In this document: positions 1 through 64,000 of the stretch, one piece after another
Layout of the letters: each line of letters starts with the position of its first letter
How positions within the stretch are numbered: position 1 is the first letter of the stretch
Assembly: GCA_900551455.1 (NCBI GenBank)
Contig: URVV01000006.1
Span: 2,055 to 66,054 of the forward strand
Direction of reading: 5' to 3'
DNA: 64,000 nt
From: an uncultured Mycoplasmatota bacterium
GTDB taxonomy: Bacteria; Bacillota_I; Bacilli_A; RF39; UBA660
Program-made: the position numbers and the translations under genes
The notes under the pieces: generated by a model
Told to the model about the DNA's origin: nothing
The model's database searches: none
Seen by the model: the letters and a program-made list of their open reading frames with translations, nothing else

Positions 1-218
1 GTAGATACGATTTTTGTAACAGTAATGCCATTTTTACTTTCAGGACTACTTACTGTGCCATCTTCTGATACTTTGCCATTTATTCTAATTGCACCTTTAC
101 TTATATTGTCTTCAGAACTTATTTCTGAGGCTAATACTTGTATAGGAGTTTGTAAACTAGAAAAAATCATACTGAAAAGCATCAAGAATTTTAAAAATTT
201 GTCAGTTATTTTTTTCAT
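1..218 (-). CDS. Secreted protein, N-terminal fragment (gene runs off window start); signal peptide MKKITDKFLKFLMLFSMIFSSLQTPIQVLASE
   Basis: Minus-strand ATG at 216-218 preceded by strong RBS (AAGGAGGG, 7-nt spacer); hydrophobic signal-peptide-like N-terminus; open to window edge. Replaces the antisense track ORF 25..255(+). Confidence 0.45.
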   Translation of the reverse strand, partial: MKKITDKFLKFLMLFSMIFSSLQTPIQVLASEISSEDNISKGAIRINGKVSEDGTVSSPESKNGITVTKIVS

Positions 219-433
219 AACTAAACCCTCCTTATTTATTTTTACCTTGGAATAACATCATTACTCCAGATATGGCCTTATATTATAGCTTTTTAATTGT
301 ATTTTGTCAAGTATAATTGAAACTATTTTAGATTATTATTTCTTTTAATTATTGAGATTTTGTTTGGTAGTTAATATTTACCAGATATCTAATATATAAT
401 ATAGATATTTTAAATTTATTTATACAAAAAATG

Positions 434-464
434 GTATTAAAAAAAGCGACATTTTAATCGCTTT
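434..464 (-). terminator. Rho-independent terminator downstream of 491..1321 gene
   Basis: Hairpin AAAGCGA-cattttaa-TCGCTTT (443-464) followed on minus strand by T-run. Confidence 0.55.
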
Positions 465-490
465 ATAATTGGTAATACTTATAATAGAAG

Positions 491-1321
491 TTATACTCTA
501 TTGAAATAATTGAATAAGTATATAGCTATTATTACTACTAGGGAAATACCAAAGACTAACATTAGTATTTTAAAAAAATATTTATGGTTTCCTTCATCAC
601 TGAAATCATCATCGTCATCATTGGATTCTTCTTCTGTAGGTTGTTTTTCATTTTCTTTTTTATTATCAAAATCTTTTTTATTAAATTTATAGGTACTGCT
701 GAAAAACTCTGTGTCTACTTGATTATTGTTTTCCTCTAAATCTTTTTTTATGGGAATATTTACCATTGTGTCATCTTTATCGCCTTTTAAGTCTGATAAT
801 ATTTCTAAAGATAAATTAGCTGTTTTTAATAGAGATTCATCTTCTTCTTTGGAGTCTTCTTCTATTTCGTTATACATTTCTTTTACTTTTTCTAGGTTTG
901 TTTTACTACTATCGTGATCATCTAGTTTTAGTCTTTTTAAATAGTTTTCGTTTGATAATGTAGGTCCTATAAGTTCAGGTTTCTTTTTTTCTTCGACAGC
1001 TTTGTTAAGTAATTCTTTAATGTCGTATATTTCATTTTCTTGGCGTTGTTTTTCTTTAGCTTGTTCTTTTCTTATTACTTGATTATTGGTGCTGATAATA
1101 TCGTTATATTCCTTTACTTTTTGATAGTCATCTCTGTTTTTTATTTCTCTTTGTAGATCACTTAAATCTATTTCTCTAGAGTTTGAAGGAATAATTAGAT
1201 TCTCGAATTCATCATAGGCATTACATACTTGTTTATATAAGCCTTTAAATTTATCACTTCTCGTAGGAATATTTTCTTCATTATCACGTTGTTCTTTATA
1301 TTTATCCATTCGACTACTCAT
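491..1321 (-). CDS. Hypothetical tail-anchored membrane protein; acidic coiled-coil cytoplasmic domain, single C-terminal TM helix
   Basis: 276-aa ORF; K/E/D-rich low-complexity coiled-coil-like sequence, poly-D stretch, C-terminal hydrophobic segment ILMLVFGISLVVIIAIYLF. Confidence 0.45.
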   Translation of the reverse strand: MSSRMDKYKEQRDNEENIPTRSDKFKGLYKQVCNAYDEFENLIIPSNSREIDLSDLQREIKNRDDYQKVKEYNDIISTNNQVIRKEQAKEKQRQENEIYDIKELLNKAVEEKKKPELIGPTLSNENYLKRLKLDDHDSSKTNLEKVKEMYNEIEEDSKEEDESLLKTANLSLEILSDLKGDKDDTMVNIPIKKDLEENNNQVDTEFFSSTYKFNKKDFDNKKENEKQPTEEESNDDDDDFSDEGNHKYFFKILMLVFGISLVVIIAIYLFNYFNRV

Positions 1322-1436
1322 AGTAACACCCTCTACCTATCATATATATAATAACATATTTTTGATTTAAATAAAATATTTTTTATTGATTTTTTTCTTT
1401 TTTACACTTATAATTAAGAAAGAAGGAAGGTAAAAT

Positions 1437-1634
1437 ATGAAAGCAAATGTTAATAAAGATAAATGTATTGGTTGTGGCAATTGTGTTGCTTTGACTGAGA
1501 GTCAGGTTTTTGATTTTAATGATGAAGGATTAGCAGAATGTATAATGGATGAAATAACTGATGATTATGAAGATTTAACTAAGGATGCGGTTAGACAATG
1601 TCCTACCGAAGCGATTGATTTAACCGAGGAATAG
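1437..1634 (+). CDS. fer: Small 4Fe-4S ferredoxin
   Basis: 65 aa; CIGCGNC...C cluster-binding motif, acidic C-terminus; RBS GGAAGG upstream. Confidence 0.8.
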   Translation: MKANVNKDKCIGCGNCVALTESQVFDFNDEGLAECIMDEITDDYEDLTKDAVRQCPTEAIDLTEE

Positions 1635-1640
1635 TAAAGT

Positions 1641-1672
1641 AAAAAAAGAATTTTTCAATTCTTTTTTTTATT
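1641..1672. terminator. Bidirectional rho-independent terminator between convergent fer and nth
   Basis: AAAGAATT-tttc-AATTCTTT hairpin flanked by A-run and T-run. Confidence 0.6.
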
Positions 1673-2275
1673 TTGACAGTATTTTTTAATTTCACAGGTC
1701 TCACATTGAGGATTGATAGCTTTACAATAATATCTTCCAAATAATAGTATTTGGTTACCTACTTTACTCCAATTATCTTCGGGAATTTCTTTCATTAGTT
1801 TTTTTTCAATTATTTTAACATCATCTTGTTCTTTGACCAGACCTAATCGTTTACTTACTCTTGTGACGTGAGTGTCGACGGCAATGGCGGCGGTTTTATA
1901 TATGTTAGATAAAAAGACATTGGCAGTTTTGTGGCCTACTCCGGGTAAGGATTCGAGGAAGGATCGATCATTGGGAATTTTGCTTATACCTAAGGTATTT
2001 AGTTTTTGGGCAATATCTATTATGTAAAGACTTTTTCTTTTATATGTACCAATTTCTCTGATAATATTTTCAATATCTTTTTGATTAGCTTTGCTTAATG
2101 ATTGAATACTTGGATATTTTTCAAATAGAACTTTGGTAACTTTATTAACTCTTTTATCAGTGGTTTGAGCACTTAAGACAATGGCAATTAATAATTCATA
2201 GTCTTTTTTGTAATTTAATTCACATACAGGATTTGGGAATAGTTTATCTAGATAAGTAGTTATTTCTTTATTCAT
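1655..2275 (-). CDS. nth: Endonuclease III (DNA glycosylase/AP lyase)
   Basis: HhH-GPD motif LPGVGHKTANVFL; C-terminal C-x6-C-x2-C-x5-C Fe-S cluster loop; 206 aa. Confidence 0.85.
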   Translation of the reverse strand: MNKEITTYLDKLFPNPVCELNYKKDYELLIAIVLSAQTTDKRVNKVTKVLFEKYPSIQSLSKANQKDIENIIREIGTYKRKSLYIIDIAQKLNTLGISKIPNDRSFLESLPGVGHKTANVFLSNIYKTAAIAVDTHVTRVSKRLGLVKEQDDVKIIEKKLMKEIPEDNWSKVGNQILLFGRYYCKAINPQCETCEIKKYCQNKKKN

Positions 2276-2912
2276 TTAACCAGTCAGTATCATAGACTTC
2301 AACTTTATTTTTTTTACTACGATACTTCTCCCTGTCTTTGATTACATCTTCTTTGTTCTTATAGCCTTTTTTTCGCCAATCATTTAATATAGTATCTATG
2401 TATCTAAAATTGCCAATACCATTTAAAACGGCTTCTTTTAGAGCAGATGAAATTAGTTCTTGACTTAATCCACTGGTAAGCCATTCTTTTATTTGCTCAT
2501 ATTCCATTGGTGAGAGAGTCCTTCCTAATTCACTTTCAAAAATTGAGAAAATGTTGGTGGTAGGTTCTTCTTCTGATTCAGAGTTTTTATCTATTATGAT
2601 ATTAAATATTTTTTTATATAATAGCTCTAAAGAAATATATTCACAACTTTTTCGATTGTTTCTATCAATTACAATAGAGATAATATTTTTTTCTATTAAG
2701 CTATTGATTAGTTTCATTACTTCGTGTTTACTACTGTTAATACATTTTGCAAACTCTTCTGGATTATAAACTATTTTATTTCCATTATTATAGAGAATCA
2801 TTATTATTATTAATTCACTATCGGTAATATTTAGTTTTCGATAATTACTAAGAAATATTTTAGGTAAAACTAATGGTTTATCTTTTAGTAAATTAATTAA
2901 ATTATCTTCCAT
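2268..2912 (-). CDS. dnaD: DnaD-domain replication initiation/membrane attachment protein
   Basis: 214 aa; DnaD-like C-terminal domain (YEQIKEWL...LNDWRKKG); conserved dnaD-nth adjacency as in Bacillus; 8-nt overlap with nth. Confidence 0.6.
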   Translation of the reverse strand: MEDNLINLLKDKPLVLPKIFLSNYRKLNITDSELIIIMILYNNGNKIVYNPEEFAKCINSSKHEVMKLINSLIEKNIISIVIDRNNRKSCEYISLELLYKKIFNIIIDKNSESEEEPTTNIFSIFESELGRTLSPMEYEQIKEWLTSGLSQELISSALKEAVLNGIGNFRYIDTILNDWRKKGYKNKEDVIKDREKYRSKKNKVEVYDTDWLNE

Positions 2913-2916
2913 ATAA

Positions 2917-3312
2917 TCACCCCACTGTAATACTTTTAATTAATTTATAATTATATATGTCATAGTATTCATATATTAATTTATTATTTTTAGAGATATC
3001 ATTAAAATACATAATTTGTTCATCTTTATATATAATATCATAATTATCTTTATTTTCATATAATATTTTTCTATCTATTTTAGATATTATTTTATATGTA
3101 TTGTTAATTAGATATAGGTATTCTTTATCTAGGACGAGATAGTAATTATCATAGTAATTTAGATATTCGATACTAGTGATGGTAGTATTTTTTTTAATTA
3201 ATTTGATATTTTTTTCGTTATACTTTGAATCGTTAATATCTACGAGAAAGATTAGAGATAAGATTAAGAACATTATGGTTATAAATATTATTATTTTTTT
3301 CTTCATATTCAT
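2917..3312 (-). CDS. Hypothetical small membrane-anchored protein (N-terminal signal anchor, Tyr/Asn-rich ectodomain)
   Basis: 131 aa; N-terminal hydrophobic helix IIIFITIMFLILSLIFLV. Confidence 0.35.
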   Translation of the reverse strand: MNMKKKIIIFITIMFLILSLIFLVDINDSKYNEKNIKLIKKNTTITSIEYLNYYDNYYLVLDKEYLYLINNTYKIISKIDRKILYENKDNYDIIYKDEQIMYFNDISKNNKLIYEYYDIYNYKLIKSITVG

Positions 3313-3420
3313 CAGTTAAATTATAACATATTGCTTGATATATTCGCAACCTAATCGTGATAAATTTTGTTTTAAATGAGATATAATTTGTTATATTTTG
3401 GAGTTTTTTTATATAGTATA

Positions 3421-3450
3421 AAAAGTCTCAAGAATTTCTTGAGACTTTTA
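3421..3450 (-). terminator. Rho-independent terminator after 3459..4688 gene
   Basis: Near-perfect 13-bp inverted repeat AAAGTCTCAAGAA/TTCTTGAGACTTT with flanking T/A runs. Confidence 0.55.
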
Positions 3451-3458
3451 TTGTTTAT

Positions 3459-4688
3459 TTAGATAATAATTTCATTTGTTTCGTAATTGTATTCTAATGT
3501 TCTTTGACGAACTTTTGGTGATACAAGAGATGCTTCTTTTGATAGAGCACATTCTTTTAATAGCGCATTAATGTCTCTAATTCCACCAGCTGACAATCCA
3601 TTATTAATGTATTCTTCTGAATCAGTAGCATATGGTACTAGATATTTAATGGCATTTAATCCTCTTTCGTTAAAACGATCATCTGGATTTAATACAGTTC
3701 CATATAATCCTCTTACTGGTTCTAATACTTCTTGTAATAAGAAGATGGTACCAGCATCTAAGTCATATAACTTATCTTTTGGATCATAAATTTTATCTAG
3801 TAAATTAACTACTGCTTCATTAAATTTTTCGTTATCTTCGATGGTACTAATTTCTTTTACTAAGTCAATAATAGTTTTAGTTTTATCTTTTTGATTTGCA
3901 CTATATACTACTAAAGTTGGATCAAGAAATTTAGAACTATCGTTAGTTTCACTATACATTTCATAATTGTATGTTACTCTTGCTCCCATTACCATATAAG
4001 CATCTTGTAAAACAACATTAGGATCTTTATTACCAATAACTGTTTTAATTAACTCAGGGTTTTCTCTGGCTATTTTTTCAATGTTTACAATCATTACATA
4101 GCTAACAATTTCATCTTGAGTTAATTTAATTCCACGATTGTTTAAATCTTCAGTTACTCTGTTTACTAGACTAACAAATTCTTTATCAGTAATATTTTGT
4201 TCTGCTAAAGGAGTTGATGTTGGAATACTGATTGGGGTTGTAATATTTGAATTGGTTGAAGTTTTGGTTGGTTTGATTAATTTACCACCCTTAGCTTCTT
4301 TTACTAATCTGCAACCTCCGATAGCTAGGATAGTTACTAAAGCACCAATAGCAAAATATTTTATTTTTAAATTACCATTTTTAGAAGTTTTTTCTTTTTC
4401 TTCAGATACTTCGGTAGTTTTTTTGTCATTTACTTGCTTTTCTTCAGGTGCATCTACTTTATTGTCTTCATATGTTTTTACTTCTTCGATGGCTTTTGCT
4501 GTTTCTTCGGCTAATTTTCTAGCTTCTTCAGCTTTACAATAGGCTTCAGTTGCTCTTTGGGCTTCTTTTTCAGCTAGTTTTCTGGCTTCTTCAGCTTTTC
4601 TAGCTGCTTCTTGCATAGCTTCTTCTTTGTTTTTTTGACGTTCTTTAAATTCTTCTAATTCTTTTTGAATTTCATCTATTCTACTCAT
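3459..4688 (-). CDS. Hypothetical bitopic membrane protein: N-terminal Ala/Glu/Lys-rich coiled coil, one TM, C-terminal extracytoplasmic domain
   Basis: 409 aa; repeated EEARKLAE motif, TM YFAIGALVTILAIGG at ~aa 110-130. Confidence 0.45.
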   Translation of the reverse strand: MSRIDEIQKELEEFKERQKNKEEAMQEAARKAEEARKLAEKEAQRATEAYCKAEEARKLAEETAKAIEEVKTYEDNKVDAPEEKQVNDKKTTEVSEEKEKTSKNGNLKIKYFAIGALVTILAIGGCRLVKEAKGGKLIKPTKTSTNSNITTPISIPTSTPLAEQNITDKEFVSLVNRVTEDLNNRGIKLTQDEIVSYVMIVNIEKIARENPELIKTVIGNKDPNVVLQDAYMVMGARVTYNYEMYSETNDSSKFLDPTLVVYSANQKDKTKTIIDLVKEISTIEDNEKFNEAVVNLLDKIYDPKDKLYDLDAGTIFLLQEVLEPVRGLYGTVLNPDDRFNERGLNAIKYLVPYATDSEEYINNGLSAGGIRDINALLKECALSKEASLVSPKVRQRTLEYNYETNEIII

Positions 4689-4699
4689 TATAATTCCCC

Positions 4700-6169
4700 C
4701 TATCTTGTTCTTCCTGTTAATCTATATCCAGCATTTAATAAGTCTTTATCTTCTTTGGATTTGCTCCATTTGTAATCAACAGTACTACCTATATATTGTC
4801 TTATACGATATCTATAGTAAGTTACATTTCTTGTTTCTTTTACAGGGACAACTGTTTCAATATCTTGATAACATTTGTTATCTCTTAGATATTGTCCTGT
4901 AGGACACATTACGTTTTTAGTGATAGTTTTGATACTACTAGTAATACATCTACCATTAGAGATAGTACCAATGCTACAATAAACTTTTTTAGTTTCATAT
5001 GTGGTGTTAGTGCTTATGCATTTACCGTTTTCTTTGGTGTATCCAGCTTTACAATAAGTGGCTAAAGTTTCATATGATGTGTTATAACTTACGTTAGCCT
5101 TTTGTTTTTTAGTATCTGTTACACTTTGCCATACACCGGCACAGCCATCACAAGATGAAACGAATTTTTTATATGTTTTAGTATAAATACAGGTGTCGCC
5201 TTCTCTACTCTTATAAGTAAAGCCATTACCAATTGCTGGACAACTATATTTTGCTTTAGTCTTTTTATAAGTACAAGTGTTGCCATCATTTGAAACATAT
5301 GTATAACCTGATGGGGCGGTTGGACATAAGGCATCAGTTTTAGTAGTAACTGTTTTACTGTATTTACATATTTTACCATCATTTGAAACATATGTATAAC
5401 CTGATGGAGCGGTTGGACAAGATACAGTGCCATTATCTATAGTAACGCTCTTTTTGTATGTACAAGTACCGTTATTTTTAGAAACAAGAGTGTATCCTGA
5501 TACTTCTGGACAAGTACCATCACTTATATATTTTTTCTCTATAATTGTTTTGTTATTTGTATATTCTTCTTTTACTACTTTAGTTTCTACTTGTCTATAG
5601 TCTGTTTTTGTTACAGATACTTTAGACCATTCACTCCAAGAGCCGTAATCTGTCCATTTACCTCCAGTATTCTTTTTGTATTCGTATTCAATTTGTTTAT
5701 TTGGAGTATTTTGATCTGTTCTTTCACAAATATCAAATTGACAATAATCGTAGCAACCCATAATGACGATGATATAGTCTGATTCTTCACCACACTCTAG
5801 GTATACTTTCATTTGATATTCGTCTTCTAGTTTTTCTACAGATACGTATGAATTAGTTGCAGAGCAAGCATGTCCATACTTATCTTTTATTTCTAGAATT
5901 AACTTCTCATCATACATTTTAGCAAGTGTAAGAGTTTTTACTTCACCAACATTTTGTGGTAATCTCTCAGTTGTAAAATAGCTTTTACCTACTTCTTTCA
6001 TTCTATCGATATTCTCTTTAAAAATGTTGTCAGTAAGAACGTTAAGTTGGTTAGATATTCCTTTATTAGATAATGATAGTAACCATACAGCAAATAATAT
6101 GAAAATAATTACTATAATTCCTTTAATAAAGAAATTAGTCCAACTAAATTTTTTATTTTCTTCGTACAT
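4700..6169 (-). CDS. Membrane-anchored Cys-rich repeat protein (4 tandem ~31-aa C-x15-C repeats, CPTAPSGYTYVSNDG...)
   Basis: Start moved to ATG 6167-6169 (MYEENKKFSW), 13 codons downstream of the in-frame ATG at 6208 (6208 also in-frame but has no comparable RBS), strong RBS GGGGGA; N-terminal TM; tandem protein repeats backed by 93-bp DNA tandem repeat. Confidence 0.5.
   Translation of the reverse strand: MYEENKKFSWTNFFIKGIIVIIFILFAVWLLSLSNKGISNQLNVLTDNIFKENIDRMKEVGKSYFTTERLPQNVGEVKTLTLAKMYDEKLILEIKDKYGHACSATNSYVSVEKLEDEYQMKVYLECGEESDYIIVIMGCYDYCQFDICERTDQNTPNKQIEYEYKKNTGGKWTDYGSWSEWSKVSVTKTDYRQVETKVVKEEYTNNKTIIEKKYISDGTCPEVSGYTLVSKNNGTCTYKKSVTIDNGTVSCPTAPSGYTYVSNDGKICKYSKTVTTKTDALCPTAPSGYTYVSNDGNTCTYKKTKAKYSCPAIGNGFTYKSREGDTCIYTKTYKKFVSSCDGCAGVWQSVTDTKKQKANVSYNTSYETLATYCKAGYTKENGKCISTNTTYETKKVYCSIGTISNGRCITSSIKTITKNVMCPTGQYLRDNKCYQDIETVVPVKETRNVTYYRYRIRQYIGSTVDYKWSKSKEDKDLLNAGYRLTGRTR
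5283..5422. repeat. 93-bp tandem direct repeat (1.5 copies, near-perfect) inside the Cys-rich protein gene
   Basis: ccatcatttgaaacatatgtataacctgatgg[g/a]gcggttggaca at 5283 and again at 5376; period 93 bp = 31 codons. Confidence 0.8.
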
Positions 6170-6284
6170 ATAAATTCCCCCTTCAAAGAAATCGACATTT
6201 ATAATAACACAAAGTATATATTTTGTCAAATATTTTGTTGTTTTTATGAATAATTGTTTGCTTAGTTTTAAAGTGATTTATAAT

Positions 6285-7721
6285 TTATCTTATTCTTCTT
6301 TTGATTTTTCTTGATAATAATTTGTTTCTTGCAAGAAATGTTACATCAGCTTCTTGTAAATTAGGAAGATTTATTTTTTTTAATTTTTGATTAAAGAAGA
6401 GACAACCAAGGCCAATATTTTCTAGACTAGAGAGATCTATTTCTTTTAATTCAGTGTTACAGTAAAGAAAATTTGAACCAGTAGATTTTAGTAGAGGAAG
6501 GTGGATACTGGTCATTTTTTGATTATAGTAAATAAAGTTATCTTTTGCATTTTCTAGTTTAGGAAATGATGCTTCTTTTAGGTCTTTGTTAAATTTTAAA
6601 AAGTTATTACCTACTTGTTTAATGTTTTGTAAGCTTATATTTTTTAAGACATTATTTCGATATAGGAAATTATCTTCGATATGAGTTAGGGAATTATTTA
6701 TTAAGGAAGTTATTCTTGATCTTTTATCGGTTGTTAGGACTATTCGGTTGGTACTTGTTGTGATAATAATTCTTTTGCCTTCTGGGAGAGAGTCAATGGT
6801 TATTTTCTTAACATTTTTTATTGTATCTGGAAATGTGTCTTCGATAGTGGGATCATATAGGGTTATAATATTTTTATCAGAATCTTTTTTTGTTCTTAAA
6901 TTGATGATAAAGTAATCTACTAGGAGATATTCTTGATTGGTAATCTTTTTTACTTGGTAGTTATCAATAATAATGTTATTTTGGCAGTAGTAAATATTAT
7001 TTATTTTATAGTTATATTTATAGTATTTTCCATCTAGTGCTAAAACGTAATCTGGAAGGGTAAATTCTTTATTTTCATATCTTTGAATTAAGCCATAGTC
7101 TTTATAAAAGGCTTGAGTTAAACCAGGAATTATATTGTCTAGATTGTTAGAGAAAGTGGCATCAGCATCTTTAACGGTATCATTGTATCTATTTTTTATG
7201 GATAAAGTATAGCAACCATCTTTGGTAAATTGAATACTGATAACTGAGGTACCATATTCATCTTGTCTATCGGGATTTTTAAAGGTATATCTTTTTAATG
7301 ATGATGCATTATTTTTAATAGCAAAGAAGACATAACAGTCATTTAGTCTTTCTGTTTTAAAGGTACATAATTCCTCTCCTTTAGCATAATATTTTTTAAA
7401 TCTCTGAATTTCTTTTTCGTTGTGGCAAATATATAAACTATATCCAGCTATTTTTAATAGTTCTTTAGCTGTTTTATTGGTGTTTATAGGAGATTCTTTT
7501 TTTAATGAATGGTTCATTATAAGATTTTTAAATTCATAGATTTTACCACTTAAGATGATATCTTCACATAGTGTATGATTATATGCAAAATATCTTAGAA
7601 GAATTTCACTTAGTTTCCCTTCTTCAAGTAGTAATGTAGGAAATAATTTTCTACATAGATGCCATAGATTTTCTCCATAGTATTTTCTTATTATTTTTTC
7701 ATCATAACTTGTATTGTTCAT
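6285..7721 (-). CDS. Hypothetical protein with C-terminal leucine-rich repeats (BspA-like LRR), no signal peptide
   Basis: 478 aa; C-terminal ~23-aa repeats L-x-x-I-x-L/F-x-N-x-F-x-x-C/N...L-K-x-I. Confidence 0.4.
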   Translation of the reverse strand: MNNTSYDEKIIRKYYGENLWHLCRKLFPTLLLEEGKLSEILLRYFAYNHTLCEDIILSGKIYEFKNLIMNHSLKKESPINTNKTAKELLKIAGYSLYICHNEKEIQRFKKYYAKGEELCTFKTERLNDCYVFFAIKNNASSLKRYTFKNPDRQDEYGTSVISIQFTKDGCYTLSIKNRYNDTVKDADATFSNNLDNIIPGLTQAFYKDYGLIQRYENKEFTLPDYVLALDGKYYKYNYKINNIYYCQNNIIIDNYQVKKITNQEYLLVDYFIINLRTKKDSDKNIITLYDPTIEDTFPDTIKNVKKITIDSLPEGKRIIITTSTNRIVLTTDKRSRITSLINNSLTHIEDNFLYRNNVLKNISLQNIKQVGNNFLKFNKDLKEASFPKLENAKDNFIYYNQKMTSIHLPLLKSTGSNFLYCNTELKEIDLSSLENIGLGCLFFNQKLKKINLPNLQEADVTFLARNKLLSRKIKRRIR

Positions 7722-7856
7722 ATAACCACATCCAATATTTCTTATGCATTTTACTATTGTATCATACTTTAATAATTTTTCCAGATATTTTTATTGAATT
7801 TTTAGAAAATATATTATATAATTAAAAAGAATAGAGGGAATAGGAAGAGTGATACT

Positions 7857-9101
7857 ATGAATAACAGTATTGATTTTGTTAATACTCCAGTTGTTGATGT
7901 TGTTAATCGTATTATTTTGGATGCAGCTAAAGCTGGAGCTAGTGATATTCATTTTGATCATCAAGAGAATTCCCTTAAAGTAAGAATTAGGATAGATGGT
8001 ATATTAAATGATTATGCGGATGTTCCTAATGAAGTTAAAAATAATGTTATTACAAGAATTAAGATATTGTCAGGGATGAATATTACTGAGACTAGATTAC
8101 CTCAGGACGGAGCTATTAAGACTAATCTTGGGGGAATGGATTTGGATATGAGAGTCTCTTCTTTACCTACTAAAAGAGGAGAAAAAATAGTTATTAGAAT
8201 ATTGGATTATTCTAGAAGTATGCAAGGTATTGAGTATCTCTTCTTTTCTGAAGAAAATTATAAAAAGATATTGAAGATGATTGCAGAGCCAAATGGAATT
8301 ATTTTAGTTACTGGAGCTACGGGTTCTGGTAAATCTACGACAGTATATTCTTTTTTACAGAAATTAAATGTTAAGGGAACTAATTTAATTACGGTTGAGG
8401 ATCCGGTGGAAATGGATATTGAAGGTATTAATCAGGTTCAAGTAAATAGTGATATCGGATTAGACTTTGCAACGGTATTAAGAAGTATTTTGAGACAAGA
8501 TCCAAATGTTATTATGATTGGTGAGATTAGAGATAGTGAAACGGCACAGATAGCAGTTCGTGCTTCAATTACGGGGCATTTGGTATTGTCGACGTTACAT
8601 ACTAATAATTCTTTAACTACTATTGAGAGATTACTTGATATGGAAGTTGAAAGATATTTATTAGCTTCGGCTTTATCAGGAATTGTTAGTCAGAAGTTAG
8701 CAAGAAAGCTTTGTGATAAGTGTAAGAAATTAAGGGATACTACACCGTATGAGAGAGAAATGTTTCATAAGTATTTAAATTTTGATGTTACGCAAGTTTA
8801 TGAACACGTGGGTTGTCCTGAATGTTCTGGAGGATATCGTGGTCGTATTGCTCTTCAAGAGGTTTTGCTTATTAGTCCGGAGATCAGAGATGCGATTAAT
8901 GCTCGTGTTCCTAAGTCAGAATTGAGGGGGTTAGTTTATACTTCTGATGTTATTACGCTTCTTCAAGATGGCCTTTATAAGATAATTGCTGGGTTAACTA
9001 CTATTGAAGAGGTTATTAAGTTAACAGAGGCTGACGATGAAGTTAATGCAGAGACAAAAATAAAGAGTGTTTTAAAAAATAATTCCTCATTACCTAAGTA
9101 A
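7857..9101 (+). CDS. Type II/IV secretion-family ATPase (GspE/PilB/ComGA-like), orphan
   Basis: 414 aa; Walker A GATGSGKSTT, Walker B/Asp box ITVEDPVEM, His box, tetracysteine CDKC...CPEC zinc motif. Confidence 0.8.
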   Translation: MNNSIDFVNTPVVDVVNRIILDAAKAGASDIHFDHQENSLKVRIRIDGILNDYADVPNEVKNNVITRIKILSGMNITETRLPQDGAIKTNLGGMDLDMRVSSLPTKRGEKIVIRILDYSRSMQGIEYLFFSEENYKKILKMIAEPNGIILVTGATGSGKSTTVYSFLQKLNVKGTNLITVEDPVEMDIEGINQVQVNSDIGLDFATVLRSILRQDPNVIMIGEIRDSETAQIAVRASITGHLVLSTLHTNNSLTTIERLLDMEVERYLLASALSGIVSQKLARKLCDKCKKLRDTTPYEREMFHKYLNFDVTQVYEHVGCPECSGGYRGRIALQEVLLISPEIRDAINARVPKSELRGLVYTSDVITLLQDGLYKIIAGLTTIEEVIKLTEADDEVNAETKIKSVLKNNSSLPK

Positions 9102-9286
9102 TGAGGTTTTTTATACGATTATTTCAATGGTTTTTATGTTAGGTATACTTTAATTTGATTATAACAGATATTATAATTTATGTAGACATTCTGGATACGT
9201 ATAAAAAAGAAAAAAATCACTCATAAGTTAAATTTCAAGGTGTATAATTGATTTTACACGCTAGTTTTAATTAAGTGATTTTTTTA

Positions 9287-9994
9287 TTACATTTCATCTT
9301 GTTCTTCTTCTAATTTAGTTGAAGATAATTTTTTATATTCATAATTTTTAATAGAATACTCTTTAATTAGATTGTCTAGTAATTTTTCAATTAAGTCATC
9401 TTTATCTTGGGTTATTTTTATGTTTAGAGTTATTACTTTTTCATTAACTTTATAACTAAGTTTTTCAATGTTATTTTCTTTCTTGATGAAGTTATTTATG
9501 AATGTGTTAATTTTATCAAGATCTTTTTCAGAAGTTATTTTAATAGAAAATGTTTCACTGGTATTTTTTCTTTCAGTTTGACAGTTAATTACTTCGTTTA
9601 CATATCTTAATACGATATTGGCAAATAAGACAAAGATTGTTGAAACGATGGCTTCTTTAATAAAGCCTCCAGCACATAGCATTCCTAAAGCGGCATCGCA
9701 CCATAAGGTAGCAGCAGTGGTTAATCCTCTTATAATGTTTTTTTCATTATCTTTAATAATTACTCCGGCACCGAAGAAGCCAATGCCAGTTACTACTTGA
9801 GCTGCTACTCGGGTAATATCAAAATCTTGATTATTAATTAGAAATGAAAAACTGACAAACATATAAGAACCAAGGGCTACTAGAATCATTGTTCTTAATC
9901 CTAAGGATCTTCTTCTTATTTGTCTTTCTATTCCTAAGACGAAGCTAAGTAGAAAACATAAAAGCATTCCTAGTATAAAGGTATTAAAATTCAT
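9287..9994 (-). CDS. mgtC: MgtC/SapB family membrane protein
   Basis: 235 aa; conserved MgtC N-terminal membrane domain (LGIERQ...RRSLGLRT...AAQVVTGIGFFGAGVI) plus C-terminal soluble domain. Confidence 0.75.
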   Translation of the reverse strand: MNFNTFILGMLLCFLLSFVLGIERQIRRRSLGLRTMILVALGSYMFVSFSFLINNQDFDITRVAAQVVTGIGFFGAGVIIKDNEKNIIRGLTTAATLWCDAALGMLCAGGFIKEAIVSTIFVLFANIVLRYVNEVINCQTERKNTSETFSIKITSEKDLDKINTFINNFIKKENNIEKLSYKVNEKVITLNIKITQDKDDLIEKLLDNLIKEYSIKNYEYKKLSSTKLEEEQDEM

Positions 9995-10147
9995 ATTGTT
10001 ACTTCCTTTCTATATTACTATAATTATTATATAATAAATTTTGAAATTTAACAAGATAACAGTTTATATTTGGATTATGGGCTAAATTAAGGAACAGATA
10101 ACCTTGAATTGAGTAAACTATAATAGATACGAAAAGGAGGTATCATT

Positions 10148-10369
10148 ATGTATTATTATGGAGGATACTCACAAGGCGGTAGTAGTTGTGGTTGCAGTGG
10201 AGCAAATTCTTATCAAAATAGTTATGCTTACCCATCTTACGGTGGATACGGATATGGTGGGTATGGATATGGCAGTGGATATGGATATGGTTCCGGAGCT
10301 GCTATTGTATTAGTTTTATTTATTCTATTGGTTATTATTATTGGAACTCGTACATTTGTAACAGCATAA
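10148..10369 (+). CDS. Gly/Tyr-rich low-complexity mini-protein with C-terminal hydrophobic helix
   Basis: 73 aa; (YGG/GYG) repeats, C-terminal AAIVLVLFILLVIIIG; RBS AAAGGAGG 7 nt upstream; own terminator. Confidence 0.5.
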   Translation: MYYYGGYSQGGSSCGCSGANSYQNSYAYPSYGGYGYGGYGYGSGYGYGSGAAIVLVLFILLVIIIGTRTFVTA

Positions 10370-10391
10370 ATTTAATAACTATATCTAATTT

Positions 10392-10417
10392 AAGGGAAGA
10401 ACTTCCCTTTTTTTTCA
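10392..10417 (+). terminator. Rho-independent terminator
   Basis: AAGGGAAG-aa-CTTCCCTT hairpin followed by TTTTTTTT. Confidence 0.75.
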
Positions 10418-10453
10418 TTTTGTGATAGAATACTTGCAAGAAGGAGTGATATT

Positions 10454-11002
10454 ATGCTTAAGACTTCTGATATATTAGATGAAAAGGATAAACATTTAAG
10501 AGCAAAGAATAAAGATGTTACTTTTCCATTATCAAATGATAAAAAGAAAATAATTGATGATATGTTGGAACATTTATATTATTCACAAATTGAAGAATAT
10601 GCGGATAAATATAATTTACGTCCAGGAATGGGATTGGCGGCGCCACAAATTGGAATTAATGAAAATTTCTTTGTGGTTTGTCACGAAGAATCGGAGAATA
10701 ATTTTAAAAATTATGTTTTGATTAATCCGAAAATGGTATCTCATTCTGAAGAGATGATTTATGTTTCTGAGGGAGAGGGCTGTCTTAGTGTTAATCGAGA
10801 GGTAGAAGGAATTGTTCCAAGGTATGCAAGAGTTACTTTTGTTGGACAGGATGTAGATGGTAATCCAATTAAATTACGTGCTAGAGAGGAATTATCTATT
10901 GCTTTTCAACACGAGTTGGATCATTTAAACGGAATTTTATTCTTTGATCATATTGATCCTAAGGATCCTTATAAAAATAAAGATTATATGCGTGAAATAT
11001 AA
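10454..11002 (+). CDS. def: Peptide deformylase
   Basis: GMGLAAPQIG, EGCLSV, QHELDHLNG motifs; 182 aa; extended -10 (TGTGATAGAAT) promoter upstream. Confidence 0.9.
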   Translation: MLKTSDILDEKDKHLRAKNKDVTFPLSNDKKKIIDDMLEHLYYSQIEEYADKYNLRPGMGLAAPQIGINENFFVVCHEESENNFKNYVLINPKMVSHSEEMIYVSEGEGCLSVNREVEGIVPRYARVTFVGQDVDGNPIKLRAREELSIAFQHELDHLNGILFFDHIDPKDPYKNKDYMREI

Positions 11003-11009
11003 TCTTTTT

Positions 11010-11579
11010 TTATTGGCAAATATTTTCTTTTAATTCTTTAGAGCCAAGATATACTTTTTTACTATTATTTATAGTACAAGTAAGTATTCTAAAGTTATTA
11101 TCGGGGTATTCATATAGAGTATAATTATTGTCTTTTTTTATAATATTCATTTTGTTTGTAAGATCTTCAGGGGTAATGGTTTTACTTAGAAGAAGTTTAC
11201 TTAGTTCTTCTTCGTTAATAGTTATTTTATTACTTCCTAGATAATATAGACTATATTCTGTATCTTGGTTAATATTAATTAGGCCTTTTAAATGGATTAG
11301 ATTATCATTATCTGAGATTACTTTTATGTTGATGTTATTTAGATCAATTGCTTGATTAGTAATATTAGGACAGTTATATTTAGTGAATTTACTTTTTATT
11401 ATTACTTTTTTATATCCAGGGCAGGTGTATACGTTATAGATAAGTCCTGTATATTGGTTATTGTCTTTTTTTAGATATAGAAAGGGAGTGTGTTTTAGGT
11501 AAATATGGGTAAAATCAAGTATTATTAGAAAGAAAATAATTAGAACAATTAAGATAATAATATTTGTGATTTTTTTCAT
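11010..11579 (-). CDS. Hypothetical membrane-anchored protein
   Basis: ORF 11010..11597; likely start MKKITNIIILIVLIIFFLIIL (signal anchor). Confidence 0.35.
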   Translation of the reverse strand: MKKITNIIILIVLIIFFLIILDFTHIYLKHTPFLYLKKDNNQYTGLIYNVYTCPGYKKVIIKSKFTKYNCPNITNQAIDLNNINIKVISDNDNLIHLKGLININQDTEYSLYYLGSNKITINEEELSKLLLSKTITPEDLTNKMNIIKKDNNYTLYEYPDNNFRILTCTINNSKKVYLGSKELKENICQ

Positions 11580-11704
11580 TTTATCACCTACTTTCATATA
11601 TATCGTAGCATCTTATAGAATAATTGTAAATAGTTTGTTTTTCTATTAGTTCTACTCACACTTTTAGTTGTTTTAAATATACTATTAATGAAAGGTTGTG
11701 AATT

Positions 11705-11890
11705 ATGTACCCTATTAGAAATAGAATGCCTATGCCTACGGGAGATCGTTTTATTGGGGGAGGATTTTTGGGACCATTTATTCTTGGGGGAATTACTGGT
11801 GGTTTATTAGCTCCATCATTTTATCCAAGACCATATCCTTATCCAGTAGTGCCTTATCCATACCCTTACCCATCATATCCAATTTATTAA
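11705..11890 (+). CDS. Pro/Tyr/Gly-rich low-complexity mini-protein (PYPYP repeats)
   Basis: 61 aa; GGGFLGPFILGGITGG then PYPYPVVPYPYPYPSYPIY; weak RBS AAAGG. Confidence 0.4.
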   Translation: MYPIRNRMPMPTGDRFIGGGFLGPFILGGITGGLLAPSFYPRPYPYPVVPYPYPYPSYPIY

Positions 11891-11952
11891 TTTTTTGGTT
11901 AATTTTCTAACACATTTTTTAAATATATGCTATAATTATATTAGGTGAAAAT

Positions 11953-12477
11953 ATGAAAAGTAGTTACATAATTGATTATATTAATGAAAATGAGTTTAGA
12001 AAAAAAGAGCGTGCCATAAAGAAATACAATATGTTAGCATATAAGAAACTATTATTTGATTATTATCCTAGTTTGAGAGAGGGTGTTTTTCAAGGAGTAG
12101 TTGTTTCTACGAATGATAAAGATCAGATTGATAAATATGAATTAACTCTTCCTACGGATAAGACTTTTACAATGGTACACGGCCCTATTACTTTACATTA
12201 TAGTGTTTATAAGAATCAAAAGACTGTTATGTTAGAAACTCTCACCCCAGAAGATATTTTAACTGAAGGTCATCAAAAAGAATTAACTACTTATAAAGGG
12301 GTTATGGTATCAAAGTCTCACAAAGATTTGGATATGTTTAAGATTAATCTTCTTAATAGTATGAATAAGAATGGATTCTTTAGTATTAAAGATTTACCTC
12401 TTTGGTTATATATTGTTTTAACTGTTGGTTTTATTGCTTTGGTAGCTTTAATAACGGCAAAGATTTTTATTGGATAG
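11953..12477 (+). CDS. Hypothetical tail-anchored protein
   Basis: 174 aa; C-terminal TM LWLYIVLTVGFIALVALITAKIFI. Confidence 0.4.
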   Translation: MKSSYIIDYINENEFRKKERAIKKYNMLAYKKLLFDYYPSLREGVFQGVVVSTNDKDQIDKYELTLPTDKTFTMVHGPITLHYSVYKNQKTVMLETLTPEDILTEGHQKELTTYKGVMVSKSHKDLDMFKINLLNSMNKNGFFSIKDLPLWLYIVLTVGFIALVALITAKIFIG

Positions 12478-12480
12478 TTT

Positions 12481-12512
12481 AAGAACTTTAAAAGTTCTTT
12501 TCTTTTTTTTAT
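12481..12512 (+). terminator. Rho-independent terminator
   Basis: AAGAACTTT-a-AAAGTTCTT hairpin followed by T-run. Confidence 0.7.
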
Positions 12513-12515
12513 TTT

Positions 12516-12526
12516 TGTGGTAGAAT
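12516..12526 (+). promoter_or_regulatory. Extended -10 promoter element (TGGTAGAAT)
   Basis: TGn-TAGAAT ~25 nt upstream of the RBS/ATG at 12552. Confidence 0.4.
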
Positions 12527-12551
12527 ATTCTGTCAAGAAAGAAGGAATTAT

Positions 12552-13167
12552 TATGTCATATGAAGATTATTGTGCTGCTTGTACTTATTTAAGTGAATGC
12601 GCTGATTATAATGGAACCTATTATTGCGATAGAAAGAATGAGAGAAGAATGGCGTGTGATGCGAAATGTTATAGTTTTTGTGAGGCTTATAGTAGAAGTA
12701 ATTATTCAAGAGAGAATATGTTTGAAAATTCTAGGGGGCATCAAAGTAGTGGTTGTTATTTAACAACAATGATGTGTGAAATATTAAATTATTCAGATAA
12801 TAATTATTATTTACAGACTTTAAGAAACTTTAGAGATAATGTTATGAAAAGAGATATGAAATATTTTCCTTTATTATATACTTATGATATGGTGGGGCCA
12901 ACTATTGCTAATAGATTAAGAAGTGATCCTAATAAGGAAGAAATAGCTAAGATGTTTTTTACTAATTATATTGAAAAGAGTGTTTTATCTATTGAAGAAG
13001 GAAAAATAAATACAGCAATTAATATTTATATGGCTATGACTTTAGCATTGGCTAATCATTATGATTATCCTTTACCTATTAATATTACAGAGATTGAAAA
13101 TGTTGATTTTAGGACATTAGGACATGGCTATGTTAGACAAAGAAAAAAACCAGTTGTTAATCAATAA
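12552..13167 (+). CDS. Cys-rich hypothetical protein (12 Cys in first 90 aa)
   Basis: Start moved to ATG 12552 (MSYEDYCAACTYL), which follows RBS AAGGAA and lies downstream of the promoter/terminator; the longer track ORF start at 12517 would sit inside the promoter. Confidence 0.45.
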
Positions 13168-13175
13168 CTGGTTTT

Positions 13176-14504
13176 TTATAGTTTATTAACTAAATCTTTA
13201 AATTGTTTTCCACGGTCAGCAAAGTTTTTAAACATATCAAATGAGGCTGAAGCAGGACTAAATAGAACTATTTCTTTAGGTATTGATACTTGATGGGCGA
13301 TTGAGACGACTTCTTCTAGAGTATTGCAGATATAGATATCAAGAGATTCTTCTTTTTTCTTATTGATTACGGCTTGGTATATTTTATCTTTGGTATTTCC
13401 AAATAAGATTAGTTTACTTACTTTCTTTAGGATGGGTTCTGCTAGTGGGGTATAATCTAGATTTTTATCATAACCGCCAGCTATTAATACGATCTTTTCT
13501 TTAAAGGAATTAAGGCCGGCAATAGTTCTGGTTGGGCTTGATGATACGGAATCGTTATACCATTTAACACCATTTATTTCTCTTACAAATTCAATGCGGT
13601 GCTCTACTCCCTTAAAATCAGTAATAGCTTTGACGGATGTATCAAGATCTATCATATCATAGATGGCACTAAGGCAGGCACAAATGTTTTCGTAATTGTG
13701 AAGGCCTTTTATCTGTAGTTGTGAGGTATCTATAATTAGTTTTCCTTGAAAGTAGATATTGTTTTCGTGGATGTAAAAGGCATTTGTTTTGGTTTCTTTA
13801 CTGAAATATCTTATTTCTCTTGAGGAAGTTATTTTATTAGTTACTTCGTTGTCATAATTTAATACTAAGATGCCATCATTGTTTCTAAAAATATTTTCTT
13901 TGGCTTTAATATATTCTTCATAGTCTTTATGTTTATCTAAATGATTAGGACTGATATTAGTGATAACGGCTATTTCTGGACTTGTTTTCATATCCATTAG
14001 TTGAAATGAAGATAATTCTAAGACAACAATATCGTCTTCTTTCATATTTTCTATTTGGGTAAATAATGGAGTTCCAATGTTACCTCCAAGATAAGTATTG
14101 TAGCCGTTAGCTTTTAAAACAAGGTTGATTAAGGTAGTTGTTGTTGTTTTTCCATCAGAACCGGTTATGCCAATTACTTTACTTGGAGTTAATCTCACTA
14201 CTTCGGCGACTTCTGTTGTAACGTAAGCTCCTCTTGAAATTTCTTCCTGAAGCTCTTCCCTACTTGGTAAACATCCAGGAGAACGAAAGATTATATCAAA
14301 TCCTTTTAATTCTTTAAGTCCATAATGGATAGGATAATTGTATTTACTAATATCTATTTCTAATTTATTGTCTTGAAAGATTGTTACATCACACGATAGG
14401 TTATATAGGTATTCAAGTAAAGGGAGATTACTGACGCCAAGACCAATTATAGCAATTTTACTTGTAGTTAGTTTTTCTTTAAATTCTTGAAATTTTTTAT
14501 TCAC
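13176..14504 (-). CDS. murD: UDP-N-acetylmuramoyl-L-alanine--D-glutamate ligase
   Basis: Mur ligase P-loop GITGSDGKTTTT; 442 aa; 4-nt ATGA overlap with upstream gene. Confidence 0.85.
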   Translation of the reverse strand: MNKKFQEFKEKLTTSKIAIIGLGVSNLPLLEYLYNLSCDVTIFQDNKLEIDISKYNYPIHYGLKELKGFDIIFRSPGCLPSREELQEEISRGAYVTTEVAEVVRLTPSKVIGITGSDGKTTTTTLINLVLKANGYNTYLGGNIGTPLFTQIENMKEDDIVVLELSSFQLMDMKTSPEIAVITNISPNHLDKHKDYEEYIKAKENIFRNNDGILVLNYDNEVTNKITSSREIRYFSKETKTNAFYIHENNIYFQGKLIIDTSQLQIKGLHNYENICACLSAIYDMIDLDTSVKAITDFKGVEHRIEFVREINGVKWYNDSVSSSPTRTIAGLNSFKEKIVLIAGGYDKNLDYTPLAEPILKKVSKLILFGNTKDKIYQAVINKKKEESLDIYICNTLEEVVSIAHQVSIPKEIVLFSPASASFDMFKNFADRGKQFKDLVNKL

Positions 14505-15742
14505 TTTTTTTCCTCCATAAATTCTTTTGCAACATTAATTACAGCTATCTTACCATAATCATATGTAAGTGATCCTTGTAAATATGCTATATATGGAGTT
14601 CTTAGAGGGCCATCACAAGATAATTCAATTGATGAACCTTGGGTAAATGAACCTGAAGCCATTATTACTTGGTCTTTGTATCCAGGCATATCTGATGGTA
14701 CTGGACTAACATTAGAGTCTATTGCTGAACTACTTTGAATTATCTTACAGAAATCTATTAATTTATATTTGTTTCTAAATTCGATATTTTGAACAATATC
14801 TACCCTCTTGTCACAATATCTTGGAGAGACAGTGTATCCTAGTTTTTCCATAACATAACTCATTAGAGTAACAGTTTTGATGGCTGAGCTTACAACTAGA
14901 GGACTCATATATAATCCTAAGAGGAACATTCTGTTGGCATTGCCTGATGGACCAACTTCTTTTCCTTGGCCAGGAACATTTAATCTTTCGGCACATAATT
15001 CAATTAATTTTTTCTTACCACAGATGTATGCACCGTTTGTAGCTATGCCGGCACCTAAATTTTTAATAAGACTACCTACTACTAGATCGGCCCCAACTTC
15101 AGTTGGTTCTTTATAAGTTACAAATTCGCAGTAGCAATTATCTACCATAATAATTACTTCTTTATCTATTTTTCTAATATCAGTAATTATTTTTTTTAAC
15201 TTTTCTATGTCAATACTTTCTCTAGTAGAATAGCCTTTACTTCTTTGAATAGTAATTAGTTTTACTCTTTTACTAAGGAGGGATTTATAGATGGCTTCTT
15301 TATCAAAGTCGTTGTTTATTAGGTCTATTTGTTCATATTTAATACCATAGCTTATTAAACTACTGTCATTGTCTTCTATTCCTATTACTTTGTCTAGGGT
15401 ATCATATGGTTTTCCGGTAATTGATAGTAAAGTGTCACCAGGACGAAGCATTGCACTCATAGCAACAGTTAAGGCGTGCGTTCCGGAAATCAATTGGCTT
15501 CTTACTAGGGCATCTTCACATTTAAAGACGTCTTTATATACATCTTCAACAATGTCTCTTCCAATATCATTATACCCATAGCCAGTAGTACCGTTTAAGT
15601 GACTTTCGCTTACTTTATTGTTATGAAAGGCTTTTAATACTTTCATACTGTTGAAGAAACTTATTTTTTCTATTTCTTTATATTGTTCTTTTAATACTTC
15701 TTCGCAGTTGTATACGAATTCTATTACATTTTTTCTATCCAT
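14501..15742 (-). CDS. PLP-dependent methionine gamma-lyase-family protein (aluminium-resistance-protein-like, YnbB family)
   Basis: 413 aa; family-typical N-terminus (FNSMKVLKAFHNNKVSESHLNGTTGYGYND...SGTHAL) recognised from memory; a homology search is needed to confirm. Confidence 0.6.
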   Translation of the reverse strand: MDRKNVIEFVYNCEEVLKEQYKEIEKISFFNSMKVLKAFHNNKVSESHLNGTTGYGYNDIGRDIVEDVYKDVFKCEDALVRSQLISGTHALTVAMSAMLRPGDTLLSITGKPYDTLDKVIGIEDNDSSLISYGIKYEQIDLINNDFDKEAIYKSLLSKRVKLITIQRSKGYSTRESIDIEKLKKIITDIRKIDKEVIIMVDNCYCEFVTYKEPTEVGADLVVGSLIKNLGAGIATNGAYICGKKKLIELCAERLNVPGQGKEVGPSGNANRMFLLGLYMSPLVVSSAIKTVTLMSYVMEKLGYTVSPRYCDKRVDIVQNIEFRNKYKLIDFCKIIQSSSAIDSNVSPVPSDMPGYKDQVIMASGSFTQGSSIELSCDGPLRTPYIAYLQGSLTYDYGKIAVINVAKEFMEEKK

Positions 15743-16416
15743 AATTTATCATTCCTTACATCTATTCTTATTAATTTTTCTTTGATATTATTATTAATTA
15801 TATCGATAATTACATCTACTACTTCAGATATTTGTAGTAATCTACTTTGGTTAATTCTTTTTAGTTCATTAGATAGATATTCTTGGTTCATTTGTCTGGT
15901 ACTAGAGGTATCTATCCAGTTGGGACATAGACAATATATTTTATTTGTGGTATATGATTCAAGGGCTTTAGACATAAAAATTATACCATTTTTACTGATG
16001 GAATAATCTAGACTGTACTCGCTATAGGTATCTATTCCATCAGTACTACTCATATTGATAATTATACCATCATCTATATATCTTGAGTAGATTTGATTTA
16101 GGAGAAATGTTCCTACTAGATTGACTTCTAGTACATCCATAAATTCTTTTTTAGTTTTATTTAAGAAAGAGTTATCACAACTAATACTTTGGAGATTGAT
16201 TATAACATCTATCTTTTTATATAAGTCTATTCCATATTTTATAATTTCTTCAATAGATTTTTCGCTTGTTACATCACATTTATAACTATTTATTCCGGTA
16301 ATAGTTATGGGATTTTTATAGTAGCTTAAAATGACGTTATTGCCATTGTTTTTCAGTTTTTGTCCTAGGGAAATACCTATATCTGAACTTCCACCAATTA
16401 TTAATATGCTTTTCAT
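15724..16416 (-). CDS. Short-chain dehydrogenase/reductase (SDR)
   Basis: N-terminal Rossmann motif IIGGSSDIG; catalytic Y-x3-K (YSISK); 230 aa. Confidence 0.7.
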   Translation of the reverse strand: MKSILIIGGSSDIGISLGQKLKNNGNNVILSYYKNPITITGINSYKCDVTSEKSIEEIIKYGIDLYKKIDVIINLQSISCDNSFLNKTKKEFMDVLEVNLVGTFLLNQIYSRYIDDGIIINMSSTDGIDTYSEYSLDYSISKNGIIFMSKALESYTTNKIYCLCPNWIDTSSTRQMNQEYLSNELKRINQSRLLQISEVVDVIIDIINNNIKEKLIRIDVRNDKLWIEKM

Positions 16417-16556
16417 CTTTTCACCTATATATAATTATATCATTAATTGTTTTTTTTGACTATTATAATTAAGATTATTTAAGTAAAATACTTCCAAATG
16501 TAGATTTTCATTGACATATAGTTTGTAGTTATTAAAATTAATTATATATTTAATTT

Positions 16557-16817
16557 TTATTTAATTATTTCTGATACTTTATCAATGGAATCTCTGACGA
16601 CTTCTAACATATTTCTTATATCTGGATGTCCTTGTGTTGTGTGTTCTTTCCAATCGTTATTAAAGACATATGATCCATTGGTACATAGGGTTTGAGCTAC
16701 TAGCATTAGCCAGTTACCTAGAGCATTTTGTTCGGTACTGGTGAGGTTGTCTATTAGAACATATCCGAGGAGAAAGGCAGCAATAGTATATGTTTTTGAT
16801 TCTTCTTTTTTATTCAT
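16557..16817 (-). CDS. Hypothetical protein
   Basis: 86-aa ORF, no recognisable motif. Confidence 0.25.
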   Translation of the reverse strand: MNKKEESKTYTIAAFLLGYVLIDNLTSTEQNALGNWLMLVAQTLCTNGSYVFNNDWKEHTTQGHPDIRNMLEVVRDSIDKVSEIIK

Positions 16818-16844
16818 ACTTAAGTATATGAAAAAGAGATGAAA

Positions 16845-17396
16845 TTAATCATCTCTTAAAAATATATTACTTGCTAGTATTTTAGCTAATAGTGGTCTTT
16901 TCTTAATTCTGACTTTTTTATTTAGGTGTTTCTTTATTTCTTGTAAGACCTTTCGACGATTTGTTTCGTCGTCTTTATTTTCAGCTTTATAACGATATGT
17001 TTCCATAATGAAACTTTTATTGGTTATTCTTGCTTCCTTGAAGACGCCGATTTCTTTCAATGTTTGATTTAATAATTCTAGCATTTCTTTATCAGTTATT
17101 CTTTCTTCATAAACGGTTATTCCAAATGTTCTTTCGTCAATGATTGTTGGGTTATAATTGTAATAGTGTTGGGTATCATTTTCAGATTCTAAGGAATAGC
17201 CAGTAATATTGTTTATTACTTTATCAGATATGGGATTATCAAGTAAGAATTTATTGCTTACTAGGATCGGCCTTTGCTCATCTGACATATTTTCTAGGGT
17301 GTCGGCTAACCAATAGGCAATTAAATTGATATCACTTTTTTCTTCTACCGAGGGTAAATCCTCATCTTTTAAAGTAAAAGTATAAACCTTTTTCAT
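16845..17396 (-). CDS. Hypothetical protein
   Basis: 183-aa ORF, soluble, no recognisable motif. Confidence 0.3.
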   Translation of the reverse strand: MKKVYTFTLKDEDLPSVEEKSDINLIAYWLADTLENMSDEQRPILVSNKFLLDNPISDKVINNITGYSLESENDTQHYYNYNPTIIDERTFGITVYEERITDKEMLELLNQTLKEIGVFKEARITNKSFIMETYRYKAENKDDETNRRKVLQEIKKHLNKKVRIKKRPLLAKILASNIFLRDD

Positions 17397-17459
17397 TTTT
17401 TCATCTTCCTTTTTTCATAAGTACATATAATGTTACCACAAAAAATGTTTGTTGTCAAA

Positions 17460-19601
17460 TTAGTAAGGTTTTTTAAATTCGATAATTATTTTTTCATTTA
17501 TTTTTTCTTGGGGATTGATATTTTGCTTATAAGCATAACCATATCCTTTTAAATCATATTCAACATTCATTAAATCTAGAATACTTTTAGATTCTTTATA
17601 TGATAAGTTTGTAAAATCAATCATTGTTTTATCATAGTCGTTAGTAAGTAATACTAAGAGGTCTCCTTTATAAAGATTAACTCCTGATTCGGGATATTGT
17701 TTTATTATTTTATTACCAGTTCCTAGAGTTATTACTCTTATATTATTTTTTGTTAATTCTTGCTTTATATCTGTTACGGTTTTATTTAGATAGTTATCTA
17801 CTTGATACTTGTTATTTTCTTTGTTGGAATTATCAATATTTAAGTATTTAGAAACATTTACAATAATATCTTTTATTGGGCCTGCCATATAATTATAGCT
17901 ATCTTTGGGTTTTTTCATTGCAATATAGACAATTACTTCGGGGTTATCTCCAGGGTAGATTCCAGCAAAGGAATAAATATTTTTACCGTTTTCTGTTAAG
18001 TATTTACCATTTTCAAAGATTGAGGCGGTACCAGTTTTTCCTATTAAGTCATAGCCTTCCATATAATAGGCTGAACCTGTTCCTTCGGTGGAATCTTTAG
18101 TTACTACACTTCTTAATAATTCTTTCATTTTGTCGGTTGTTTCTTTGCTTACTACTTGTCCTAATTCGGTTCTTTTATTTTCTATGATTACTTTGCCGGT
18201 GCTATCTTCAATTTTAGATACGACATATGGTTTTAACATTACACCATCATTAGCAACAATAGAATATCCTTGTAATAATTGAATGGGACTTACAGTGATA
18301 CCTTGGCCATAACCGGCAGTGGCAGCTTCAACATCGTATGTAAATTGGATTGTTCCACTTAATTCATTATCTAGGGTTATACCAGTCTTTTTACCAAAAC
18401 CAAATTTGTCATAACAGGCTTTTAATTCTTTTTTGGTGATTACACCATCTAATAGGCTGGCAACACCAATATTTGATGATAGAGCAAATCCTTTATCATA
18501 GGTAATTTCTCCCCAACCGGTAATATTCCAGTCTTTAATAGTTGTTTTATCATTAGGGTTTATTTTTGATATATATGTTTTTGATCCAGATTTGAATTTG
18601 TCATTGCCATTATATTTACCACTGTCAATAGCGCACATATAACTAAATGTTTTCATAGTAGAACCTGGTTCATAAACGTTACTTACAAAGGGATCTAAGT
18701 AGTTTGTTAGGTTTCTTATATTAGGGTCAAAGGATGGGGTTGAAGAATATCCAAGAATAGCTCCAGTTTTGGCATCCATAACTCCTAGTACAACCCATTC
18801 GGCTTGACTGTCTGCTTGAGCTTTTTTGATGGCTTTTTCAACAAATAGTTGAATACTACTATCAATTGTTAAGTAGATGTTCTCACCGTTAATAGCTTCT
18901 TCTTTGTATTCGTTAGAATTTGCTATTTTATTACCACGGGCATCTTTTTCATATTTTATATATCCAGATTTTCCAGTTAATTCTTTATTATAATAACCTT
19001 CTATTCCTAATTCTCCGACCATATAACTATTTCCATCAATCTCTTTATTTCTGGTGTATCCTAGAAGATATGAAGCAAAATCTCCGTTTGGATAGTATCT
19101 TTTTGTACTTTTAATAAAGTCTATTCCTGGGAGGTTTAAGGCTTTTATTTCTTCCATTTTTATTTGACTTAATCCTTTACCAGCAGTACCAAATTCTACT
19201 TGATAGGCTTTTTTATTTAATCTTTCTAGGATTTTATCATATGGCATATTAATTACTTTTTCTAGGGCTCTGGCAGTACTTTCTTTGTCTTTAACGTGTC
19301 TAAGATTTTTTTCGGTACTTCTTGATTCGTCAAGGTATGCGATAAGGGTATAACTAGAAACATCTTGAGCTAGTGCGGTACCTTTTATGTCATAAATAGT
19401 TCCTCTATCAGGAAGAATTGTTTGTTCGTAGATGTTTCTGTTAGAGGTAAATTCTTTAATTGTTAGTTTGTCAGTTGCTTTATAGTTAAATAAGCATCTA
19501 TATATTAGAGTAAGAATAAGAGTAATAAACAAAAAAAAGACAGATAAATACACTAACTTATTTATCTTAAGTTTATTAGTATTTATTTTACTGTCTTTCA
19601 T
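17460..19601 (-). CDS. Class B penicillin-binding protein (PBP2B/SpoVD-like transpeptidase) with two C-terminal PASTA domains
   Basis: 713 aa; N-terminal TM; SxxK (STMK), SSN, KTG(T) motifs; PASTA-like C-terminus; follows ftsL. Confidence 0.85.
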   Translation of the reverse strand: MKDSKINTNKLKINKLVYLSVFFLFITLILTLIYRCLFNYKATDKLTIKEFTSNRNIYEQTILPDRGTIYDIKGTALAQDVSSYTLIAYLDESRSTEKNLRHVKDKESTARALEKVINMPYDKILERLNKKAYQVEFGTAGKGLSQIKMEEIKALNLPGIDFIKSTKRYYPNGDFASYLLGYTRNKEIDGNSYMVGELGIEGYYNKELTGKSGYIKYEKDARGNKIANSNEYKEEAINGENIYLTIDSSIQLFVEKAIKKAQADSQAEWVVLGVMDAKTGAILGYSSTPSFDPNIRNLTNYLDPFVSNVYEPGSTMKTFSYMCAIDSGKYNGNDKFKSGSKTYISKINPNDKTTIKDWNITGWGEITYDKGFALSSNIGVASLLDGVITKKELKACYDKFGFGKKTGITLDNELSGTIQFTYDVEAATAGYGQGITVSPIQLLQGYSIVANDGVMLKPYVVSKIEDSTGKVIIENKRTELGQVVSKETTDKMKELLRSVVTKDSTEGTGSAYYMEGYDLIGKTGTASIFENGKYLTENGKNIYSFAGIYPGDNPEVIVYIAMKKPKDSYNYMAGPIKDIIVNVSKYLNIDNSNKENNKYQVDNYLNKTVTDIKQELTKNNIRVITLGTGNKIIKQYPESGVNLYKGDLLVLLTNDYDKTMIDFTNLSYKESKSILDLMNVEYDLKGYGYAYKQNINPQEKINEKIIIEFKKPY

Positions 19602-19609
19602 ATTATCAC

Positions 19610-19903
19610 CTATTCTGATACTGATTTGATATTATTATTATTGTATGTTAAACCTAGTTCACTACTAACTTTTTGGATTTTTTCTAAGGAAACCATTTCA
19701 TTTATTTTCATTACTAAACTTTGATTGTCTTCGGCCTCTTCTTTTATTGTACCATTAAGTTCTTGTATTTCAAGGTTTATTTTACTTAACATAGCTTTGC
19801 TATAGATTATTCCCATTACTAGAAAAACGGTTATAAAAACAAAGGTTTTATAAATTAATTTTTCTCTTTTTAAGTTTTTATTTATTCTTTTCTTTTTTTT
19901 CAT
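19610..19903 (-). CDS. ftsL: Cell division protein FtsL
   Basis: 97 aa; short basic N-terminus, one TM, coiled-coil ectodomain; sits between rsmH and pbp. Confidence 0.6.
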   Translation of the reverse strand: MKKKKRINKNLKREKLIYKTFVFITVFLVMGIIYSKAMLSKINLEIQELNGTIKEEAEDNQSLVMKINEMVSLEKIQKVSSELGLTYNNNNIKSVSE

Positions 19904-19908
19904 TAAGA

Positions 19909-20832
19909 TCAGTCCTTTATTTTTTCTACGACGCGTAATCTGGCACTTCTAGCACGATTATTTATCTCGAGTTCTTCTTTACTTGGAGTAATTCCTTTAC
20001 TAATAATTTTTAGTTTTGGCAAATATTCTTCGGGAATTGATGGTAATTTTGAAAATCTACTATCAATTTCACTATATTTTTTAAATTTATTTTTTACAAG
20101 GCGATCTTCTAGGGAGTGGAAGGTTATGATACAAATTCTTCCTCCTATTTTCAAAAGATCAATTGCTTGTTCTAAACCACTTTCTAAAACATCTAATTCG
20201 TGATTAACTTCTATTCTTATTGCTTGAAATGTTTTTCTAGCTGGATGTCCTTCTCTTAAGTATTTGGCTGGGACGCTTCTTTTGATTATTTCTACTAATT
20301 CTAGGGTGGTTTCTATTGGTCTTATGCTACGCTCTTTAATGATGTTTTTAGCAATACTGGTAGCATATTTTTCTTCGCCATATTCTCTTAAGACTCTAAC
20401 TAAATTTTGATAGTCGTAGTTGTTTACTAGGGTGTATGCAGAGAAGTCACTATCAGTATCCATTCGCATATCTAATCTAGCGTCATTATGATAGCTAAAT
20501 CCTCTATAGTCTTCATCTAGTTGCATACTACTTACTCCTATATCAAATAATATACCATCTACTTTGGTTATGCCTTCTTTAAGGAGACATTGTTTCATAT
20601 TTGAAAAATTGCTTTTGATGATTTTGAAATTATCATATTGCGACAATCTTTCTTGACTATATTGAATAGCTTCACTATCTTGATCAAAGCAGAAAAGAAA
20701 CCCCTTATTAATTCTTTTCAAGATTTCTAAACTATGTCCTCCGAATCCTAAAGTAGCATCTACGTAAATTCCTTGTTCTTGTATTTTTAATTCTTCAATA
20801 CTTTCCTCTAATAATACACTCTTATGCTTCAT
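19909..20832 (-). CDS. rsmH: 16S rRNA (cytosine1402-N4)-methyltransferase RsmH (MraW)
   Basis: SAM motif DATLGFGGHS; likely start MKHKSVLLEE (track ORF extends to 20883). Confidence 0.85.
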   Translation of the reverse strand: MKHKSVLLEESIEELKIQEQGIYVDATLGFGGHSLEILKRINKGFLFCFDQDSEAIQYSQERLSQYDNFKIIKSNFSNMKQCLLKEGITKVDGILFDIGVSSMQLDEDYRGFSYHNDARLDMRMDTDSDFSAYTLVNNYDYQNLVRVLREYGEEKYATSIAKNIIKERSIRPIETTLELVEIIKRSVPAKYLREGHPARKTFQAIRIEVNHELDVLESGLEQAIDLLKIGGRICIITFHSLEDRLVKNKFKKYSEIDSRFSKLPSIPEEYLPKLKIISKGITPSKEELEINNRARSARLRVVEKIKD

Positions 20833-21265
20833 CCAAATCTTCCCCATCAAATAAGTTTTCTGATATTTCATCCAACTTTTCATTATTTTCGGTCATTAGT
20901 TTATTATATTTATCTAATGCCCAAATTTCTAGACGATCATTTACCCCAATGATTGCACATTCTTTTTGTATTCCCGCATATAAAGTTAAAGAATTTACTA
21001 AGTTTACTCTACCTTGTTTGTCGAATTCACATACAGTGGCGCTTGCCAAGAAAAATCTGGTAAATATTCTGGCATCCTTTTTAGTAAATGGAAGTTTTTT
21101 TAGTTTAGCAACTATCTTTTCCCATTCAGATAATGAATATACGAATAGGCAACCATCTAAACCTTTTGTTACGATAAAACTTTCACCAAGTTCTTCTCTA
21201 AATTTTGAAGGAATTATTAATCTTCCCTTTTCATCAATATTATGATGATATTCTCCAATTAACAT
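20822..21265 (-). CDS. mraZ: Transcriptional regulator MraZ
   Basis: Duplicated DxxxR motifs (DEKGRLIIP, DKQGRVNL); likely start MLIGEYHHN. Confidence 0.85.
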   Translation of the reverse strand: MLIGEYHHNIDEKGRLIIPSKFREELGESFIVTKGLDGCLFVYSLSEWEKIVAKLKKLPFTKKDARIFTRFFLASATVCEFDKQGRVNLVNSLTLYAGIQKECAIIGVNDRLEIWALDKYNKLMTENNEKLDEISENLFDGEDLDEA

Positions 21266-21325
21266 GACTATCCCCCACTTTCTTCCACTTTTCACCACTT
21301 GCAATTATATTCTATAACAAAAAAA

Positions 21326-21358
21326 ACTATTTGTAAATACTTCAAATAGTTTTTCTCA
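21326..21358 (-). terminator. Rho-independent terminator after yihY-like gene (upstream of mraZ)
   Basis: AAAACTATTTG-taaatacttc-CAAATAGTTTTT. Confidence 0.6.
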
Positions 21359-21368
21359 ATACTTTACA

Positions 21369-22355
21369 CTATTTTTTTTCATCATTATTTTCTGGTTCAG
21401 GGTTATCGATAGGTTTTTCTTGTTCTTCTTGGGAAATTTTTTCTTTTCTTCTTTTTTCTTTTACCTTATCACTTTTTTTCTTTCTTTTTATTTTTTCTTT
21501 TTCAAGAAGTTCTTCTTCTACTTTTATTTGTTCTAGAACTAGTTGCTGTTCTTCTTTTTTAGAGACATTAATAGCCATTCCTAGAACGAAGATATATGAT
21601 AAGAAATATAACCATGCTAGCATAATAATCATTGATGATAAGTTACCATACAAGATATCATATCTGGCAAAATATGTTAAATAGAATTTAAAGACAATAG
21701 TGGCTACGATCCATAGAATTGTGGTAAATATTGCTCCAAGGGTTGTTTCATTACTTTTAATATTCTTACTTGGGGCAATAGTATATATTAGTTTTATATT
21801 AAAGTATATTATCATTAAAGTTAATGGCCACTTAATTATTTTAAATAGGGTTAGGGCTTCATCAGCATAATTTTCTAATAGTTTAGCATTTCTCATTAAT
21901 GATAAAATGTTTTCACCAAATACAGGAACTATCATTAGAAAGACAAATAGAATGATGATGATTATTAGAAGAATAAAGGAACTTATTCGGTCTTTAATAA
22001 AATCACTATTTTTTATTCCATATAATGTATTTGAGGTGGTTATTACAGCGTATGTTCCATTTGAAGCAAAAATGAATGCTAAAATATTAAATATTCCTAC
22101 GTTGGTATCGAAACCTTTACCAGAAATTATTTCTATGATGGCTCCGCTTACTTGTTCTGGCATAATACTTCTTACTAAATTACTAACTAAATCGATAGAT
22201 ATGTCAAATGAGGATGCAAGGAGAACTAGAATTGTTAGTAATGGAAAGATTGCTAGAAATAGATAGTAAGCAATGTTAGCTGGTAATATGGCCATTTCGG
22301 GCATCTTTAATATGTTAAAGAGTTTTTTGAAGTACCCCTTAATTTTTTTCTTCAT
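21369..22355 (-). CDS. YihY/BrkB family membrane protein with Lys/Glu-rich C-terminal tail
   Basis: 328 aa; family-typical N-terminus (MPEMAILPANIAYYLFLAIFPLL), 6 TM; ~60-aa charged tail. Confidence 0.65.
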   Translation of the reverse strand: MKKKIKGYFKKLFNILKMPEMAILPANIAYYLFLAIFPLLTILVLLASSFDISIDLVSNLVRSIMPEQVSGAIIEIISGKGFDTNVGIFNILAFIFASNGTYAVITTSNTLYGIKNSDFIKDRISSFILLIIIIILFVFLMIVPVFGENILSLMRNAKLLENYADEALTLFKIIKWPLTLMIIYFNIKLIYTIAPSKNIKSNETTLGAIFTTILWIVATIVFKFYLTYFARYDILYGNLSSMIIMLAWLYFLSYIFVLGMAINVSKKEEQQLVLEQIKVEEELLEKEKIKRKKKSDKVKEKRRKEKISQEEQEKPIDNPEPENNDEKK

Positions 22356-22368
22356 ATTATTTCCCTCG

Positions 22369-24411
22369 TTATAGTTTTTCTTTTGCTTGTCTCATAGATA
22401 GTGTTGCTTCGTTAATAGCATCATCAATTGTTTTAACGTTATCAATAATCATACTGTAACCTAAAGTAGCACCAAATTCGTGAGGAAGTGTTTTAAATTC
22501 TTTACTTAATCTTCTTGTATATTCGATGACTTTCTTTTCATCATATCCGACCATATATATTAAGAATTCATTACCATCGGTTCTGATAATATCTGTATTT
22601 TCTTCTTGATTTACTATTAGGATACTAGCAGCTTTTTTGATAACTTCATCGCCTTCGGCGTGTCCATAATTATCATTAATATATTTAATATTATTAAGAT
22701 CAATTATTACTATGGCTTGAGGATAGATAACGTTATCTTCCCAAGATTTAATATTATAATTTAGATAATTTCTATTTTTTAAGGAGGTCATTACATCAAT
22801 AAATTTTAGTTTTTCTTCTTTGTTCATTTCTTTTTTCTTTTTATTTGATCTAATTATTAAGTATACAGATATGCCAACTAGAAGGATACTTCCTAAAATT
22901 ATTAATAGATATTTAAACATTATACTTAATTCATTTTTAGAATTGGTCATATAACTGGTATTATATTGATATTTTATTTCTTTGTAGTTAATACTTGATA
23001 CGTAATAATTAAATAGTTCATAGAAGGTAGTATTTTTATTAACATCCCTTATTGTAAATACATAGTCTTTATCTAATTTGTCTTGATATATTACTTTAAA
23101 GTTTTTAAATTTTCTATCTTTGTAGTATTCATATGTATCTAAGTCCATTATGATAATACTGTCATTCTTTACTCCTCGTAGGAGATCATCAGTATTAGAA
23201 AAGGCTAATTGATTAATACCATTTTGACCTAAATAATCATATAGATAAGTGTTTGCTACGACATTTACTGTTTTTCCTTTTAGGCTTCTAATAGTATTTA
23301 CGACGTAGTTTTCTTTACTTAAAATTACATAATCTTCTTTAAATGGACTAATGGTGTTTAGTACGTCGACATTTACTCCGTTAATATTAAAGTTATTAAA
23401 TAATAAGTCCACTTCACCTCGTGAGAAAGCTTGTTTTAAGGAGTTTACATCGGGATATCCGACCATTTTAAAGTCAACGTTTACAAGATCTTCAAAGCCT
23501 GATAAATAGTTAGAAATTGTTCCAACAAATTCTTTATTAACGGTATTTTCAAATGGCATATTTACAACATATCCATAGACATAGTTTGATGAGTTATAAT
23601 TCATTTTTTCGGCTTCGCTTAATTTTCTATATTTAAAGAAAGTATTAATAAAGGAAGTTTTATAATCCTCTTTTTCATATTCTTTAAGGTATATCATAGT
23701 AAATTTATTTAAAATACTTCTTAGGGTTTTATCTTTATTTACTGTGATAAGATAATTCTTATAAATATCGTATAAGTGATATGAGATGGTTAGATCTCTT
23801 TTTAGAATTTCATCTAGGTATAAATTTTTTGGTAAGATGATATAATCAACTTCTTTATTAGTTAAATTAGTGAAAATTTCCTCTTCATCTTTACAGGTAG
23901 TATATTTAATATTTTTTATATTACTTAGAAAGTATCTGGCATTGCTAATATCATTATCAAATATTCCAATATTTTTATCTTGTAAGTCTTCAAGACTATT
24001 TAAACTATTTTTCTCATTTCCAACGATAACATAATAATCTTTAGATAAGAGAATATCATTATCAGTAAGTTGATAATTATAATCTGTTACTTTAAAGGCA
24101 ACATCTAATAAATTAGTATTTCCGCTTTGTAAGTATGGAACTTTATTAAATTCTATATTGTAACTTTTAGTAAATTCTTCTAGATATGAGAAGATTATTC
24201 CTTCACCGTCTTGTCCATAGATAGGAACATCGTTATATACGCTTATATCAATGACATTATTTTTGTGATTATTGATCCAAGTTTTCTCTAATATTGAAAA
24301 ACTAGAACTGTCTTTAGTATAGTTAAGGATAAATATTACTAGAGATAATACTAGTATTAATCCGATAATGGATAAGACAATAATTTTATTTAATTTGTTA
24401 TTTTTTTTCAT
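22369..24411 (-). CDS. Membrane sensor with two extracytoplasmic solute-binding-like domains and a C-terminal degenerate GGDEF domain
   Basis: 680 aa; N-terminal TM, second TM at ~aa 505-525, GGDEF-domain landmarks (YGHAEGDEVI; RTDGNEF in place of RYGGEEF). Confidence 0.65.
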   Translation of the reverse strand: MKKNNKLNKIIVLSIIGLILVLSLVIFILNYTKDSSSFSILEKTWINNHKNNVIDISVYNDVPIYGQDGEGIIFSYLEEFTKSYNIEFNKVPYLQSGNTNLLDVAFKVTDYNYQLTDNDILLSKDYYVIVGNEKNSLNSLEDLQDKNIGIFDNDISNARYFLSNIKNIKYTTCKDEEEIFTNLTNKEVDYIILPKNLYLDEILKRDLTISYHLYDIYKNYLITVNKDKTLRSILNKFTMIYLKEYEKEDYKTSFINTFFKYRKLSEAEKMNYNSSNYVYGYVVNMPFENTVNKEFVGTISNYLSGFEDLVNVDFKMVGYPDVNSLKQAFSRGEVDLLFNNFNINGVNVDVLNTISPFKEDYVILSKENYVVNTIRSLKGKTVNVVANTYLYDYLGQNGINQLAFSNTDDLLRGVKNDSIIIMDLDTYEYYKDRKFKNFKVIYQDKLDKDYVFTIRDVNKNTTFYELFNYYVSSINYKEIKYQYNTSYMTNSKNELSIMFKYLLIILGSILLVGISVYLIIRSNKKKKEMNKEEKLKFIDVMTSLKNRNYLNYNIKSWEDNVIYPQAIVIIDLNNIKYINDNYGHAEGDEVIKKAASILIVNQEENTDIIRTDGNEFLIYMVGYDEKKVIEYTRRLSKEFKTLPHEFGATLGYSMIIDNVKTIDDAINEATLSMRQAKEKL

Positions 24412-24420
24412 AATTTACTC

Positions 24421-24882
24421 CTAATTCTTAGTCCATGTAATGTGATCCATATCTGGGTGTTTTGCTCCAGCTACGGTGTATGATTTATCTTCTTGGCCCT
24501 CTTCTACTTTAATGTTTTGAGTGATAAAGAATTCAAAGTCATATGCTTTTTTTATCTCATCAGTGTATTCTTTTAATGTATTATTGGCTATTTCTTTAGC
24601 TTTATCTTTTTTGACATTTTCTTTAAAAATGATTGTAGTATATATTATTTTTCCTTGAGTCCTTATAGTTATATCTTCTACTTCATCCATTTTTTTAGTG
24701 TCATTGGTAACTTTTTCAATAATACTTTTGTCAACCTTTATTAGTCCATTTAATCTGTTACCATATTCGCCATTATTAGATGTAAATATCATTCTGGCAA
24801 AAATGATAAACATTATTATTAATAACACTAATGCTAAACATCCAACTATTGCTAACCCCTTGTGTCTTCTTATTAAATTCAT
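24421..24882 (-). CDS. Hypothetical membrane-anchored protein
   Basis: 153 aa; N-terminal TM LAIVGCLALVLLIIMFIIFA. Confidence 0.35.
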   Translation of the reverse strand: MNLIRRHKGLAIVGCLALVLLIIMFIIFARMIFTSNNGEYGNRLNGLIKVDKSIIEKVTNDTKKMDEVEDITIRTQGKIIYTTIIFKENVKKDKAKEIANNTLKEYTDEIKKAYDFEFFITQNIKVEEGQEDKSYTVAGAKHPDMDHITWTKN

Positions 24883-24984
24883 ATAATACCTCCACTATGT
24901 TTTAATTATACAATAAAACTATTATTTTTTCAATTACTAATATATAATATGCTGATATTACTTCTATTTTGTTTATAGATATTT

Positions 24985-25012
24985 AAAAATTAGCTAGAAT
25001 TAGCTAATTTAT
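24985..25012 (-). terminator. Rho-independent terminator after lipoprotein gene
   Basis: AAATTAGCTA-gaat-TAGCTAATTT palindrome. Confidence 0.5.
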
Positions 25013-25022
25013 TTATTAATAA

Positions 25023-25565
25023 TTATTGGCATTTATATGGTGAAGAGGCATAGTTTTCTTTGATAGCTTCTAAAGTGGCGGTTGAAAGATATTCTTTGCT
25101 TTCTTCAGAATTTAGGTCAACCTCTGAGACTACGGTGATGACTTTATCTTTTAGGCTTACTTCACAAGTTTTATAAGTTTTTTGATCTTTGTTTTTGCAA
25201 TCATTTTCATAGTATTTTTTTAATGACTCCATATTGTAGTCTACAAGAAATTTATAAGTAGTTATGTCATAATATGCTAACAATTTATCACCTGCTTTGT
25301 TGAAATCATAACTCCTAGAAAAACTAATTTCAACGGCTTGTTTTCCAGCGTTAGGTTCATTTAGAACTTCTTCTTTGGTAAGGTAATAAACTTGACTTGT
25401 ATTAGATGTTTCTGTTCTAGTACAAATATATTTATTGGTATAACTTATCTTTTCAGGGTCGCCATTATTTGTTTTAGTGTTTTCACAACCGGTTGCTAGA
25501 AGTAAACTACTAACTAGGATAGTTGACAATAAAATTTTTTTCTTTATTTTGTATCCTCCTTTCAT
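25023..25565 (-). CDS. Lipoprotein
   Basis: Signal peptide with lipobox LLATGC. Confidence 0.55.
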   Translation of the reverse strand: MKGGYKIKKKILLSTILVSSLLLATGCENTKTNNGDPEKISYTNKYICTRTETSNTSQVYYLTKEEVLNEPNAGKQAVEISFSRSYDFNKAGDKLLAYYDITTYKFLVDYNMESLKKYYENDCKNKDQKTYKTCEVSLKDKVITVVSEVDLNSEESKEYLSTATLEAIKENYASSPYKCQ

Positions 25566-25610
25566 TATAATTATATAGTAAAAATACTATTTAGTCTATA
25601 TAAATGATAT

Positions 25611-27611
25611 TTAATCGGTATCTTCAATCTTTTTTAATTCATTATAGATATTTGGATATGCTTCTTTGTTGGAAAGAAATTTCGGAAGAAATTCTGTAAC
25701 GTCTTCTTTGACTCTTAGAAGCATTTGATAGTCTTTTTTTACATTTGCTAGTTTTAATCCGGCTTCGCCACTTTGTCTAATGCCAAATAGGTCTCCTTCT
25801 CCACGATTTTTGAAGTCATATTCACTTATTTCAAAGCCGTCTGAACAGTTTTCTAAGAATTTTAATCTTTCTTGATATTCTTTGGCGATAAGGATACAGT
25901 AACTTTGGATATTGCTACGGCCGACACGACCTCTTAATTGATGAATAGTAGATAGGCCAAAGAAGTTAGCGTCAAAAATTACTATCATACTGGCATTAGG
26001 AACATTTACTCCGACTTCTATTACGGTAGTGGAAATTAAAATATCTATTTTACCTTCTTCGTATTCTTTCATTATTTTGTTTTTTTCGGTGGCTTCTAGT
26101 TTTCCGTGAATGGATTTTATTTTACAAATTTTGCCAAAGGCTTTGTTCATTTTTTCTTCTAAATCAGTAATATTTTCTTTTTCATCACTGTCACTATCAA
26201 TCATTGGAGCTATGACGTATATTTGATGATGATTGTCTAATTCTTTTTTCATTAGTTCTAGAACTGTTAGAATATCTTTTTCTTTTTTAAAGTATGTTAT
26301 AACTGGTTTTCTTCCTGATGGTTTTGTTTTGATATTAGATATTTCCATATCTCCATAAATAGTTAGGGCATAAGTTCTTGGAATAGGTGTAGCACTCATA
26401 GATAAGACATCAGGAGCGATTCCTTTATTTTTAAAAATGGTACGTTGATTTACTCCGAAGCGATGTTGTTCATCCGTTATTACTAAACCAAGATTATGAT
26501 ATTTGACACTTTCTTGAATTAAACTATGAGTCCCAATAATTAGATCTATTTTACCATTTTCTAGATTATTATAAATACTGTCTTTTTCTTTTTTGGGGGT
26601 TGATGAGGTTAGTAGTTGAATATTTATTGGATAGTTTTTAAATAGTTTTTTGGCCTCTTGATAGTGTTGGGTAGCAAGTAATTCAGTTGGTACCATTATA
26701 GCTGTTTGATAGTTTGTTAAGTAATTAGCATAAGCTGATATTAAAGCAATAATGGTTTTTCCACTACCGACATCCCCTTGTAATAATCGATTCATTCTTT
26801 TTGGACTAGACATATCTGATAGGATTTCTTCTAGAGAAGTCTTCTGATCAATAGTTAGTTCATATGGTAGTGAATTAACTAAGGCAGTTATTTTTTCTTT
26901 ATTTATGTTTCTGATTATCGATAAAGTATCTTTGGATATTTTGTTTTTTAAGTAATTTATCTTTAGTAAATAGATAAATAATTCTTCATATTTTAATCTT
27001 TGCCTAGCTTTTTTGAGATTGGTAACATCAGTAGGGTTATGTATTTCAGAGATAGCTTCATATTTGTTTAAGAAATTATATTTTTCAATTATGTATTGGG
27101 GTAATTTCTCTGTTGGTTTATAACCGTTCATTATTAGGGAGGTTATAAATTTAGATATACTCTTTCTAGATAAGCCATTAGTTGTATAGTAGATACTTTC
27201 TATTTTAGGAATTATTGGTAGTCTTTCTAAGCGAACATCGGTAGCAATAACAGAATTTCTTAGTTTGTCATATTTGCCAATAATTGTTACGTAATTACCC
27301 ATTTTTAAATTTTCCATTAGATATACTTTATTATAAATGGTAACATTTAAAATACTCTGAGTTGTGCTTATTCTGAAGATTATTTTTTTTAATTTTGGTG
27401 TTAGATAGATTATAGTAGGTTGTCCTTCAATTACTCCATCTATTACTATTTTGTCGCCATCTTTCATTTCTGCAAGGTTACTTTTTTTTAAGACTTCATA
27501 TCTAAACGGATAATGGCTTATTAGATCTTCAATGGTATATATTCTTAATTTAGCTAATAGTTCAATTGTTTTTGGGCCAATGCCCTCTACTTGTTCTAAT
27601 TCGTTATTCAT
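25611..27611 (-). CDS. recG: ATP-dependent DNA helicase RecG
   Basis: 666 aa; wedge domain, Walker A GDVGSGKT, DEQH box, helicase C motifs. Confidence 0.85.
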   Translation of the reverse strand: MNNELEQVEGIGPKTIELLAKLRIYTIEDLISHYPFRYEVLKKSNLAEMKDGDKIVIDGVIEGQPTIIYLTPKLKKIIFRISTTQSILNVTIYNKVYLMENLKMGNYVTIIGKYDKLRNSVIATDVRLERLPIIPKIESIYYTTNGLSRKSISKFITSLIMNGYKPTEKLPQYIIEKYNFLNKYEAISEIHNPTDVTNLKKARQRLKYEELFIYLLKINYLKNKISKDTLSIIRNINKEKITALVNSLPYELTIDQKTSLEEILSDMSSPKRMNRLLQGDVGSGKTIIALISAYANYLTNYQTAIMVPTELLATQHYQEAKKLFKNYPINIQLLTSSTPKKEKDSIYNNLENGKIDLIIGTHSLIQESVKYHNLGLVITDEQHRFGVNQRTIFKNKGIAPDVLSMSATPIPRTYALTIYGDMEISNIKTKPSGRKPVITYFKKEKDILTVLELMKKELDNHHQIYVIAPMIDSDSDEKENITDLEEKMNKAFGKICKIKSIHGKLEATEKNKIMKEYEEGKIDILISTTVIEVGVNVPNASMIVIFDANFFGLSTIHQLRGRVGRSNIQSYCILIAKEYQERLKFLENCSDGFEISEYDFKNRGEGDLFGIRQSGEAGLKLANVKKDYQMLLRVKEDVTEFLPKFLSNKEAYPNIYNELKKIEDTD

Positions 27612-27686
27612 ATTACCTCCTGGATTGTATTTTAATTATATCACGTAAATTAACTAGTTGTCTAGTTATAGAAAAAGAAAAAGCAC

Positions 27687-28766
27687 TTATTTTGATTTAA
27701 TTTGGGCTTTTTCTTCGATTAATTCTAATAAAATTGATTTTAGGATAGTTATCATATCTTTAGTATTAATACTTATTTTAAAGTCACTGGTATTGTTAAT
27801 AATATTTTCTAATATTAGATGATCATCTTTAAAATAATACGTTCCTTTTTTGGTTATTTCTTTTATTTTGTCAAAGAGATAATCATTCGGTATGGTTACT
27901 TTGTTCCATTTTGCTAAGGAGGTAGTTTCTTCTTTTGGGGAAATAGCTGCTAAGAGATATAATTCAGTTATCTTTATGTTATCTATTTTAAATTTACTGG
28001 TATTTATATATTTTATAAAATTATTCATATTAGTATTTATTAAATATGTTAGGATTAATGAGATATAAATACTATCTTCATTAGGGTTATTTTCTTCTTG
28101 TAAGAGATAGAATTTTATTAATGAAGCAATGGTATTTAAATGGCTAGTATTTATTTCTTTTTTGTTAAAGAGATTTGGATAGTATTTTATATCTAAAAGA
28201 TAATCAAAAATTTCATAAAATTCAGTAATAGGAATTTTGATTTTTTTTTCGGTAGTTAAGATATATAGGTATTCTTCTTCAAGATAGTATGGGTTATGAA
28301 GAATGGTATTTGCTATTTCTTCCCTTTTTTGGTTATATTCAGGTGCTAAGTCGTTTTTATGCATTTTTAATTTAGTAAATTTGTCTATTAAATTAGTTAT
28401 TTCTTCTTTATTTTTTGATTTTAAAATATTATTTATATCTAAATTATCTTTATTATATTTATTTATGGTATCGGATTTTTCTTGATATATTGATAGAATA
28501 CTGTTAAGCAGTGTATCTATGTGTTCTTCTTTTGATTTTAATTGAATTTTTATTTTTAGGTTGTTTACTTTCCTTAGAAAATCATCAATGATTTCTTGTT
28601 CTTCTTGATAAATTTTTTTATCATAGATACTTCCACTTAGCGTTAGGAGGGTTAAATAGAAGTTTACTTTTAAATCTTTTTGATAGATTGTTCTAGGTAT
28701 TTCACTGTTTTTTTCTAAGAGGTTTATTAAAAATTGTGGATATGTCATGATTTCATTTACTTCCAT
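27687..28766 (-). CDS. Hypothetical protein
   Basis: 359-aa soluble ORF, Asn/Lys/Ile-rich. Confidence 0.3.
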   Translation of the reverse strand: MEVNEIMTYPQFLINLLEKNSEIPRTIYQKDLKVNFYLTLLTLSGSIYDKKIYQEEQEIIDDFLRKVNNLKIKIQLKSKEEHIDTLLNSILSIYQEKSDTINKYNKDNLDINNILKSKNKEEITNLIDKFTKLKMHKNDLAPEYNQKREEIANTILHNPYYLEEEYLYILTTEKKIKIPITEFYEIFDYLLDIKYYPNLFNKKEINTSHLNTIASLIKFYLLQEENNPNEDSIYISLILTYLINTNMNNFIKYINTSKFKIDNIKITELYLLAAISPKEETTSLAKWNKVTIPNDYLFDKIKEITKKGTYYFKDDHLILENIINNTSDFKISINTKDMITILKSILLELIEEKAQIKSK

Positions 28767-28830
28767 ATAATCGCTCCCTAGTATATTAATTATACTAGAT
28801 ACGAAGATATTTAGTCAAGGAAAAAAGAGA

Positions 28831-29355
28831 TTATTTTATGATCTCTTCATTGATATAATTTTCATTAATTTTATCGATGCTTTTATCTTCTTCGCTATCT
28901 AAGTTATCCCAAGTTTCTTCTTCATCAACGGATGAAATTTTTACTTTAGTGTCACCGATTATTTCAAGTCCAAGTTCTTTTTCTATTTCTAGATTAATAT
29001 TGGTACCATCAGATTTTGCTGAGATGCAAGTTGGTTGTTTTAAACTTCTTACAATTATATCTTTGTTAACGATATCTTTGTTAGAAGTTGACATTTTTTC
29101 TTCTTCAGTATAGGTTATTTTTTTTGTTATAACAGCGGTTTTTGTATCTGAATCATATGAATACCAGATATTTGCATCAAAACTACCATTTATTAGAATT
29201 TTTCCATTATCTTCCCTAGCAGAAAAATTATGGTTAATGATCCAGCAACCTAAGATGGTGGTAGGAACTTGTTCTACGGTTATTTGATAGGAATTACGAT
29301 ATTTTTTCTTTCCTTTTCCAATGACGGCTTTGGTAACTATCTCTTTGTATGCCAT
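28831..29355 (-). CDS. cotE: Spore coat morphogenetic protein CotE homologue
   Basis: Blockwise similarity to B. subtilis CotE recalled from memory: YKEIVTKAV.GKG, ILGCWIINH, ANIWYSYDSDTKT.V, LKQPTC, acidic C-terminus; likely start MAYKEIV. Confidence 0.6.
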   Translation of the reverse strand: MAYKEIVTKAVIGKGKKKYRNSYQITVEQVPTTILGCWIINHNFSAREDNGKILINGSFDANIWYSYDSDTKTAVITKKITYTEEEKMSTSNKDIVNKDIIVRSLKQPTCISAKSDGTNINLEIEKELGLEIIGDTKVKISSVDEEETWDNLDSEEDKSIDKINENYINEEIIK

Positions 29356-29406
29356 TATATCACTCCTCACTTTAAGATATGCTAAAATAATAAAAAAAGC
29401 ACTTTT

Positions 29407-29796
29407 TTATGCTTTTTTATTATTTTTTTTAGAGTTTAATTTTGTTTCTTTATATAGGTAGTATCTTCCTAATAATCCGTAACAAATAATTATTAGAAGT
29501 ATTAAGATAACAATACCAATAATTACTTTAAATATCATCCTTTTTATTAGATATACTACTAGTAAATAAGTAGTGGTAATAATAAAGGAATTGATGATAC
29601 TATAGGTATATTGAAAGGCTCTGAAATTTATTTTTTTGGGATCTATTGCGTAAATTCCTGATAAATAAATTAACTCTAGTGGCATTTCATCTTTTTTTAG
29701 TTTTTTATTTTTTCTTACAAATAGAAAGTAATTTAGAAAGAAAACGAGTATGAAGATGATTAGTCCTTCTAATAAAATTTGGATATATATATTCAT
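29407..29796 (-). CDS. Hypothetical polytopic small membrane protein
   Basis: 129 aa, 3-4 predicted TM. Confidence 0.35.
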   Translation of the reverse strand: MNIYIQILLEGLIIFILVFFLNYFLFVRKNKKLKKDEMPLELIYLSGIYAIDPKKINFRAFQYTYSIINSFIITTTYLLVVYLIKRMIFKVIIGIVILILLIIICYGLLGRYYLYKETKLNSKKNNKKA

Positions 29797-29812
29797 AAAA
29801 TCATCCTTTCTA

Positions 29813-30772
29813 TCAGTCTTTGTTGTGGTATTCTTTGGCTACTTCGTCTAATTCTTTTAGGAGTGATTCGGCATCTTCCCAACTTGTTAATCTTGCTCCT
29901 GAAGCGTATGGATGGCCTCCCCCACCATAGTTGCTTGCTACTTCATTTATTATAGGTCCTCTAGAACGAATATTAGCTTTAATTATTTTCATTTTAGTAT
30001 CTTCAGAGAAGAAAACCCAGATAAGTATTTCTTTAACAAACTTTAAATCATTTATCATATTACCTGCTGTGGCTGAATCTACTTGATATTTTTTCATTAT
30101 ATCTTCAGTTAGTTTAATGTATGCAACATTGTTTTCGGTTAAAATAAGATTTTGATAAATGTATCCTTGAAACTTTATTTCAGAGATTGGTCTTGAATAT
30201 AATGGTTCATATAATTTAGTAAATTCTATATTAGTCATATCTAAGAGTTTGCTTACTAAACGAATTGTTTCGTTAGTAGTATAGTCGTGAAGAAATCTGT
30301 CTGTATCTCCTACGATACCTATATAAATATTCTCAGCAATTTTTTTGGTTAGTTTTAATTTATTATCTAGAGCAAATTTAAAGATTAGTTGGCTAGCACT
30401 ACTAGCAGTATCTTCAATATATTCAAGATCGGCATATTTTTCTACGAATGGATGATGATCTATTTTGATTACATATGCAAAATTGGTTACATCTTTTATA
30501 TCTTCAATTCTTTTTTTATCAGGGGTATCTAGAACTATTAGAAGGGTTTCTTTAGGATCTAGATCATCTATTTTTTCTAAATTTCCCATAAATCTAAAGC
30601 GTGAAGCGATTGCGCCTACGGCATATACGTTTTTATCTTTGAAGTTAGTTTTTATTAATTCTTTTAGAGCGAATTGACTTCCTAGAGCATCAGGATCTGC
30701 TCCGATGTGTCTAGCAATAACGATGTTTTGGTATTTTTTTATTTGTTTTAAAATATCTTTAAATAATTTCAT
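29813..30772 (-). CDS. nrnA: DHH/DHHA1 phosphoesterase (NrnA-type oligoribonuclease/pAp phosphatase)
   Basis: DHH motifs (IARHIGADPDALGS, IDHHP) and DHHA1 GGGGH. Confidence 0.75.
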   Translation of the reverse strand: MKLFKDILKQIKKYQNIVIARHIGADPDALGSQFALKELIKTNFKDKNVYAVGAIASRFRFMGNLEKIDDLDPKETLLIVLDTPDKKRIEDIKDVTNFAYVIKIDHHPFVEKYADLEYIEDTASSASQLIFKFALDNKLKLTKKIAENIYIGIVGDTDRFLHDYTTNETIRLVSKLLDMTNIEFTKLYEPLYSRPISEIKFQGYIYQNLILTENNVAYIKLTEDIMKKYQVDSATAGNMINDLKFVKEILIWVFFSEDTKMKIIKANIRSRGPIINEVASNYGGGGHPYASGARLTSWEDAESLLKELDEVAKEYHNKD

Positions 30773-31979
30773 TTTGAATTAATTCTTTTTCTTTTTCTTT
30801 TTCTTGATATAACATATATGTATCTCTTGCTATCATTAATTCTTCGTTGGTTGGGATAACATAACAAGGAATAGTTGAATCTTCAGTAGTAATTAGTTTT
30901 TCTACTCCACGACAATCGTTTGCTTCTTCATCAATCTTAATACCTAGTACTGCTAGACCATCAATTACTTCTCTTCTGGTGTGAATTGAATTTTCCCCAA
31001 TACCGGCAGTGAATACTATGGCATCGCATCCACCTAGTTCAACATAATACTTGGCAATGTGATCAATTATACGATTAGTGAACATTTTTTGAGCTAGGAT
31101 ACATCTTGGATTGCCAATTTTCATGCCATCTTCGATATCTCTAGAGTCACTACTTATTCCACTGATACCTAACAAACCACTCTGTTTATTTAATATATCA
31201 TCCATTTCTTCAGGAGTACATTCTAACTCGTGCATCATATAAGTTATTATGGTAGCATCCATATCTCCACAACGTGAACCCATCATTAGTCCAGCGTTAG
31301 GGGTAAGTCCCATAGAAGTATTTACACATATGCCCTCATTGATAGCAGAAATACTTGCACCATTACCAATATGACAAGTAATTAATTTAGTGTTATATCT
31401 ACCAAGAATTTCATTCATTCTGGTAGAAACATATTTGTGACTGGTTCCGTGGGCACCATATTTTCTTATTTGATACTTTTCACACCATTCATATGGTACG
31501 GGATATAGATAATTTTCTTCTTCAATGGTTTGATGAAAGGCTGTATCAAATACTCCTGTTTGTAACGCATTAGGTACAACAACTTTTGCGGCTTTAATAC
31601 CTTTTACGGCAGCAGGGTTGTGTAGTGGAGCTAAGGTTGATAATTCTCTTACTTTTTTGATATTTTCGTCAGTCATTTCTTCTGTTCTATCAAAGTAAGA
31701 ACCTCCTTGAACGATACGGTGACCAATGGCTTTTATTTCATCTAAAGATGAGACTATTTTATTTTCAATTAATTCTTCCATTAATATTTGGAAAGCAACT
31801 TCGTGATTTTTTAGGTCGGCTTCTTTCTTTATTTTTTCTCCATTTAATTTTATTGTATAGAAGCTATCTTTTATGCCAATTCTTTCAAATACACCAGAGA
31901 TTAAAACTTTTTCTTCTGGCATATCAAAAGCTTGGAATTTTAATGATGAACTTCCTGCATTTACTGATAATACTATCAT
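30759..31979 (-). CDS. ackA: Acetate kinase
   Basis: N-terminal VLSVNAGSSSLKFQ; acetokinase motifs; 406 aa. Confidence 0.9.
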   Translation of the reverse strand: MIVLSVNAGSSSLKFQAFDMPEEKVLISGVFERIGIKDSFYTIKLNGEKIKKEADLKNHEVAFQILMEELIENKIVSSLDEIKAIGHRIVQGGSYFDRTEEMTDENIKKVRELSTLAPLHNPAAVKGIKAAKVVVPNALQTGVFDTAFHQTIEEENYLYPVPYEWCEKYQIRKYGAHGTSHKYVSTRMNEILGRYNTKLITCHIGNGASISAINEGICVNTSMGLTPNAGLMMGSRCGDMDATIITYMMHELECTPEEMDDILNKQSGLLGISGISSDSRDIEDGMKIGNPRCILAQKMFTNRIIDHIAKYYVELGGCDAIVFTAGIGENSIHTRREVIDGLAVLGIKIDEEANDCRGVEKLITTEDSTIPCYVIPTNEELMIARDTYMLYQEKEKEKELIQNEII

Positions 31980-32072
31980 ATTACACCTCTTTCTTTAGTA
32001 ATTATACCCAAAGATGAGATATTTTTCAATGATTTATTCTTATTTAATGAAAAAAACTCCAAATAATTGGAA

Positions 32073-33686
32073 TTAATTCATTATATCTAAAATAGTAGGT
32101 AATATTTGCATTTTTCTTGAGAGAATTCCTTCTAGATATATACCTTGATAAAATTCTTTGTTAAATGATTGTTCTAAGATTTCTTTGGCTTGCTTACTAT
32201 AGTAGACGTAGGTACCGTTTTTAATGATATCTGTTACAAATAAAGCAATAAATTTATATTCATTATGTGTGGAGATATTATCTAGCATTTCTATATAGGA
32301 TTCTTTTTCAGAGTCTATTTCTTCGATATTAGTAGTATAAATTTGCCCTAATCCTATAAGTCCTTGTTCTGTTGGATATTTTTTAAAGTCGGTGTATAAA
32401 ATTTCTTCTTTAGTTTTACCAGTTAACTTGGTACCATATGCGATCATATCAAAACCATATTTTTTGTAGTTAACTTCGGCTAATCTAGCTAAATTGTTAA
32501 CGGCATCTTTATCTATAAGGGTTGTTGTTGGGGAATTTAAAATTAGAGTATCTGATAATATTCCCGATAACATTAATCCGGCAATTTGTTTAGGTATTTT
32601 AATATTGTTTTCACGGTACATTAGGTAGATAATGGTATTGGTACTTCCTACTGGCATATTTCTAAAGTTAATTGGATGAGTGGTACCTATATTTGAGATA
32701 TTATGGTGATCTATTATTTCTATAATATCGGCTTCTTCAAGGCCTATAGCTGATTGCTCATAGGAATTATGATCTACTAGAATTACTTTCTTTTTGTTGC
32801 GATATCCAACGTTAGCAAATTTGATGATTCCTAGACATTTTTCGTTATTGTCAACAATTGGATAATATGTATATTTAGTTTTTTCTGCAGAAGAAATAAA
32901 GTTACTTAGATCTTCATTTTCATTTACAATATGTACTTTAGTAGTATTAATAATTGTTTCAACATTATTACAGAAGTTAAACTTTTTTATGGTTTCTAGA
33001 TCACTATAATTGGTCTTGATAATATTTACTTTATTTTCTTTAGCGAGAAGAATTTGTTCTTCTTTTAAATCTTGGTTATTGGTTACAATAATTAGTTTTA
33101 CTTGGCATTTAATGGCATATTCAATAATACTGTAACGATTACTTGTTATTAAAATATCATTATTTTTTAGAGGAATTTCGTTGATAAATGTTGTTGAACG
33201 ATATCCAGGTACAATTAAATTTCCTTTTATTATATTGTCATATTTTAAAACTTTTGTTCCATCGATAGCAGTTAAGATATTTTTATATGAGGTGTTAATT
33301 TTTGAATAGTTACCATTTAAACTCTCTTTGGCGATATCTGTCATACTGACAATTCCTAGAATTTTTTTGTTTTTGTCAACAATAGGAATTTTACTTATTT
33401 GTTCTTCTGTCATTTTTTTGTAGGCTTCGTAAATTGAAATATTTGTTTCAGCCATATATCCTTTAGAATAATCTAGATCTTTTACTTTTAATTTAACATC
33501 GTTTAGGAATAATGGCTCTTTTACTTTAAAATACTTTAGGGCATAAGATGTTTCTTTGGTTATTGAACTTAGAATTACAGGAATAGCATTTATTCCTTGT
33601 TTCTTTTTTAAATATGATAAGGAGATTGCTGCAGTTACACTATCGGTATCGGGATTGCGATGACCAAAAATATATACTTTTTCCAT
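32073..33686 (-). CDS. ppaC: Mn-dependent inorganic pyrophosphatase, family II with CBS-domain insert (CBS-PPase)
   Basis: DHH N-domain (FGHRNPDTDSVTAA), CBS pair insertion, DHHA2 C-domain; start at MEKVYIFGH with RBS AAAGAGG. Confidence 0.8.
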   Translation of the reverse strand: MEKVYIFGHRNPDTDSVTAAISLSYLKKKQGINAIPVILSSITKETSYALKYFKVKEPLFLNDVKLKVKDLDYSKGYMAETNISIYEAYKKMTEEQISKIPIVDKNKKILGIVSMTDIAKESLNGNYSKINTSYKNILTAIDGTKVLKYDNIIKGNLIVPGYRSTTFINEIPLKNNDILITSNRYSIIEYAIKCQVKLIIVTNNQDLKEEQILLAKENKVNIIKTNYSDLETIKKFNFCNNVETIINTTKVHIVNENEDLSNFISSAEKTKYTYYPIVDNNEKCLGIIKFANVGYRNKKKVILVDHNSYEQSAIGLEEADIIEIIDHHNISNIGTTHPINFRNMPVGSTNTIIYLMYRENNIKIPKQIAGLMLSGILSDTLILNSPTTTLIDKDAVNNLARLAEVNYKKYGFDMIAYGTKLTGKTKEEILYTDFKKYPTEQGLIGLGQIYTTNIEEIDSEKESYIEMLDNISTHNEYKFIALFVTDIIKNGTYVYYSKQAKEILEQSFNKEFYQGIYLEGILSRKMQILPTILDIMN

Positions 33687-33688
33687 TT

Positions 33689-35113
33689 TTAACCTCTTTT
33701 CTGATTCTTTAGTTTGAAAATTATATAACATATTAGTAGGTATACTCCTATTAATAATAGTGATTTTAAATAGCTAGCTTGTTTGATTGGAATTATAAAT
33801 TCTACAAGTATTAAGATAATGCATAAGATAATATTTTCGTATAAAATTGTTAAAATCTTTTCTAAATAATTCTTTTCTTTTTGATACTTATTTGTTAGAT
33901 AGATATGATTTATTATTATAGATAAAAGCATAGCAATTATGGTACTTAAAATATCTCCATACATTAGGCTATATCCCATTCGATAAAAGGAATTTATAAG
34001 TGGGATCGTTAAGATTAATTTAAAGATTAGACCTGTTATTAGACTTATAAGAATTATTTTTTTATTTTGAATACTTTTGAAGGTTATATCGTATAGGGAT
34101 ATAAAAATTGCTAAAAAATTTAATATTAGTAAATAGATTGATTTACTTGAATCATAAAATATAACATTACATATTAAGGGAGAAATAATACTGAATATTA
34201 TTGATAGTGGTAAAGTTATACGAATTGATAGATATATTTTATCAAAAACATTCCCTACTTTATGGTATTTTTTAGTAATATATTCCAGGATAAATATGAG
34301 GTAATTAATGATTGTTAATCCATAGAAGTAGATAAAGGTTATGTCATTATCTATTTGAGGAATAGCATAGCCATATCTTGTAGTTAAGATTAAATATAGG
34401 AGAATAATTGATATATAGTAGTAACTATTTTTTACTATATTAATGATACTTGTGGGGTAACAATTTGTCAATACTTTTTTAATTTCTTCGTGGTAGTTTA
34501 CTTTAAGAGTTTTCTTATCTTGAAGGTTCTTTTTTGATTGTAATTTGATTATTTCATATATGATTATTAAGATTACTAGAAAGCTTATTATTTTTGATAA
34601 ATATAGAAGAGAAATGGCAAGGGTGTTTTTTAAATGAAAGATTCTAAAGCTTAATGTTGTAATTATTATAAGGAGAAACGAATCAATTATATAGTAGGTA
34701 TTTAGAATAAGGCTTGGATTTTTATATTTATTTGTTTCTAAATAATCTGTAAGAATATTTAAAGTTGGTTCAATTGTTATGGTTAATCCCATTAGAAGAA
34801 AGATAATAAATAAGTCTTCTAATTTTAGAGCGTTAGAGGCAATGTCACTCAGAATAAGTCCTAGTAGCAGGAAGAAAAATGAAATTACACTAATAGTTAA
34901 CATAGATAATTTTAAGAGTTTTATTTTACTCTTGTTATTAGAAATATTTTCAAGATTATCCTTAATGGTTATACTTTTGAAGAATGAAATGAAAACATTA
35001 TATAGGCTTAGTGATAAGACATAATAAAAAATGCTTTGTTTACCTACTAGATAATAAATTATAATAGTTGTTAATAATTCAATTGTTTTAATAATTATAT
35101 TTTTTTCCCTCAT
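33689..35113 (-). CDS. Polytopic integral membrane protein (12-14 TM; possibly MOP/Wzx-like flippase superfamily)
   Basis: 474 aa, almost entirely hydrophobic helices; no catalytic motifs recognised. Confidence 0.3.
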   Translation of the reverse strand: MREKNIIIKTIELLTTIIIYYLVGKQSIFYYVLSLSLYNVFISFFKSITIKDNLENISNNKSKIKLLKLSMLTISVISFFFLLLGLILSDIASNALKLEDLFIIFLLMGLTITIEPTLNILTDYLETNKYKNPSLILNTYYIIDSFLLIIITTLSFRIFHLKNTLAISLLYLSKIISFLVILIIIYEIIKLQSKKNLQDKKTLKVNYHEEIKKVLTNCYPTSIINIVKNSYYYISIILLYLILTTRYGYAIPQIDNDITFIYFYGLTIINYLIFILEYITKKYHKVGNVFDKIYLSIRITLPLSIIFSIISPLICNVIFYDSSKSIYLLILNFLAIFISLYDITFKSIQNKKIILISLITGLIFKLILTIPLINSFYRMGYSLMYGDILSTIIAMLLSIIINHIYLTNKYQKEKNYLEKILTILYENIILCIILILVEFIIPIKQASYLKSLLLIGVYLLICYIIFKLKNQKRG

Positions 35114-35189
35114 AACCGTTCCCTACTTTATTTAATTTTAACAAATTAATGGTTTTTTTTCAAGTAAAAGTATGCTAAATGATTAAAGA

Positions 35190-35212
35190 AAAAAAGTTCA
35201 ATGAACTTTTTT
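35190..35212 (-). terminator. Rho-independent terminator ending the bacteriocin operon
   Basis: AAAAAGTTCA-at-GAACTTTTT hairpin a few nt after the peptide stop, T-run on minus strand. Confidence 0.7.
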
Positions 35213-35217
35213 TCTTT

Positions 35218-35382
35218 TTATTTTACGGGACAATATGTTTTGGTTACGAATCTTCTTATGGCACTGCCAACATATTTTCCTAAATTATAAACTGTATTTA
35301 TAGCTTTTGATATGGCGTTAATCCAAGAAGATGTGATGGCTCCGCCAGTTATTTCAGTCATTTGTTTTTGCTTTAGTTCCAT
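35218..35382 (-). CDS. Bacteriocin precursor peptide B with double-glycine leader (54 aa): MELKQKQMTEITGG / AITSSWINAISKAINTVYNLGKYVGSAIRRFVTKTYCPVK
   Basis: Hand-translated; ATG at 35380-35382 with RBS AAAGGAAG; 14-aa GG leader; cationic 40-aa mature peptide with AxxxA/GxxxG motifs; below 60-aa ORF-track cutoff. Confidence 0.75.
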   Translation of the reverse strand: MELKQKQMTEITGGAITSSWINAISKAINTVYNLGKYVGSAIRRFVTKTYCPVK

Positions 35383-35399
35383 ATTTTTACTTCCTTTCT

Positions 35400-35537
35400 T
35401 TAATTACGACAGCGACTTGGATTGGTATAACCGCTAAACAAACCGATTAAAAATACTATTGCTGAGGCAATACCGCTAACTAAACGCCAAGATACGCCAC
35501 CGGGGACTTCAGTCATTTGTTTTTCATTTAATTCCAT
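35400..35537 (-). CDS. Bacteriocin precursor peptide A with double-glycine leader (45 aa): MELNEKQMTEVPGG / VSWRLVSGIASAIVFLIGLFSGYTNPSRCRN
   Basis: Hand-translated; ATG at 35535-35537 with RBS AAAGGAG overlapping upstream stop; GG leader near-identical to peptide B; hydrophobic GxxxS/GxxxG mature peptide. Confidence 0.75.
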   Translation of the reverse strand: MELNEKQMTEVPGGVSWRLVSGIASAIVFLIGLFSGYTNPSRCRN

Positions 35538-35548
35538 TAATTTCTCCT

Positions 35549-35968
35549 TTACAGATATTCTTTTAAATATTTAACTAGAGTTTTATTTTCTTTGACTATT
35601 TTTATTTCATAAACATTGTTATTAATACTTTTTAGATTGGAAATATTTAAATAAATATAAGTATAACTGTTACCAGATTCATCGAGATATGTATGATCAT
35701 CAATATGATTTACTTGATACCGATATTCTTGATTATTAAGTAATAAGGTGTTATTATTTATAAAATATTTTAAATAGTTAGATTTTGTTACAACTATTAA
35801 TTCATTATCTTTATACTTTCCTTCTGTTAAGTAATATGATTGATATTTATAGGTAAAAATAACATACAGGAAGATAATAATTATTATTAGAATAATTAAA
35901 CTAATATTATATATTTTAGGATATTTATTCCTTTTTAAAATTATTTCTATATCGAGAATGTCATTCAT
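35549..35968 (-). CDS. Small bitopic membrane protein in bacteriocin operon (candidate truncated accessory or immunity protein)
   Basis: 139 aa; one N-terminal TM (ISLIILIIIIIFLYVIF), Tyr/Asn-rich ectodomain; ATGAATGA-type overlap with the transporter gene. Confidence 0.45.
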   Translation of the reverse strand: MNDILDIEIILKRNKYPKIYNISLIILIIIIIFLYVIFTYKYQSYYLTEGKYKDNELIVVTKSNYLKYFINNNTLLLNNQEYRYQVNHIDDHTYLDESGNSYTYIYLNISNLKSINNNVYEIKIVKENKTLVKYLKEYL

Positions 35969-38033
35969 TATAGGTTAAGATACTCCTTTTACTTAGGTTG
36001 ATAACTTTAGTATATAAATCCATATTGTCTAGTCGATGGGAAATAATGATAATAGTTTTATGTTGATAGTTGTCAAAGATGTTTTTTAAAATTTTCCTTT
36101 CAAGGTTTATGTCTATTTCATTTAGACCTTCATCTATTAAGATATATGAAGATTCTTTTAATAAGGCCCTAGCTAAAATAATACGTTGTCTTTGTCCACC
36201 AGATAAATTTACACCATTTTCCTCTAAGGGATAATTATATGAGAGTAAATTATCTTTAACTAAATCGTCTACATATGTTATTTTACAAACTTTTAAAAAT
36301 TCTTCTTCAGAGATGTTTCTTGATAAAGTTATATTATTTCTAATAGTATCTGTATATAATAATTCATTTTGTGATAAATAAGTAAATTTTGTTCTAATAT
36401 CTTTTATAGTTAAATCATTTATATCATAATTATTAAGATATACTTTGTCTCTTGACACAGGATAATATTTAAATAATATCTTTAATAGGGATGATTTTCC
36501 ACTACCAGAAGGACCTAATATCAAGACTTTTTCAGCTTTTTTTATTTCTAACGATAAATTCTTAAAGACCATATGTTTTTGATTATAACTAAATGATAAA
36601 TTGTTTATTTTTATAGTGCCATAAACATTTAAATTACTTAGCTTGTCTAGCTCATCATATTTATAATTTAAAATTGTATTAATTCTTTTTATACTGTTTT
36701 TGGCATAAAAGAATTCTTGGTAAAAATCAAAAACTTGGCTAAGAGGATTTATAAAGTAAGATAACAATGTATTATAGGTAAGTATACTACCAATAGTGAA
36801 TGATTTATCCATTATATAAGTTGTTCCTAAATAAGTTATAAATAATATTAAAAGACTACTTACTATGTTTTTTAGAAATTCTTCAGATATTGATAACTTT
36901 GATAATGATAAATTATCATTAATATAATTTAGGTATTTATAATTAATTTTCTTGGTAAAATTAGACTCTAGATTTAAACCCTTTATAGTTTCATAACTAC
37001 TTATGGTTTCAGTTAAGAATGAATTTACCTTGGCACCACTTTCTTGAATAGTATCAGTATATCTTTTAATACTATTTTTGTAAGCCAAGAAAATTAAGAG
37101 GTAGATGAATGCTAATAATAATACAATATAAGTTAATTCTTTATTAATGATAAAGAGAATTATTAAGGTAAAAATTGCTAGAATGCTATCTAGAAAGATA
37201 GTTATTATTATTTTAGAAATAACATTCTTTATATAGAATAAATCATTAATACGTGAGATTACTTCTCCTGTCGACTTATTTTTGTAATAACTATATGGAA
37301 GGGAGACTATTTTGTTAATTGTGGTAGTTATAATGGATAAATCTATTTTTTGATTTAAATATAGTAAGAGATTATTTCTTAAAAATTCACTAACTTCTTT
37401 AATGAATAAAATGAAGATAAAAATTATTAAAACAATTACTAGATTTAGTTTGTTAGTATAGATAATTTTATCAATTATTACTTTAAAGTGATAACTATAT
37501 ATACATGTAAAAATAGTTGCTATTAAAGTAAGAAGAATCAATTTAATTATTATTTTTTTATTATTTTTGATAGTATTAACTATAACATTAAGAAGATAAT
37601 TATTTTCACTATAAGTTGGTAATTTTTTATATGGTTCTAGTAAGAGGATATTTCCTGTAAATAGAGTATTAAATTCATTAATAGACATAGATACCATTCC
37701 TTTAGCTGGATCCATTATAGTAATTTTATTATTCTTTATTTTGTATACTACAACAAAGTGATAATAATTATTAATTACTATTTGACTAATGAAGGGAGTT
37801 ATATCTGGGGATAATGATGTAATGTTATCTATTTTATATCCTTTGGAAGTTAAGCCAATTTCTTTGGCTGCTAGAGATAAATTATAAAATGTTGTACCTT
37901 CTTTAGTGGTGCTTGTTAGTTCTAATAAACGTTCTTTAGAAATATTTCCTCCATAATACTTAATGATGGACAAAAGACAGGCACTACCACACTCTTTTAT
38001 ACCTTCTTGTAATACGGTATATTTTTTTGTCAC
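35961..38033 (-). CDS. Bacteriocin-processing ABC transporter with N-terminal C39 peptidase domain (LagD/ComA/SunT family)
   Basis: 690 aa; C39 Cys motif QEGIKECGSACLLSI, His (YHFVVVY) and Asp; 6 TM; Walker A LGPSGSGKSS, signature LSGGQRQR, Walker B ILIDE; GTG start at 38033-38031 with RBS GGAGGTGA. Confidence 0.85.
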   Translation of the reverse strand: MTKKYTVLQEGIKECGSACLLSIIKYYGGNISKERLLELTSTTKEGTTFYNLSLAAKEIGLTSKGYKIDNITSLSPDITPFISQIVINNYYHFVVVYKIKNNKITIMDPAKGMVSMSINEFNTLFTGNILLLEPYKKLPTYSENNYLLNVIVNTIKNNKKIIIKLILLTLIATIFTCIYSYHFKVIIDKIIYTNKLNLVIVLIIFIFILFIKEVSEFLRNNLLLYLNQKIDLSIITTTINKIVSLPYSYYKNKSTGEVISRINDLFYIKNVISKIIITIFLDSILAIFTLIILFIINKELTYIVLLLAFIYLLIFLAYKNSIKRYTDTIQESGAKVNSFLTETISSYETIKGLNLESNFTKKINYKYLNYINDNLSLSKLSISEEFLKNIVSSLLILFITYLGTTYIMDKSFTIGSILTYNTLLSYFINPLSQVFDFYQEFFYAKNSIKRINTILNYKYDELDKLSNLNVYGTIKINNLSFSYNQKHMVFKNLSLEIKKAEKVLILGPSGSGKSSLLKILFKYYPVSRDKVYLNNYDINDLTIKDIRTKFTYLSQNELLYTDTIRNNITLSRNISEEEFLKVCKITYVDDLVKDNLLSYNYPLEENGVNLSGGQRQRIILARALLKESSYILIDEGLNEIDINLERKILKNIFDNYQHKTIIIISHRLDNMDLYTKVINLSKRSILTYNE

Positions 38034-38073
38034 CTTCTCACCTCCTCATTAATATTGTTCGTAAAAAGAAAAG

Positions 38074-38108
38074 AGTTTTACTTTTTTTTAGTAAAACTTT
38101 TTTTATTT
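38074..38108 (-). terminator. Rho-independent terminator after murC
   Basis: AGTTTTACT-ttttttt-AGTAAAACT hairpin with flanking T/A runs. Confidence 0.6.
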
Positions 38109-38173
38109 TTTTTAGAAATTAGAGGGATGGTACTAAATATTCTAGGAAGATTAGAGGAATTTCAATATATTGT

Positions 38174-39493
38174 TTAGTTATGTTTTTGTTGTTTTAGTTT
38201 AATTAGATCTTGCTCTAATTTAGAAATATCATTGGGTGACATAAAGACAAAAACTGCATTGTCTATTTCATTTAGAATCTCGGCATCATTTATAGTAATT
38301 GGGTATGCATTTGGGGTATTGTTTATAATTATGTCTTTAGTAATTCCTTGATAGTTTTCTTGACGTTCTCTTGCGGGATGAATATCCATAATGTAAGATT
38401 TATAAGTGTTTTTTAGTATTTTGGCTAAATCTTTAGCAAAAGCTTTCGTTCTACTGAAAGTGTGAGGTTGAAAAATGGCGACAATTTTTTTATTAGGATA
38501 TTTCTGTTTAACAGCATCAAGAGTTGCTTTTACTTCGTTAGGATGGTGAGCATAGTCATCAATGATAATACTGTCAGAAGCAATAGTTTGAGTAAATCGT
38601 CTTTTAGCATTGGTAAATGTTTTAAAGTATTTTTCAACAGTTTGAGCGGCAATGTTTTCACAGATACAAAGGGTTATTACTGCTAGAGCATCTAATAATT
38701 GATGGTGAGCATAAATAGGAATATCAAAGTGCCCATAAAGGTTATTATCTATTGTAACATCAAAGGTTGTGCCTTCTTCGGTATAATTTATGTTAGTGGC
38801 TCTTATATTATTGTTATCGTTTAATCCAAAATAGATTATTGGTTTTGTTAGATGCATTTTGTTAACATATGGATCATCACCACAAGCAATTATCATTTTG
38901 GTTGATTTGTTTGCAAATTCTTCGTAGGCATTAATAATATCATTAATATCTTTATAATAATCAACGTGGTCTAGATCAATGTTTAAAATTATGGCATAGT
39001 ATGGTAAATATGCTAGAAAGTGACGTTTATATTCGCAACTTTCTAGAGCAAAAATAGTATTTTCTTTTTTGGCATAACCGGTACCATCACCAATTAGGTA
39101 ATTAATACCAATAATAGAGTTTAAGACATGAGCTATCATAGCAGTAGTAGTAGTTTTTCCGTGGCAACCAGCAATACAGATAGTTTTAAATTTTCTTGTT
39201 AAAATTCCAACCATTTCGTTGTATTCTAAAATTTGAAGGTTTAATTCCTTGGCTTTTATTAATTCGACGTTATCATCAGTTATAGAGGCACCTTTTATGA
39301 TTATTAGATCTTTAGTTATATTATTTTCGTTATATGGAGTAAAATTTATATTATTTTTTATTAATTCTGATTCGGTAAAGAAATGTTTATCTAGATCACT
39401 TCCCTTTACTTCGTATCCTAATTCTTTCATAATAACTGCTAGAGAACTCATACCAGCACCTTTAATTCCTATAAAATGGTACATATATATCAC
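38174..39493 (-). CDS. murC: UDP-N-acetylmuramate--L-alanine ligase
   Basis: FIGIKGAGMSSLA N-terminus; P-loop GCHGKTTTT; 439 aa. Confidence 0.85.
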   Translation of the reverse strand: MIYMYHFIGIKGAGMSSLAVIMKELGYEVKGSDLDKHFFTESELIKNNINFTPYNENNITKDLIIIKGASITDDNVELIKAKELNLQILEYNEMVGILTRKFKTICIAGCHGKTTTTAMIAHVLNSIIGINYLIGDGTGYAKKENTIFALESCEYKRHFLAYLPYYAIILNIDLDHVDYYKDINDIINAYEEFANKSTKMIIACGDDPYVNKMHLTKPIIYFGLNDNNNIRATNINYTEEGTTFDVTIDNNLYGHFDIPIYAHHQLLDALAVITLCICENIAAQTVEKYFKTFTNAKRRFTQTIASDSIIIDDYAHHPNEVKATLDAVKQKYPNKKIVAIFQPHTFSRTKAFAKDLAKILKNTYKSYIMDIHPARERQENYQGITKDIIINNTPNAYPITINDAEILNEIDNAVFVFMSPNDISKLEQDLIKLKQQKHN

Positions 39494-39560
39494 TTTCCTT
39501 TTAATAAATTATATTATACCACAATAAAAATAATTATTAACTAAAAACATATAATTTATT

Positions 39561-40847
39561 ATGAAAAATAAATTTATTAAATCAACAATCATATTGATTA
39601 TTGGAGGATGTATTACTAAGATACTGGCAATGGTTATTAAGATATTTTTAACTAGGAGTATTGGAGATGATGGAATTGGCCTTTATATGATGATACTACC
39701 TACTTTTAATCTGTTTATTACTTTGTCGACGATGTCTTTATCTACTTCAATTAGTAAGGTTGTAGCTGAAGGAAAAAATGGAAAGAGAACGGTTTTATCA
39801 CTTGTACCCGTTAGTGTTATTTATAATATTTTTTTGATGTTTTTGTTAATTATATTAACGCCTGTTATTTCTTTGAAATTATTAAATAATAAATTAACAT
39901 ATTATCCTATTATGGGAATTAGTTTTACTTTACCTTTTATATGCATTTCTGGTATTTTAAAAGGATATTTTTATGGTAAGGAAAATATGATGCCTTATGT
40001 TATTTCAAATGTTATTGAACAATTAGTGAGACTTATATTTATTATTTTTCTTATTCCTAAGTTAATGGTTTATGGAATAGGGGTGGCTGCTCTGGGAGTG
40101 GTACTTATTAATATAATTAGTGAGGGAACTTCGATTATTTCTTTAATTTTATTTATTCCTAATAAGAAGATTTGCTTAAGTGATTTAAAGATGGATAAGA
40201 ATATTCTTAAGGATGTTTTAAATGTTTCTTTATCTTCTACAGGAAGTAGGTTAATTGGATCTATTTCTTACTTCTTAGAACCTATTATTCTTACTTATAT
40301 ACTTACTAAAGGGGGATATCAAAATAGTTATATAGTAATGGAATATGGGGTTATTACGGGATATGTTTTTCCCCTTTTATTAATACCGTCATTTTTTACA
40401 ATGGCAATATCAACTTCATTATTGCCAGTAATTTCTAGTAGTTATTCAAGGGGACATTTTAGGTATACGAAAAACAAATTGAAACAAGCAATATGGATTT
40501 CTTTAGGAATTGGATGTTTTTTTACTATAATATTTATGATTTTACCAGGAACACTTCTTAAGTTTATATATAATACGAGTAAAGGGGTTAATTATATTAG
40601 AATTGTAGCACCATTTTTCTTATTACATTATATACAGGGACCTTTAACTTCATATTTACAGGCAGTTGATAGAGCTAAGAATGCTATGATGGGAACTTTG
40701 GTAGGAGCTATTATTAAGAATATTTTGTTATTGATATTACCAATATTTATGGGAATATGGGGGTTTGTTATTGCTAGTTTGATTAATATTTTATATGTTA
40801 CTATTCAACATATTTATTATGCAAAAAAATCTCTTGGTAATACCTAG
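39561..40847 (+). CDS. MOP-superfamily flippase (polysaccharide-biosynthesis/SpoVB/MurJ-like)
   Basis: 428 aa, ~12 TM; family-typical N-terminus (ILAMVIKIFLTRSIGDDGIGLYMMILPTFNLF). Confidence 0.55.
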   Translation: MKNKFIKSTIILIIGGCITKILAMVIKIFLTRSIGDDGIGLYMMILPTFNLFITLSTMSLSTSISKVVAEGKNGKRTVLSLVPVSVIYNIFLMFLLIILTPVISLKLLNNKLTYYPIMGISFTLPFICISGILKGYFYGKENMMPYVISNVIEQLVRLIFIIFLIPKLMVYGIGVAALGVVLINIISEGTSIISLILFIPNKKICLSDLKMDKNILKDVLNVSLSSTGSRLIGSISYFLEPIILTYILTKGGYQNSYIVMEYGVITGYVFPLLLIPSFFTMAISTSLLPVISSSYSRGHFRYTKNKLKQAIWISLGIGCFFTIIFMILPGTLLKFIYNTSKGVNYIRIVAPFFLLHYIQGPLTSYLQAVDRAKNAMMGTLVGAIIKNILLLILPIFMGIWGFVIASLINILYVTIQHIYYAKKSLGNT

Positions 40848-41031
40848 TAATAGAGTAATTAAAGATTATTGTTATTTAAATAAAATGAGTAACTTTAAAT
40901 TGAATTTTTGTTGATGGTGGTTACTCATTTTATACTTCCTAGAACAAAATTTTAGATCTTTTGTAAGAAATAAGTAAAGTAAAATTGCCAAGATGAGAGA
41001 GTTATGGTATATTTAGAGTGGTGATAGGAGT

Positions 41032-42648
41032 ATGGGAAAAAGAAAAAAGAAAACAAATGATAAGAAATTGATGATAGATAATCAGGTTAATTTAAAGGAA
41101 GATAAAAATATTTCTTTAGATAAAATGAAAAAATATGGAAAAAGATTTTCTTTATTATTTTTGATATGGATATGTATTTTTGCTATAGGACTAGTTAATA
41201 AGTCTTTACAAAATGATACTTTTTATACAATAAAAATTGGAAAGCTTATTCTTAATAATGGAATCGATATGATGGATCACTTTTCTTTTCATACGGGACT
41301 TAAGTATACTTATCCTCATTGGTTATATGATGTATTTATTTATGTTATATACAAAATTGGGGGGTTAAGAGGATTATATTTATCTTCGATAGGAATATTT
41401 GGAGTACTTTTAATAATTGTGTTTAAGGTTAATAAAAAGATATGTGAAAAGACTGTTGTAGCAGCATTTGCAACTTTTATTTGTTCTTTGGCTATTAGTG
41501 GTTTTGTCACTGCTAGAGCACAGTTGGTTAGTTTTCTGCTTTTTGCTTTAGAAATTTATTTTATTGAAGATTTTCTTAAAAATAAGAAAAAGAGTGATGT
41601 TGTTGGTTTATTTATAATTTCATTGCTTTTATGTAATATTCACGTTGCAGTTTGGCCTTTTTATTTTATTATCTACCTACCCTATTTGGCTGAATATATA
41701 ATTAGTTTTATTTGGAGTAAGATTAGGTTTAAAAAAGATAATAAGTTTTATAACTTTATTAACTCCAAGTTTGTTTTTGAAAGAAATAAGAATATTAAAT
41801 ATCTATTTATTATAATGATTTTTAGTTTGTTAACTGGATTTATTACTCCGATTGGAGATACACCATTTACTTATTTAATAAAAACTATGATGGGAAACTC
41901 ACAAAGTTATATTCAAGAACATCATATGATTAGTTGGAAAGAGAGTCCTTTTACAATTATTATTGCCGGGGAAACAATATTTTTAGTTTTGATTTCTAAG
42001 GTTAAATTGAGAGACTTTTTTATGATATCGGGATTGGTTTTGATGTCAATTGTTTCGATTAGACATTTATCTTTGTTGTCTTTAATAGGAACTATTTGTT
42101 TTGGAAGAGTATTTGCAATGTTTTTGAATGATTATAATTTTGATGTAGATAAGATGCTATTGCCATTCTTTTATAAGAGAAAAATTGTAATAATTAGTTT
42201 TGCTTTAGTGATTATAATTACAGGAGTGGGTTTATATTTTCATTTAAGAGATAATTATGTAGAAGAAGATTTTTATCCAGTAGAAGCTGTTAAATATCTT
42301 AAGGAAAATGAGGATATTAGTAAAATGCGAATATTTAATGATTATAATTTTGGTAGTTATCTTTTATATAATGATATTCCTGTGTTTATTGATTCTAGAG
42401 CGGATTTATATACAAAGGAATTTAGTGGATTTGATTATGATATTTTAGATGATTATCACTTTATTATGAATAATTATCAAGAAAAATTTGATTTTTATGG
42501 AATAACTCATATACTTGTTTATAAGGAAGAAAATTCTTTGTATCAGGTTCTTAAGAGTAATAGTGATTATAAATTATTGTATGAGGATGATTATTTTGTA
42601 TTGTATAAGAAGATTGGCGATTCGGGATTACGGGTTACTTTTGGATAG
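41032..42648 (+). CDS. Hypothetical polytopic membrane protein with C-terminal soluble domain (possibly GT-C-like glycosyltransferase)
   Basis: 538 aa; basic N-terminus, ~10 TM, ~150-aa hydrophilic C-terminus. Confidence 0.3.
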   Translation: MGKRKKKTNDKKLMIDNQVNLKEDKNISLDKMKKYGKRFSLLFLIWICIFAIGLVNKSLQNDTFYTIKIGKLILNNGIDMMDHFSFHTGLKYTYPHWLYDVFIYVIYKIGGLRGLYLSSIGIFGVLLIIVFKVNKKICEKTVVAAFATFICSLAISGFVTARAQLVSFLLFALEIYFIEDFLKNKKKSDVVGLFIISLLLCNIHVAVWPFYFIIYLPYLAEYIISFIWSKIRFKKDNKFYNFINSKFVFERNKNIKYLFIIMIFSLLTGFITPIGDTPFTYLIKTMMGNSQSYIQEHHMISWKESPFTIIIAGETIFLVLISKVKLRDFFMISGLVLMSIVSIRHLSLLSLIGTICFGRVFAMFLNDYNFDVDKMLLPFFYKRKIVIISFALVIIITGVGLYFHLRDNYVEEDFYPVEAVKYLKENEDISKMRIFNDYNFGSYLLYNDIPVFIDSRADLYTKEFSGFDYDILDDYHFIMNNYQEKFDFYGITHILVYKEENSLYQVLKSNSDYKLLYEDDYFVLYKKIGDSGLRVTFG

Positions 42649-42650
42649 AA

Positions 42651-42713
42651 AAAACTATAAGTTTTTATAAATGCCTACCTTATGGGGCATTTCATTTAAG
42701 CTTATAGTTTTTT
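42651..42713. terminator. Nested-hairpin bidirectional terminator between convergent genes
   Basis: AAACTATAAG...CTTATAGTTT outer stem, inner AAATGCC...GGCATTT stem, flanking T-runs. Confidence 0.5.
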
Positions 42714-43736
42714 TGGGGGAATAAGTGAATAAATGCGGATTTTATTTAAAGAATTGTGATGTTCTTTAAAACAATTTAATAAAAGGGCTTCAGAGATGTG
42801 GCTATTAGGACATAGTTTAAGGTATTCTTCATTTGTAAATGTTTCAATTAATGTGTTGTAATAACCTTCTTTTAAATCATTGCGCATTAAGAGGATAGAT
42901 GATTTTATTTGACATTGACTTATTAATGATAGTAGATAGTTAGTTTTATCATTGTATTCAATGTCTGTTGTCAAAAGAAGATATGGGTACTCTTTATCAA
43001 AGTTGTTTGAAGCAATAATATCTTTTCGGCGATTGTATTCTTCTTCAGATAGACACATATAGTCAGCATAGGTTTTGGAAGTGATATTTAATTCATCAAA
43101 GTTAAAGTTATAACTTATTGCTTCTTTAGTGAGGGTTCTGTTTACAAATAATAAATTATATTTGACTTTTATTAAATCTTTTCTTATTGATTGATGATCT
43201 TTATTTTTGATACATTCTTCTAAATAATATAACGTAGCTATTAAATAGTCTTTTTCGATAGTTAAATGAAGAGTATTATTGTTATTTAATTCTTCCAGAT
43301 AATCTTCAGTTAGACTTTCTTTAGAAGATGTGGTTATAATGTCTGTGAGAATACTGGATTGTTTAATAATTTCATTAAGGGAAAAGATTACTCTTTTTGA
43401 AATTAAGTTTGATGAGGTACTTTCTATTAGATCTTTTGTAGTTTCTTTTATATTGGTATTAAATTTAGTATTTGAATCTATATAAGTTTTTATAGTTATA
43501 GCTATGATGGAATCCATTTTTTGATATATTGTGTTTTCCATAGAGGTAATTCTCTTTAAATAAGATAATGTTTGGGGATAGTCAGGGGTATTGTTATGTT
43601 TATTTATTTCTAAGGTAGCTAATCTTCGATATGTTGTCATAATTTTACTGGTAATATCAAATAGTTCATCTACGAGAAAAGATACTATTTCAAGATCTTC
43701 AGGATTTATTTCAAAGCCAAAGGCAAATGGTTCCAT
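42702..43736 (-). CDS. Hypothetical protein
   Basis: 344-aa soluble ORF. Confidence 0.3.
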   Translation of the reverse strand: MEPFAFGFEINPEDLEIVSFLVDELFDITSKIMTTYRRLATLEINKHNNTPDYPQTLSYLKRITSMENTIYQKMDSIIAITIKTYIDSNTKFNTNIKETTKDLIESTSSNLISKRVIFSLNEIIKQSSILTDIITTSSKESLTEDYLEELNNNNTLHLTIEKDYLIATLYYLEECIKNKDHQSIRKDLIKVKYNLLFVNRTLTKEAISYNFNFDELNITSKTYADYMCLSEEEYNRRKDIIASNNFDKEYPYLLLTTDIEYNDKTNYLLSLISQCQIKSSILLMRNDLKEGYYNTLIETFTNEEYLKLCPNSHISEALLLNCFKEHHNSLNKIRIYSLIPPKKL

Positions 43737-43855
43737 AGGATTCCTCCTTTTAGTTGGCTATATTGTAACATACGGGGATTTTTTTGTAAAGAAAAACCTC
43801 GGAATAATCCGAGGAATTATATTTGTTCTTATTTTATATAAAAGTTTTCTATTTT

Positions 43856-44410
43856 TTAGTTAGTCAATAAAATTATTGGGATATCACTTTTTTCTATCCT
43901 TTCAATTTTCTTTAAATCAGGTGTTATTCTTGCATAATATTCTTTTTTATTATTTACGCAATAATAATTATAATAAATATACTTATTGTCTTTTCCGTAA
44001 ATTTTTTTCATATTAGTATTGGTGCTACAAAGTTCATCATCATCTGTTTTGGTAATTTTATCATTTGATTGATATAATTCTTTGCCTGTATCGACATCAT
44101 ATGCTGTAATATCATAATGTATTAAATAAAATTTATCGTTATCCCATAAGATATGATGATTTTCTATTGCTAGATTGCTTGAAGTAGGCAGATTGTATAA
44201 TTTTTCATATTCATTATACTCTTTTATTTTATACATAGAGTATTGATTTGTTTCACTCATCGTATTGGTTAATGCTATTACATAATCATTTTCACTATCT
44301 GAAATAATGTTTAGTTGATTTTTATAAAAAGTTTGTTTTTGTTTACTGCAACCAATTGTTACGAAACATAATAACATTATTGAAATTATAGTAATTTTTT
44401 TATTTTTCAT
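43856..44410 (-). CDS. Lipoprotein
   Basis: Lipobox FVTIGC. Confidence 0.5.
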   Translation of the reverse strand: MKNKKITIISIMLLCFVTIGCSKQKQTFYKNQLNIISDSENDYVIALTNTMSETNQYSMYKIKEYNEYEKLYNLPTSSNLAIENHHILWDNDKFYLIHYDITAYDVDTGKELYQSNDKITKTDDDELCSTNTNMKKIYGKDNKYIYYNYYCVNNKKEYYARITPDLKKIERIEKSDIPIILLTN

Positions 44411-44517
44411 TCTTTATATCCTTTCTATAAATTACTTTTATTAGTAGTATTATATCATATCTTGAAAAATATTAATAATGGGGATTAATATATTAGATAG
44501 AATTAGAAATATATAAA

Positions 44518-44541
44518 AAAATAGATATTTCTATCTATTAT
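44518..44541 (-). terminator. Terminator downstream of tRNA-Met
   Basis: ATAGATA-tttc-TATCTAT hairpin with T-run on minus strand. Confidence 0.45.
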
Positions 44542-44551
44542 TACTTCATAA

Positions 44552-44628
44552 TGGTAGCGACGGAGGGGGTCGAACCCACGACCTATCGGGTATGAACCGA
44601 TCGCTCTAGCCAACTGAGCTACATCGCC
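44552..44628 (-). tRNA. tRNA-Met (anticodon CAT, elongator type), CCA encoded
   Basis: Hand-folded cloverleaf: GGCGATG acceptor, GCTC/GAGC D-stem, ATCGG-TTCATAC-CCGAT anticodon arm, TTCGA T-loop, ...ACCA; very close to Bacillus elongator tRNA-Met. Confidence 0.8.
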
Positions 44629-44646
44629 ATAATCACAAGCATTATT

Positions 44647-44675
44647 AATATACCATAAAAGATAATGTTTGGCAA
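44647..44675 (-). promoter_or_regulatory. Sigma-A-type promoter for tRNA-Met (TTGCCA-17-TATATT)
   Basis: -35 at 44670-44675, -10 at 44647-44652 on minus strand, 17-nt spacer. Confidence 0.45.
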
Positions 44676-44719
44676 GTAAATAAGAATATTTTTTTAAAAA
44701 ATATTTAAAAAGTCATACT

Positions 44720-45157
44720 TTATAGGTATGACTTTAAAAGTTCGATGTTTTCTTCGCCAAATTTTTTAAGTTCTTTAGCTAAGTGAATAATATTTTTGTC
44801 GGCTTCATTTTTATATTTATCAATTAGTTTATCTATATCAATGTTTCCCATTGTAAATCCTCTTATTAACATATCTGCTATTTTAGCGTCACTGTTATCT
44901 TTCATAAATTCCATAGAGATACCAATGGATGAAGATATTTTGGCAATGATATTAGTTCTTTTTGGAGATATTTTATTTTTCTTTAAAAGATTTTGACTCT
45001 TTTTTAAAAAACCTTCATACCCTTTTAGTTGTTTTTCTACTGTTGTTTTAATTTTATTATCTGATTTATTTAAGAGATTAATTAATTGGGTAGTTGATTT
45101 TACACCCATTTCAGCATTTTGGTAAATATATAATAATAATTCACTATTCTGATTCAT
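44720..45157 (-). CDS. Hypothetical protein
   Basis: 145-aa ORF. Confidence 0.3.
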   Translation of the reverse strand: MNQNSELLLYIYQNAEMGVKSTTQLINLLNKSDNKIKTTVEKQLKGYEGFLKKSQNLLKKNKISPKRTNIIAKISSSIGISMEFMKDNSDAKIADMLIRGFTMGNIDIDKLIDKYKNEADKNIIHLAKELKKFGEENIELLKSYL

Positions 45158-45214
45158 TTTATCACCAGTAATATTATTTACAAATTATATATAAGTATAC
45201 AAAAAAAAGATGGA

Positions 45215-46432
45215 TTATATTGAAAAATTTCCATCTTTAAATAATTGAATTTTTTCGTTATTATATGTTGTGGCAATAATAGTGAGATCTTTAGTACCTA
45301 TCATAATATCAACGTGATTATTTGATTTGTTGTATCCAGATTGTTCTAATTGTGAATTTGTTAATTTATGACCATTAGTTAAACATTCTTTAAATCCTCG
45401 ACCTAATGCGATATGACAAGAAGCATTTTCATCATATAATGTTTCATAAAATAGAATATTAGTAGTGGAAATTCTAGAATTATATGGAACTAAGGCAACT
45501 TCTCCTAAAAGGGAAGATTCTTCATCATACTCTAAGATATTTTTTAATTCCTCTTTTCCAGTCTTGGCATCATAGTTAATAACTTTTCCATTTTTGAATT
45601 CTAACATAATTCCGGTAATTACTATTCCTGAATGAACTAATGGTTTTGAGCAATAGACAATACCAGTAGTTTTATATTTGTTTGGGGTAGTAAAAACTTC
45701 TTCAGTGGGAATATTTACAATTGGTTCTTGGCCATTAATGATACTTGATCCACCACACCAGATAGCTTGATAAGGTAGTTCAATGGTTAAATTTGTACCT
45801 AGTGAGTTGGTGTAATGTAATGTTTTAATATTTAAATTGTTTAACTGATGACAGTGATTTTTGCAATTTAACATTTTTTCTTCCCACATAGAAATTGGAT
45901 CTTTTTCGTTTATCATACATATATCAAATATTAAATTCCATAATTCTTCAGTAGGATTTGAAGACTTTGGAAATAGTAAATGTCCCCACTCTTCTGTTGA
46001 GACAGCGGCAATACACCAACTAATCTGATTATTTTCTTGCAATTTACGATAGTGACTGCGAGTGCTTAATGAAGTTGAAGATGCTATTTTTAATTTGTTA
46101 GTTTGGATGTCATCCATTATATTATCATTTGAAGATATTAGAAAGAGAAAAGCAGCATTTTTTTTAGCATATACATCGTGAATTTCTTTATTCCAAAATA
46201 AACTTTTTTTAATATCTTTTTCATCATAGTATTTTAATTGAGTATGTTTTAATTCGTCATCATACCAGTCGTAATAAATATCTTTTACTCCAAGTTGACA
46301 AGCGATGGTAGTTAGGACTCTGATGAAATCAATAGTAGTTATGGGAGCATTAATAACTAGTGGTTGATTTTCATTAATACATAAACCTTTAGTTAATAGC
46401 AATTTAGCATATTTATAGTATTTTTCTTGCAT
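45215..46432 (-). CDS. Aminopeptidase, M29 (AmpS/PepS) family
   Basis: 405 aa; family-typical N-terminus (YAKLLLTKGLCINENQPLVINAP) and overall architecture; needs homology confirmation. Confidence 0.55.
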   Translation of the reverse strand: MQEKYYKYAKLLLTKGLCINENQPLVINAPITTIDFIRVLTTIACQLGVKDIYYDWYDDELKHTQLKYYDEKDIKKSLFWNKEIHDVYAKKNAAFLFLISSNDNIMDDIQTNKLKIASSTSLSTRSHYRKLQENNQISWCIAAVSTEEWGHLLFPKSSNPTEELWNLIFDICMINEKDPISMWEEKMLNCKNHCHQLNNLNIKTLHYTNSLGTNLTIELPYQAIWCGGSSIINGQEPIVNIPTEEVFTTPNKYKTTGIVYCSKPLVHSGIVITGIMLEFKNGKVINYDAKTGKEELKNILEYDEESSLLGEVALVPYNSRISTTNILFYETLYDENASCHIALGRGFKECLTNGHKLTNSQLEQSGYNKSNNHVDIMIGTKDLTIIATTYNNEKIQLFKDGNFSI

Positions 46433-46441
46433 ATTTTACCT

Positions 46442-48460
<2,019 letters not shown>

Positions 48461-48581
48461 TCAATTGTCATTATATATATTATAACAAAGTTTTAGTAGT
48501 TTTGCTTAAAATACGTTTAAAATTTAAAAAAATTCACCTTAAGATGGAATTTATCTTAAATAGTGAATTTTTTTGATAATA

Positions 48582-49343
48582 TTATTTGTTATTAATTATT
48601 TCTTCATATTCATAATTTGTTTTATTGATTTTATATTTAGCTACAGTATCAAGGGTATTTGTACATTTACCTGTCCATTTATCAAAGTAGTACCAACCTT
48701 GTTTAGGGTTGCTGACTTTATTTATGTTAATATAAAAATATTTTTCGTCTTCTGAATATCCAATACAGATATTTTCTTTTGTTAGAGAGAATTTATTTTC
48801 CATATATCCATACATACCTTCTGATTCACTGATATTTAGTTTTTTCTTTAAATATCTAGAATAAGCATTAAAGTTTAGAGAATTTATTAGTTTATCTAAT
48901 GATATGCCTTGAGAGTCATTGTCGTTAGTTAGATTAAACCAAACGTCTCCTTCTAGAATACGATTAAAATCGTTAGAGATATTTGTGTAGTAGCCAACAT
49001 TATCATTGTCTTTAAAATTACAAATATATGTATTATCGGATTCTTCACATATTATAGATGAGTTAAATTTTAATATATTAAAAGTATTTTGATATATAGT
49101 GAAGGTAATTTTAGTGGCTTTTTCAAGATCAGAAATAGTATTGTCATTTTTTATTAAGTCTATTTGTTTGACAATATCTTTTTGTTCTTCTTTTATATTG
49201 GAATTGTTTTTAGGGGTATTGTTATCTTTGTTATCGTTAAATTCTTGATTGGAATGATTGGTTCCGATAATAAATCCAAGATATCCACAAGCAAGTAAGG
49301 AAATAATTATTATAATTGTTATTACCATATTTTTTTTATTCAT
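48582..49343 (-). CDS. Lipoprotein
   Basis: Lipobox SLLACG. Confidence 0.5.
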   Translation of the reverse strand: MNKKNMVITIIIIISLLACGYLGFIIGTNHSNQEFNDNKDNNTPKNNSNIKEEQKDIVKQIDLIKNDNTISDLEKATKITFTIYQNTFNILKFNSSIICEESDNTYICNFKDNDNVGYYTNISNDFNRILEGDVWFNLTNDNDSQGISLDKLINSLNFNAYSRYLKKKLNISESEGMYGYMENKFSLTKENICIGYSEDEKYFYININKVSNPKQGWYYFDKWTGKCTNTLDTVAKYKINKTNYEYEEIINNK

Positions 49344-49506
49344 AATTCACCTTTTAACTTTCTATTTATAGTTTAATTATACATTAATATATGATAAATG
49401 ACAATAATTAATATGCAATAATGATGTAAATATTAATACTCTCATATTTAGTAAAAAAAATAATATATGAGGTGTAGTAGTTCATATATTATTTTATTTT
49501 TTATAG

Positions 49507-49848
49507 TTAAACTAATTCTAAGATAACTTGTAGAGCGTTATCTCCTTTTCTTTCTTTGTATTTAGTAATTCTTGTATATCCACCATTTCTTTCTTTATAA
49601 CGTGGTGCTATTTCGTTAAATACTTTTGATACACAAGCTTCATCGTTATGTAAGAAAGCTAGGGCTAATCTACGTGATACTAATGATCCGTTTTTGCCAT
49701 ATGTTACCATTTTATCAAAGCATTTTCTTACTTCTTTTGCTCTATCTTCAGTAGTAACGATTTTTTCGTTTATAATTAGTTGTTTTGTTAATGTTGCTAA
49801 CATACTTCTTCTGTGTTTATTGTCTCTTCCTAATTTTCTGTATGCCAT
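49507..49848 (-). CDS. rplQ: 50S ribosomal protein L17
   Basis: Conserved L17 sequence; last gene of alpha operon. Confidence 0.9.
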
Positions 49849-49865
49849 TATATGTTCCTCCTTTT

Positions 49866-50819
49866 TTAGTCTTCAGATCTGAAATTTAGGCCCATATCTT
49901 TAACTTTGTCCATAACTTCTTTTAAAGATTTTTTTCCTAAGTTTCTAATCTTCATCATTTCATTTTCACTTTTGTCAACTAAATTTTTAAGTGTTAAAAT
50001 TCCAGCTCTCTTTAAGCAGTTGTATGCTCTTACTGATAGGTCTAAATCATCAATTGAAGTTTCTAAGATTTTTACGTTAGGATCTTCAACTTTAGCTATC
50101 ATTAATCCTGTTTCATCAGCAATCTCATTTAGATCTGCTAAAATTTCAAAATGCTCTATTAAAATTCTTGAACCTAGAGCGATAGATTCTTCAGGAGTGA
50201 TTGAACCGTTAGTCCATACTTCTAAAATTAACTTATCATAGTGGTCGTTTTGACCTACTCTGGCTGGTTCTACTTCATAGTTTATTCTTTCTATTGGAGC
50301 ATATGAACTATCAATAGCGATAACGTTCATTTTATTTTTCTCAAATAGTTTTTTATTTTCTTCAGCTCTTACATAGCCACGGCCTGTACCGATAGTCATT
50401 TCAATATTTATTTCTCCACCTTCGGCTAAGTTGCAAATAACTAAGTCTGGGTTAAAGATTTCAATATCAGCATCTTTTTCGATATCAGCAGCAGTTACGG
50501 GACCAGCAGTTTTTTTGGTTAATCTTAATATTTTGTTGTAATCATCTGAATGATTTTTGATTACTAAGCTTTTAATGTTTAGAACAATAGCAGTTACGTC
50601 TTCGATTACTCCATCTATTTTTTGAAATTCGTGAGCAACTCCATCAATTTTGATACTGGTAACTGCGTCACCTGGTAAACTTGATAACATTACTCTTCTT
50701 AGAGCGTTACCAAGAGTTGTTCCGAATCCTCTTTCTAATGGTTCTATTTCAAATTTACCGTAAAAGTTATCTCTTACGTATTCTTTTACTTTGTATTCTG
50801 GTTTTTCAAATTTTAACAT
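49866..50819 (-). CDS. rpoA: DNA-directed RNA polymerase alpha subunit
   Basis: 317 aa, conserved N- and C-terminal domains. Confidence 0.9.
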
Positions 50820-50838
50820 TTAACACACTCCCTTTCTT

Positions 50839-51228
50839 TTATCCACGACGTTTTTTTGGTGGACGGCATCCGTTATGTGGAATTGGTGTTACATCGGTAA
50901 TTGTTTTAACTTCTAGTCCGGCAGTTGCTAGTGATCTTATGGCTGATTCTCTTCCAGCACCTAATCCTTTTACAAATACATCTACTGTTTTCATACCAGC
51001 ATCTACGGCAGCTTTTCCTGCTTTTTCAGCGGCCATACCAGCAGCAAATGGTGTTGATTTTTTGCTACCTTTTATTCCCATTGTTCCAGCTGAAGCCCAA
51101 CTTACGGTGTTTCCTTCAGCATCTGTAATAGTTATTACAGTATTGTTGAATGTTGTGTGAACGTGAACAGCACCGTGTGGAACATTTTTCTTAACTTTAC
51201 GTTTTCTAGCGTTATATGTTTTTCCCAT
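50839..51228 (-). CDS. rpsK: 30S ribosomal protein S11
   Basis: Conserved sequence. Confidence 0.9.
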
Positions 51229-51252
51229 ATAAATATCCTCCTTTTAACAAAT

Positions 51253-51621
51253 TTAAGCTTTCTTCTTATTTGCTACAACTTTTCCTTTACCTTTACGAGT
51301 TCTTGCATTTCTGTTAGTTCTTTGTCCTCTTACAGGTAATCCTTTTTTATGTCTTGTTCCTTGATAAGAATTGATTTCCATCTTGGTCTTGATGTTCATA
51401 TTGACTTCTCTTCTTAAGTCACCTTCAACTGTATGTTTTTCAATTTCTTTTCTAATACTTGCTAATTCTTCTTCGGTTAAGTCTTTAGCTTTCTTATCTA
51501 AATCGATATTTGCAGCAGTTAAGATTTGTTTTGATAATTTTCTACCTATACCATAAATATAAGTTAAAGAAATTTCAATTCTTTTGTCATTTGGTATATC
51601 AATACCTTTAATTCTTGCCAT
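51253..51621 (-). CDS. rpsM: 30S ribosomal protein S13
   Basis: [10 protein letters not shown]... Confidence 0.9.
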
Positions 51622-51639
51622 TTTTTTCCTCCTAAAAAT

Positions 51640-51789
<150 letters not shown>

Positions 51790-51811
51790 TTATAAGTCTC
51801 TTTTATAGAGC

Positions 51812-52039
51812 TTATTTTTTGTTATATACGATTCGCCCATGTGTTAGGTCATATGGTGATAATTCTACAACGACAGTATCGCCTGGTAGAATACGTATAT
51901 TATTTACACGCATTTTACCAGAAACATGGGCTTCTACTATGTGTCCGCCTTCGAGTTCAACTTTAAAGAATCCACCTTTTATTAAGTCAATGACTTTTCC
52001 TTGGGCTTCTATTATATTGTTCTTACTCAAAATTATCAT
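51812..52039 (-). CDS. infA: Translation initiation factor IF-1
   Basis: S1-like fold sequence ...[20 protein letters not shown]... Confidence 0.85.
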
Positions 52040-52781
52040 CTCCTGTTAATATACGATATCCATCTTTGGTTACTGCTACGGTATGCTCGAAGTGAGCTGA
52101 TGGAGAACCGTCTCTTGTAATAATTGTCCAGTCATCATCTAGGATATATATTTTATGTGTTCCTAAATTTAACATTGGCTCTACGGCTATTACCATGCCT
52201 TCTTTTAATACAGGACCTGTTCCTTTTTTTCCATAATTTGGAACGTCAGGTTCTTCGTGTAAGTGGTTTCCTACACCATGTCCTACTAATTCTCTTACTA
52301 CTCCTAGGTTATGTTCGTTAGCATATGTTTCAACGGCATTAGAGATGTCTCCAATATGGGCTCCTGGTTTTATCTGTTTTAGTCCTTCGTATAGAGCTTT
52401 TTTGGTATGTTCTAATAAATACGCTTTTTCGCGTGAGACACTGCCTACAGCGTAGGACCAAGCAGAATCTCCATGATAGCCTTTGTAATTAGCGCCAATA
52501 TCTATGCCAATGATATCACCATTTTTTAATTTTCTGTTTGATGGAATTCCGTGAACTACTTCTTCATTAATGGAAGTACATATACTTGCAGGGAATCCTT
52601 CATAATTTAAAAATGATGGTGTTGCATCTTGACTTGTTATAAAGTCATATGCTAATTTATCTAATTCTTTAGTAGTTATACCTGGTTTGATATATGGTAA
52701 TAAATACTTGTGGGTTCTATATACTATATTACCAGCTTTTCTTAGTAGGGATATTTCATATTCTGATTTTATACTAATCAT
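52023..52781 (-). CDS. map: Methionine aminopeptidase type I
   Basis: Conserved metal ligands; 252 aa. Confidence 0.9.
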
Positions 52782-53430
52782 TTAATGCCCTCTTAACTTC
52801 TTCAAATATTTGTCGTGCGGTCTTTTCTTCTACTTTAATGCAGCGAAGAATATGCAAGTTTTTGTAATATTCAATTAAATCTTTGGTACTATTTATATAA
52901 GTATCAAATCGGTGTATAAATATATCTTCGGTATCATCACTTCTAGTTTTTAGTTGATGATGGCATCTATCACAGATGTTTTCTTTTTTAGGTTTTAATT
53001 CATCTACTAATAAATTATATGATGAGCCACAATTTGGACATATTATTCTACTGATAGTTCTTTTTAGAGCTAAGTCTTTATCTATATCAAGGAAAATTAC
53101 AATCCCCTTATCATAATTCAATTCTTTTAATAAGTTGTGATAGATTTCTGCTTGAGATATAGTTCTAGGATAACCATCTAAAATATAGCCATTTTGGCAA
53201 TCTTCTTCAGTTATTCTTTTCTTTAATAGTGAAGTTATTATCTCATCGGAAACGAGATTTCCTTTATCAATTTGTTCTTGTATTTTTTTACCTAACTCTG
53301 AACCGGTAGCGATCTCTTGACGTAAAAGATCGCCAGTGGATATATGAGGAATATTATATTGTTCACTAACTAACTTAGCTTGAGTTCCTTTTCCTGCAGC
53401 AGGGGGAGCTATAAATATAATATTCTTCAT
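52774..53430 (-). CDS. adk: Adenylate kinase (zinc-lid type)
   Basis: P-loop APPAAGKGTQA; lid CPNCG...CDRCHH. Confidence 0.9.
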   Translation of the reverse strand: MKNIIFIAPPAAGKGTQAKLVSEQYNIPHISTGDLLRQEIATGSELGKKIQEQIDKGNLVSDEIITSLLKKRITEEDCQNGYILDGYPRTISQAEIYHNLLKELNYDKGIVIFLDIDKDLALKRTISRIICPNCGSSYNLLVDELKPKKENICDRCHHQLKTRSDDTEDIFIHRFDTYINSTKDLIEYYKNLHILRCIKVEEKTARQIFEEVKRALND

Positions 53431-54699
53431 TTATTTACCACCTTTATAATTTCTATTTATTAAGCTATTTTCTAATTGATTGTAGGTTTCTAGTACGACT
53501 CCTATAACAATTAGGATTGATGTACCACCTAGTGATACGCTACTTGGTAATCCAGTATCAATAAAACTACTAAAGATAATAGGTAATCCAGCTATAAAAG
53601 CTATTGATAATGCTCCAAGTAAAGTTATTCTTCCAATTACGGTACTGATATAATCTTTTGTTTCTTTTCCTGGTCTTACTCCGGGAATATAACCACCTTG
53701 TTTATTAAGGTTTTTAGCTAATTCTCCGGGATTAATTTGTAAGAATGTGTAAAAGTAACAGAATAAAATTATTATTAAGATATATGCAGTAAAACCGATT
53801 GGTGTTGTATAATTTACATATTTTGTAACGAAGACTGCAAATGGTTTTTCTTTATCCATTAATCCAGCAATGAATGATGGAATTGAGAAAATTACAGATG
53901 CGAAGATTACAGGCATTACGCTAGCACTATTTAACTTAAATGGAATATAGTTTTGTCTTGCTCCATAAGCTGATAGTGTTTGGTTAGCATATTGTATAGG
54001 TATTCTTCTTTCTGATTTTTCTACATACACGATGCCTACGATGATGGCAATATATATTAGAATAAATATAGCAAATTCGACGATTCCTAGGAATAATGAG
54101 GCATTGTCTAATACTAGGGCTTTAAAGGTTTCAATGAACATATTAGGAATGCTAGAAATAATACCAGCCATTATTAGTAATGAAATTCCATTACCAATTC
54201 CTTTTTGAGTCATTTGATCTCCTAGCCATAGTAGAAATGCAGTACCACCAGTTAATATTACTGCTATCTTTAAATATGTAAGAGCGTTGGCATTGGCAAC
54301 ACCAGATCTAAAGGCATAGGCCATAGCAAATCCTTGAAGGAATGCTAAGGCTATTCCTAGATAACGATTAATTTGATTAATCTTTTGTCTTCCAGCAGCG
54401 CCTTCTTCTTTTAACTCACTAAAATATGGAATAATATCCATTTGTAGAATTCCAGTGATTAGTGATGCAGAAATATATGGCATTACGCCTAGTGAAAAAA
54501 TTGAGAATTTTTCTAGAGCACCGCCAGAGATAGCATCATATAATTCCCATAGTCCTAATTTAGATACTGCTCCTTGAGTACCAGGAACGGGAATGGTTTT
54601 ACCTACTATAAATATTAATAAACAGCCCAATGTAAATAATAATCTTTTTCTTATATCTTTGTTTTTATCGTTGAATAGTAACTTAAGTGTTTTAAACAT
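53431..54699 (-). CDS. secY: Preprotein translocase SecY
   Basis: 422 aa, 10 TM, conserved sequence. Confidence 0.9.
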   Translation of the reverse strand: MFKTLKLLFNDKNKDIRKRLLFTLGCLLIFIVGKTIPVPGTQGAVSKLGLWELYDAISGGALEKFSIFSLGVMPYISASLITGILQMDIIPYFSELKEEGAAGRQKINQINRYLGIALAFLQGFAMAYAFRSGVANANALTYLKIAVILTGGTAFLLWLGDQMTQKGIGNGISLLIMAGIISSIPNMFIETFKALVLDNASLFLGIVEFAIFILIYIAIIVGIVYVEKSERRIPIQYANQTLSAYGARQNYIPFKLNSASVMPVIFASVIFSIPSFIAGLMDKEKPFAVFVTKYVNYTTPIGFTAYILIIILFCYFYTFLQINPGELAKNLNKQGGYIPGVRPGKETKDYISTVIGRITLLGALSIAFIAGLPIIFSSFIDTGLPSSVSLGGTSILIVIGVVLETYNQLENSLINRNYKGGK

Positions 54700-54700
54700 A

Positions 54701-55135
54701 TTAAATCACCTCAGTAGTTCCACCAACATTTTCTATTTTTGCTTTTGCACTTGATGAGAATTTGTTAGCCTTAACAGTTAGCTTTTTAGTTAAGTCACCA
54801 TTGCCTAAGATTTTAATCCCATCTAATTCTTTTTTTACTAATCCTGTTTCGATAAGTAATTCTTTTGTTACTTCGGTGCCTTCAGCAAATCTTTCTAGGT
54901 CGCCTACGTTAACAGTAGCATAGTTTATTCTGAAATTGTAATTGTTGAATCCTCTTTTTGACAATCTTCTGTATAATGGTAATTGTCCACCTTCAAATCC
55001 TGGTCTTACGCCGCCACCACTACGAGCGTTTTGTCCTTTGTGTCCTTTACCACTTGTCTTACCGGTACCAGAACCTGGTCCACGACCAATTCTTTTACGG
55101 TTAACTTTTAATGTTTCTAATTCATTTAGTTTCAT
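54701..55135 (-). CDS. rplO: 50S ribosomal protein L15
   Basis: Conserved. Confidence 0.9.
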
Positions 55136-55713
55136 TAGTTTAAAATCTCCTCAACTGTTTTTCCTCTTAATGCTGCAACGTGTGATGGTGATTTTTGCAT
55201 TTTAAGAGCGTTTAGAGTAGCTCTAGCCATATTTACTTTTGTGCTAGATCCTAAACTTTTTGAAAGAACATCTTTTACGCCAGCTAATTCAAGTACATCT
55301 CTTACTGGGCCACCAGCTTTAACTCCAGTACCTTCTTTAGCAGGTTTTAACATTACTCTTACTGCTCCTTCTTTTACAATTATTTCGTGAGCAATTGTAC
55401 GATTATCAATCAATTCAACATTTATTAAGTTTTTAGATGCTTGTTGTGTAGCCTTTTTAACTGCATCTGGCATTTCTTTTGCTTTACCTTGACCTAAGCC
55501 AACTTTGCCTTTTCTGTTACCTACTACTACTGTAGCGGCGAAACGAAATTGACGGCCACCTTTAACTACTTTTGTAACACGATTGATGAAGATAACTTTT
55601 TCTTCTAAATCACTTTTTGGTTTATCAAAAGTTCTTTTAGGTCTTCTTTTGTTATTCTTAACATCATTATTTCTAGTAGCTTTTTCTAGTGGTTTTTTAG
55701 TTTCTTCGTTCAT
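55135..55713 (-). CDS. rpsE: 30S ribosomal protein S5 (with ~30-aa basic N-terminal extension)
   Basis: Conserved core [15 protein letters not shown]; directly abuts rplO, so no rpmD between them. Confidence 0.9.
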
Positions 55714-55727
55714 AAGTTTCCTCCTTA

Positions 55728-56090
55728 TTAGAATTCTAATCCATTTTCACGTGCGGCATCTGCTAATGCTTTAACACGTCCATGATATAGGTATCCACCT
55801 CTATCAAATACAACTTTTGTAATTTTTGCTTTTTTAGCTCTTTTTGCTACTTCGGCGCCGATTAGTTTAGCTGCTTCAACGTTTCCACCATTTTTAATGT
55901 TTAGTTCTTTTTCTCTAGTAGAAGCGCTTACTAAAGTTAAACCTTTTTCGTCATCGATGATTTGAGCTGTAATGTTTGCGTTTGATCTGAAGACATTAAG
56001 TCTTGGTCTTTCAGCTGTTCCGCTGATTTCTTTTCTAATTCTTTGATGTCTTTCAGTACGCATTTCATTTCTTGAAACTTTCTTTATCAT
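55728..56090 (-). CDS. rplR: 50S ribosomal protein L18
   Basis: Conserved. Confidence 0.9.
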
Positions 56091-56108
56091 AAGAATATCA
56101 CTCCTCTA

Positions 56109-56648
56109 TTATTTAGATGCTTTCTTTCCTTCTTTATGACGAACATGTTCACCTTTATAACGGATTCCTTTTCCTTTATAAGGTTCAGGTTGTCTTACTT
56201 TACGGATATTAGCAGCAAATTCACCAACTACTATTTTGTCAGCACCAGTTACTTCAATTTCAGTAGCACTAATTGCATTTACTGATAATCCAGCAGGAAT
56301 TTCAAGTTTTACTGGATGTGAATAGCCAGCTTGAATTGTTAGGGTATTACCACTAACTGCAAATCTGTATCCAACTCCAATTATCTCTAATCCTTTTTTA
56401 TAACCTTCACTAACTCCTACTATCATATTGTGAATGTTAGCATTTGTAGTTCCGTGCATTTGATTTGTAAATTTATCTTCTTTTAATTTTTCTACAGTTA
56501 AATTAGTACCATCAACATTAACTTTTAATGTTTTAATTAAATCTAATTTAAGTTCTCCTTTTGGTCCCTTAACTGTAACTGTATTGTCAACAACTTCAAC
56601 ATTAACATTTGCAGGTATAGTTAAAGTTCTTTTTCCAATTCTACTCAT
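56109..56648 (-). CDS. rplF: 50S ribosomal protein L6
   Basis: Likely start MSRIGKR (track ORF has a 10-codon upstream extension). Confidence 0.9.
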   Translation of the reverse strand: MSRIGKRTLTIPANVNVEVVDNTVTVKGPKGELKLDLIKTLKVNVDGTNLTVEKLKEDKFTNQMHGTTNANIHNMIVGVSEGYKKGLEIIGVGYRFAVSGNTLTIQAGYSHPVKLEIPAGLSVNAISATEIEVTGADKIVVGEFAANIRKVRQPEPYKGKGIRYKGEHVRHKEGKKASK

Positions 56649-56661
56649 AACTATATCCTCC

Positions 56662-57042
56662 TTACCAAATATAAGCAATTACTTCTCCACCAACATTATT
56701 TTTGCGTGCTAATTTATCAGTCATAACGCCTTTTGGTGTAGATATGATGGCAATTCCTAAACCATTTAATACATGAGGTATCTCTTCAGCACCTGCATAT
56801 ACTCTTAATCCTGGCTTTGAAATTCTTTTTAATCCAGTAATTACTCTTTCTTTATTTTGTCCATATTTTAAAGTTAATGTTAATATGTTGTTTTTTACAG
56901 TATAACTCTCAATGAAACCTTCGTTATCTAAAATTTTTGCTATTTCTACCTTCATTTTTGATGTAGGCATTGCAACTTCTTTATTACGCATTTGGTTTGC
57001 ATTACGTATTCTTGTAAGCATATCTGCAATTGGATCTGTCAT
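56662..57042 (-). CDS. rpsH: 30S ribosomal protein S8
   Basis: Conserved. Confidence 0.9.
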
Positions 57043-57073
57043 TTAAAAATCCCTCCTTCTTAAATTAATGGTA

Positions 57074-57259
57074 TTACCAACTTGATTTTTTTACGCCTGG
57101 TATTTGTCCTTTATAAGCTAACTCTCTAAAACAAATACGGCAAATACCAAATTTACTCATAACAGCGTGTGGCCTTCCACAAATACTGCAACGAGTGTAT
57201 TCTCTAACTTTAAATTTTGGTTTTCTTTGTGATTTAACAATCATTGATTTTTTTGCCAT
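57074..57259 (-). CDS. rpsN: 30S ribosomal protein S14, zinc-binding type Z
   Basis: 61 aa; C-x2-C...C-x2-C. Confidence 0.9.
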
Positions 57260-57271
57260 TGTAAACTCTCC

Positions 57272-57811
57272 TTATTTCCTAAAAGGAACTCCAAGTTCTT
57301 TTAATAAATCGTAAGCTTCTTCATTAGATTTAGCTGTGGTTACGATAACAATATCCATTCCTCTAACTTTTTCTACTTCATCAAAGTTAATTTCTGGGAA
57401 TATTAATTGTTCTTTGATACCAATTGTATAGTTTCCTCTTCCATCAAAGCTTTTTGGTGATAGGCCTCTAAAGTCTCTTACTCTTGGTAATGAGATGGAA
57501 ATTAATTTATCTAAGAAGTTATACATATATTCTCCTCTTAGAGTAACTTTACATCCAATTTTGTGACCTTCTCTTACTTTGAATGAAGCGATTGATTTTT
57601 TTGCTTTAGTCTCTACAGGTTTTAATCCAGTGATTTTTTCAAGATCTGCTACAGCATTCTCTAAGTTTTTAGAGTTAGCAATGGCATCTCCTACACCCAT
57701 ATTAACTACAATTTTTTCAATTTTAGGAACTAACATTATTGTTTTATAATTATGTTTTTCCATCAAACTTGGAACAACTTCGTTTTTATATTTTTCTTCT
57801 AGGCGGTTCAT
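57272..57811 (-). CDS. rplE: 50S ribosomal protein L5
   Basis: Conserved. Confidence 0.9.
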
Positions 57812-57831
57812 ATGTCCACCCTCCTTCCAAA

Positions 57832-58137
57832 CTAGTCAATCTTTTCATTAGATTTTTTTGAAATTCTAATTTTTTTACCATCTTTATCAAAATCCATTTT
57901 GATTTTTGTTGGTTTTTTTGTTTTAGGGTCAATTATCATAACATTAGATCTATGGATTGGTCTTTCTACTTCAACTATTTCACCAGTGCCGTTATTGTTT
58001 TTTGGTTTTAAATGTTTTTTACATACATTAACGCCTTCAACGATAACTTTATCTTCTAATACTTTGGTAATTTTTCCTTCTTTGCCTTTATTGGCGCCTG
58101 AAATTACTATTACTTTGTCACCTGTTTTTAATTTCAT
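57832..58137 (-). CDS. rplX: 50S ribosomal protein L24
   Basis: Conserved. Confidence 0.9.
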
Positions 58138-58164
58138 GAACTTATCCTCCTTAAATATTTCGGA

Positions 58165-58533
58165 TTAAAGAACTTCTTTAGCTAAACTTACTATTTTAGT
58201 AAATCCTGCGTCTCTTAATTCACGTGCTACAGGACCTAAAACACGAGTGCCAATTGGACTCTTATCGTCTTTAATGATTACGCAAGCATTATCATCAAAT
58301 TTAATGTAGCTTCCGTCTTCTCTTCTTACTCCGAATTTACTCCTAACAACTACGGCTTTTACAACTTTACCTTTTTTTACATTACCATTAGGAGTTGCTT
58401 TTTTAACTGTAGCAACAACGATATCGCCGATGTTTCCAGTTTTTACTTTACTTCCACCAAGAACTCTGATTACTGATACTTCACGAGCTCCACAGTTATC
58501 TGCCACTTTTAAGCGGCTTTCTTGTTGTACCAT
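58165..58533 (-). CDS. rplN: 50S ribosomal protein L14
   Basis: Conserved. Confidence 0.9.
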
Positions 58534-58552
58534 TTTATTTCCTCCTTCCGAA

Positions 58553-58813
58553 CTAAAGAATAATAGCCTTTTCGATAACTTCTACTAAGTCATATCTCTT
58601 AGTTTTAGATAATGGTCTAGTTGCAACTAGACGAACTTTGTCTCCAACTTTTGCAGTGTTATTTTCGTCATGAGCAGCATATTTTTTAGAATATTTAATT
58701 CTTTTTTTGTATATTGGATCTTTTTTGTAAGTTTCTACTTTAACTATAATTGTTTTGTCTGCTTTGTCACTTACAACAACGCCAATTAATTCACGTTTAA
58801 TATTTTCATTCAT
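58553..58813 (-). CDS. rpsQ: 30S ribosomal protein S17
   Basis: Conserved. Confidence 0.9.
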
Positions 58814-58825
58814 CTTGACGTCCTC

Positions 58826-59020
58826 CTACCCTTCAATTTCTCTTTCTCTAAGAATAGTTTTTAATCTAGCAACAGTCTTTCTTAATTCTCTGATTCTTGA
58901 AGGATTTTCTAGAGAACCAGTTGCTTGTTTCATTCTTAAATTAAATAATTCTTGTTTTGATTCAGTAATTTTCTTATTGATTTCTTCAGTGGATAATTTT
59001 CTAATATCATTAGCTTTCAT
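58826..59020 (-). CDS. rpmC: 50S ribosomal protein L29
   Basis: Conserved. Confidence 0.85.
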
Positions 59021-59439
59021 TATTTTTCACCACTTTCTTTTTTTACAAATTTTGTTTTTATTGGTAATTTGTGTGAAGCTAATCTTAATGCTTCTCTGGC
59101 AATATCTTCACTTACATCACCAATTTCAAACATAATTTTTCCCTCTTTAACTACGGCTACCCATACTTCTGGATTTCCTTTACCTTTTCCTTGTCTTGTT
59201 TCAAGAGGCTTTTTAGTTAGTGATAAGTTAGGGAAGATATTAATCCATACCCTACCACCACGTTTCATATATCTTGTCATTGCTACTCTGGCTGCTTCAA
59301 TTTGTTGTGATGTAATCCAAGCTCCTTCGGTAGCCATTAATCCGTATTCTCCAAAATGTAATTCGGTATTACCTTTTGATTTTCCTTCATATTTTAGACG
59401 GAAAGTCTTTCTATGCTTTGTTCTTTTTGGCATTAACAT
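59020..59439 (-). CDS. rplP: 50S ribosomal protein L16
   Basis: [11 protein letters not shown]... Confidence 0.9.
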
Positions 59440-60085
59440 GAGAATTACCTCCCTTATCTTCTAGAATTTCTCCCTTATATATCCATACTTTTACACCGAT
59501 TTTTCCATAAGTTGTATCGGCTTCTGATGTAGCATAATCGATATTTGCTCTTAAAGTGTGTAATGGATTTGTTCCTTCAGAATATCCTTCTCCACGAGCA
59601 ATGTCTGCACCACCTAAACGACCAGATACTAGGGTTTTAATTCCTTTTGCTCCGGCTTTCATTGTATTTCTAATTGCTTTCTTTTGGGCAACTCTGAATG
59701 ATACACGATTTTCAATGCTTCTTGCAATATTATCTGCAACTAGTTGTGCTACTAAATCTGGATTCTTAACTTCAACTACTGAAATTTGAATATTTTCACC
59801 AACTAATTTTGCTACTTCCTTTTTAACGTTTTCTATTTCAGTACCACTTTGTCCGATTATTAATCCTGGGCGAGATGCATTGATAAATACCTCTGTTCTT
59901 TTTGAATTTCTTTCAATTACAATATTAGAAATTCCAGCAGTCTTAAATTTTTTCATTAAATACTTACGAATCTTAACATCGTTATATAAGAACTTAGAGA
60001 AATCTTTATTTTCAGCATACCATTTAGATTCCCAATCTTTGTTGATACCTATTCTAAGTCCGACTGGACTAACTTTTTGTCCCAC
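59411..60085 (-). CDS. rpsC: 30S ribosomal protein S3
   Basis: KH domain; 29-nt overlap with rplP start. Confidence 0.9.
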
Positions 60086-60098
60086 TTCGGTTCCTCCT

Positions 60099-60449
60099 TT
60101 ACTTATTTAATTCACTTACAATTACTGTAATGTGACTTGTTTTGTGATCTTTTCTTCCAACGTGTCCACGTGAATCCATTTTTGCTCTTTTCATAACAAT
60201 TCCTTCATCAACGTAACATGTTTTAACGAATAGATTTTCTTCTTTTAATTTAAAATTGTTTACAGCATTACTTGTAGCTGATTTTAAAACTTTTTCAATA
60301 ACTCTAGCAGCTTTTTGAGGTTGATTTCTAAGAATTGCATAAGCTTCATTTACGCTTTTACCTCTTATTAAATCAATTATCAATCTTGTCTTTCTTGGAG
60401 CTATTCTTATAGTTTTGGCTACTGCTTTTGCTTCAGTTCTTTCCATCAT
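60099..60449 (-). CDS. rplV: 50S ribosomal protein L22
   Basis: Conserved. Confidence 0.9.
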
Positions 60450-60469
60450 AGTCCTCCTTATATAAGTTA

Positions 60470-60739
60470 CTATTTCTCTTTATTCGCGCCGTGTCCACCA
60501 AATTTACGAGTCAAGGCAAATTCACCAAGTTTATGTCCTACCATATCTTCAGTTACATAAACCGGAATAAATTCTTTGCCATTGTGAACTGCAAAGGTGT
60601 GACCAATAAAATCAGGATAAATAGTTGAACGACGAGACCAAGTTTTAATAACTTCTTTTTTTCCTGTTTCATTAAGTAGTTTTACTTTTTTTAATAGTCT
60701 ATCAAAGACATAAGGCCCTTTTTTTAAACTTCTTGCCAT
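60470..60739 (-). CDS. rpsS: 30S ribosomal protein S19
   Basis: Conserved. Confidence 0.9.
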
Positions 60740-60758
60740 TTTTAATCATCCTTTCTTA

Positions 60759-61589
60759 TTATTTTTTACGACGTGTCACAATATATTTGTTAGATTCTTT
60801 TTTGTTTTTTCTTGTCTTTAATCCAAGTGCTGGTTTGCCCCATGGAGTCATTGGTCCGCTTCTACCGATTGGTGCACGTCCTTCTCCACCGCCATGTGGG
60901 TGATCGTTAGGGTTCATAACAGAACCACGAACTGTAGGTCTTATTCCTTTATATCTTGTTCTTCCGGCTTTGCCTACTTTTACAAGAGAATAATCTTCAT
61001 TTCCTACTACACCAACAGTTGCACGACATGTTCCTAATATTTTTCTTGTTTCTCCACTTGCTAATCTTATTAAAACGTATTTATCTTCACGTCCTAGAAT
61101 TTGTGCACTTGTTCCGGCACTTTTAGCAAGTTGGCCACCTTTTCCTGGTTTTAATTCAATGTTATGAATTGTTGTACCTACAGGAATTTTTTGGATTGGC
61201 ATTGCGTTTCCAACTTTAATGTCAACGTTATCTCCAGATTCTACAACATCTCCTACGTGTAGGTCTTTTGGTGCTAAAATGTATGCCTTAGTTCCATCTT
61301 TGTAACTAATTAAGGCAATATTAGCACTTCTATTTGGATCGTACTCTATTGTTTGTACGATTGCTGTAATTCCATCTTTTATTCTTTTGAAATCAACTAA
61401 ACGGTATTTTCTCTTAACTCCACCGCCACGATGTCTTACGGTTATTTTACCTTGGTTATTACGACCATCAGTTTTCTTCTTTGTAACTACTAGACTTTTT
61501 TCAGGAGTTGTGCAAGTGATTTCATCACTTTTTAGAACGCTTCTTTGTCTTTGACCGTTAGTCATTGGTTTATATACTCTAATTGCCAT
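60759..61589 (-). CDS. rplB: 50S ribosomal protein L2
   Basis: Conserved. Confidence 0.9.
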
Positions 61590-61606
61590 TTTGTTTCCTC
61601 CTTTTT

Positions 61607-61885
61607 CTAGTCAAAATTAATTGAATTACCTTCTGCTAATTTTACAATTGCTTTTTTGTATTTGTTAGTCATACCAGTATATTTTCCAACTCTTTTCTTT
61701 TTTGGATGTGAGTTAGATGTATTAATACTTTCTACTTTTACATTGAAGATACTTTCAATTGCTTGTTTAATTTCTGTTTTGTTGGCTTTTGGTGATACTT
61801 TAAAAGCGTATTTATTTTCATTAGCCATTACTGCAGATTTTTCTGTTATTATTGGTGCATAAATGATATCAAATTTCTTATTCAT
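61607..61885 (-). CDS. rplW: 50S ribosomal protein L23
   Basis: Conserved. Confidence 0.85.
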
Positions 61886-62510
61886 TTGCTAGCACCTCCT
61901 CTAATTTCTTTAATGAAGCTTCAGTCATTATCATCTTATCAGAGTTTACAACATCATATACATTAACTTCTTCTGGTAAAACAATTTTTACGTTTCCTAG
62001 GTTTCTTGAAGCTAAGCAAATGTTATCTTCTAATTCATCTACGACGATAAGAACTTTGCTATTTGTTAATTGTAATTTATCTAATAAAGCAACCATTTCT
62101 TTAGTTTTATTAGTTTCAAACTTGATATTTTCTAACATAATTAGTTCGTTATCTAATACTTTATAAGAAAGAGCTGACTTTAATGCTAATCTTCTAACTT
62201 TTCTGTTTTGCTTTTTAGAGTAGTCTCTTGGTTTTGGTCCAAAGGCAATTCCACCTTTTCTCCATTGAACTGCTCTGATACTTCCTTGTCTGGCATTACC
62301 AGTTCCTTTTTGTCTCCAAGGTTTTCTTCCGCCACCAGATACTTCGGCTCTAGTTTTTGTAGAATGTGTTCCTTGTCTTGTACTAGCCATGTATAATACT
62401 AGTGCATCTTTTAGTGCTATATCATTTGGGGCTATTCCAAATACGTTATCATTTAATTTAATATCTTTAACCTTTTCACCATTATTGTTTAATAGTTCTA
62501 TTTTAGACAT
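61878..62510 (-). CDS. rplD: 50S ribosomal protein L4
   Basis: Likely start MSKIELLNN. Confidence 0.9.
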   Translation of the reverse strand: MSKIELLNNNGEKVKDIKLNDNVFGIAPNDIALKDALVLYMASTRQGTHSTKTRAEVSGGGRKPWRQKGTGNARQGSIRAVQWRKGGIAFGPKPRDYSKKQNRKVRRLALKSALSYKVLDNELIMLENIKFETNKTKEMVALLDKLQLTNSKVLIVVDELEDNICLASRNLGNVKIVLPEEVNVYDVVNSDKMIMTEASLKKLEEVLANE

Positions 62511-62557
62511 AATATCCTCCTCTTTCATCACAATTATTTAATTTTTTTATTAGCAAA

Positions 62558-63313
62558 TTACTCTGCTACTTTTTCGTCTTGTGATGATTCTTCATTAGTT
62601 TCTTCAACTGTTTCAGTTGTTTCTTCAGTAGGTTGTTCTACAGTTTCATCAATATAAGTAATTAATTCTACTGGAGTGTTAATCTTTTCTGGATTTTTTA
62701 CTGAAGATTTGATTAAAACTAATGATTTTTTAGGTCCTGGGACATTTCCTTTAATTAAGATAACGTTATTATTTAAATCTATTTGTACTATTTCTAGATT
62801 TTGGATTGTTACTTGTTCGCAACCCATATGTCCAGGCATTTTCTTTCCTGGGATAACTCTCATAGGTAACAATGTTCCTAATGACCCAACACCACGATGA
62901 TATTGGCTACCGTGTCCCATTGGTCCACGTGATTGATTCCAACGTTTGATAACTCCTTGGAAACCTTTTCCTTTAGAAGTGCCGGTTACATCAACCATTT
63001 CTCCTTCAGCAAAAATATCTGCTTTTACTTCACTACCAAGTGAATAATTTGCTACATCTACACCTCTAATTTCTCTTAAGAAGCGCTTAGGGGTAGTGTT
63101 TGCTTTCTTTAAATGACCTATTTCTGGTTTATTTGCTAATTTTTCTCTTTTTTCGAAAGCAGCTAATTGAATTGCTTCATAACCATCTTTTTCTTTTGTC
63201 TTAATTTGACTAACGATATTTGGTTCTACTTCGATTACTGTTACAGGAATTAATTTTCCATTTTTAGCAAAGACAGAAGTCATTCCGATCTTGCGACCTA
63301 AGATTCCTTTCAT
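62558..63313 (-). CDS. rplC: 50S ribosomal protein L3 (with ~35-aa acidic C-terminal extension)
   Basis: Conserved core plus tail [29 protein letters not shown]. Confidence 0.9.
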
Positions 63314-63330
63314 TTTTTTCCTCCTATAAA

Positions 63331-63639
63331 TTATAATTTGATTTGAATATCAACACCGCTTGGTAAATCTAGATGTTGTAGTGCATCTATTGTTTCCTTG
63401 CTTGGATTGTTAATATCAATAAGTCTTTTGTGAGTACGCATCTCGAATTGTTCACGTGAATCTTTGTATTTGTGAACAGCTCTTAAAATCGTGTACTTTT
63501 GAACTTCGGTTGGTAATGGTACTGGTCCACTTACAACTCCTCCAGTTCTTTTAACAGTCTCAACTATTTTAGCTGCAGCCTTGTCTAAAGTCCTGTGTTC
63601 ATAAGCCTTAAGTTTAATTCTCACTTTTGTGTTTGACAT
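63331..63639 (-). CDS. rpsJ: 30S ribosomal protein S10
   Basis: Conserved; first gene of S10 operon. Confidence 0.9.
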
Positions 63640-63772
63640 TATTGTATCCTCCCTTCGCCTATATCTGGTATAGACTTGCTCCGAACAAATTACCTGATAT
63701 TCAGTGTTATTTTGACAACTCCACCGGGTGTATCAGCAACTTTGCCCATCTAAGCCAGTCACACATTTATTA
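63640..63772 (-). other. Structured, GC-enriched 5' leader RNA of S10 operon
   Basis: Locally GC-rich block (ccaccgggtg, gggcaaagttgc, ggagcaagtc) in otherwise AT-rich DNA; several short stem-loops (CUGA-AUA-UCAG; CUAUA-ccaga-UAUAG) foldable by eye. Confidence 0.35.
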
Positions 63773-63801
63773 ATTATACAGGAAAATTATATGAAAATCA
63801 A
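63773..63801 (-). promoter_or_regulatory. Sigma-A promoter of the S10 operon (TTGATT-17-TG-TATAAT, extended -10)
   Basis: -35 at 63796-63801, -10 at 63773-63778 with TG at 63779-80 on minus strand; leaves ~125-nt 5' UTR. Confidence 0.55.
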
Positions 63802-64000
63802 GGCTTTTTTATGTTTTTTTTAACTTTTTTTAGTGTTTTTATTTGATTTTTTAAAAAAAGACTTTTTGGGTAAAAAATCTTTTATCTTTCACTAAGTATT
63901 AATGAATATTTTTTATTTCTTATTATGGGGAGATTTCGTTGATAAATAACGTTCTAATGCAGGTAATTTGTATTCTTAATTGTAGAATTTTGGTTACTCG

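Follow-up and report, generated by a model that had tools for sequence, protein, structure and literature searches.

Two short genes, ORF-A and ORF-B, lie on either side of the peptide deformylase gene def in the 64,000-nucleotide stretch of DNA analysed here (the window), from an uncultured gut spore-former, and both are genuine conserved genes. We propose, with a probability of roughly 0.6, that each is an independent single-gene unit, switched on late in the mother cell by a sigma-K-type promoter, and that their products are small structural peptides of the spore envelope. Sporulation is a driver of transmission in many gut Firmicutes, yet very little is known of the coat proteins in uncultured lineages, since these proteins change rapidly in evolution and small ORFs tend to be poorly annotated.

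Two conserved mini-protein genes

The original prediction had read two tyrosine-rich mini-proteins here, of 73 aa (10148..10369) and 61 aa (11705..11890), flanking def. Both reading frames and their translations are borne out, and def does lie between them. The features of the two genes are as follows.

10132-10141, forward strand: ribosome-binding site of ORF-A (AAAAGGAGGT), read from the sequence and kept in orthologues
10148..10369, forward strand: ORF-A coding sequence, 73 aa, translation read from the window (MYYYGGYSQGGSSCGCSGANSYQNSYAYPSYGGYGYGGYGYGSGYGYGSGAAIVLVLFILLVIIIGTRTFVTA)
ORF-A residues 1-49: disordered head rich in Gly, Tyr, Ser and Cys, with an invariant MYYYG, a CxC motif, YPxY and GY repeats
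10295-10363: ORF-A residues 50-72, hydrophobic helix of YjcZ type (AAIVLVLFILLVIIIG)
10392..10417, forward strand: intrinsic terminator 3' of ORF-A, a hairpin at 10392-10409 (AAGGGAAGAACTTCCCTT) and then a T-run
10454..11002, forward strand: def, peptide deformylase (Pep_deformylase in Pfam, E 1.7e-41), between ORF-A and ORF-B
11690..11695, forward strand: ribosome-binding site of ORF-B (GAAAGG), about 6 nt past the -10 element
11705..11890, forward strand: ORF-B coding sequence, 61 aa, ending in ...PYPYPVVPYPYPYPSYPIY
ORF-B architecture: variable basic N-terminus, invariant core (DRFIGGGFLGPFILGGITGGLLAPSFYPRP) and Pro/Tyr tail (nt 11822-11887)
11771-11821: ORF-B residues 23-39, predicted glycine-zipper helix

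A comparison with homologues had been proposed as a check on these frames, and it finds both ORFs conserved and under strong purifying selection. Homologues form 337 clusters at 90% identity for ORF-A and at least 575 for ORF-B (121 at 50% identity). The pN/pS ratio is 0.18 in the helix block of ORF-A, 0.00 (pN = 0) in its MYYYG start and 0.16 in the core of ORF-B, with synonymous sites near saturation. Homologues in these numbers, together with pN/pS of 0.16-0.18, rule out that the two frames are non-coding or chance products of low-complexity DNA. Beneath the GY repeat of ORF-A the DNA has just a short array with a 6-nt period (10243-10290), and the number of GY units differs among strains (P0001, P0002).

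ORF-A consists of 25% Gly and 19% Tyr and contains no Lys, Asp or Glu; ORF-B consists of 23% Pro, 15% Tyr and 15% Gly, with no Lys and one Asp. The C-terminal helix is the most conserved part of ORF-A. That it is a hydrophobic helix, as claimed earlier, is upheld by a Kyte-Doolittle maximum of 3.78 at residues 51-65 (15-residue window) and by the AlphaFold2 model, which places a helix at residues 50-72. Block-mean pLDDT lies between 81 and 91 over residues 51-70, and over residues 1-40 the pLDDT stays below 50. The predicted structure of ORF-B has a helix at residues 23-39, with block-mean pLDDT of 74-81 for residues 21-40. That ORF-A has a ribosome-binding site and a terminator of its own likewise holds: its hairpin and T-run form the sole terminator-like site within 9900-12600, and a terminator is found 3' of ORF-A in 33 of 40 orthologous loci. 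In ORF-B the ribosome-binding site follows the -10 element so closely that the leader must be very short.

Sigma-K-type promoters

A search for sigma-K or sigma-E motifs upstream of the two genes, also suggested by the original prediction, revealed a conserved motif of sigma-K type at both. The promoter elements, with those of the neighbouring genes, are listed below.

10094..10129, forward strand: ORF-A promoter of sigma-K type, AC at 10094-10095 (-35) and a 16-nt spacer
10112-10120, forward strand: ORF-A -10 element (AGTAAACTA), a degenerate CATAnnnTA
10121-10129, forward strand: conserved stretch after the ORF-A -10 (TAATAGATA)
10423-10431, forward strand: def promoter, extended -10 (TGaTAGAAT)
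11658..11684, forward strand: ORF-B promoter of sigma-K type, AC at 11658-11659 (-35) and a 16-nt spacer
11676-11684, forward strand: ORF-B -10 element (AATATACTA), overlapping a sigma-A-like TATACT
11907-11936, forward strand: promoter of the 174-aa gene's own (TGcTATAAT)
11953..12477, forward strand: 174-aa protein with a C-terminal membrane anchor, directly 3' of ORF-B in 20 loci (neighbourhood clustering)

We searched for AC, 16-17 nt and CATAnnnTA, in comparison with the Bacillus subtilis consensus. Alignment of 40 ORF-A orthologues gives the upstream consensus AACA-N16-xATAnnnTA-TAnTAGAt, and alignment of 55 ORF-B orthologues gives AC..tttt-N-xATAtAATA-ttatGAAAGG; AC-N16/17-CATAnnnTA is kept 5' of both genes in dozens of species while the flanks diverge. 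The strict motif is present upstream of 15/40 ORF-A (37%) and 14/55 ORF-B genes (25%) and of 8/581 controls (1.4%), and the relaxed motif upstream of 27/40, 50/55 and 28/581, respectively, counts that are not independent trials, since the sequences compared share ancestry. The strict motif occurs in 37 of 894 unique ORF upstream regions, and 30 of these belong to ORF-A or ORF-B; the remaining seven precede one CotD-like gene, one CotJB gene, two recA genes and three genes for peptidases. The three peptidase genes have the palindromic -10 of ORF-B. Within the window, the relaxed motif combined with a ribosome-binding site and a start codon occurs at ORF-A, at ORF-B and at two probably spurious sites, and nowhere else. 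Both window copies are degenerate, matching 4/6 (ORF-A) and 5/6 (ORF-B) of the specified -10 bases. We read the promoters as sigma-K rather than sigma-E because a C in the -35 element is the mark of sigma-K, the -10 element being identical for the two factors (PMC517825). From the conserved motif we infer that ORF-A and ORF-B would be switched on in the mother cell at a late stage of sporulation. This comparative use of promoters, which in these loci also found the CotD-like and CotJB genes, is a means of picking out late mother-cell genes from MAGs.

The same promoter region of ORF-B contains TATACT/TATAAT-like hexamers with a weak -35 (CTCACA-N17-TATACT, 9/12 in a sigma-70 scan), as one would expect if the peptides were vegetative envelope or membrane components transcribed by the housekeeping sigma factor and unrelated to sporulation, for example membrane-organising glycine-zipper or stress peptides; the hydrophobic or glycine-zipper helix in both peptides would suit such a role. 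We consider this unlikely. Conservation falls on the AC at -35 and on the (C/A)ATA with which the -10 starts, and neither a TTG nor an extended TG is conserved; sigma-A spacing at ORF-A would require an impossible 12-nt spacer. The promoters of the neighbouring def and 174-aa genes are clearly of another kind, with an extended -10. The CotD-like and CotJB genes bear the identical strict motif in these loci, and the ORF-A family matches the YjcZ sporulation family, both of which argue against a vegetative role.

ORF-A and the YjcZ family

The ORF-A protein of the window scores 21.0 bits against PF09680 (YjcZ_2; Pfam), equal to the cut-off of 21 (E 2.5e-4, residues 46-64), and 33 of 36 members of the ORF-A family match this model (best E 3.8e-6). 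TIGR01732 ('YjcZ family sporulation protein', tiny_TM_bacill; NCBIfam) is matched by 24 of the 36 (best E 4.4e-5), but not by the window protein at E <= 1; the NCBIfam search with the ORF-A and ORF-B proteins of the window themselves gave nothing usable. ORF-A is an N-terminally extended member of the YjcZ family, and we place it at the family's fringe because the window protein has no TIGR01732 match.

ORF-A has in common with YjcZ the core ...G(A/F)A(I/L)(V/I)LVLFILL(V/I)II.G after a Gly-rich stretch, as well as occurrence in endospore-formers and a promoter of sigma-K type. Paenibacillus, Cohnella, Fictibacillus and Longirhabdus have short YjcZ-like peptides with this hydrophobic core as well. 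A genome scan with one very specific peptide pattern, which probes absence elsewhere only weakly, returned solely gut Bacilli MAGs and these four genera, suggesting that the family is confined to endospore-forming Bacillota. To our knowledge YjcZ itself has no known function. In B. subtilis, yjcZ is a member of the sigma-K regulon (PMC517825), and sigma-K-dependent expression in the mother cell is predicted for ORF-A from its conserved motif, the window copy of which is degenerate.

ORF-A also differs from YjcZ, first of all in size: the short YjcZ-like peptides retrieved for comparison have about 27-37 aa, whereas ORF-A has 73 and its def-linked relatives have 47-79. The Tyr/Gly/Cys head, 25-50 aa long in def-linked relatives, is absent from the short Fictibacillus and Paenibacillus peptides, and ORF-A is a single copy fixed 5' of def, whereas the YjcZ-like genes of Paenibacillus and Fictibacillus form tandem paralogue arrays. 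On account of its head and larger size, the ORF-A group is therefore a distinct, extended YjcZ subfamily. Typical short YjcZ members exist in some related MAGs, not necessarily in the same genomes (e.g. MGHGYASGAAIVLVLFILLVIILGAYI).

ORF-A beside def

In about 40 species-level MAG loci def lies on the same strand directly downstream of ORF-A, and this adjacency persists at def identities down to 56% with other neighbours changed. An arrangement so persistent could mean that ORF-A is functionally coupled to def, either as a regulatory uORF or by supplying Def to the late mother cell through read-through, with the peptide itself secondary, and the invariant MYYYG N-terminus (pN = 0) would fit. 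We judge such coupling very unlikely: 33 of 40 loci have a terminator between the two genes, def is served by an extended -10 of its own (a TGnTAnAAT element conserved 3' of the ORF-A terminator), purifying selection acts on the protein sequence of ORF-A, and the best-conserved part of that sequence is the C-terminal helix, which is common to YjcZ peptides that are not beside def. An ORF-A-def operon was rejected because of the conserved terminator and the separate promoter of def.

A sporulating host

Two further genes in the window bear on whether the host sporulates.

28831..29370, reverse strand: CotE homologue (PF10628, E 8.7e-46), with a -10-like CATATCTTA upstream
39561..40847, forward strand: SpoVB-like flippase (TIGR02900, E 2.8e-87, 293 bits, below the equivalog cut-off of 372)

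The CotE homologue, which had been noted before and is confirmed by PF10628, shows that the host builds a spore coat. In a relative, spoVAC/AD/AEB and cotZ lie next to the ORF-A-def pair. The predicted link of ORF-A and ORF-B to sporulation is well supported, because the YjcZ-model matches, the conserved sigma-K-type promoters, and CotE with the SpoVB-like protein all point to it.

Small size, together with the strongly hydrophobic helix and CxC motif of ORF-A, might also suggest membrane-active toxic or antimicrobial peptides, of the type I toxin kind or modified or unmodified bacteriocin precursors with Gly/Tyr/Cys-rich cores, and a bacteriocin locus that includes a C39-peptidase ABC transporter is present in the window, 25 kb away. 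Its genuine bacteriocin peptides (35218-35537) are different, however, having MELxxKQMTExxGG leaders. In ORF-A and ORF-B there is no leader of the double-glycine or any other recognisable kind, and both lack the features of class II (double-glycine-leader) bacteriocins. No modification enzyme, immunity gene or transporter adjoins either gene in about 100 loci, and the region 9900-12600 has no Rfam match (E <= 1) and no antisense RNA feature. There is no PADLOC-type or phage match (a PHROGs search returned nothing for either peptide), and tblastn against 72,556 plasmids gave no match, to which the low-complexity filter may have contributed. Both are single-copy genes in conserved chromosomal synteny beside def, and we hold a toxic or antimicrobial function to be very improbable indeed.

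Comparison with coat proteins

CotC, CotU and CotG are small, Tyr-rich, sigma-K-dependent coat components that are believed to be cross-linked; they are rich in Tyr, Lys and Asp and highly charged. The original prediction had likened both mini-proteins to them. The part of it that stands is the association of structural mini-proteins with sporulation, on the grounds of the YjcZ models, the sigma-K-type promoters and a host with CotE and a SpoVB-like protein; the analogues chosen are a poor match. Both ORFs are without Lys and have at most one acidic residue (no Asp or Glu in ORF-A, one Asp in ORF-B), unlike the Lys/Asp-rich composition of the three proteins. YjcZ is a better comparator for ORF-A than CotC, CotU or CotG.

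For both ORFs a better comparator may be CotT, by motif and composition only. CotT is a small, Pro/Tyr/Gly-rich inner-coat protein of B. subtilis and close relatives, made in the mother cell, and the sequences that we retrieved consist almost entirely of YYPRPRPP-type repeats followed by GYGGGYGGGY. The ORF-B tail, FYPRPYPYP..., resembles the former (FYPRPYP against YYPRPRP), and GYGYGGYGYG in ORF-A resembles the latter (GYGYG against GYGGGY), so that the two motif types of CotT are here split over two separate genes. Many ORF-B relatives have D(D/E)R directly N-terminal to the core, and CotT has DERQ ahead of its repeats. CotT has neither the glycine-zipper helix of ORF-B nor the hydrophobic helix of ORF-A. 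Neither ORF shows similarity to CotT (DERQPYYYPRPRPPFYPP...PWYGYGGGYGGGY) that can be aligned over most of the protein; hhalign against CotT gave 11 columns at 51% probability for the ORF-B family and 10 columns at 51% for the ORF-A family, both of low complexity. Homology to CotT was rejected for both, the matches being short motifs alone.

SscA (YhzE) of B. subtilis may serve as a working model for the action of an ORF-A-like peptide: it is a 28-aa hydrophobic inner-coat assembly peptide that is abundantly expressed in spores, is loaded in a SafA-dependent manner and influences the assembly of other coat proteins (PMC13417171). With 28 aa in total, SscA has no long Tyr-rich head, unlike ORF-A.

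Proposed role

Each gene would be transcribed as its own single-gene unit from its sigma-K-type promoter, and both peptides would be made late in sporulation in the mother cell as structural parts of the developing spore envelope. The helix of ORF-A may anchor the peptide in the outer forespore membrane, or be buried in a hydrophobic coat layer, with the uncharged 49-residue head placed in the mother-cell cytoplasm, where the coat is assembled, and making its Tyr and Cys residues available for packing or for cross-linking by oxidation. The glycine-zipper helix of ORF-B could mediate self-association, or insertion into membrane or coat, and its Pro/Tyr tail is of a type seen in CotT from the inner coat of Bacillus. 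Both peptides may lie in the coat and may be cross-linked through dityrosine.

A bolder version, which we regard as improbable, is that the undescribed and widespread ORF-B family (sigma-K-driven, with glycine zipper and Pro/Tyr tail) and the def-linked ORF-A together form a two-component, membrane-anchored and cross-linkable basal coat layer in a large clade of uncultured gut Bacilli now mislabelled Mycoplasmatota/Tenericutes, and that the ORF-A-def adjacency and the Met-Tyr N-termini reflect dependence on deformylase in the late mother cell.

What is new here is a Tyr-rich, extended subfamily within the YjcZ peptides, which are poorly understood, together with a common family that has no name and a CotT-like tail; no concept is overturned. 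If confirmed in spores, ORF-A and ORF-B would be handy for recognising which MAGs labelled 'Tenericutes/Mycoplasmatota' are capable of sporulation, and might, like SscA of B. subtilis, provide compact anchors for spore display.

The ORF-B family and its neighbours

ORF-B belongs to an unnamed, very common family of mini-proteins. The window protein matches no Pfam family at E <= 0.1, including the curated glycine-zipper domains (e.g. Gly-zipper_Omp, Gly-zipper_YMGG), 38 members have no relevant Pfam match at E <= 1, and no NCBIfam or PHROGs model is matched. Among the 120 matches listed, four have named sources, all of them gut MAGs, and the others are unnamed metagenome or assembly records. 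A common origin of ORF-A and ORF-B was rejected (hhalign probability 0.2%). The sole natural fusion, P0074, combines a B-like with an A-like module at the position of ORF-A, and we give it little weight because it is known from one 785-bp contig at about 1x coverage.

The neighbours of ORF-B give no informative functional clue across the loci clustered. The 174-aa protein directly 3' of it belongs to no Pfam or NCBIfam family. The others are lineage-variable and, by inspection of their sequences, housekeeping: they look like an RNHCP-type zinc-ribbon protein, an M29 aminopeptidase, Lon, RNase Y, EzrA and a rhomboid protein.

Two conserved families of small tyrosine-rich proteins

The two Tyr-rich mini-proteins that the original prediction placed on either side of def, the peptide deformylase gene, are encoded at exactly the positions and with exactly the translations proposed, and the first of them, ORF-A, has the strong ribosome-binding site and the terminator claimed for it.

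10132-10141, + strand: near-perfect ribosome-binding site of ORF-A, AAAAGGAGGT
10148..10369, + strand: ORF-A, GY-repeat mini-protein, 73 aa, MYYYGGYSQGGSSCGCSGANSYQNSYAYPSYGGYGYGGYGYGSGYGYGSGAAIVLVLFILLVIIIGTRTFVTA
10392-10409, + strand: terminator-like hairpin and T-run after ORF-A, the sole such hairpin within 9900-12600
10454..11002, + strand: def, between ORF-A and ORF-B, Pfam E 1.7e-41
11705..11890, + strand: ORF-B, Pro/Tyr mini-protein, 61 aa, MYPIRNRMPMPTGDRFIGGGFLGPFILGGITGGLLAPSFYPRPYPYPVVPYPYPYPSYPIY

Clustering at 90% identity left 337 homologues of ORF-A and 575 of ORF-B, all short and all from metagenomes or metagenome-assembled genomes (MAGs); a profile search with ORF-B against 1.84 billion representative proteins returned 121 clusters at 50% identity, every one of 36-150 aa. 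The ORF-A alignment is invariant at M1-Y2-Y3-Y4-G5, at C14 and over nearly all of I53-R68, with a GY-repeat region of differing length, and ORF-B has an invariant core, R15...G19-G20-F21..P24-F25.L27-G28-G29..G32.L34.A36-P37.F39..P43, with a variable N-terminus and Pro/Tyr tail. Met-Tyr starts occur in 118/120 ORF-A relatives and 162/240 ORF-B relatives, the latter usually ending in Tyr or YYR (protein sets P0001-P0360). In a codon-level comparison with synonymous sites near saturation (pS 0.61-0.97), MYYYG showed a pN/pS of 0.00, against 0.18 in the helix block of ORF-A and 0.16 in the core of ORF-B. The DNA beneath the GY repeat is nothing more than a short array of 6-nt period. Chance or non-conserved reading frames in AT-rich repeats, the case that the original prediction set against itself, are excluded by these homologues and by the pN/pS of 0.16-0.18. 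Kinship between ORF-A and ORF-B was rejected (hhalign probability 0.2%).

ORF-A and the YjcZ peptides

ORF-A consists of 25% Gly and 19% Tyr, with zero Lys, Asp or Glu and one Arg. PF09680 (YjcZ_2) matches it over residues 46-64, the end of the Gly-rich stretch and the hydrophobic helix, at 21.0 bits, which is exactly the gathering score. Among 36 diverse family members, 33 match PF09680 (best E 3.8e-6) and 24 match NCBIfam TIGR01732, 'YjcZ family sporulation protein' (best E 4.4e-5), a model to which the window protein itself gave no match; the YjcZ link is firmer for the family as a whole than for the window protein. The AlphaFold2 model has residues 1-49 disordered and 50-72 as a confident helix, with a hydropathy maximum of 3.78 at residues 51-65. 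Because of these matches, the predicted disordered head and helix, and the hydropathy, we interpret ORF-A as a YjcZ-type helix with a family-specific Tyr/Gly/Ser/Cys head, that is, a member of an extended subfamily and not a typical YjcZ protein.

When the core peptide LVLFILLVI was scanned against one genome per GTDB species, matches were confined to gut Bacilli MAGs and to Paenibacillus, Cohnella, Fictibacillus and Longirhabdus. In these cultured genera the YjcZ-like peptides are of the typical short form and are often arrayed in tandem (MGAVGYGAGCAGYGSSAAAILVLFILLVIITSAFVW in Paenibacillus; the Fictibacillus example is 28 letters long), whereas ORF-A is extended by its added head. The short peptides of MAGs and of Paenibacillus do not adjoin def. 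Three ORF-A contigs (L025, L043, L074), two of them with def downstream, are binned in 'uncultured Muribaculaceae' (Bacteroidota) MAGs and are probably mis-binned.

ORF-B and its likeness to CotT

ORF-B (Pro 23%, Tyr 15%, Gly 15%) and its relatives matched no family in Pfam, NCBIfam or PHROGs, and their source records carry no informative names. The structural model has a single helix, residues 23-39, over the GxxxG-rich core at moderate confidence (block-mean pLDDT 74-81 for residues 21-40), with disordered ends; some relatives have longer tails, e.g. ...FYPRPYYNNYYYPYPYYGPYYR. Because these tails are reminiscent of CotT of B. subtilis, we retrieved and aligned CotT sequences and compared them profile-profile with both families. 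ORF-B aligned over 11 columns (APaFYPRPyp against QPYYYPRPRPP) and ORF-A over 10 (GYG...GYGGGY), each at a probability of 51%; over 10-11 columns homology to CotT is not demonstrable, and the likeness is one of motif and composition. Both repeat types of CotT are present, divided between ORF-A and ORF-B.

YjcZ and CotT are better comparators than the CotC, CotU and CotG originally suggested. What is new is that uncultured gut Bacilli have an extended, def-linked YjcZ subfamily and an unnamed, CotT-like glycine-zipper family, which should concern mainly researchers on sporulation and gut-microbiome transmission.

Promoters of the sigma-K type

The original prediction proposed looking upstream for sigma-K or sigma-E motifs. 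Upstream regions of ORF-A loci from 64 genomes and of ORF-B loci from 80 metagenome contigs, when aligned, share three conserved blocks, namely a -35 'AC' (AACA or tCAC), a -10 (C/A)ATAnnnTA 16-17 nt further on, and the ribosome-binding site; elsewhere the upstream sequence has diverged. The motif is conserved far beyond its frequency at control genes, although the sequences share descent and the counts are not independent trials.

Table. Loci with the strict motif (AC-N16/17-CATAnnnTA) and the relaxed motif (first base of the -10 left free)
ORF-A orthologues: strict 15/40; relaxed 27/40
ORF-B orthologues: strict 14/55; relaxed 50/55
Control genes, same loci: strict 8/581; relaxed 28/581

Sigma-E and sigma-K recognize a common -10; what separates their promoters is a single -35 base, T for sigma-E and C for sigma-K. 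Eichenberger et al. (2004, PMC517825), who describe this, expect the specificities to apply in all endospore-formers, and they place B. subtilis yjcZ in the sigma-K regulon. The conserved -35 C therefore points to promoters of the sigma-K type, not sigma-E. As calibration, all fetched loci together supplied 894 unique upstream regions of ORFs, and the strict motif occurs in 37 of them.

Table. Strict-motif matches by gene
ORF-A: 17
ORF-B: 13
CotD-like gene (PF11122 E 8.7e-4, just below cut-off): 1
CotJB gene (E 1.9e-21): 1
recA: 2
M29 peptidase genes (opposite strand, sharing a palindromic -10 with ORF-B): 3

The CotD-like gene (L067, 2265, + strand, 86 aa) and the CotJB-domain gene (L146, 3864, + strand, 155 aa) lie in related MAGs, and the motif may help to find further mother-cell genes in these lineages. 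When required to precede a ribosome-binding site and a start codon, the relaxed motif occurs in the 64-kb window at ORF-A, at ORF-B and at two further sites, both probably spurious. The window's own -10 elements are degenerate (ORF-A AGTAAACTA, ORF-B AATATACTA), and a sigma-A-like TATACT overlaps that of ORF-B. Expression as vegetative envelope peptides under sigma-A is unlikely: the way in which the promoters are conserved and the link to YjcZ both speak against it. The ORF-A promoter does not fit sigma-A, since only 12 nt separate its sole TTGxCA-like hexamers from the TATAAT-like one.

Immediately 3' of the ORF-A -10 (10121-10129 and orthologous positions) is a conserved TAnTAGAT block that ORF-B promoters lack; it could mark the start site or bind a regulator.

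Gene neighbourhood

In ~40 species-level MAG loci (L007-L074) ORF-A directly precedes def and has its orientation, an adjacency kept even with def identity down to 56% and other neighbours changed. Such persistence might suggest a regulatory unit coupled to def, a reading that we consider improbable: the two are separate transcription units, with a terminator after ORF-A in 33/40 loci and a conserved extended -10, TGnTAnAAT, that belongs to def alone.

ORF-B, likewise a single-gene unit, is close to ORF-A solely in the nearest relatives. Its one recurrent partner, immediately downstream in 20 loci, encodes a 174-aa membrane-anchored protein. Recurrent downstream of this pair is a gene for a Cys-rich protein (12517-13167, + strand, probable start MSYEDYCAAC...), which matches NCBIfam CFI_box_CTERM weakly (33 bits, cut-off 40).

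One relative of 110 aa (P0074, locus L155) stands where ORF-A would be, with a sigma-K-like promoter before it and the terminator-def unit after it. Its Pro/Tyr-rich N-terminus and B-like segment DQRFIPFVGGALIGGVLGSAYSRPRYY precede an A-like YPMYGGYGYG...AAIVLVLFILLVIIIGTRTFITA, so that a glycine zipper like that of ORF-B is fused with a GY repeat and YjcZ helix like those of ORF-A. The fusion suggests that both modules can function within one polypeptide; coming from a single 785-bp contig at ~1x coverage, it carries little weight.

A walled, spore-forming host and a possible role in the spore envelope

The window (G+C ~28%) encodes MurC/MurD, a dcw cluster, an SpoVD/PBP2x-type PBP, an SpoVB-like flippase (TIGR02900, E 2.8e-87, below the equivalog cut-off) and, as originally noted, a CotE homologue:

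28831..29370, - strand: CotE homologue, PF10628, E 8.7e-46

One more distant relative has spoVAC-spoVAD-spoVAEB and a cotZ homologue next to its ORF-A-def pair. Because of these genes, the host is, by gene content, a walled endospore-former; that it sporulates had been surmised. A protein identical to ORF-B, present on 209 contigs, occurs in an NCBI MAG annotated 'Mycoplasmatota bacterium', and the MAGs of relatives bear the labels Erysipelotrichaceae, Bacilli or Tenericutes; since CotE, the SpoVB-like flippase, the SpoVD-type PBP, MurC/MurD and the dcw cluster are encoded, the Mycoplasmatota/Tenericutes label (source of P0121; L014, L018, L029, L032) is misleading.

The proposal of spore-coat components stands in part, in its link to sporulation, which the YjcZ match and the sigma-K-type promoter make likely. 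We favour, at a probability of about 0.6, the reading that ORF-A and ORF-B are both sporulation-specific spore-envelope peptides. Both would be made late in sporulation, in the mother cell. As ORF-A has no signal peptide and its helix is C-terminal, it might become tail-anchored in the outer membrane of the forespore, or enter a hydrophobic layer of the coat, for which a possible model is SscA, a 28-aa hydrophobic B. subtilis peptide that enters this layer in a SafA-dependent manner (PMC13417171). Its uncharged Tyr/Gly/Cys head would face the assembling coat. The glycine zipper of ORF-B may serve for self-association or insertion, leaving its CotT-like Pro/Tyr tail on display. Oxidative cross-linking of heads and tails, by dityrosine or disulfide, is speculative and chemically plausible.

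That such small peptides are toxins or bacteriocins is very improbable, as they have neither leader nor partner genes, and the window's probable bacteriocin locus lies elsewhere. At the latter, two small peptides (35218-35382 and 35400-35537, both - strand) have double-glycine leaders, with leader/core splits of MELKQKQMTEITGG|AITSSWINAISKAINTVYNLGKYVGSAIRRFVTKTYCPVK and MELNEKQMTEVPGG|VSWRLVSGIASAIVFLIGLFSGYTNPSRCRN, and adjoin a C39-peptidase ABC transporter; the locus, which also takes in 35549-35968 and 35961-38033 (both - strand), looks like that of a class II, possibly two-peptide, bacteriocin.

What the first reader, a model, noticed from the sequence alone, without database searches (positions are those of the whole stretch)
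35190..38033. Compact, tightly coupled class-II bacteriocin export operon containing two GG-leader peptide genes missed by the ORF track
Four minus-strand genes sit between a murC terminator and a strong terminator: a C39-peptidase ABC transporter (GTG start, RBS GGAGGTGA), a 139-aa bitopic protein (ATGAATGA overlap with the transporter), and two precursor peptides whose RBS sits on the preceding stop. This is the canonical machinery for double-glycine-leader peptide export (LagD/ComA family). There is no nearby histidine kinase/response regulator, no recognisable immunity gene, and no flanking mobile element. It is a self-contained antimicrobial-peptide module embedded between murC and ppaC.
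Basis: partly seen in the sequence, partly recalled or inferred. Interest (0 to 1): 0.85.

Follow-up and report, generated by a model that had tools for sequence, protein, structure and literature searches.

The report
Two-peptide bacteriocin operon, miniature accessory protein
This is a real four-gene operon in an uncultured gut bacterium that most likely makes, trims and exports a pair of small antimicrobial peptides; it is an ordinary kind of system, unusual only in its very small helper protein and in having no self-protection gene in the operon.

Summary
On the minus strand, 35218-38033 carries four tightly packed genes. They are a 690-aa C39-peptidase ABC exporter with its catalytic residues and ATPase motifs, a 139-aa single-pass membrane protein overlapping it by 8 nt, and two double-glycine-leader peptides of 45 and 54 aa. 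A hairpin follows the last gene.

The same cassette recurs in all 15 distinct related loci examined from uncultured gut Bacilli/"Mycoplasmatota", including ones where the 139-aa protein is only about 25-30% identical. Both peptides are under purifying selection (dN/dS 0.15-0.39). Each keeps an invariant GxxxG motif and one invariant C-terminal cysteine. NCBI and JGI already name some orthologues of the 45-aa peptide "class IIb bacteriocin, lactobin A/cerein 7B family".

The 139-aa protein belongs to no Pfam family. Its model most resembles membrane-fusion (adaptor) proteins, and it is a remote relative of NCBIfam's Mycoplasma MAG1140 family.

- The downstream neighbour is a sequence-orphan MurJ-fold flippase gene, not ppaC.
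- Public gene callers do call both peptide genes.

No immunity gene, kinase/regulator pair or mobile element lies nearby.

Verdict: a class IIb-like bacteriocin operon, a new variant of a known kind, of modest interest.

The parts
35961..38033 (-). Peptidase-containing ABC transporter (PCAT), 690 aa, GTG start. C39 domain spans residues 4-135 (Gln9, Cys15, His92, Asp108), the six-helix ABC membrane domain 163-431, and the ATPase domain 490-636. ATPase motifs: Walker A GPSGSGKSS at 507, signature LSGGQ at 610, Walker B ILIDE at 631, H-loop His666.
   Evidence: Pfam (PF03412 E 1.9e-33, PF00664 1.1e-35, PF00005 1.7e-24). PDB phmmer (PCAT1 4ry2 E 1.6e-103; ComA 8hf4 8e-93). Motif positions. The exact protein is indexed in 131 blocks of the public assembly collection. 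NCBI MDO4395054 is named 'peptidase domain-containing ABC transporter [Mycoplasmatota bacterium]'.
35549..35968 (-). Miniature accessory protein, 139 aa, no cysteine. It has a short basic N-terminal helix, one transmembrane helix (residues 19-39), then an all-beta ectodomain of six strands with one short helix. It is translationally coupled to the transporter through an 8-nt overlap.
35400..35537 (-). pepA precursor, 45 aa. The 14-aa double-glycine leader is MELNEKQMTEVPGG. The 31-aa hydrophobic mature peptide is VSWRLVSGIASAIVFLIGLFSGYTNPSRCRN (3385 Da, net charge +3, GxxxG at GLFSG, single Cys).
   Evidence: Conserved in 15 of 15 cassettes, with invariant G-x3-G, N-P and C. pN < pS in all pairs. 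9 of 10 orthologues hit TIGR03949 (best 3.3e-7) and 6 of 10 hit PF10439 (best 2.1e-5). Some orthologues are named 'class IIb bacteriocin, lactobin A/cerein 7B family' by NCBI and JGI.
35218..35382 (-). pepB precursor, 54 aa. The 14-aa double-glycine leader is MELKQKQMTEITGG. The 40-aa cationic amphipathic mature peptide is AITSSWINAISKAINTVYNLGKYVGSAIRRFVTKTYCPVK (4435 Da, net charge +6, GxxxG at GKYVG, single Cys).
   Evidence: Conserved in 13 of 13 complete copies, with invariant G-x3-G, R and C. dN/dS 0.15-0.39. 7 of 10 hit TIGR01847 and 5 of 10 hit TIGR03949. The pepA and pepB leaders are homologous (hhalign prob 95.8%).
35185..35217 (-). Terminator hairpin ending the operon: a 15-bp palindromic stem with A and U runs.
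   Evidence: dG -14.4 kcal/mol, z -5.2. Hairpins with T runs are visible by eye at the same position in seven related loci (L007, L008, L009, L012, L013, L014, L015) but were not folded.
38034..38173 (-). murC-transporter spacer. It holds a weak A/U-rich hairpin plus T tract (about 38072-38108), then a conserved block ACGAACAATATTAATGAGGAGGTGA that contains the Shine-Dalgarno sequence. The promoter is not assigned.
   Evidence: The block CGAATAATAYTAxTGAGGAGGTGA recurs in L008, L009, L013, L023 and L021.

Best explanation
This is a class IIb-like two-peptide bacteriocin operon. One transcript would encode four products: the exporter, its small membrane partner and two precursor peptides.

Proposed mechanism:
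1. The cytoplasmic C39 domain of the ABC transporter recognises the 14-residue double-glycine leaders, which have hydrophobic residues at -4, -7 and -12.
2. It cuts after Gly-Gly, and ATP hydrolysis drives the mature peptides across the membrane.
3. The 139-aa protein is anchored N-in/C-out. It carries an ectodomain like that of membrane-fusion proteins and probably sits on the outer face of the transporter as a cut-down ComB/LcnD-type accessory.
4. Outside the cell, the 31-aa hydrophobic pepA and the 40-aa cationic amphipathic pepB are proposed to pair through their invariant GxxxG motifs. The pair would then permeabilise related bacteria in the gut.

What is shown: gene structure, domains, catalytic residues, conservation of the four-gene cassette, purifying selection on both peptides, and the fold of the accessory protein.

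What is inferred: single-transcript expression, cleavage after GG, the accessory role of the 139-aa protein, pairing of the peptides, and antimicrobial activity.
For: - Domains and catalytic residues.
- Tight coupling: an 8-nt overlap, then 11-nt and 17-nt gaps, each with a ribosome-binding site.
- Same order of ABC, ~140-aa protein, pepA and pepB in 15 distinct related loci, in at least three different chromosomal contexts, down to about 25-30% identity of the small protein.
- Only two GG-leader ORFs exist in the whole window, and both are here.
- pN < pS in every pairwise comparison of both peptides.
- GxxxG and Cys are invariant.
- Family-level hits to Bacteriocin_IIc, TIGR03949, TIGR01847 and lactococcin G-beta models.
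- Orthologues are named class IIb bacteriocins by NCBI and JGI.
- The review PMC2850506 gives adjacent genes, GG leaders and GxxxG as the shared features of class IIb bacteriocins.
- MFP-like fold of the accessory protein.
- A terminator lies after pepB. The next gene has a promoter-like TTGAAA-17-TAAAAT site that recurs in related loci.
Against: - The window's own two peptides do not reach significance against any bacteriocin model. The best is lactococcin G-beta at E 0.067-0.14.
- Much of the family-level similarity sits in the leader.
- No immunity gene is in or next to the operon. The class IIb review says one always accompanies the peptide genes.
- The leader is 14 residues, just under the 15-30 usually quoted.
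- The accessory protein has no sequence match to HlyD-type families. Its Foldseek E-values are not significant.
- No promoter could be assigned.
- No activity, expression or mass-spectrometry data exist. The organism is uncultured.
Confidence: 0.7

Rival explanations
1. The two peptides are two independent one-peptide (class IId-like) bacteriocins that share an exporter. They are not an obligate pair.
For: The mature regions of pepA and pepB are unrelated; only the leaders align. The lactobin A/cerein 7B family includes peptides first described singly (own knowledge). Nothing here tests synergy.
Against: pepA and pepB co-occur in fixed order in every complete cassette seen, across three or more genomic contexts. 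The single exception is L011, where pepB carries an in-frame stop. Both keep an invariant GxxxG and one invariant Cys.
Confidence: 0.12
2. The peptides are not toxins. They are exported GG peptides with another role, such as cell-to-cell signalling, like ComC or BlpC. Alternatively they are membrane or cell-surface factors of the producer.
For: PCATs also export pheromones (PMC7018657). Weak ComC/BlpC/EntF-type model hits occur for a few members. The absence of an immunity gene would then need no explanation. The cassette appears vertically inherited at a fixed site beside cell-wall genes in one clade.
Against: No histidine kinase, response regulator or Rgg-type regulator lies within about 13 kb on either side. 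Mature lengths of 31 and 40 aa, strong hydrophobicity or amphipathicity, cationic charge and GxxxG motifs fit pore-forming bacteriocins rather than pheromones. The most frequent and best model hits are bacteriocin families.
Confidence: 0.1
3. The 139-aa membrane protein is the immunity protein, or is both immunity and accessory, rather than a pure export accessory.
For: It is the only conserved cassette gene without an assigned role, and no other immunity candidate is conserved. The class IIb review notes that accessory proteins 'may be involved in immunity'. Small membrane proteins are typical immunity factors (own knowledge).
Against: Its closest structural matches are membrane-fusion adaptor proteins. 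It is translationally coupled to the transporter rather than to the peptides. Remote relatives (MAG1140 family) sit in NCBIfam next to a Mycoplasma PCAT model. In L019 and L021 a separate small hydrophobic ORF follows pepB and is a better immunity candidate there.
Confidence: 0.12
4. The downstream MurJ-fold 474-aa protein is functionally tied to the module. It could be a toxin-insensitive copy of the target, or an immunity transporter.
For: It directly follows the module in all 8 loci where a homologue was seen: the window, L007, L008 (= L022), L009, L012, L013, L015 and L023. It is a sequence orphan with no Pfam match. A second MOP-family flippase gene lies at 39561-40847.
Against: It has a promoter-like site of its own that recurs in related loci, behind the operon's terminator, and it overlaps ppaC. 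The whole murC to CotE neighbourhood is equally syntenic in that clade, so linkage is uninformative. No homologue directly follows the cassette in L010, L011, L014, L017 or L019.
Confidence: 0.05

Closest known systems
Peptidase-containing ABC transporters (PCAT1 of Clostridium thermocellum, ComA of Streptococcus, LagD of Lactococcus)
   Same: Same three-domain architecture, with full-length alignment to the solved PCAT1 and ComA structures. The Gln/Cys/His/Asp peptidase residues and all ATPase motifs are present. Substrates with GG leaders are encoded alongside.
   Different: It scores below the curated cut-offs of every NCBIfam PCAT model: TIGR01193 396 vs 523.85 bits, and NF045998 323.7 vs 500 bits. 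PCAT1 works without an accessory and ComA with a ~450-aa ComB (own knowledge). This one is coupled to a 139-aa partner.
Class IIb two-peptide bacteriocins (lactococcin G, plantaricin EF/JK; lactobin A/cerein 7B family, TIGR03949)
   Same: Two different adjacent peptide genes in one operon, GG leaders, a cationic or hydrophobic mature peptide of 31-40 aa, and a GxxxG motif in each. pepA orthologues hit TIGR03949 and are so named by NCBI and JGI.
   Different: There is no immunity gene in the operon. The leader is only 14 aa. Each peptide has an invariant cysteine 3-4 residues from the C-terminus in most copies (it is the last residue of pepB in L017), a feature not listed in the class IIb review. 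The window's own peptides fall below significance for all models.
HlyD/membrane-fusion-type bacteriocin accessory proteins (ComB, BlpB, LcnD, RtgB)
   Same: The gene follows the PCAT gene and is co-translated with it. The protein has an N-in single-pass anchor and an extracytoplasmic beta domain whose closest structural matches are membrane-fusion proteins.
   Different: It is about one third of the size. The model has no alpha-helical hairpin and no lipoyl domain. There is no detectable sequence similarity to HlyD-type Pfam families.
NCBIfam NF045999 'MAG1140 family protein', listed next to NF045998 'Mbov_0121 family peptidase domain-containing ABC transporter' (Mycoplasma)
   Same: Similar length (126 vs 139 aa) and near full-length alignment. 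35 of 79 family members give weak hits, far more than to any other model. It is likewise paired with a C39 ABC transporter family.
   Different: All scores are far below the 35-bit cut-off; the window protein scores 15.1 bits at E 0.019. No function is published. Only two papers in the library mention Mbov_0121 and none mentions MAG1140. No GG peptides were examined in Mycoplasma here.

Membership tests
Peptidase-containing ABC transporter (PCAT; C39 bacteriocin-processing exporter) | N-terminal C39 domain with catalytic Cys, His and Asp and the oxyanion Gln | tested here: met
   PF03412 E 1.9e-33. Q9, C15, H92 and D108 align with the DCG, HFVV and DP motifs of PCAT1.
Peptidase-containing ABC transporter (PCAT; C39 bacteriocin-processing exporter) | ABC exporter membrane domain plus an ATPase domain with Walker A, Walker B, signature and H-loop motifs | tested here: met
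   PF00664 and PF00005. Motifs at residues 507, 610, 631 and 664-668.
Peptidase-containing ABC transporter (PCAT; C39 bacteriocin-processing exporter) | Score above the curated cut-off of a named PCAT model (TIGR01193, TIGR03796, NF045998) | tested here: not met
   396.2 vs 523.85 bits, 372.4 vs 853.3 bits, and 323.7 vs 500 bits. It is a PCAT by architecture but belongs to no named subfamily.
Peptidase-containing ABC transporter (PCAT; C39 bacteriocin-processing exporter) | Cleaves after Gly-Gly and exports the peptide | not testable with these tools
   Needs biochemistry. Only the co-located GG-leader substrates are shown.
Class IIb (two-peptide) bacteriocins | Two different peptide genes adjacent in the same operon | tested here: met
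   pepA and pepB lie 17 nt apart, and the order is conserved in every complete cassette.
Class IIb (two-peptide) bacteriocins | Double-glycine leader of 15-30 residues | tested here: met
   A GG leader with hydrophobic residues at -4, -7 and -12 is present. At 14 residues it is one short of the quoted range.
Class IIb (two-peptide) bacteriocins | GxxxG (or AxxxA/SxxxS) motif in both peptides | tested here: met
   pepA has GLFSG and pepB has GKYVG. Both glycines are invariant, in 15 and 13 sequences respectively.
Class IIb (two-peptide) bacteriocins | Immunity gene in the same operon | tested here: not met
   No ORF lies between pepB and the terminator. No conserved extra gene appears across the cassettes.
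Class IIb (two-peptide) bacteriocins | Antimicrobial activity that needs both peptides in roughly equal amounts | not testable with these tools
   Needs synthetic or expressed peptides.
Class IIb (two-peptide) bacteriocins | Match to a bacteriocin sequence model (PF10439, TIGR03949, TIGR01847) | tested here: inconclusive
   The window's peptides give nothing at E <= 0.05. Among orthologues, 9 of 10 pepA hit TIGR03949 (best 3.3e-7), 6 of 10 pepA hit PF10439 (best 2.1e-5) and 7 of 10 pepB hit TIGR01847. Some orthologues carry the NCBI name.
HlyD/membrane-fusion-type bacteriocin accessory protein (ComB/LcnD/BlpB) | Single N-terminal membrane anchor with an extracytoplasmic body, encoded next to the PCAT gene | tested here: met
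   The model has a TM helix at 19-39. K12, R13, K15 and K18 lie before it. There is an 8-nt overlap with the PCAT gene.
HlyD/membrane-fusion-type bacteriocin accessory protein (ComB/LcnD/BlpB) | MFP-type beta-barrel domain | tested here: inconclusive
HlyD/membrane-fusion-type bacteriocin accessory protein (ComB/LcnD/BlpB) | Alpha-helical hairpin and lipoyl domains; sequence match to HlyD-family models | tested here: not met
   Only 100 residues follow the TM helix, and they form six strands and short helices. None of the 79 members appears among the HlyD-type Pfam matches listed at E <= 1.
NCBIfam NF045999 MAG1140 family | HMM score of at least 35 bits | tested here: not met
   15.1 bits, E 0.019, covering 19-135 of the protein and 9-124 of 126 model positions. 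35 of 79 relatives hit weakly, best 6.2e-6. It is a remote relative, not a member.

The most novel reading that the evidence does not exclude
The cassette is a minimal, self-sufficient toxin unit with two unusual properties.

1. The two mature peptides act as a covalent heterodimer, joined by a disulfide between their single, invariant near-C-terminal cysteines (pepA ...RCRN, pepB ...YCPVK). A disulfide-linked heterodimer is not a described form of class IIb bacteriocin.
2. The 139-aa MFP-like protein acts both as the outer-face export adaptor and as the producer's only self-protection. This would explain why no immunity gene accompanies the peptides in most cassettes.

The evidence allows this reading. 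Cys is invariant in 15 of 15 pepA and 13 of 13 pepB sequences. In 11 of 15 cassettes each peptide has exactly one Cys. No conserved immunity gene was found.

Nothing tests it directly, however. Four cassettes have a second Cys in pepA, which would allow an internal bond instead. The module encodes no thiol oxidoreductase. The organism lives in an anoxic gut.
Probability: 0.1. Interest if true: 0.6.

Novelty: new variant of a known kind. Interest (0 to 1): 0.35.

Why it matters
Bacteriocins shape competition between related gut bacteria, and almost all characterised class II systems come from cultured lactic acid bacteria.

- **An unstudied lineage.** This cassette is common in public gut and rumen assemblies. 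The exact pepA sequence is on 243 contigs and the family has 301 clusters at 90% identity. It belongs to an uncultured, small-genome, spore-forming lineage that NCBI files under Mycoplasmatota, whose ecology is essentially unknown.
- **A minimal accessory protein.** The operon pairs a PCAT with a 139-aa membrane-fusion-like partner, about a third the size of ComB or LcnD. The role of accessory proteins in Gram-positive peptide export is still unclear. A version reduced to an anchor plus one beta domain would be a convenient system for structural and functional work. It may also give a function to the unannotated MAG1140 family of mycoplasmas.
- **Practical limits.** The two peptides are short, unmodified and easy to synthesise, so the antimicrobial claim is cheap to test. 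None of this overturns current understanding.

Tried and rejected
- **139-aa protein as a PedC-type thiol-disulfide accessory.** Rejected. It has no cysteine and no such model hit.
- **Sequence link from the 139-aa family to HlyD/MFP Pfam families or to any solved structure.** None was found. Seventy-nine members were scanned at E <= 1, and a profile was run against PDB sequences.
- **474-aa downstream gene as the immunity gene.** It has no Pfam, NCBIfam, PADLOC or PDB sequence hit. Its AF2 model is a MurJ-type flippase. It has a promoter-like site of its own, and no homologue directly follows the cassette in several loci. It is treated as a housekeeping neighbour.
- **Anti-Shine-Dalgarno pairing in the murC-transporter spacer.** The pairing (CCAUCCCUC with GAGGAGGUG) appears in the MFE fold, but z is only -1.7 and relatives lack the upstream arm. 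Dropped.
- **Known RNA elements.** Rfam at gathering threshold finds only one tRNA in the whole window, at 44555-44628.
- **Sigma-70 promoter upstream of the transporter.** The only consensus-like site (38165..38136, 9 of 12) lies upstream of the murC-proximal hairpin. No confident assignment was possible.
- **Horizontal-transfer signature.** GC of the module (21-29%) is not distinct from neighbouring membrane-protein genes. No transposase or integrase is nearby.
- **Searches that gave little.** The metagenome-contig scan with the 139-aa profile returned one short locus. The afdb50 fold library was unavailable. Literature searches for MAG1140/Mbov_0121, for RF39 with bacteriocin, and for PCATs in Mollicutes gave nothing on this system.

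Full report
**1. The observation**

- A 690-aa ORF (35961-38033) starts at GTG, 7 nt after GAGGAGGTGA.
- A 139-aa ORF (35549-35968) has its ATG overlapping the transporter's TGA in ATGAATGA.
- A 45-aa ORF (35400-35537) has an AAGGAG site overlapping the preceding TAA.
- A 54-aa ORF (35218-35382) has an AAAGGAAG site beginning 3 nt after the preceding stop.
- The gaps between the last three genes are 11 and 17 nt.
- A 15-bp palindromic hairpin follows at 35185-35217. It folds at -14.4 kcal/mol with z -5.2.
- After murC there is a weak 9-bp A/U hairpin and a T tract.

A scan of all six frames of the 64-kb window looked for Met-initiated ORFs with a Gly-Gly leader and hydrophobic residues at -4, -7 and -12. 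It returns these two ORFs and nothing else.

The GTG start is supported by relatives. They have ATG at the homologous position behind the same GAGGAGGTGA block.

**2. The transporter**

Pfam finds Peptidase_C39 (E 1.9e-33), ABC_membrane (1.1e-35) and ABC_tran (1.7e-24). The protein aligns over residues 3-677 with the solved PCAT1 (E 1.6e-103), and over 13-685 with ComA.

Several motifs are conserved:
- The ECGSAC motif (Cys15) with Gln9 upstream, the HFVVVY motif (His92) and the MDPAKG motif (Asp108).
- Walker A, the signature motif, Walker B with its Glu, and the H-loop.

It is a PCAT by architecture. It scores below the curated cut-offs of all named NCBIfam PCAT models.

**3. The peptides are real genes**

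The exact peptides are called by public pipelines. NCBI lists them as MDO4395056 and MDO4395057, 'hypothetical protein', in a 'Mycoplasmatota bacterium' MAG. They occur on 243 and 215 contigs respectively.

Using the 139-aa protein as a handle, I collected 15 distinct related loci, L007-L023 (L018 and L022 repeat L017 and L008). These came from genome, metagenome and assembly collections. Every locus that extends far enough has the same order: PCAT, a ~140-aa protein, pepA, then pepB.

This holds where the small protein is only 25-30% identical to the window's. It also holds where the chromosomal context differs:
- murC...MurJ-like...ppaC in the window's clade.
- rpsU and a GatB/YqeY-like gene after the cassette in L010, L011 and L019.
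- A tRNA after it in L017.
- A sortase-pilin island after it in L014.

Invariant residues:
- pepA keeps GG, G-x3-G, N-P and one Cys invariant in 15 of 15 sequences, within a GYTNP-like motif.
- pepB keeps GG, G-x3-G, one Arg of the RR pair and one Cys invariant in 13 of 13.

In every pairwise codon comparison, non-synonymous divergence (pN 0.13-0.38) is well below synonymous divergence (pS 0.51-0.85). That gives dN/dS of 0.15-0.39 where dS is not saturated.

**4. What kind of peptides**

The leaders MELNEKQMTEVPGG and MELKQKQMTEITGG place Leu, Met and Val/Ile at -12, -7 and -4. These are the positions PCATs read (PMC7018657).

Mature pepA has 31 aa, GRAVY +0.61 and net charge +3. It contains SGIAS and GLFSG motifs. 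Mature pepB has 40 aa and net charge +6. Its maximal helical hydrophobic moment is 0.67, and it contains AISKA and GKYVG motifs.

Adjacent genes, GG leaders and GxxxG motifs are the shared features of class IIb bacteriocins in the review PMC2850506.

At the model level the window's own peptides are not significant; the best is lactococcin G-beta at E 0.067-0.14. Their orthologues are:
- 9 of 10 pepA hit TIGR03949, class IIb lactobin A/cerein 7B (best 3.3e-7).
- 8 of 10 pepA hit lactococcin G-beta/enterocin 1071B (best 4.4e-5).
- 6 of 10 pepA hit Pfam Bacteriocin_IIc (best 2.1e-5).
- 7 of 10 pepB hit TIGR01847, and 5 of 10 hit TIGR03949.

A profile search with pepA finds 301 clusters at 90% identity. 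Some are already named 'class IIb bacteriocin, lactobin A/cerein 7B family' by NCBI and JGI. The peptide family is thus a recognised kind and highly diversified.

**5. The 139-aa protein**

It has no Pfam family and no cysteine, so it is not a PedC-type oxidoreductase. It has 100 homologues at 90% clustering. A full HMMER scan of 1.84 billion representatives gives 250 hits, nearly all of the full-length ones 134-153 aa.

AlphaFold2 with a 20-sequence alignment gives pLDDT 84. The model has a short N-terminal helix, a TM helix at 19-39, then six strands with one short helix and a C-terminal helix.

No member matches HlyD-type Pfam models, and the family profile matches no PDB sequence.

The only sequence link is to NCBIfam NF045999, the 'MAG1140 family protein'. 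The window protein hits it at E 0.019 over nearly the full length. Thirty-five of 79 family members hit it, best 6.2e-6, whereas no other model is hit by more than four. NF045999 sits beside NF045998, the 'Mbov_0121 family peptidase domain-containing ABC transporter' of mycoplasmas. The transporter here also hits that model below its cut-off.

I conclude that this is a miniature membrane-fusion-like PCAT accessory, reduced to an anchor plus one beta domain, and remotely related to an unstudied Mycoplasma family. The accessory role is inferred from fold, topology and translational coupling.

**6. What is not there**

No histidine kinase, response regulator, Rgg-type regulator, transposase or integrase is encoded between about 21 and 51 kb. 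The neighbours that could be identified are:
- a GGDEF protein, RecG, CotE, NrnA-like DHH/DHHA1, acetate kinase and CBS-PPase;
- two MOP flippases, MurC, an M29 peptidase, LigA, and rpoA with ribosomal protein genes.

No ORF lies between pepB and the terminator, and no further gene is conserved across the cassettes.

The 474-aa gene downstream has no sequence-family hit. Its model (pLDDT 87.7, pTM 0.87) matches MurJ in the first 14 Foldseek hits, with TM 0.47-0.67. It has a promoter-like TTGAAA-17-TAAAAT site of its own that recurs in related loci, and it overlaps ppaC. No homologue directly follows the cassette in L010, L011, L014, L017 or L019. I treat it as a cell-wall housekeeping neighbour.

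So the module lies between murC and a MurJ-like gene, not directly next to ppaC. The lack of an immunity gene is a genuine departure from the class IIb pattern. In two distant cassettes (L019, L021) a third small hydrophobic, leaderless ORF follows pepB and may fill that role there. The window has nothing comparable.

**7. Regulation**

This is unresolved. The spacer upstream of the transporter has a consensus-like sigma-70 site upstream of the murC-proximal hairpin. Just 5' of the Shine-Dalgarno sequence there is a block, ACGAACAATATTA. Variants of it recur in L008, L009, L013, L021 and L023 (CGAATAATAYTA in L008, L013 and L023) although the rest of the spacer differs. From memory it resembles the streptococcal ComX box TACGAATA. 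This was not tested.

**8. Verdict**

This is a class IIb-like two-peptide bacteriocin export operon of an uncultured gut bacterium.

It is a new variant of a known kind for two reasons: the accessory protein is a previously undescribed miniature form, and the operon has no immunity gene. The peptide family is already recognised by automated annotation. Antimicrobial activity, peptide pairing, the role of the invariant cysteines and the role of the small protein are all untested. Interest is modest.

Noticed in passing
window 33689-35113 (-): This 474-aa multi-pass membrane protein has no Pfam, NCBIfam, PADLOC or PDB sequence hit. Its AlphaFold model (pLDDT 87.7) matches the lipid II flippase MurJ in the top 14 Foldseek hits, so it is a sequence-orphan MurJ-fold protein. 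It overlaps the ppaC start by 43 nt and has a promoter-like TTGAAA-17-TAAAAT site of its own (35163..35135). A second MOP-family gene lies at 39561-40847 (+).
   Followed up: yes
window 28831-29370 (-): A clear CotE outer spore coat protein (Pfam E 8.7e-46) sits alongside murC in a genome that NCBI files under Mycoplasmatota. The organism is therefore probably walled and spore-forming rather than a wall-less mollicute. Compare PMC10868615 on losses of sporulation and peptidoglycan in these orders.
   Followed up: partly
window 38034-38060 (-), and L008, L009, L013, L021, L023 upstream of the transporter gene: A conserved block, (A)CGAA(T/C)AATA(Y)TA, lies immediately 5' of GAGGAGGTGA in otherwise divergent spacers. 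It resembles the streptococcal ComX box TACGAATA (from memory). It could be a promoter -10 region giving a very short 5' UTR, or an operator.
   Followed up: partly
L019 1531-1690 and L021 3365-3520: In two distant cassettes, a third small hydrophobic ORF follows pepB. The sequences are ...LNILAKSIFAIGQLVGTYTRLVGW* and ...LNILIVSIFNIGTYFGTFLRNLYSIIVC*. It has no GG leader and no ATG, GTG or TTG start in frame. The two are similar to each other and loosely similar to the pepB core. It is a candidate immunity peptide or a leaderless paralogue, and is absent from the window.
   Followed up: partly
L011 6602-6769: In this MAG, pepB carries an in-frame TAG directly after the GG-Ala codons (MKELEKKEMLEISGGA*LTASML...). 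This is either a pseudogene or an assembly or strain variant.
   Followed up: no
L014 5934-8787 and L023 2193-2807: There is local variation around the cassette. In L014 a TED/SpaA pilin plus sortase cluster follows pepB instead of the MurJ-like gene. In L023 an extra 204-aa minus-strand gene sits between murC and the transporter.
   Followed up: no
window 41032-42648 (+), 42702-43736 (-), 43856-44410 (-), 44720-45157 (-), 27687-28766 (-): Five sizeable ORFs (538, 344, 184, 145 and 359 aa) have no Pfam match at E <= 0.001. The first three are conserved in position upstream of the Polysacc_synt/MurJ-like gene in same-species contigs.
   Followed up: no
pepA of L008, L009, L013, L023: Four of 15 pepA orthologues carry a second cysteine nine residues before the invariant one (IGC.SGYTNP..C). 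This would allow an internal disulfide loop and complicates the idea of an inter-peptide bond.
   Followed up: partly

Follow-up and report, generated by a model that had tools for sequence, protein, structure and literature searches.

Do two short, adjacent open reading frames (ORFs) in a 64-kb stretch of DNA (the window) from an uncultured gut Mycoplasmatota bacterium encode the two halves of a single bacteriocin, and, if they do, what exports the peptides and protects their producer? A two-peptide, class IIb-like reading was proposed in an initial annotation made from the sequence. Both minus-strand ORFs on which it was built were recovered with the same boundaries and translations (all features for which coordinates are given here lie on the minus strand): pepA (35400-35537) encodes a precursor of 45 amino acids (aa), and pepB (35218-35382) encodes a precursor of 54 aa. 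Translation also reproduces the 14-residue leaders ending in GG on both precursors, MELNEKQMTEVPGG in pepA (35496-35537) and MELKQKQMTEITGG in pepB (35341-35382), which have 10 of 14 residues in common and carry hydrophobic residues at positions -4, -7, and -12. The predicted mature parts are, as first described, small and cationic, with one Cys each near the C terminus. Peptide A (VSWRLVSGIASAIVFLIGLFSGYTNPSRCRN, 31 aa, 35403-35495) is hydrophobic and transmembrane-like, with a GRAVY value of 0.61 and a net charge of +3, whereas peptide B (AITSSWINAISKAINTVYNLGKYVGSAIRRFVTKTYCPVK, 40 aa, 35221-35340) is amphipathic, with a hydrophobic moment of up to 0.67 and a net charge of +6; neither contains acidic residues. 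The single cysteines, Cys43 of pepA (35409-35411) and Cys51 of pepB (35230-35232), are located 3 and 4 residues from the C terminus, respectively. An AF2 model of pepB based on 109 sequences consists of a single helix spanning residues 18 to 47 (pLDDT of about 84 in this segment), with the Cys in an unstructured tail; a fold search with this model returned 0 matches, as expected for a single helix.

The two genes had been described as unannotated and likely to be missed by routine ORF calling. This description does not hold: the pair is already called as genes on hundreds of public contigs, and its public records, MDO4395056.1 and MDO4395057.1, are entitled "hypothetical protein [Mycoplasmatota bacterium]." The search for homologs, also proposed at the outset, yielded 232 homolog clusters for pepB and 111 representative homologs for pepA; no further family members were found elsewhere in the 64-kb window. 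The assemblies from which these families derive include those from the human gut and the goat colon. When the window peptides were compared with six related loci, pN ranged from 0.12 to 0.29 and pS from 0.43 to 0.75, corresponding to dN/dS values of about 0.15 to 0.27 for both peptides, which are similar to those of the neighboring membrane proteins and are not elevated. As judged from these substitution patterns, both genes are under purifying selection. Because of this selection, the existence of the two homolog families, and the consistent association of the pair with a C39 ABC exporter, pepA and pepB are real genes, far beyond chance.

Conservation within the two families is concentrated in a few positions. 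In the pepA family, G14, G36, and C43 are invariant, and G13, F29, G32, and P40 are nearly so, with the signature F.IG...GY.(N/R)P.(K/R)C(N) at the C-terminal end; in the pepB family, the invariant residues are G13, G14, N22, K26, L34, G35, G39, S40, R43, R44, and C51. The GxxxG motifs noted in the initial annotation, G32-G36 in pepA (35430-35444) and G35-G39 in pepB (35266-35280), are thus present in both peptides and invariant across both families (96% for G32 and 100% for G36 in pepA; 100% for both G35 and G39 in pepB). The distance between the GxxxG motif and the Cys is also nearly fixed, at 7 residues in 155 of 169 pepA family members and at 12 residues in 170 of 171 pepB family members, and 48 of 53 distinct pairs contain exactly one Cys in A and one in B.

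The two genes travel together. In the distant loci, which were identified by scanning metagenomes with a six-sequence pepA alignment, pepB is located directly 3' of pepA in 71 of the 71 loci with enough sequence, at a median gap of 9 nt; the same order is found in 9 closer loci, and in locus P0246, A and B are fused into a single ORF. These observations bear on the possibility that A and B each act alone, as one-peptide (class IId) bacteriocins without synergy that have a transporter in common. Multi-bacteriocin loci with one common peptidase-containing ABC transporter (PCAT) are frequent, one-peptide bacteriocins with a single cysteine, such as lactococcin B, exist, and the very different characters of the hydrophobic A and the amphipathic B would suit two separate toxins. 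However, separate gain and loss would be expected of independent toxins, and this expectation contrasts with the constant pairing, the fixed order and short gap, the fusion in P0246, and the presence in both peptides of the same module, a GxxxG motif with a single Cys a set number of residues after it. Two independent toxins are, accordingly to our assessment, improbable, and a single two-peptide unit remains the reading pursued below.

The pair belongs to a compact operon with the gene order PCAT exporter, acc139, pepA, and pepB, followed by a hairpin. The intergenic gaps are 11 nt and 17 nt, the latter between pepA and pepB, and each peptide gene has its own ribosome-binding site, AAGGAGA for pepA (35543-35549, 5 nt upstream of the start) and GAAAGGAAG for pepB (35390-35398, 7 nt upstream of the start). 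The exporter gene (35961..38033), which begins with a GTG codon preceded by the ribosome-binding site GGAGGTG, encodes a 690-aa protein that consists of a C39 peptidase, a six-helix ABC membrane domain, and an ATPase, with Pfam scores that are all above the cutoffs (1.9e-33 for Peptidase_C39, 1.1e-35 for ABC_membrane, and 1.7e-24 for ABC_tran). By sequence, it is a divergent member of the PCATs, so called because its score against TIGR01193, "peptide cleavage/export ABC transporter," is 396 bits, under the cutoff of 523.85. The C39 double-glycine peptidase domain (residues 4 to 135; 37629..38024) is intact: the N-terminal domain aligns with PCAT1 of Clostridium thermocellum (4ry2) at 3.7e-30, the motif Q..ECGSAC is paired with DCGAAC of PCAT1, YHFVVVY with HFVVIY, and MDPAKG with ADPGKG, and Gln9, Cys15, His92, and Asp108 match the PCAT1 positions. 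These four we take to be the catalytic residues, by analogy with PCAT1 and ComA. A full-length C39 ABC gene is located upstream of the pair in 33 of 36 related loci. The three-domain architecture of the window exporter is common to PCAT1 and ComA, but its cargo differs, and in place of the ~450-aa accessory protein of the HlyD/ComB type, a single-pass protein of ~140 aa is encoded here.

This protein, acc139 (139 aa, 35549..35968), is a single-pass membrane protein whose start overlaps the stop of the ABC gene by 8 nt. It has no match in Pfam, and a poor single-sequence AF2 model (pLDDT of 55.8) comprises a transmembrane helix, a beta-rich domain, and a C-terminal helix. The window protein matches the NCBIfam model MAG1140_fam (NF045999) at an E value of 0.019 and with 15.1 bits, where the cutoff is 35, and 12 of the 23 members of its family match this model at an E value of ≤1, with a best value of 3.3e-7; a distant relationship between the two families is therefore likely on the strength of these profile matches. 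The exporter itself scores 324 bits against the model of the Mbov_0121-family peptidase ABC transporter (NF045998), for which the cutoff is 500. Taken together, these similarities suggest that the module of exporter and miniature accessory protein is also present in cultured mycoplasmas (Mbov_0121/MAG1140). No paper characterizing the Mbov_0121/MAG1140 loci was found in the literature, although Mbov_0121 is mentioned in passing in two papers. Of 60 distant loci, 39 have acc139 positioned after the ABC gene and before pepA, and about a third lack it. It is probably a miniature transport accessory protein. PedC-type thiol-disulfide accessory proteins occur in pediocin-like loci, and a PedC-like thiol oxidoreductase was considered for acc139 and rejected, because the protein contains zero cysteines.

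An A/U-rich hairpin with a 15-bp stem (35185..35217) directly follows the pepB stop and resembles a terminator. It folds at -14.4 kcal/mol (z = -4.9), 0 of 200 shuffled sequences fold equally well, and it probably marks the end of the operon. Another hairpin lies at the other end of the cassette, where murC adjoins the exporter gene. Downstream of pepB lies a gene for a 474-aa membrane protein, which is separated from pepB by the terminal hairpin and a promoter-like site and shares 43 nt with the pyrophosphatase gene that follows. The 474-aa protein was evaluated as an immunity protein or other cassette member and rejected: it is confined to the close clade, and neither locus L020 nor any of the 80 distant loci encodes it. 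It has no match in Pfam or NCBIfam, its hhalign probability against the neighboring MOP flippase is 8.9%, and a genome scan with this single protein, which used overly specific patterns, returned no relatives.

No conserved immunity gene adjoins the pair in the window, in L020, or in the distant loci, whereas an immunity gene is described as always present in the operons of class IIb bacteriocins (PMC2850506). Within the window operon, acc139 is the sole candidate for such a function and could conceivably fill it. Self-protection might otherwise be provided by a gene elsewhere in the genome or result from the lack of a receptor in the producer. A related possibility is a single effector peptide, with the other peptide or acc139 in the role of inducer, chaperone, or immunity factor. 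The role of the class IIb accessory protein is itself unresolved and may include immunity (PMC2850506), and the few loci, L083 and L097 among them, that encode a pepB-like protein without a leader, anchored in the membrane, suggest a function from within the producer's membrane. Such a division of labor is nevertheless very improbable, given that the same kind of cleavable export leader is present on both peptides, that A and B are equally strictly conserved, and that about a third of the loci lack acc139.

The genomic surroundings of the cassette raise a different alternative. In the window, its neighbors include murC, the MOP flippase gene, a CBS-DHH pyrophosphatase gene, and ackA, and its position among housekeeping genes is constant across seven species-level genomes, in which the housekeeping gene products are 63 to 92% identical to those of the window. 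In distant loci, pepB is directly followed by rpsU, yqeY, rpsB and tsf, or by polC, and L020 presents yet another context. Furthermore, conservation within pepB is higher in the mature region (0.80) than in the leader (0.66). This conservation pattern and the housekeeping context are atypical for arms-race toxins. Hence the alternative that the exported pair is not an antibiotic and acts instead on the producer population or the host, as a signaling pair or as a membrane or envelope factor of reduced-genome gut bacteria. The export machinery would be the same as that of a bacteriocin, and no immunity gene would be needed; the lack of a conserved one is consistent with such a role, as are the fixed position, the conservation of mature pepB, and dN/dS values like those of ordinary neighboring membrane proteins. 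Pheromones such as ComC and BlpC have double-glycine leaders as well, and weak matches to the models of these pheromones were obtained for a few family members. Conversely, no histidine kinase, response regulator, or other regulatory gene was found beside the pair in the loci examined, mature peptides of 31 to 40 residues that are cationic, transmembrane-like or amphipathic, and endowed with GxxxG motifs follow the pattern of bacteriocins rather than that of pheromones, and members of the family exceed the cutoff of a class IIb model. On balance, a producer-directed role appears rather unlikely.

The case for a bacteriocin is best seen against the known class IIb systems, for which the criteria were taken from a review (PMC2850506). 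Like lactococcin G, enterocin 1071, and plantaricin EF/JK, the window pair consists of two different small cationic peptides encoded by adjacent genes in one operon, with double-glycine leaders and GxxxG motifs in helical segments. In both cases, one peptide is more hydrophobic and the other more amphipathic, the operon provides a small accessory protein alongside a dedicated C39 ABC exporter, and modification enzymes are absent. A lanthipeptide, glycocin, or other modified peptide was rejected, because no LanM, radical SAM, or glycosyltransferase gene, and no modification enzyme, was identified in any locus examined. Several features differ from class IIb. Beyond the leader, there is no recognizable sequence similarity to pepA and pepB; the leaders here comprise 14 residues, compared to 15 to 30 in class IIb; the operon in the window lacks an immunity gene; the cassette is embedded among housekeeping genes; each peptide has one invariant C-terminal Cys; and the host belongs to an uncultured, low-GC gut lineage (labeled Mycoplasmatota/Bacilli) rather than to the lactic acid bacteria.

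In a comparison with curated bacteriocin-family models, the window peptides are below every cutoff, whereas many pepA relatives exceed that of one class IIb family. Against NF038034 (lactococcin G-beta/enterocin 1071B; cutoff, 37 bits), pepA scores 12.4 bits and pepB 13.4 bits, in alignments that start at the leader and extend into the mature part. TIGR03949 ("class IIb bacteriocin, lactobin A/cerein 7B family") matches 87 of 102 pepA family members; several, such as P0165 (32.6 bits), P0223 (28.9 bits), and P0231 (28.0 bits), pass the cutoff of 21.5 bits, and P0004, a close relative of the window pepA, scores 20.3 bits; the window pepA has no match at an E value of ≤1, and pepB has none. The matches to this 45-position model span the leader and a Gly-containing hydrophobic segment and cover only part of the C-terminal signature of the pepA family. 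Both lactobin A and cerein 7B are Gly-rich and longer, and their two Cys lie in the same chain. In addition, PF10439 (Bacteriocin_IIc) of Pfam matches 69 of 102 pepA family members, and relatives match the double-glycine signal TIGR01847. A search of PDB sequences with both peptide profiles matched the leader alone, in pre-carnobacteriocin B2 (1ry3).

Overall, the class IIb-like part of the initial annotation stands on the pairing, the leaders, the C39 exporter, the GxxxG motifs, and the relatives that exceed the TIGR03949 cutoff; it is weakened by the lack of a conserved immunity gene, with acc139 itself missing from about a third of the loci, by the position of the window peptides below all family cutoffs, and by the lack of regulatory genes nearby. 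Assignment of pepA and pepB to a class IIb-like two-peptide unit is well supported at the level of sequence, and we consider it probable that the window pair is an exported two-peptide, class IIb-like bacteriocin that acts as one unit. By analogy with PCATs and class IIb systems, the C39 domain would cut after Gly-Gly, and the ABC part would export the peptides, so that the 31-residue hydrophobic A and the 40-residue amphipathic B would be released. Outside the cell, A and B would act jointly, their helices packed in parallel through the invariant GxxxG faces; the pair would insert into the target membrane and cause leakage, probably, as with lactococcin G and the plantaricins, by way of a membrane-protein receptor.

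A more speculative step is that the invariant cysteines form a disulfide between A and B that locks a 1:1 heterodimer. Such a bond is plausible, because in both families an invariant single Cys is held in a fixed register to the GxxxG motif. However, it is not assured, because the host is an anaerobic gut bacterium and the cassette encodes no thiol oxidoreductase. Disulfide-linked heterodimeric antimicrobial peptides are known outside bacteria, for example, frog distinctin. Distinctin and the PedC-type systems have in common with the proposed bond the idea that an S-S link, or assisted disulfide formation, stabilizes a small antimicrobial peptide, but they are of separate origin and show no homology to the window pair. 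The literature yielded no example of a class IIb bacteriocin whose two peptides are joined by a disulfide, and the class IIb review (PMC2850506) does not contain the word "cysteine" and uses "disulfide" once. A literature search whose scope left aside the supplements of the IIBacFinder gut survey (PMC12648112) likewise found neither these sequence motifs nor comparable RF39-type bacteriocins.

The most specific form of the proposal, which we advance tentatively and with considerable doubt, is a covalent two-peptide bacteriocin of reduced-genome gut Bacilli/Mycoplasmatota that combines GxxxG packing with a C-terminal interchain disulfide, a minimal export module of a PCAT and a miniature accessory protein in common with true mycoplasmas, vertical inheritance, and no immunity gene. 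If this were true, two-peptide bacteriocins with a covalent link between their chains would have their first representative in this pair, and the toxin, instead of being an accessory weapon of individual strains, would belong to the basic lifestyle of the lineage, serving, for instance, to lyse neighbors for nutrients. More generally, if A and B are active together, they would represent a large bacteriocin family, with hundreds of sequence clusters, from an uncultured gut lineage, no member of which has been characterized so far. The lack of an immunity gene and the housekeeping context raise the question of whether the producer has any self-protection and, if so, by what means, and the link to Mbov_0121/MAG1140 suggests what type of cargo to seek in cultured mycoplasmas. 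The fixed register between GxxxG and Cys in both chains amounts to a precise structural hypothesis, a disulfide-locked heterodimer, for which no class IIb precedent was found. The mature peptides, at 31 and 40 residues, are short enough for direct synthesis, and their predicted monoisotopic masses are 3382.80 Da for A, 4432.41 Da for B, and 7813.19 Da for the A-B disulfide heterodimer.

Both small open reading frames lie on the minus strand, with exactly the positions and translations described in the initial annotation: pepA at 35400-35537 (45 aa; leader MELNEKQMTEVPGG, mature part VSWRLVSGIASAIVFLIGLFSGYTNPSRCRN) and pepB at 35218-35382 (54 aa; leader MELKQKQMTEITGG, mature part AITSSWINAISKAINTVYNLGKYVGSAIRRFVTKTYCPVK). 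Good ribosome-binding sites precede both, AAGGAGA at a spacing of 5 nt for pepA and GAAAGGAAG at a spacing of 7 nt for pepB. The leaders, noted there as near-identical 14-mers, have 10 of 14 positions in common, end in Gly-Gly, and carry hydrophobic residues at -4, -7, and -12. After the predicted cut, peptide A has 31 residues, a net charge of +3, a GRAVY of 0.61, and an Eisenberg hydrophobicity in the range typical of a transmembrane helix; peptide B has 40 residues, a net charge of +6, and a helical hydrophobic moment of up to 0.67. Acidic residues are absent from both mature peptides, and a single cysteine lies 3 to 4 residues from each C-terminal end. AlphaFold2, given a 109-sequence alignment, models residues 18 to 47 of the pepB precursor as one long helix (pLDDT of about 84 there), with the Cys-bearing tail unstructured.

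The precursor genes are the final two of a compact minus-strand operon. Upstream of them are genes for an ABC exporter of 690 aa whose N-terminal domain is a C39 peptidase (PCAT; 35961-38033, minus strand) and for acc139, a cysteine-free, 139-aa single-pass membrane protein (35549-35968, minus strand) whose ORF has an 8-nt overlap at the ABC stop codon. The exporter matches the Pfam families C39 (1.9e-33), ABC_membrane (1.1e-35), and ABC_tran (1.7e-24); its peptidase domain aligns with that of PCAT1, a solved bacteriocin exporter, at 3.7e-30, and the active-site residues are intact, with Gln9, Cys15, His92, and Asp108 at the conserved positions of this alignment. The gap between acc139 and pepA is 11 nt, that between pepA and pepB is 17 nt, and a 15-bp hairpin (35185-35217, minus strand; -14.4 kcal/mol, z = -4.9) lies 3' of the pepB stop codon. 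On both sides, this four-gene cassette is flanked by housekeeping genes. Upstream are murC and a MOP-family flippase gene; downstream come genes for a polytopic membrane protein of 474 aa and a CBS-DHH pyrophosphatase, then ackA and genes for a DHH phosphoesterase and a CotE homologue. The cassette surroundings contain no kinase, response regulator, or modification enzyme, and the 64-kb window holds no further pepA or pepB family member.

The exact peptides are present on hundreds of public contigs and have been deposited in GenBank as "hypothetical protein [Mycoplasmatota bacterium]" (MDO4395056.1 and MDO4395057.1); the genes had thus already been called, contrary to the initial statement that they would escape routine ORF calling. 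Searches with single sequences returned only a handful of relatives, and profile searches recovered two large families, namely, 111 pepA representatives (from 1.84 billion proteins) and 232 pepB clusters. Among 109 aligned pepB members, columns G13, G14, N22, K26, L34, G35, G39, S40, R43, R44, and C51 are invariant, and conservation is higher in the mature part than in the leader (the commonest residue has a mean frequency of 0.80 versus 0.66). The pepA family is far more variable, with a mean column identity of 33%; its invariant columns are G14, G36, and C43, with near-invariance at G13, F29, G32, and P40. In comparison with six related loci, pN is far below pS for both genes, with dN/dS of about 0.15 to 0.27, values that are approximate because dS is near saturation. 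pepA and pepB are real genes under purifying selection.

The cassette recurs well beyond this contig. In a close clade of six species-level genomes labeled "Bacilli bacterium" or similar (L016 to L019, L021, and L022) and several metagenome contigs, the order is that of the window as far as each contig reaches: MOP flippase, murC, ABC exporter, acc139, pepA, pepB, 474-aa protein, pyrophosphatase, and ackA. The flanking enzymes of these close relatives are 63 to 92% identical to those of the window and the cassette proteins 45 to 69%, except in L004, which is closer, and L020, which is more distant; in L020, a seventh genome, the cassette sits in a different setting. Scanning metagenomes with a distant branch of pepA as the seed also yielded 80 distant loci whose ABC proteins are only about 31 to 54% identical to that of the window. 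There, pepB follows pepA in every one of the 71 loci that continue for 200 nt or more downstream (median gap, 9 nt), and 33 of the 36 loci with sufficient sequence have a full-length C39 ABC gene immediately upstream. An explanation of A and B as independent class IId toxins is quite improbable, as it fits poorly with such strict pairing. An acc139 homologue separates the ABC gene from pepA in 39/60 distant loci; most of the remaining 21 have no room for one. The conserved unit is thus the ABC gene, an optional acc139, pepA, and pepB.

Roughly one in three distant loci (L026, L029, L031 to L035, L039, L052, L095, and others) have the ABC gene abutting or overlapping pepA, with no acc139 homologue within 6 kb; acc139 is therefore dispensable in those lineages or encoded elsewhere. 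One distant lineage has a single 102-aa ORF (P0246) that runs from a complete pepA through EEKN into a complete pepB precursor, GG leader included. Whether P0246 is a natural A-B fusion or reflects a lost stop codon or sequencing error, it confirms the adjacency of A and B in that lineage.

The GxxxG motifs and single C-terminal cysteines pointed out initially proved to be family-wide features. GxxxG is essentially invariant, occupying G32-G36 of pepA and G35-G39 of pepB, and its second glycine is separated from the C-terminal cysteine by a fixed spacing, 7 residues in 155/169 distinct pepA sequences and 12 residues in 170/171 distinct pepB sequences. Exactly one cysteine is present in 123/124 mature pepB and 108/120 mature pepA sequences, and one in each chain in 48 of 53 distinct A/B pairs; a cysteine column that is invariant despite a mean identity of 33% is not due to chance, which considerably strengthens the initial observation. 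The module fits a parallel helix pair packed via its GxxxG faces, with the C-terminal thiols brought together. The pattern is no proof of a disulfide, however; a free thiol, homodimers, or receptor contacts are other candidate roles for these cysteines. No class IIb bacteriocin with an inter-peptide disulfide was found in a literature search.

Two kinds of variants depart from the module. In the closest divergent pepB variants (L004:8805-8969 and P0023), an extra cysteine lies inside GxxxG (GKHCG and GKQCG), giving three cysteines per A-B pair. In five pepA clusters (P0014, P0019, P0143, P0147, and P0238), the conserved C terminus GYTNP..C.. is replaced by a common ending, (L/Q/H)(T/I)(K/N)L(K)(WQK...), and the cysteine is lost. 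Simply shifting the window DNA by one base fails to generate this ending; a recurrent frameshift, an assembly artifact, and a real allele are candidate origins.

The window's own peptides have no Pfam match and exceed no curated Pfam or NCBIfam threshold; the NCBIfam lactococcin G-beta model scores them at 12 to 13 bits versus a cutoff of 37. Across the pepA family, TIGR03949 ("class IIb bacteriocin, lactobin A/cerein 7B family") matches 87/102 members, several above its cutoff of 21.5 bits (P0165, 32.6; P0223, 28.9), the lactococcin G-beta model 78/102, and Pfam Bacteriocin_IIc 69/102; pepB members match more weakly (best TIGR03949 match, 3.4e-4). Likeness to solved structures is confined to the leader, with pre-carnobacteriocin B2. 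Because family members fall inside an existing class IIb HMM family, the system is not of a new kind. Class IIb bacteriocins are encoded by adjacent genes in one operon that includes an immunity gene and an accessory protein of unclear role; they have double-glycine leaders cut by a dedicated ABC transporter and GxxxG motifs in all characterized members, and both peptides are needed in roughly equal amounts (PMC2850506). All of these features that can be checked in sequence are present in the cassette except the immunity gene.

No conserved immunity gene was found beside pepA-pepB across the close, distant, and L020 loci. In distant loci, pepB is followed by rpsU, yqeY, rpsB, and tsf, by polC, or by other unrelated genes, and in L020 by an unrelated protein and then argS. 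The 474-aa protein (33689-35113, minus strand), which matches neither Pfam nor NCBIfam, lacks homologues in all distant loci and was therefore rejected as a cassette member. It is restricted to the close clade (46 to 53% identity), where its gene always lies between pepB and the pyrophosphatase gene, overlapping the latter by 43 nt. A weak collinear profile match to the neighboring MOP flippase (hhalign probability, 8.9%; E = 0.0037) and a match of one homologue to Polysacc_synt at 0.021 suggest that it may be a very divergent flippase-like protein. In 3/80 loci, a third small ORF occurs just after pepB (L083:3019-3189 and L097:1671-1841) or 2.5 kb downstream (L030:3880-4032). It has an N-terminal transmembrane segment, no double-glycine leader, and a C-terminal half resembling mature pepB (LG...G..IR.....C; pepB HMM E values of 2e-5 to 8e-4), and could be a membrane-anchored pepB mimic serving as an immunity decoy.

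The missing immunity gene, the housekeeping context kept across species, and the unusually conserved mature sequences point to the main rival explanation, a nonantibiotic role directed at the producer itself, which we nevertheless regard as unlikely. We lean, with some confidence, toward a two-peptide, bacteriocin-like unit; the initial class IIb-like reading holds as far as sequence analysis reaches, apart from the lack of an immunity gene. By analogy with known PCATs and class IIb bacteriocins, the C39 domain would cleave after Gly-Gly during export; as in class IIb systems, mature A and B would then act together as a helix-helix unit in the target membrane, probably via a membrane-protein receptor. 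More speculatively, an A-B disulfide would lock the heterodimer, with a predicted monoisotopic mass of 7813.19 Da; granted the two-peptide reading, such a bond is a serious possibility, at best evenly balanced. Should a disulfide-locked heterodimer or a core lifestyle role be demonstrated, the significance would be considerably greater.

The cassette is set apart by its distinctive C-terminal peptide module, in which each chain has a single invariant cysteine; by a miniature accessory protein apparently shared with mycoplasmas; by the lack of a visible immunity gene; and by a host lineage without any characterized bacteriocin. No gut RF39-type bacteriocin of this kind was found in the literature search. 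acc139 is probably a distant relative of the mycoplasma MAG1140 family (12/23 acc139-family members match; best, 3.3e-7), and the window's ABC protein has a below-cutoff match to the peptidase ABC family of the mycoplasma Mbov_0121 type. Eight pepA-family members, e.g., P0152, weakly match NCBIfam NF045747 ("MPN313 family protein," Mycoplasma pneumoniae; best, 9.9e-5). Together, these links hint that cultured mycoplasmas may encode related leader peptides; no paper was found that characterizes MAG1140/Mbov_0121-type loci or contains the pepA/pepB sequence motifs.

Between murC and the ABC gene lies a 9-bp hairpin (38063-38098, minus strand; AGUUUUACU, loop A7, AGUAAAACU, then a U-rich run), with the ABC start codon only about 30 nt further on. 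As this leaves no promoter space after the hairpin, the operon is probably transcribed by read-through, and it may be attenuated at the hairpin. Taken as a whole, the 140-nt intergenic region shows no significant fold (z = -1.7); in its minimum-energy structure, an upstream CCAUCCCUC stretch pairs with the ABC ribosome-binding site. The MAG is labeled Mycoplasmatota, yet the window holds murC and MOP flippases, as well as a 179-aa ORF (28831-29370, minus strand) with a counterpart on related contigs that matches Pfam CotE (spore-coat protein). The source organism is therefore likely to possess a cell wall and may sporulate. A tRNA gene (44555-44628, minus strand) is the only Rfam family at the gathering threshold in the 64-kb window.
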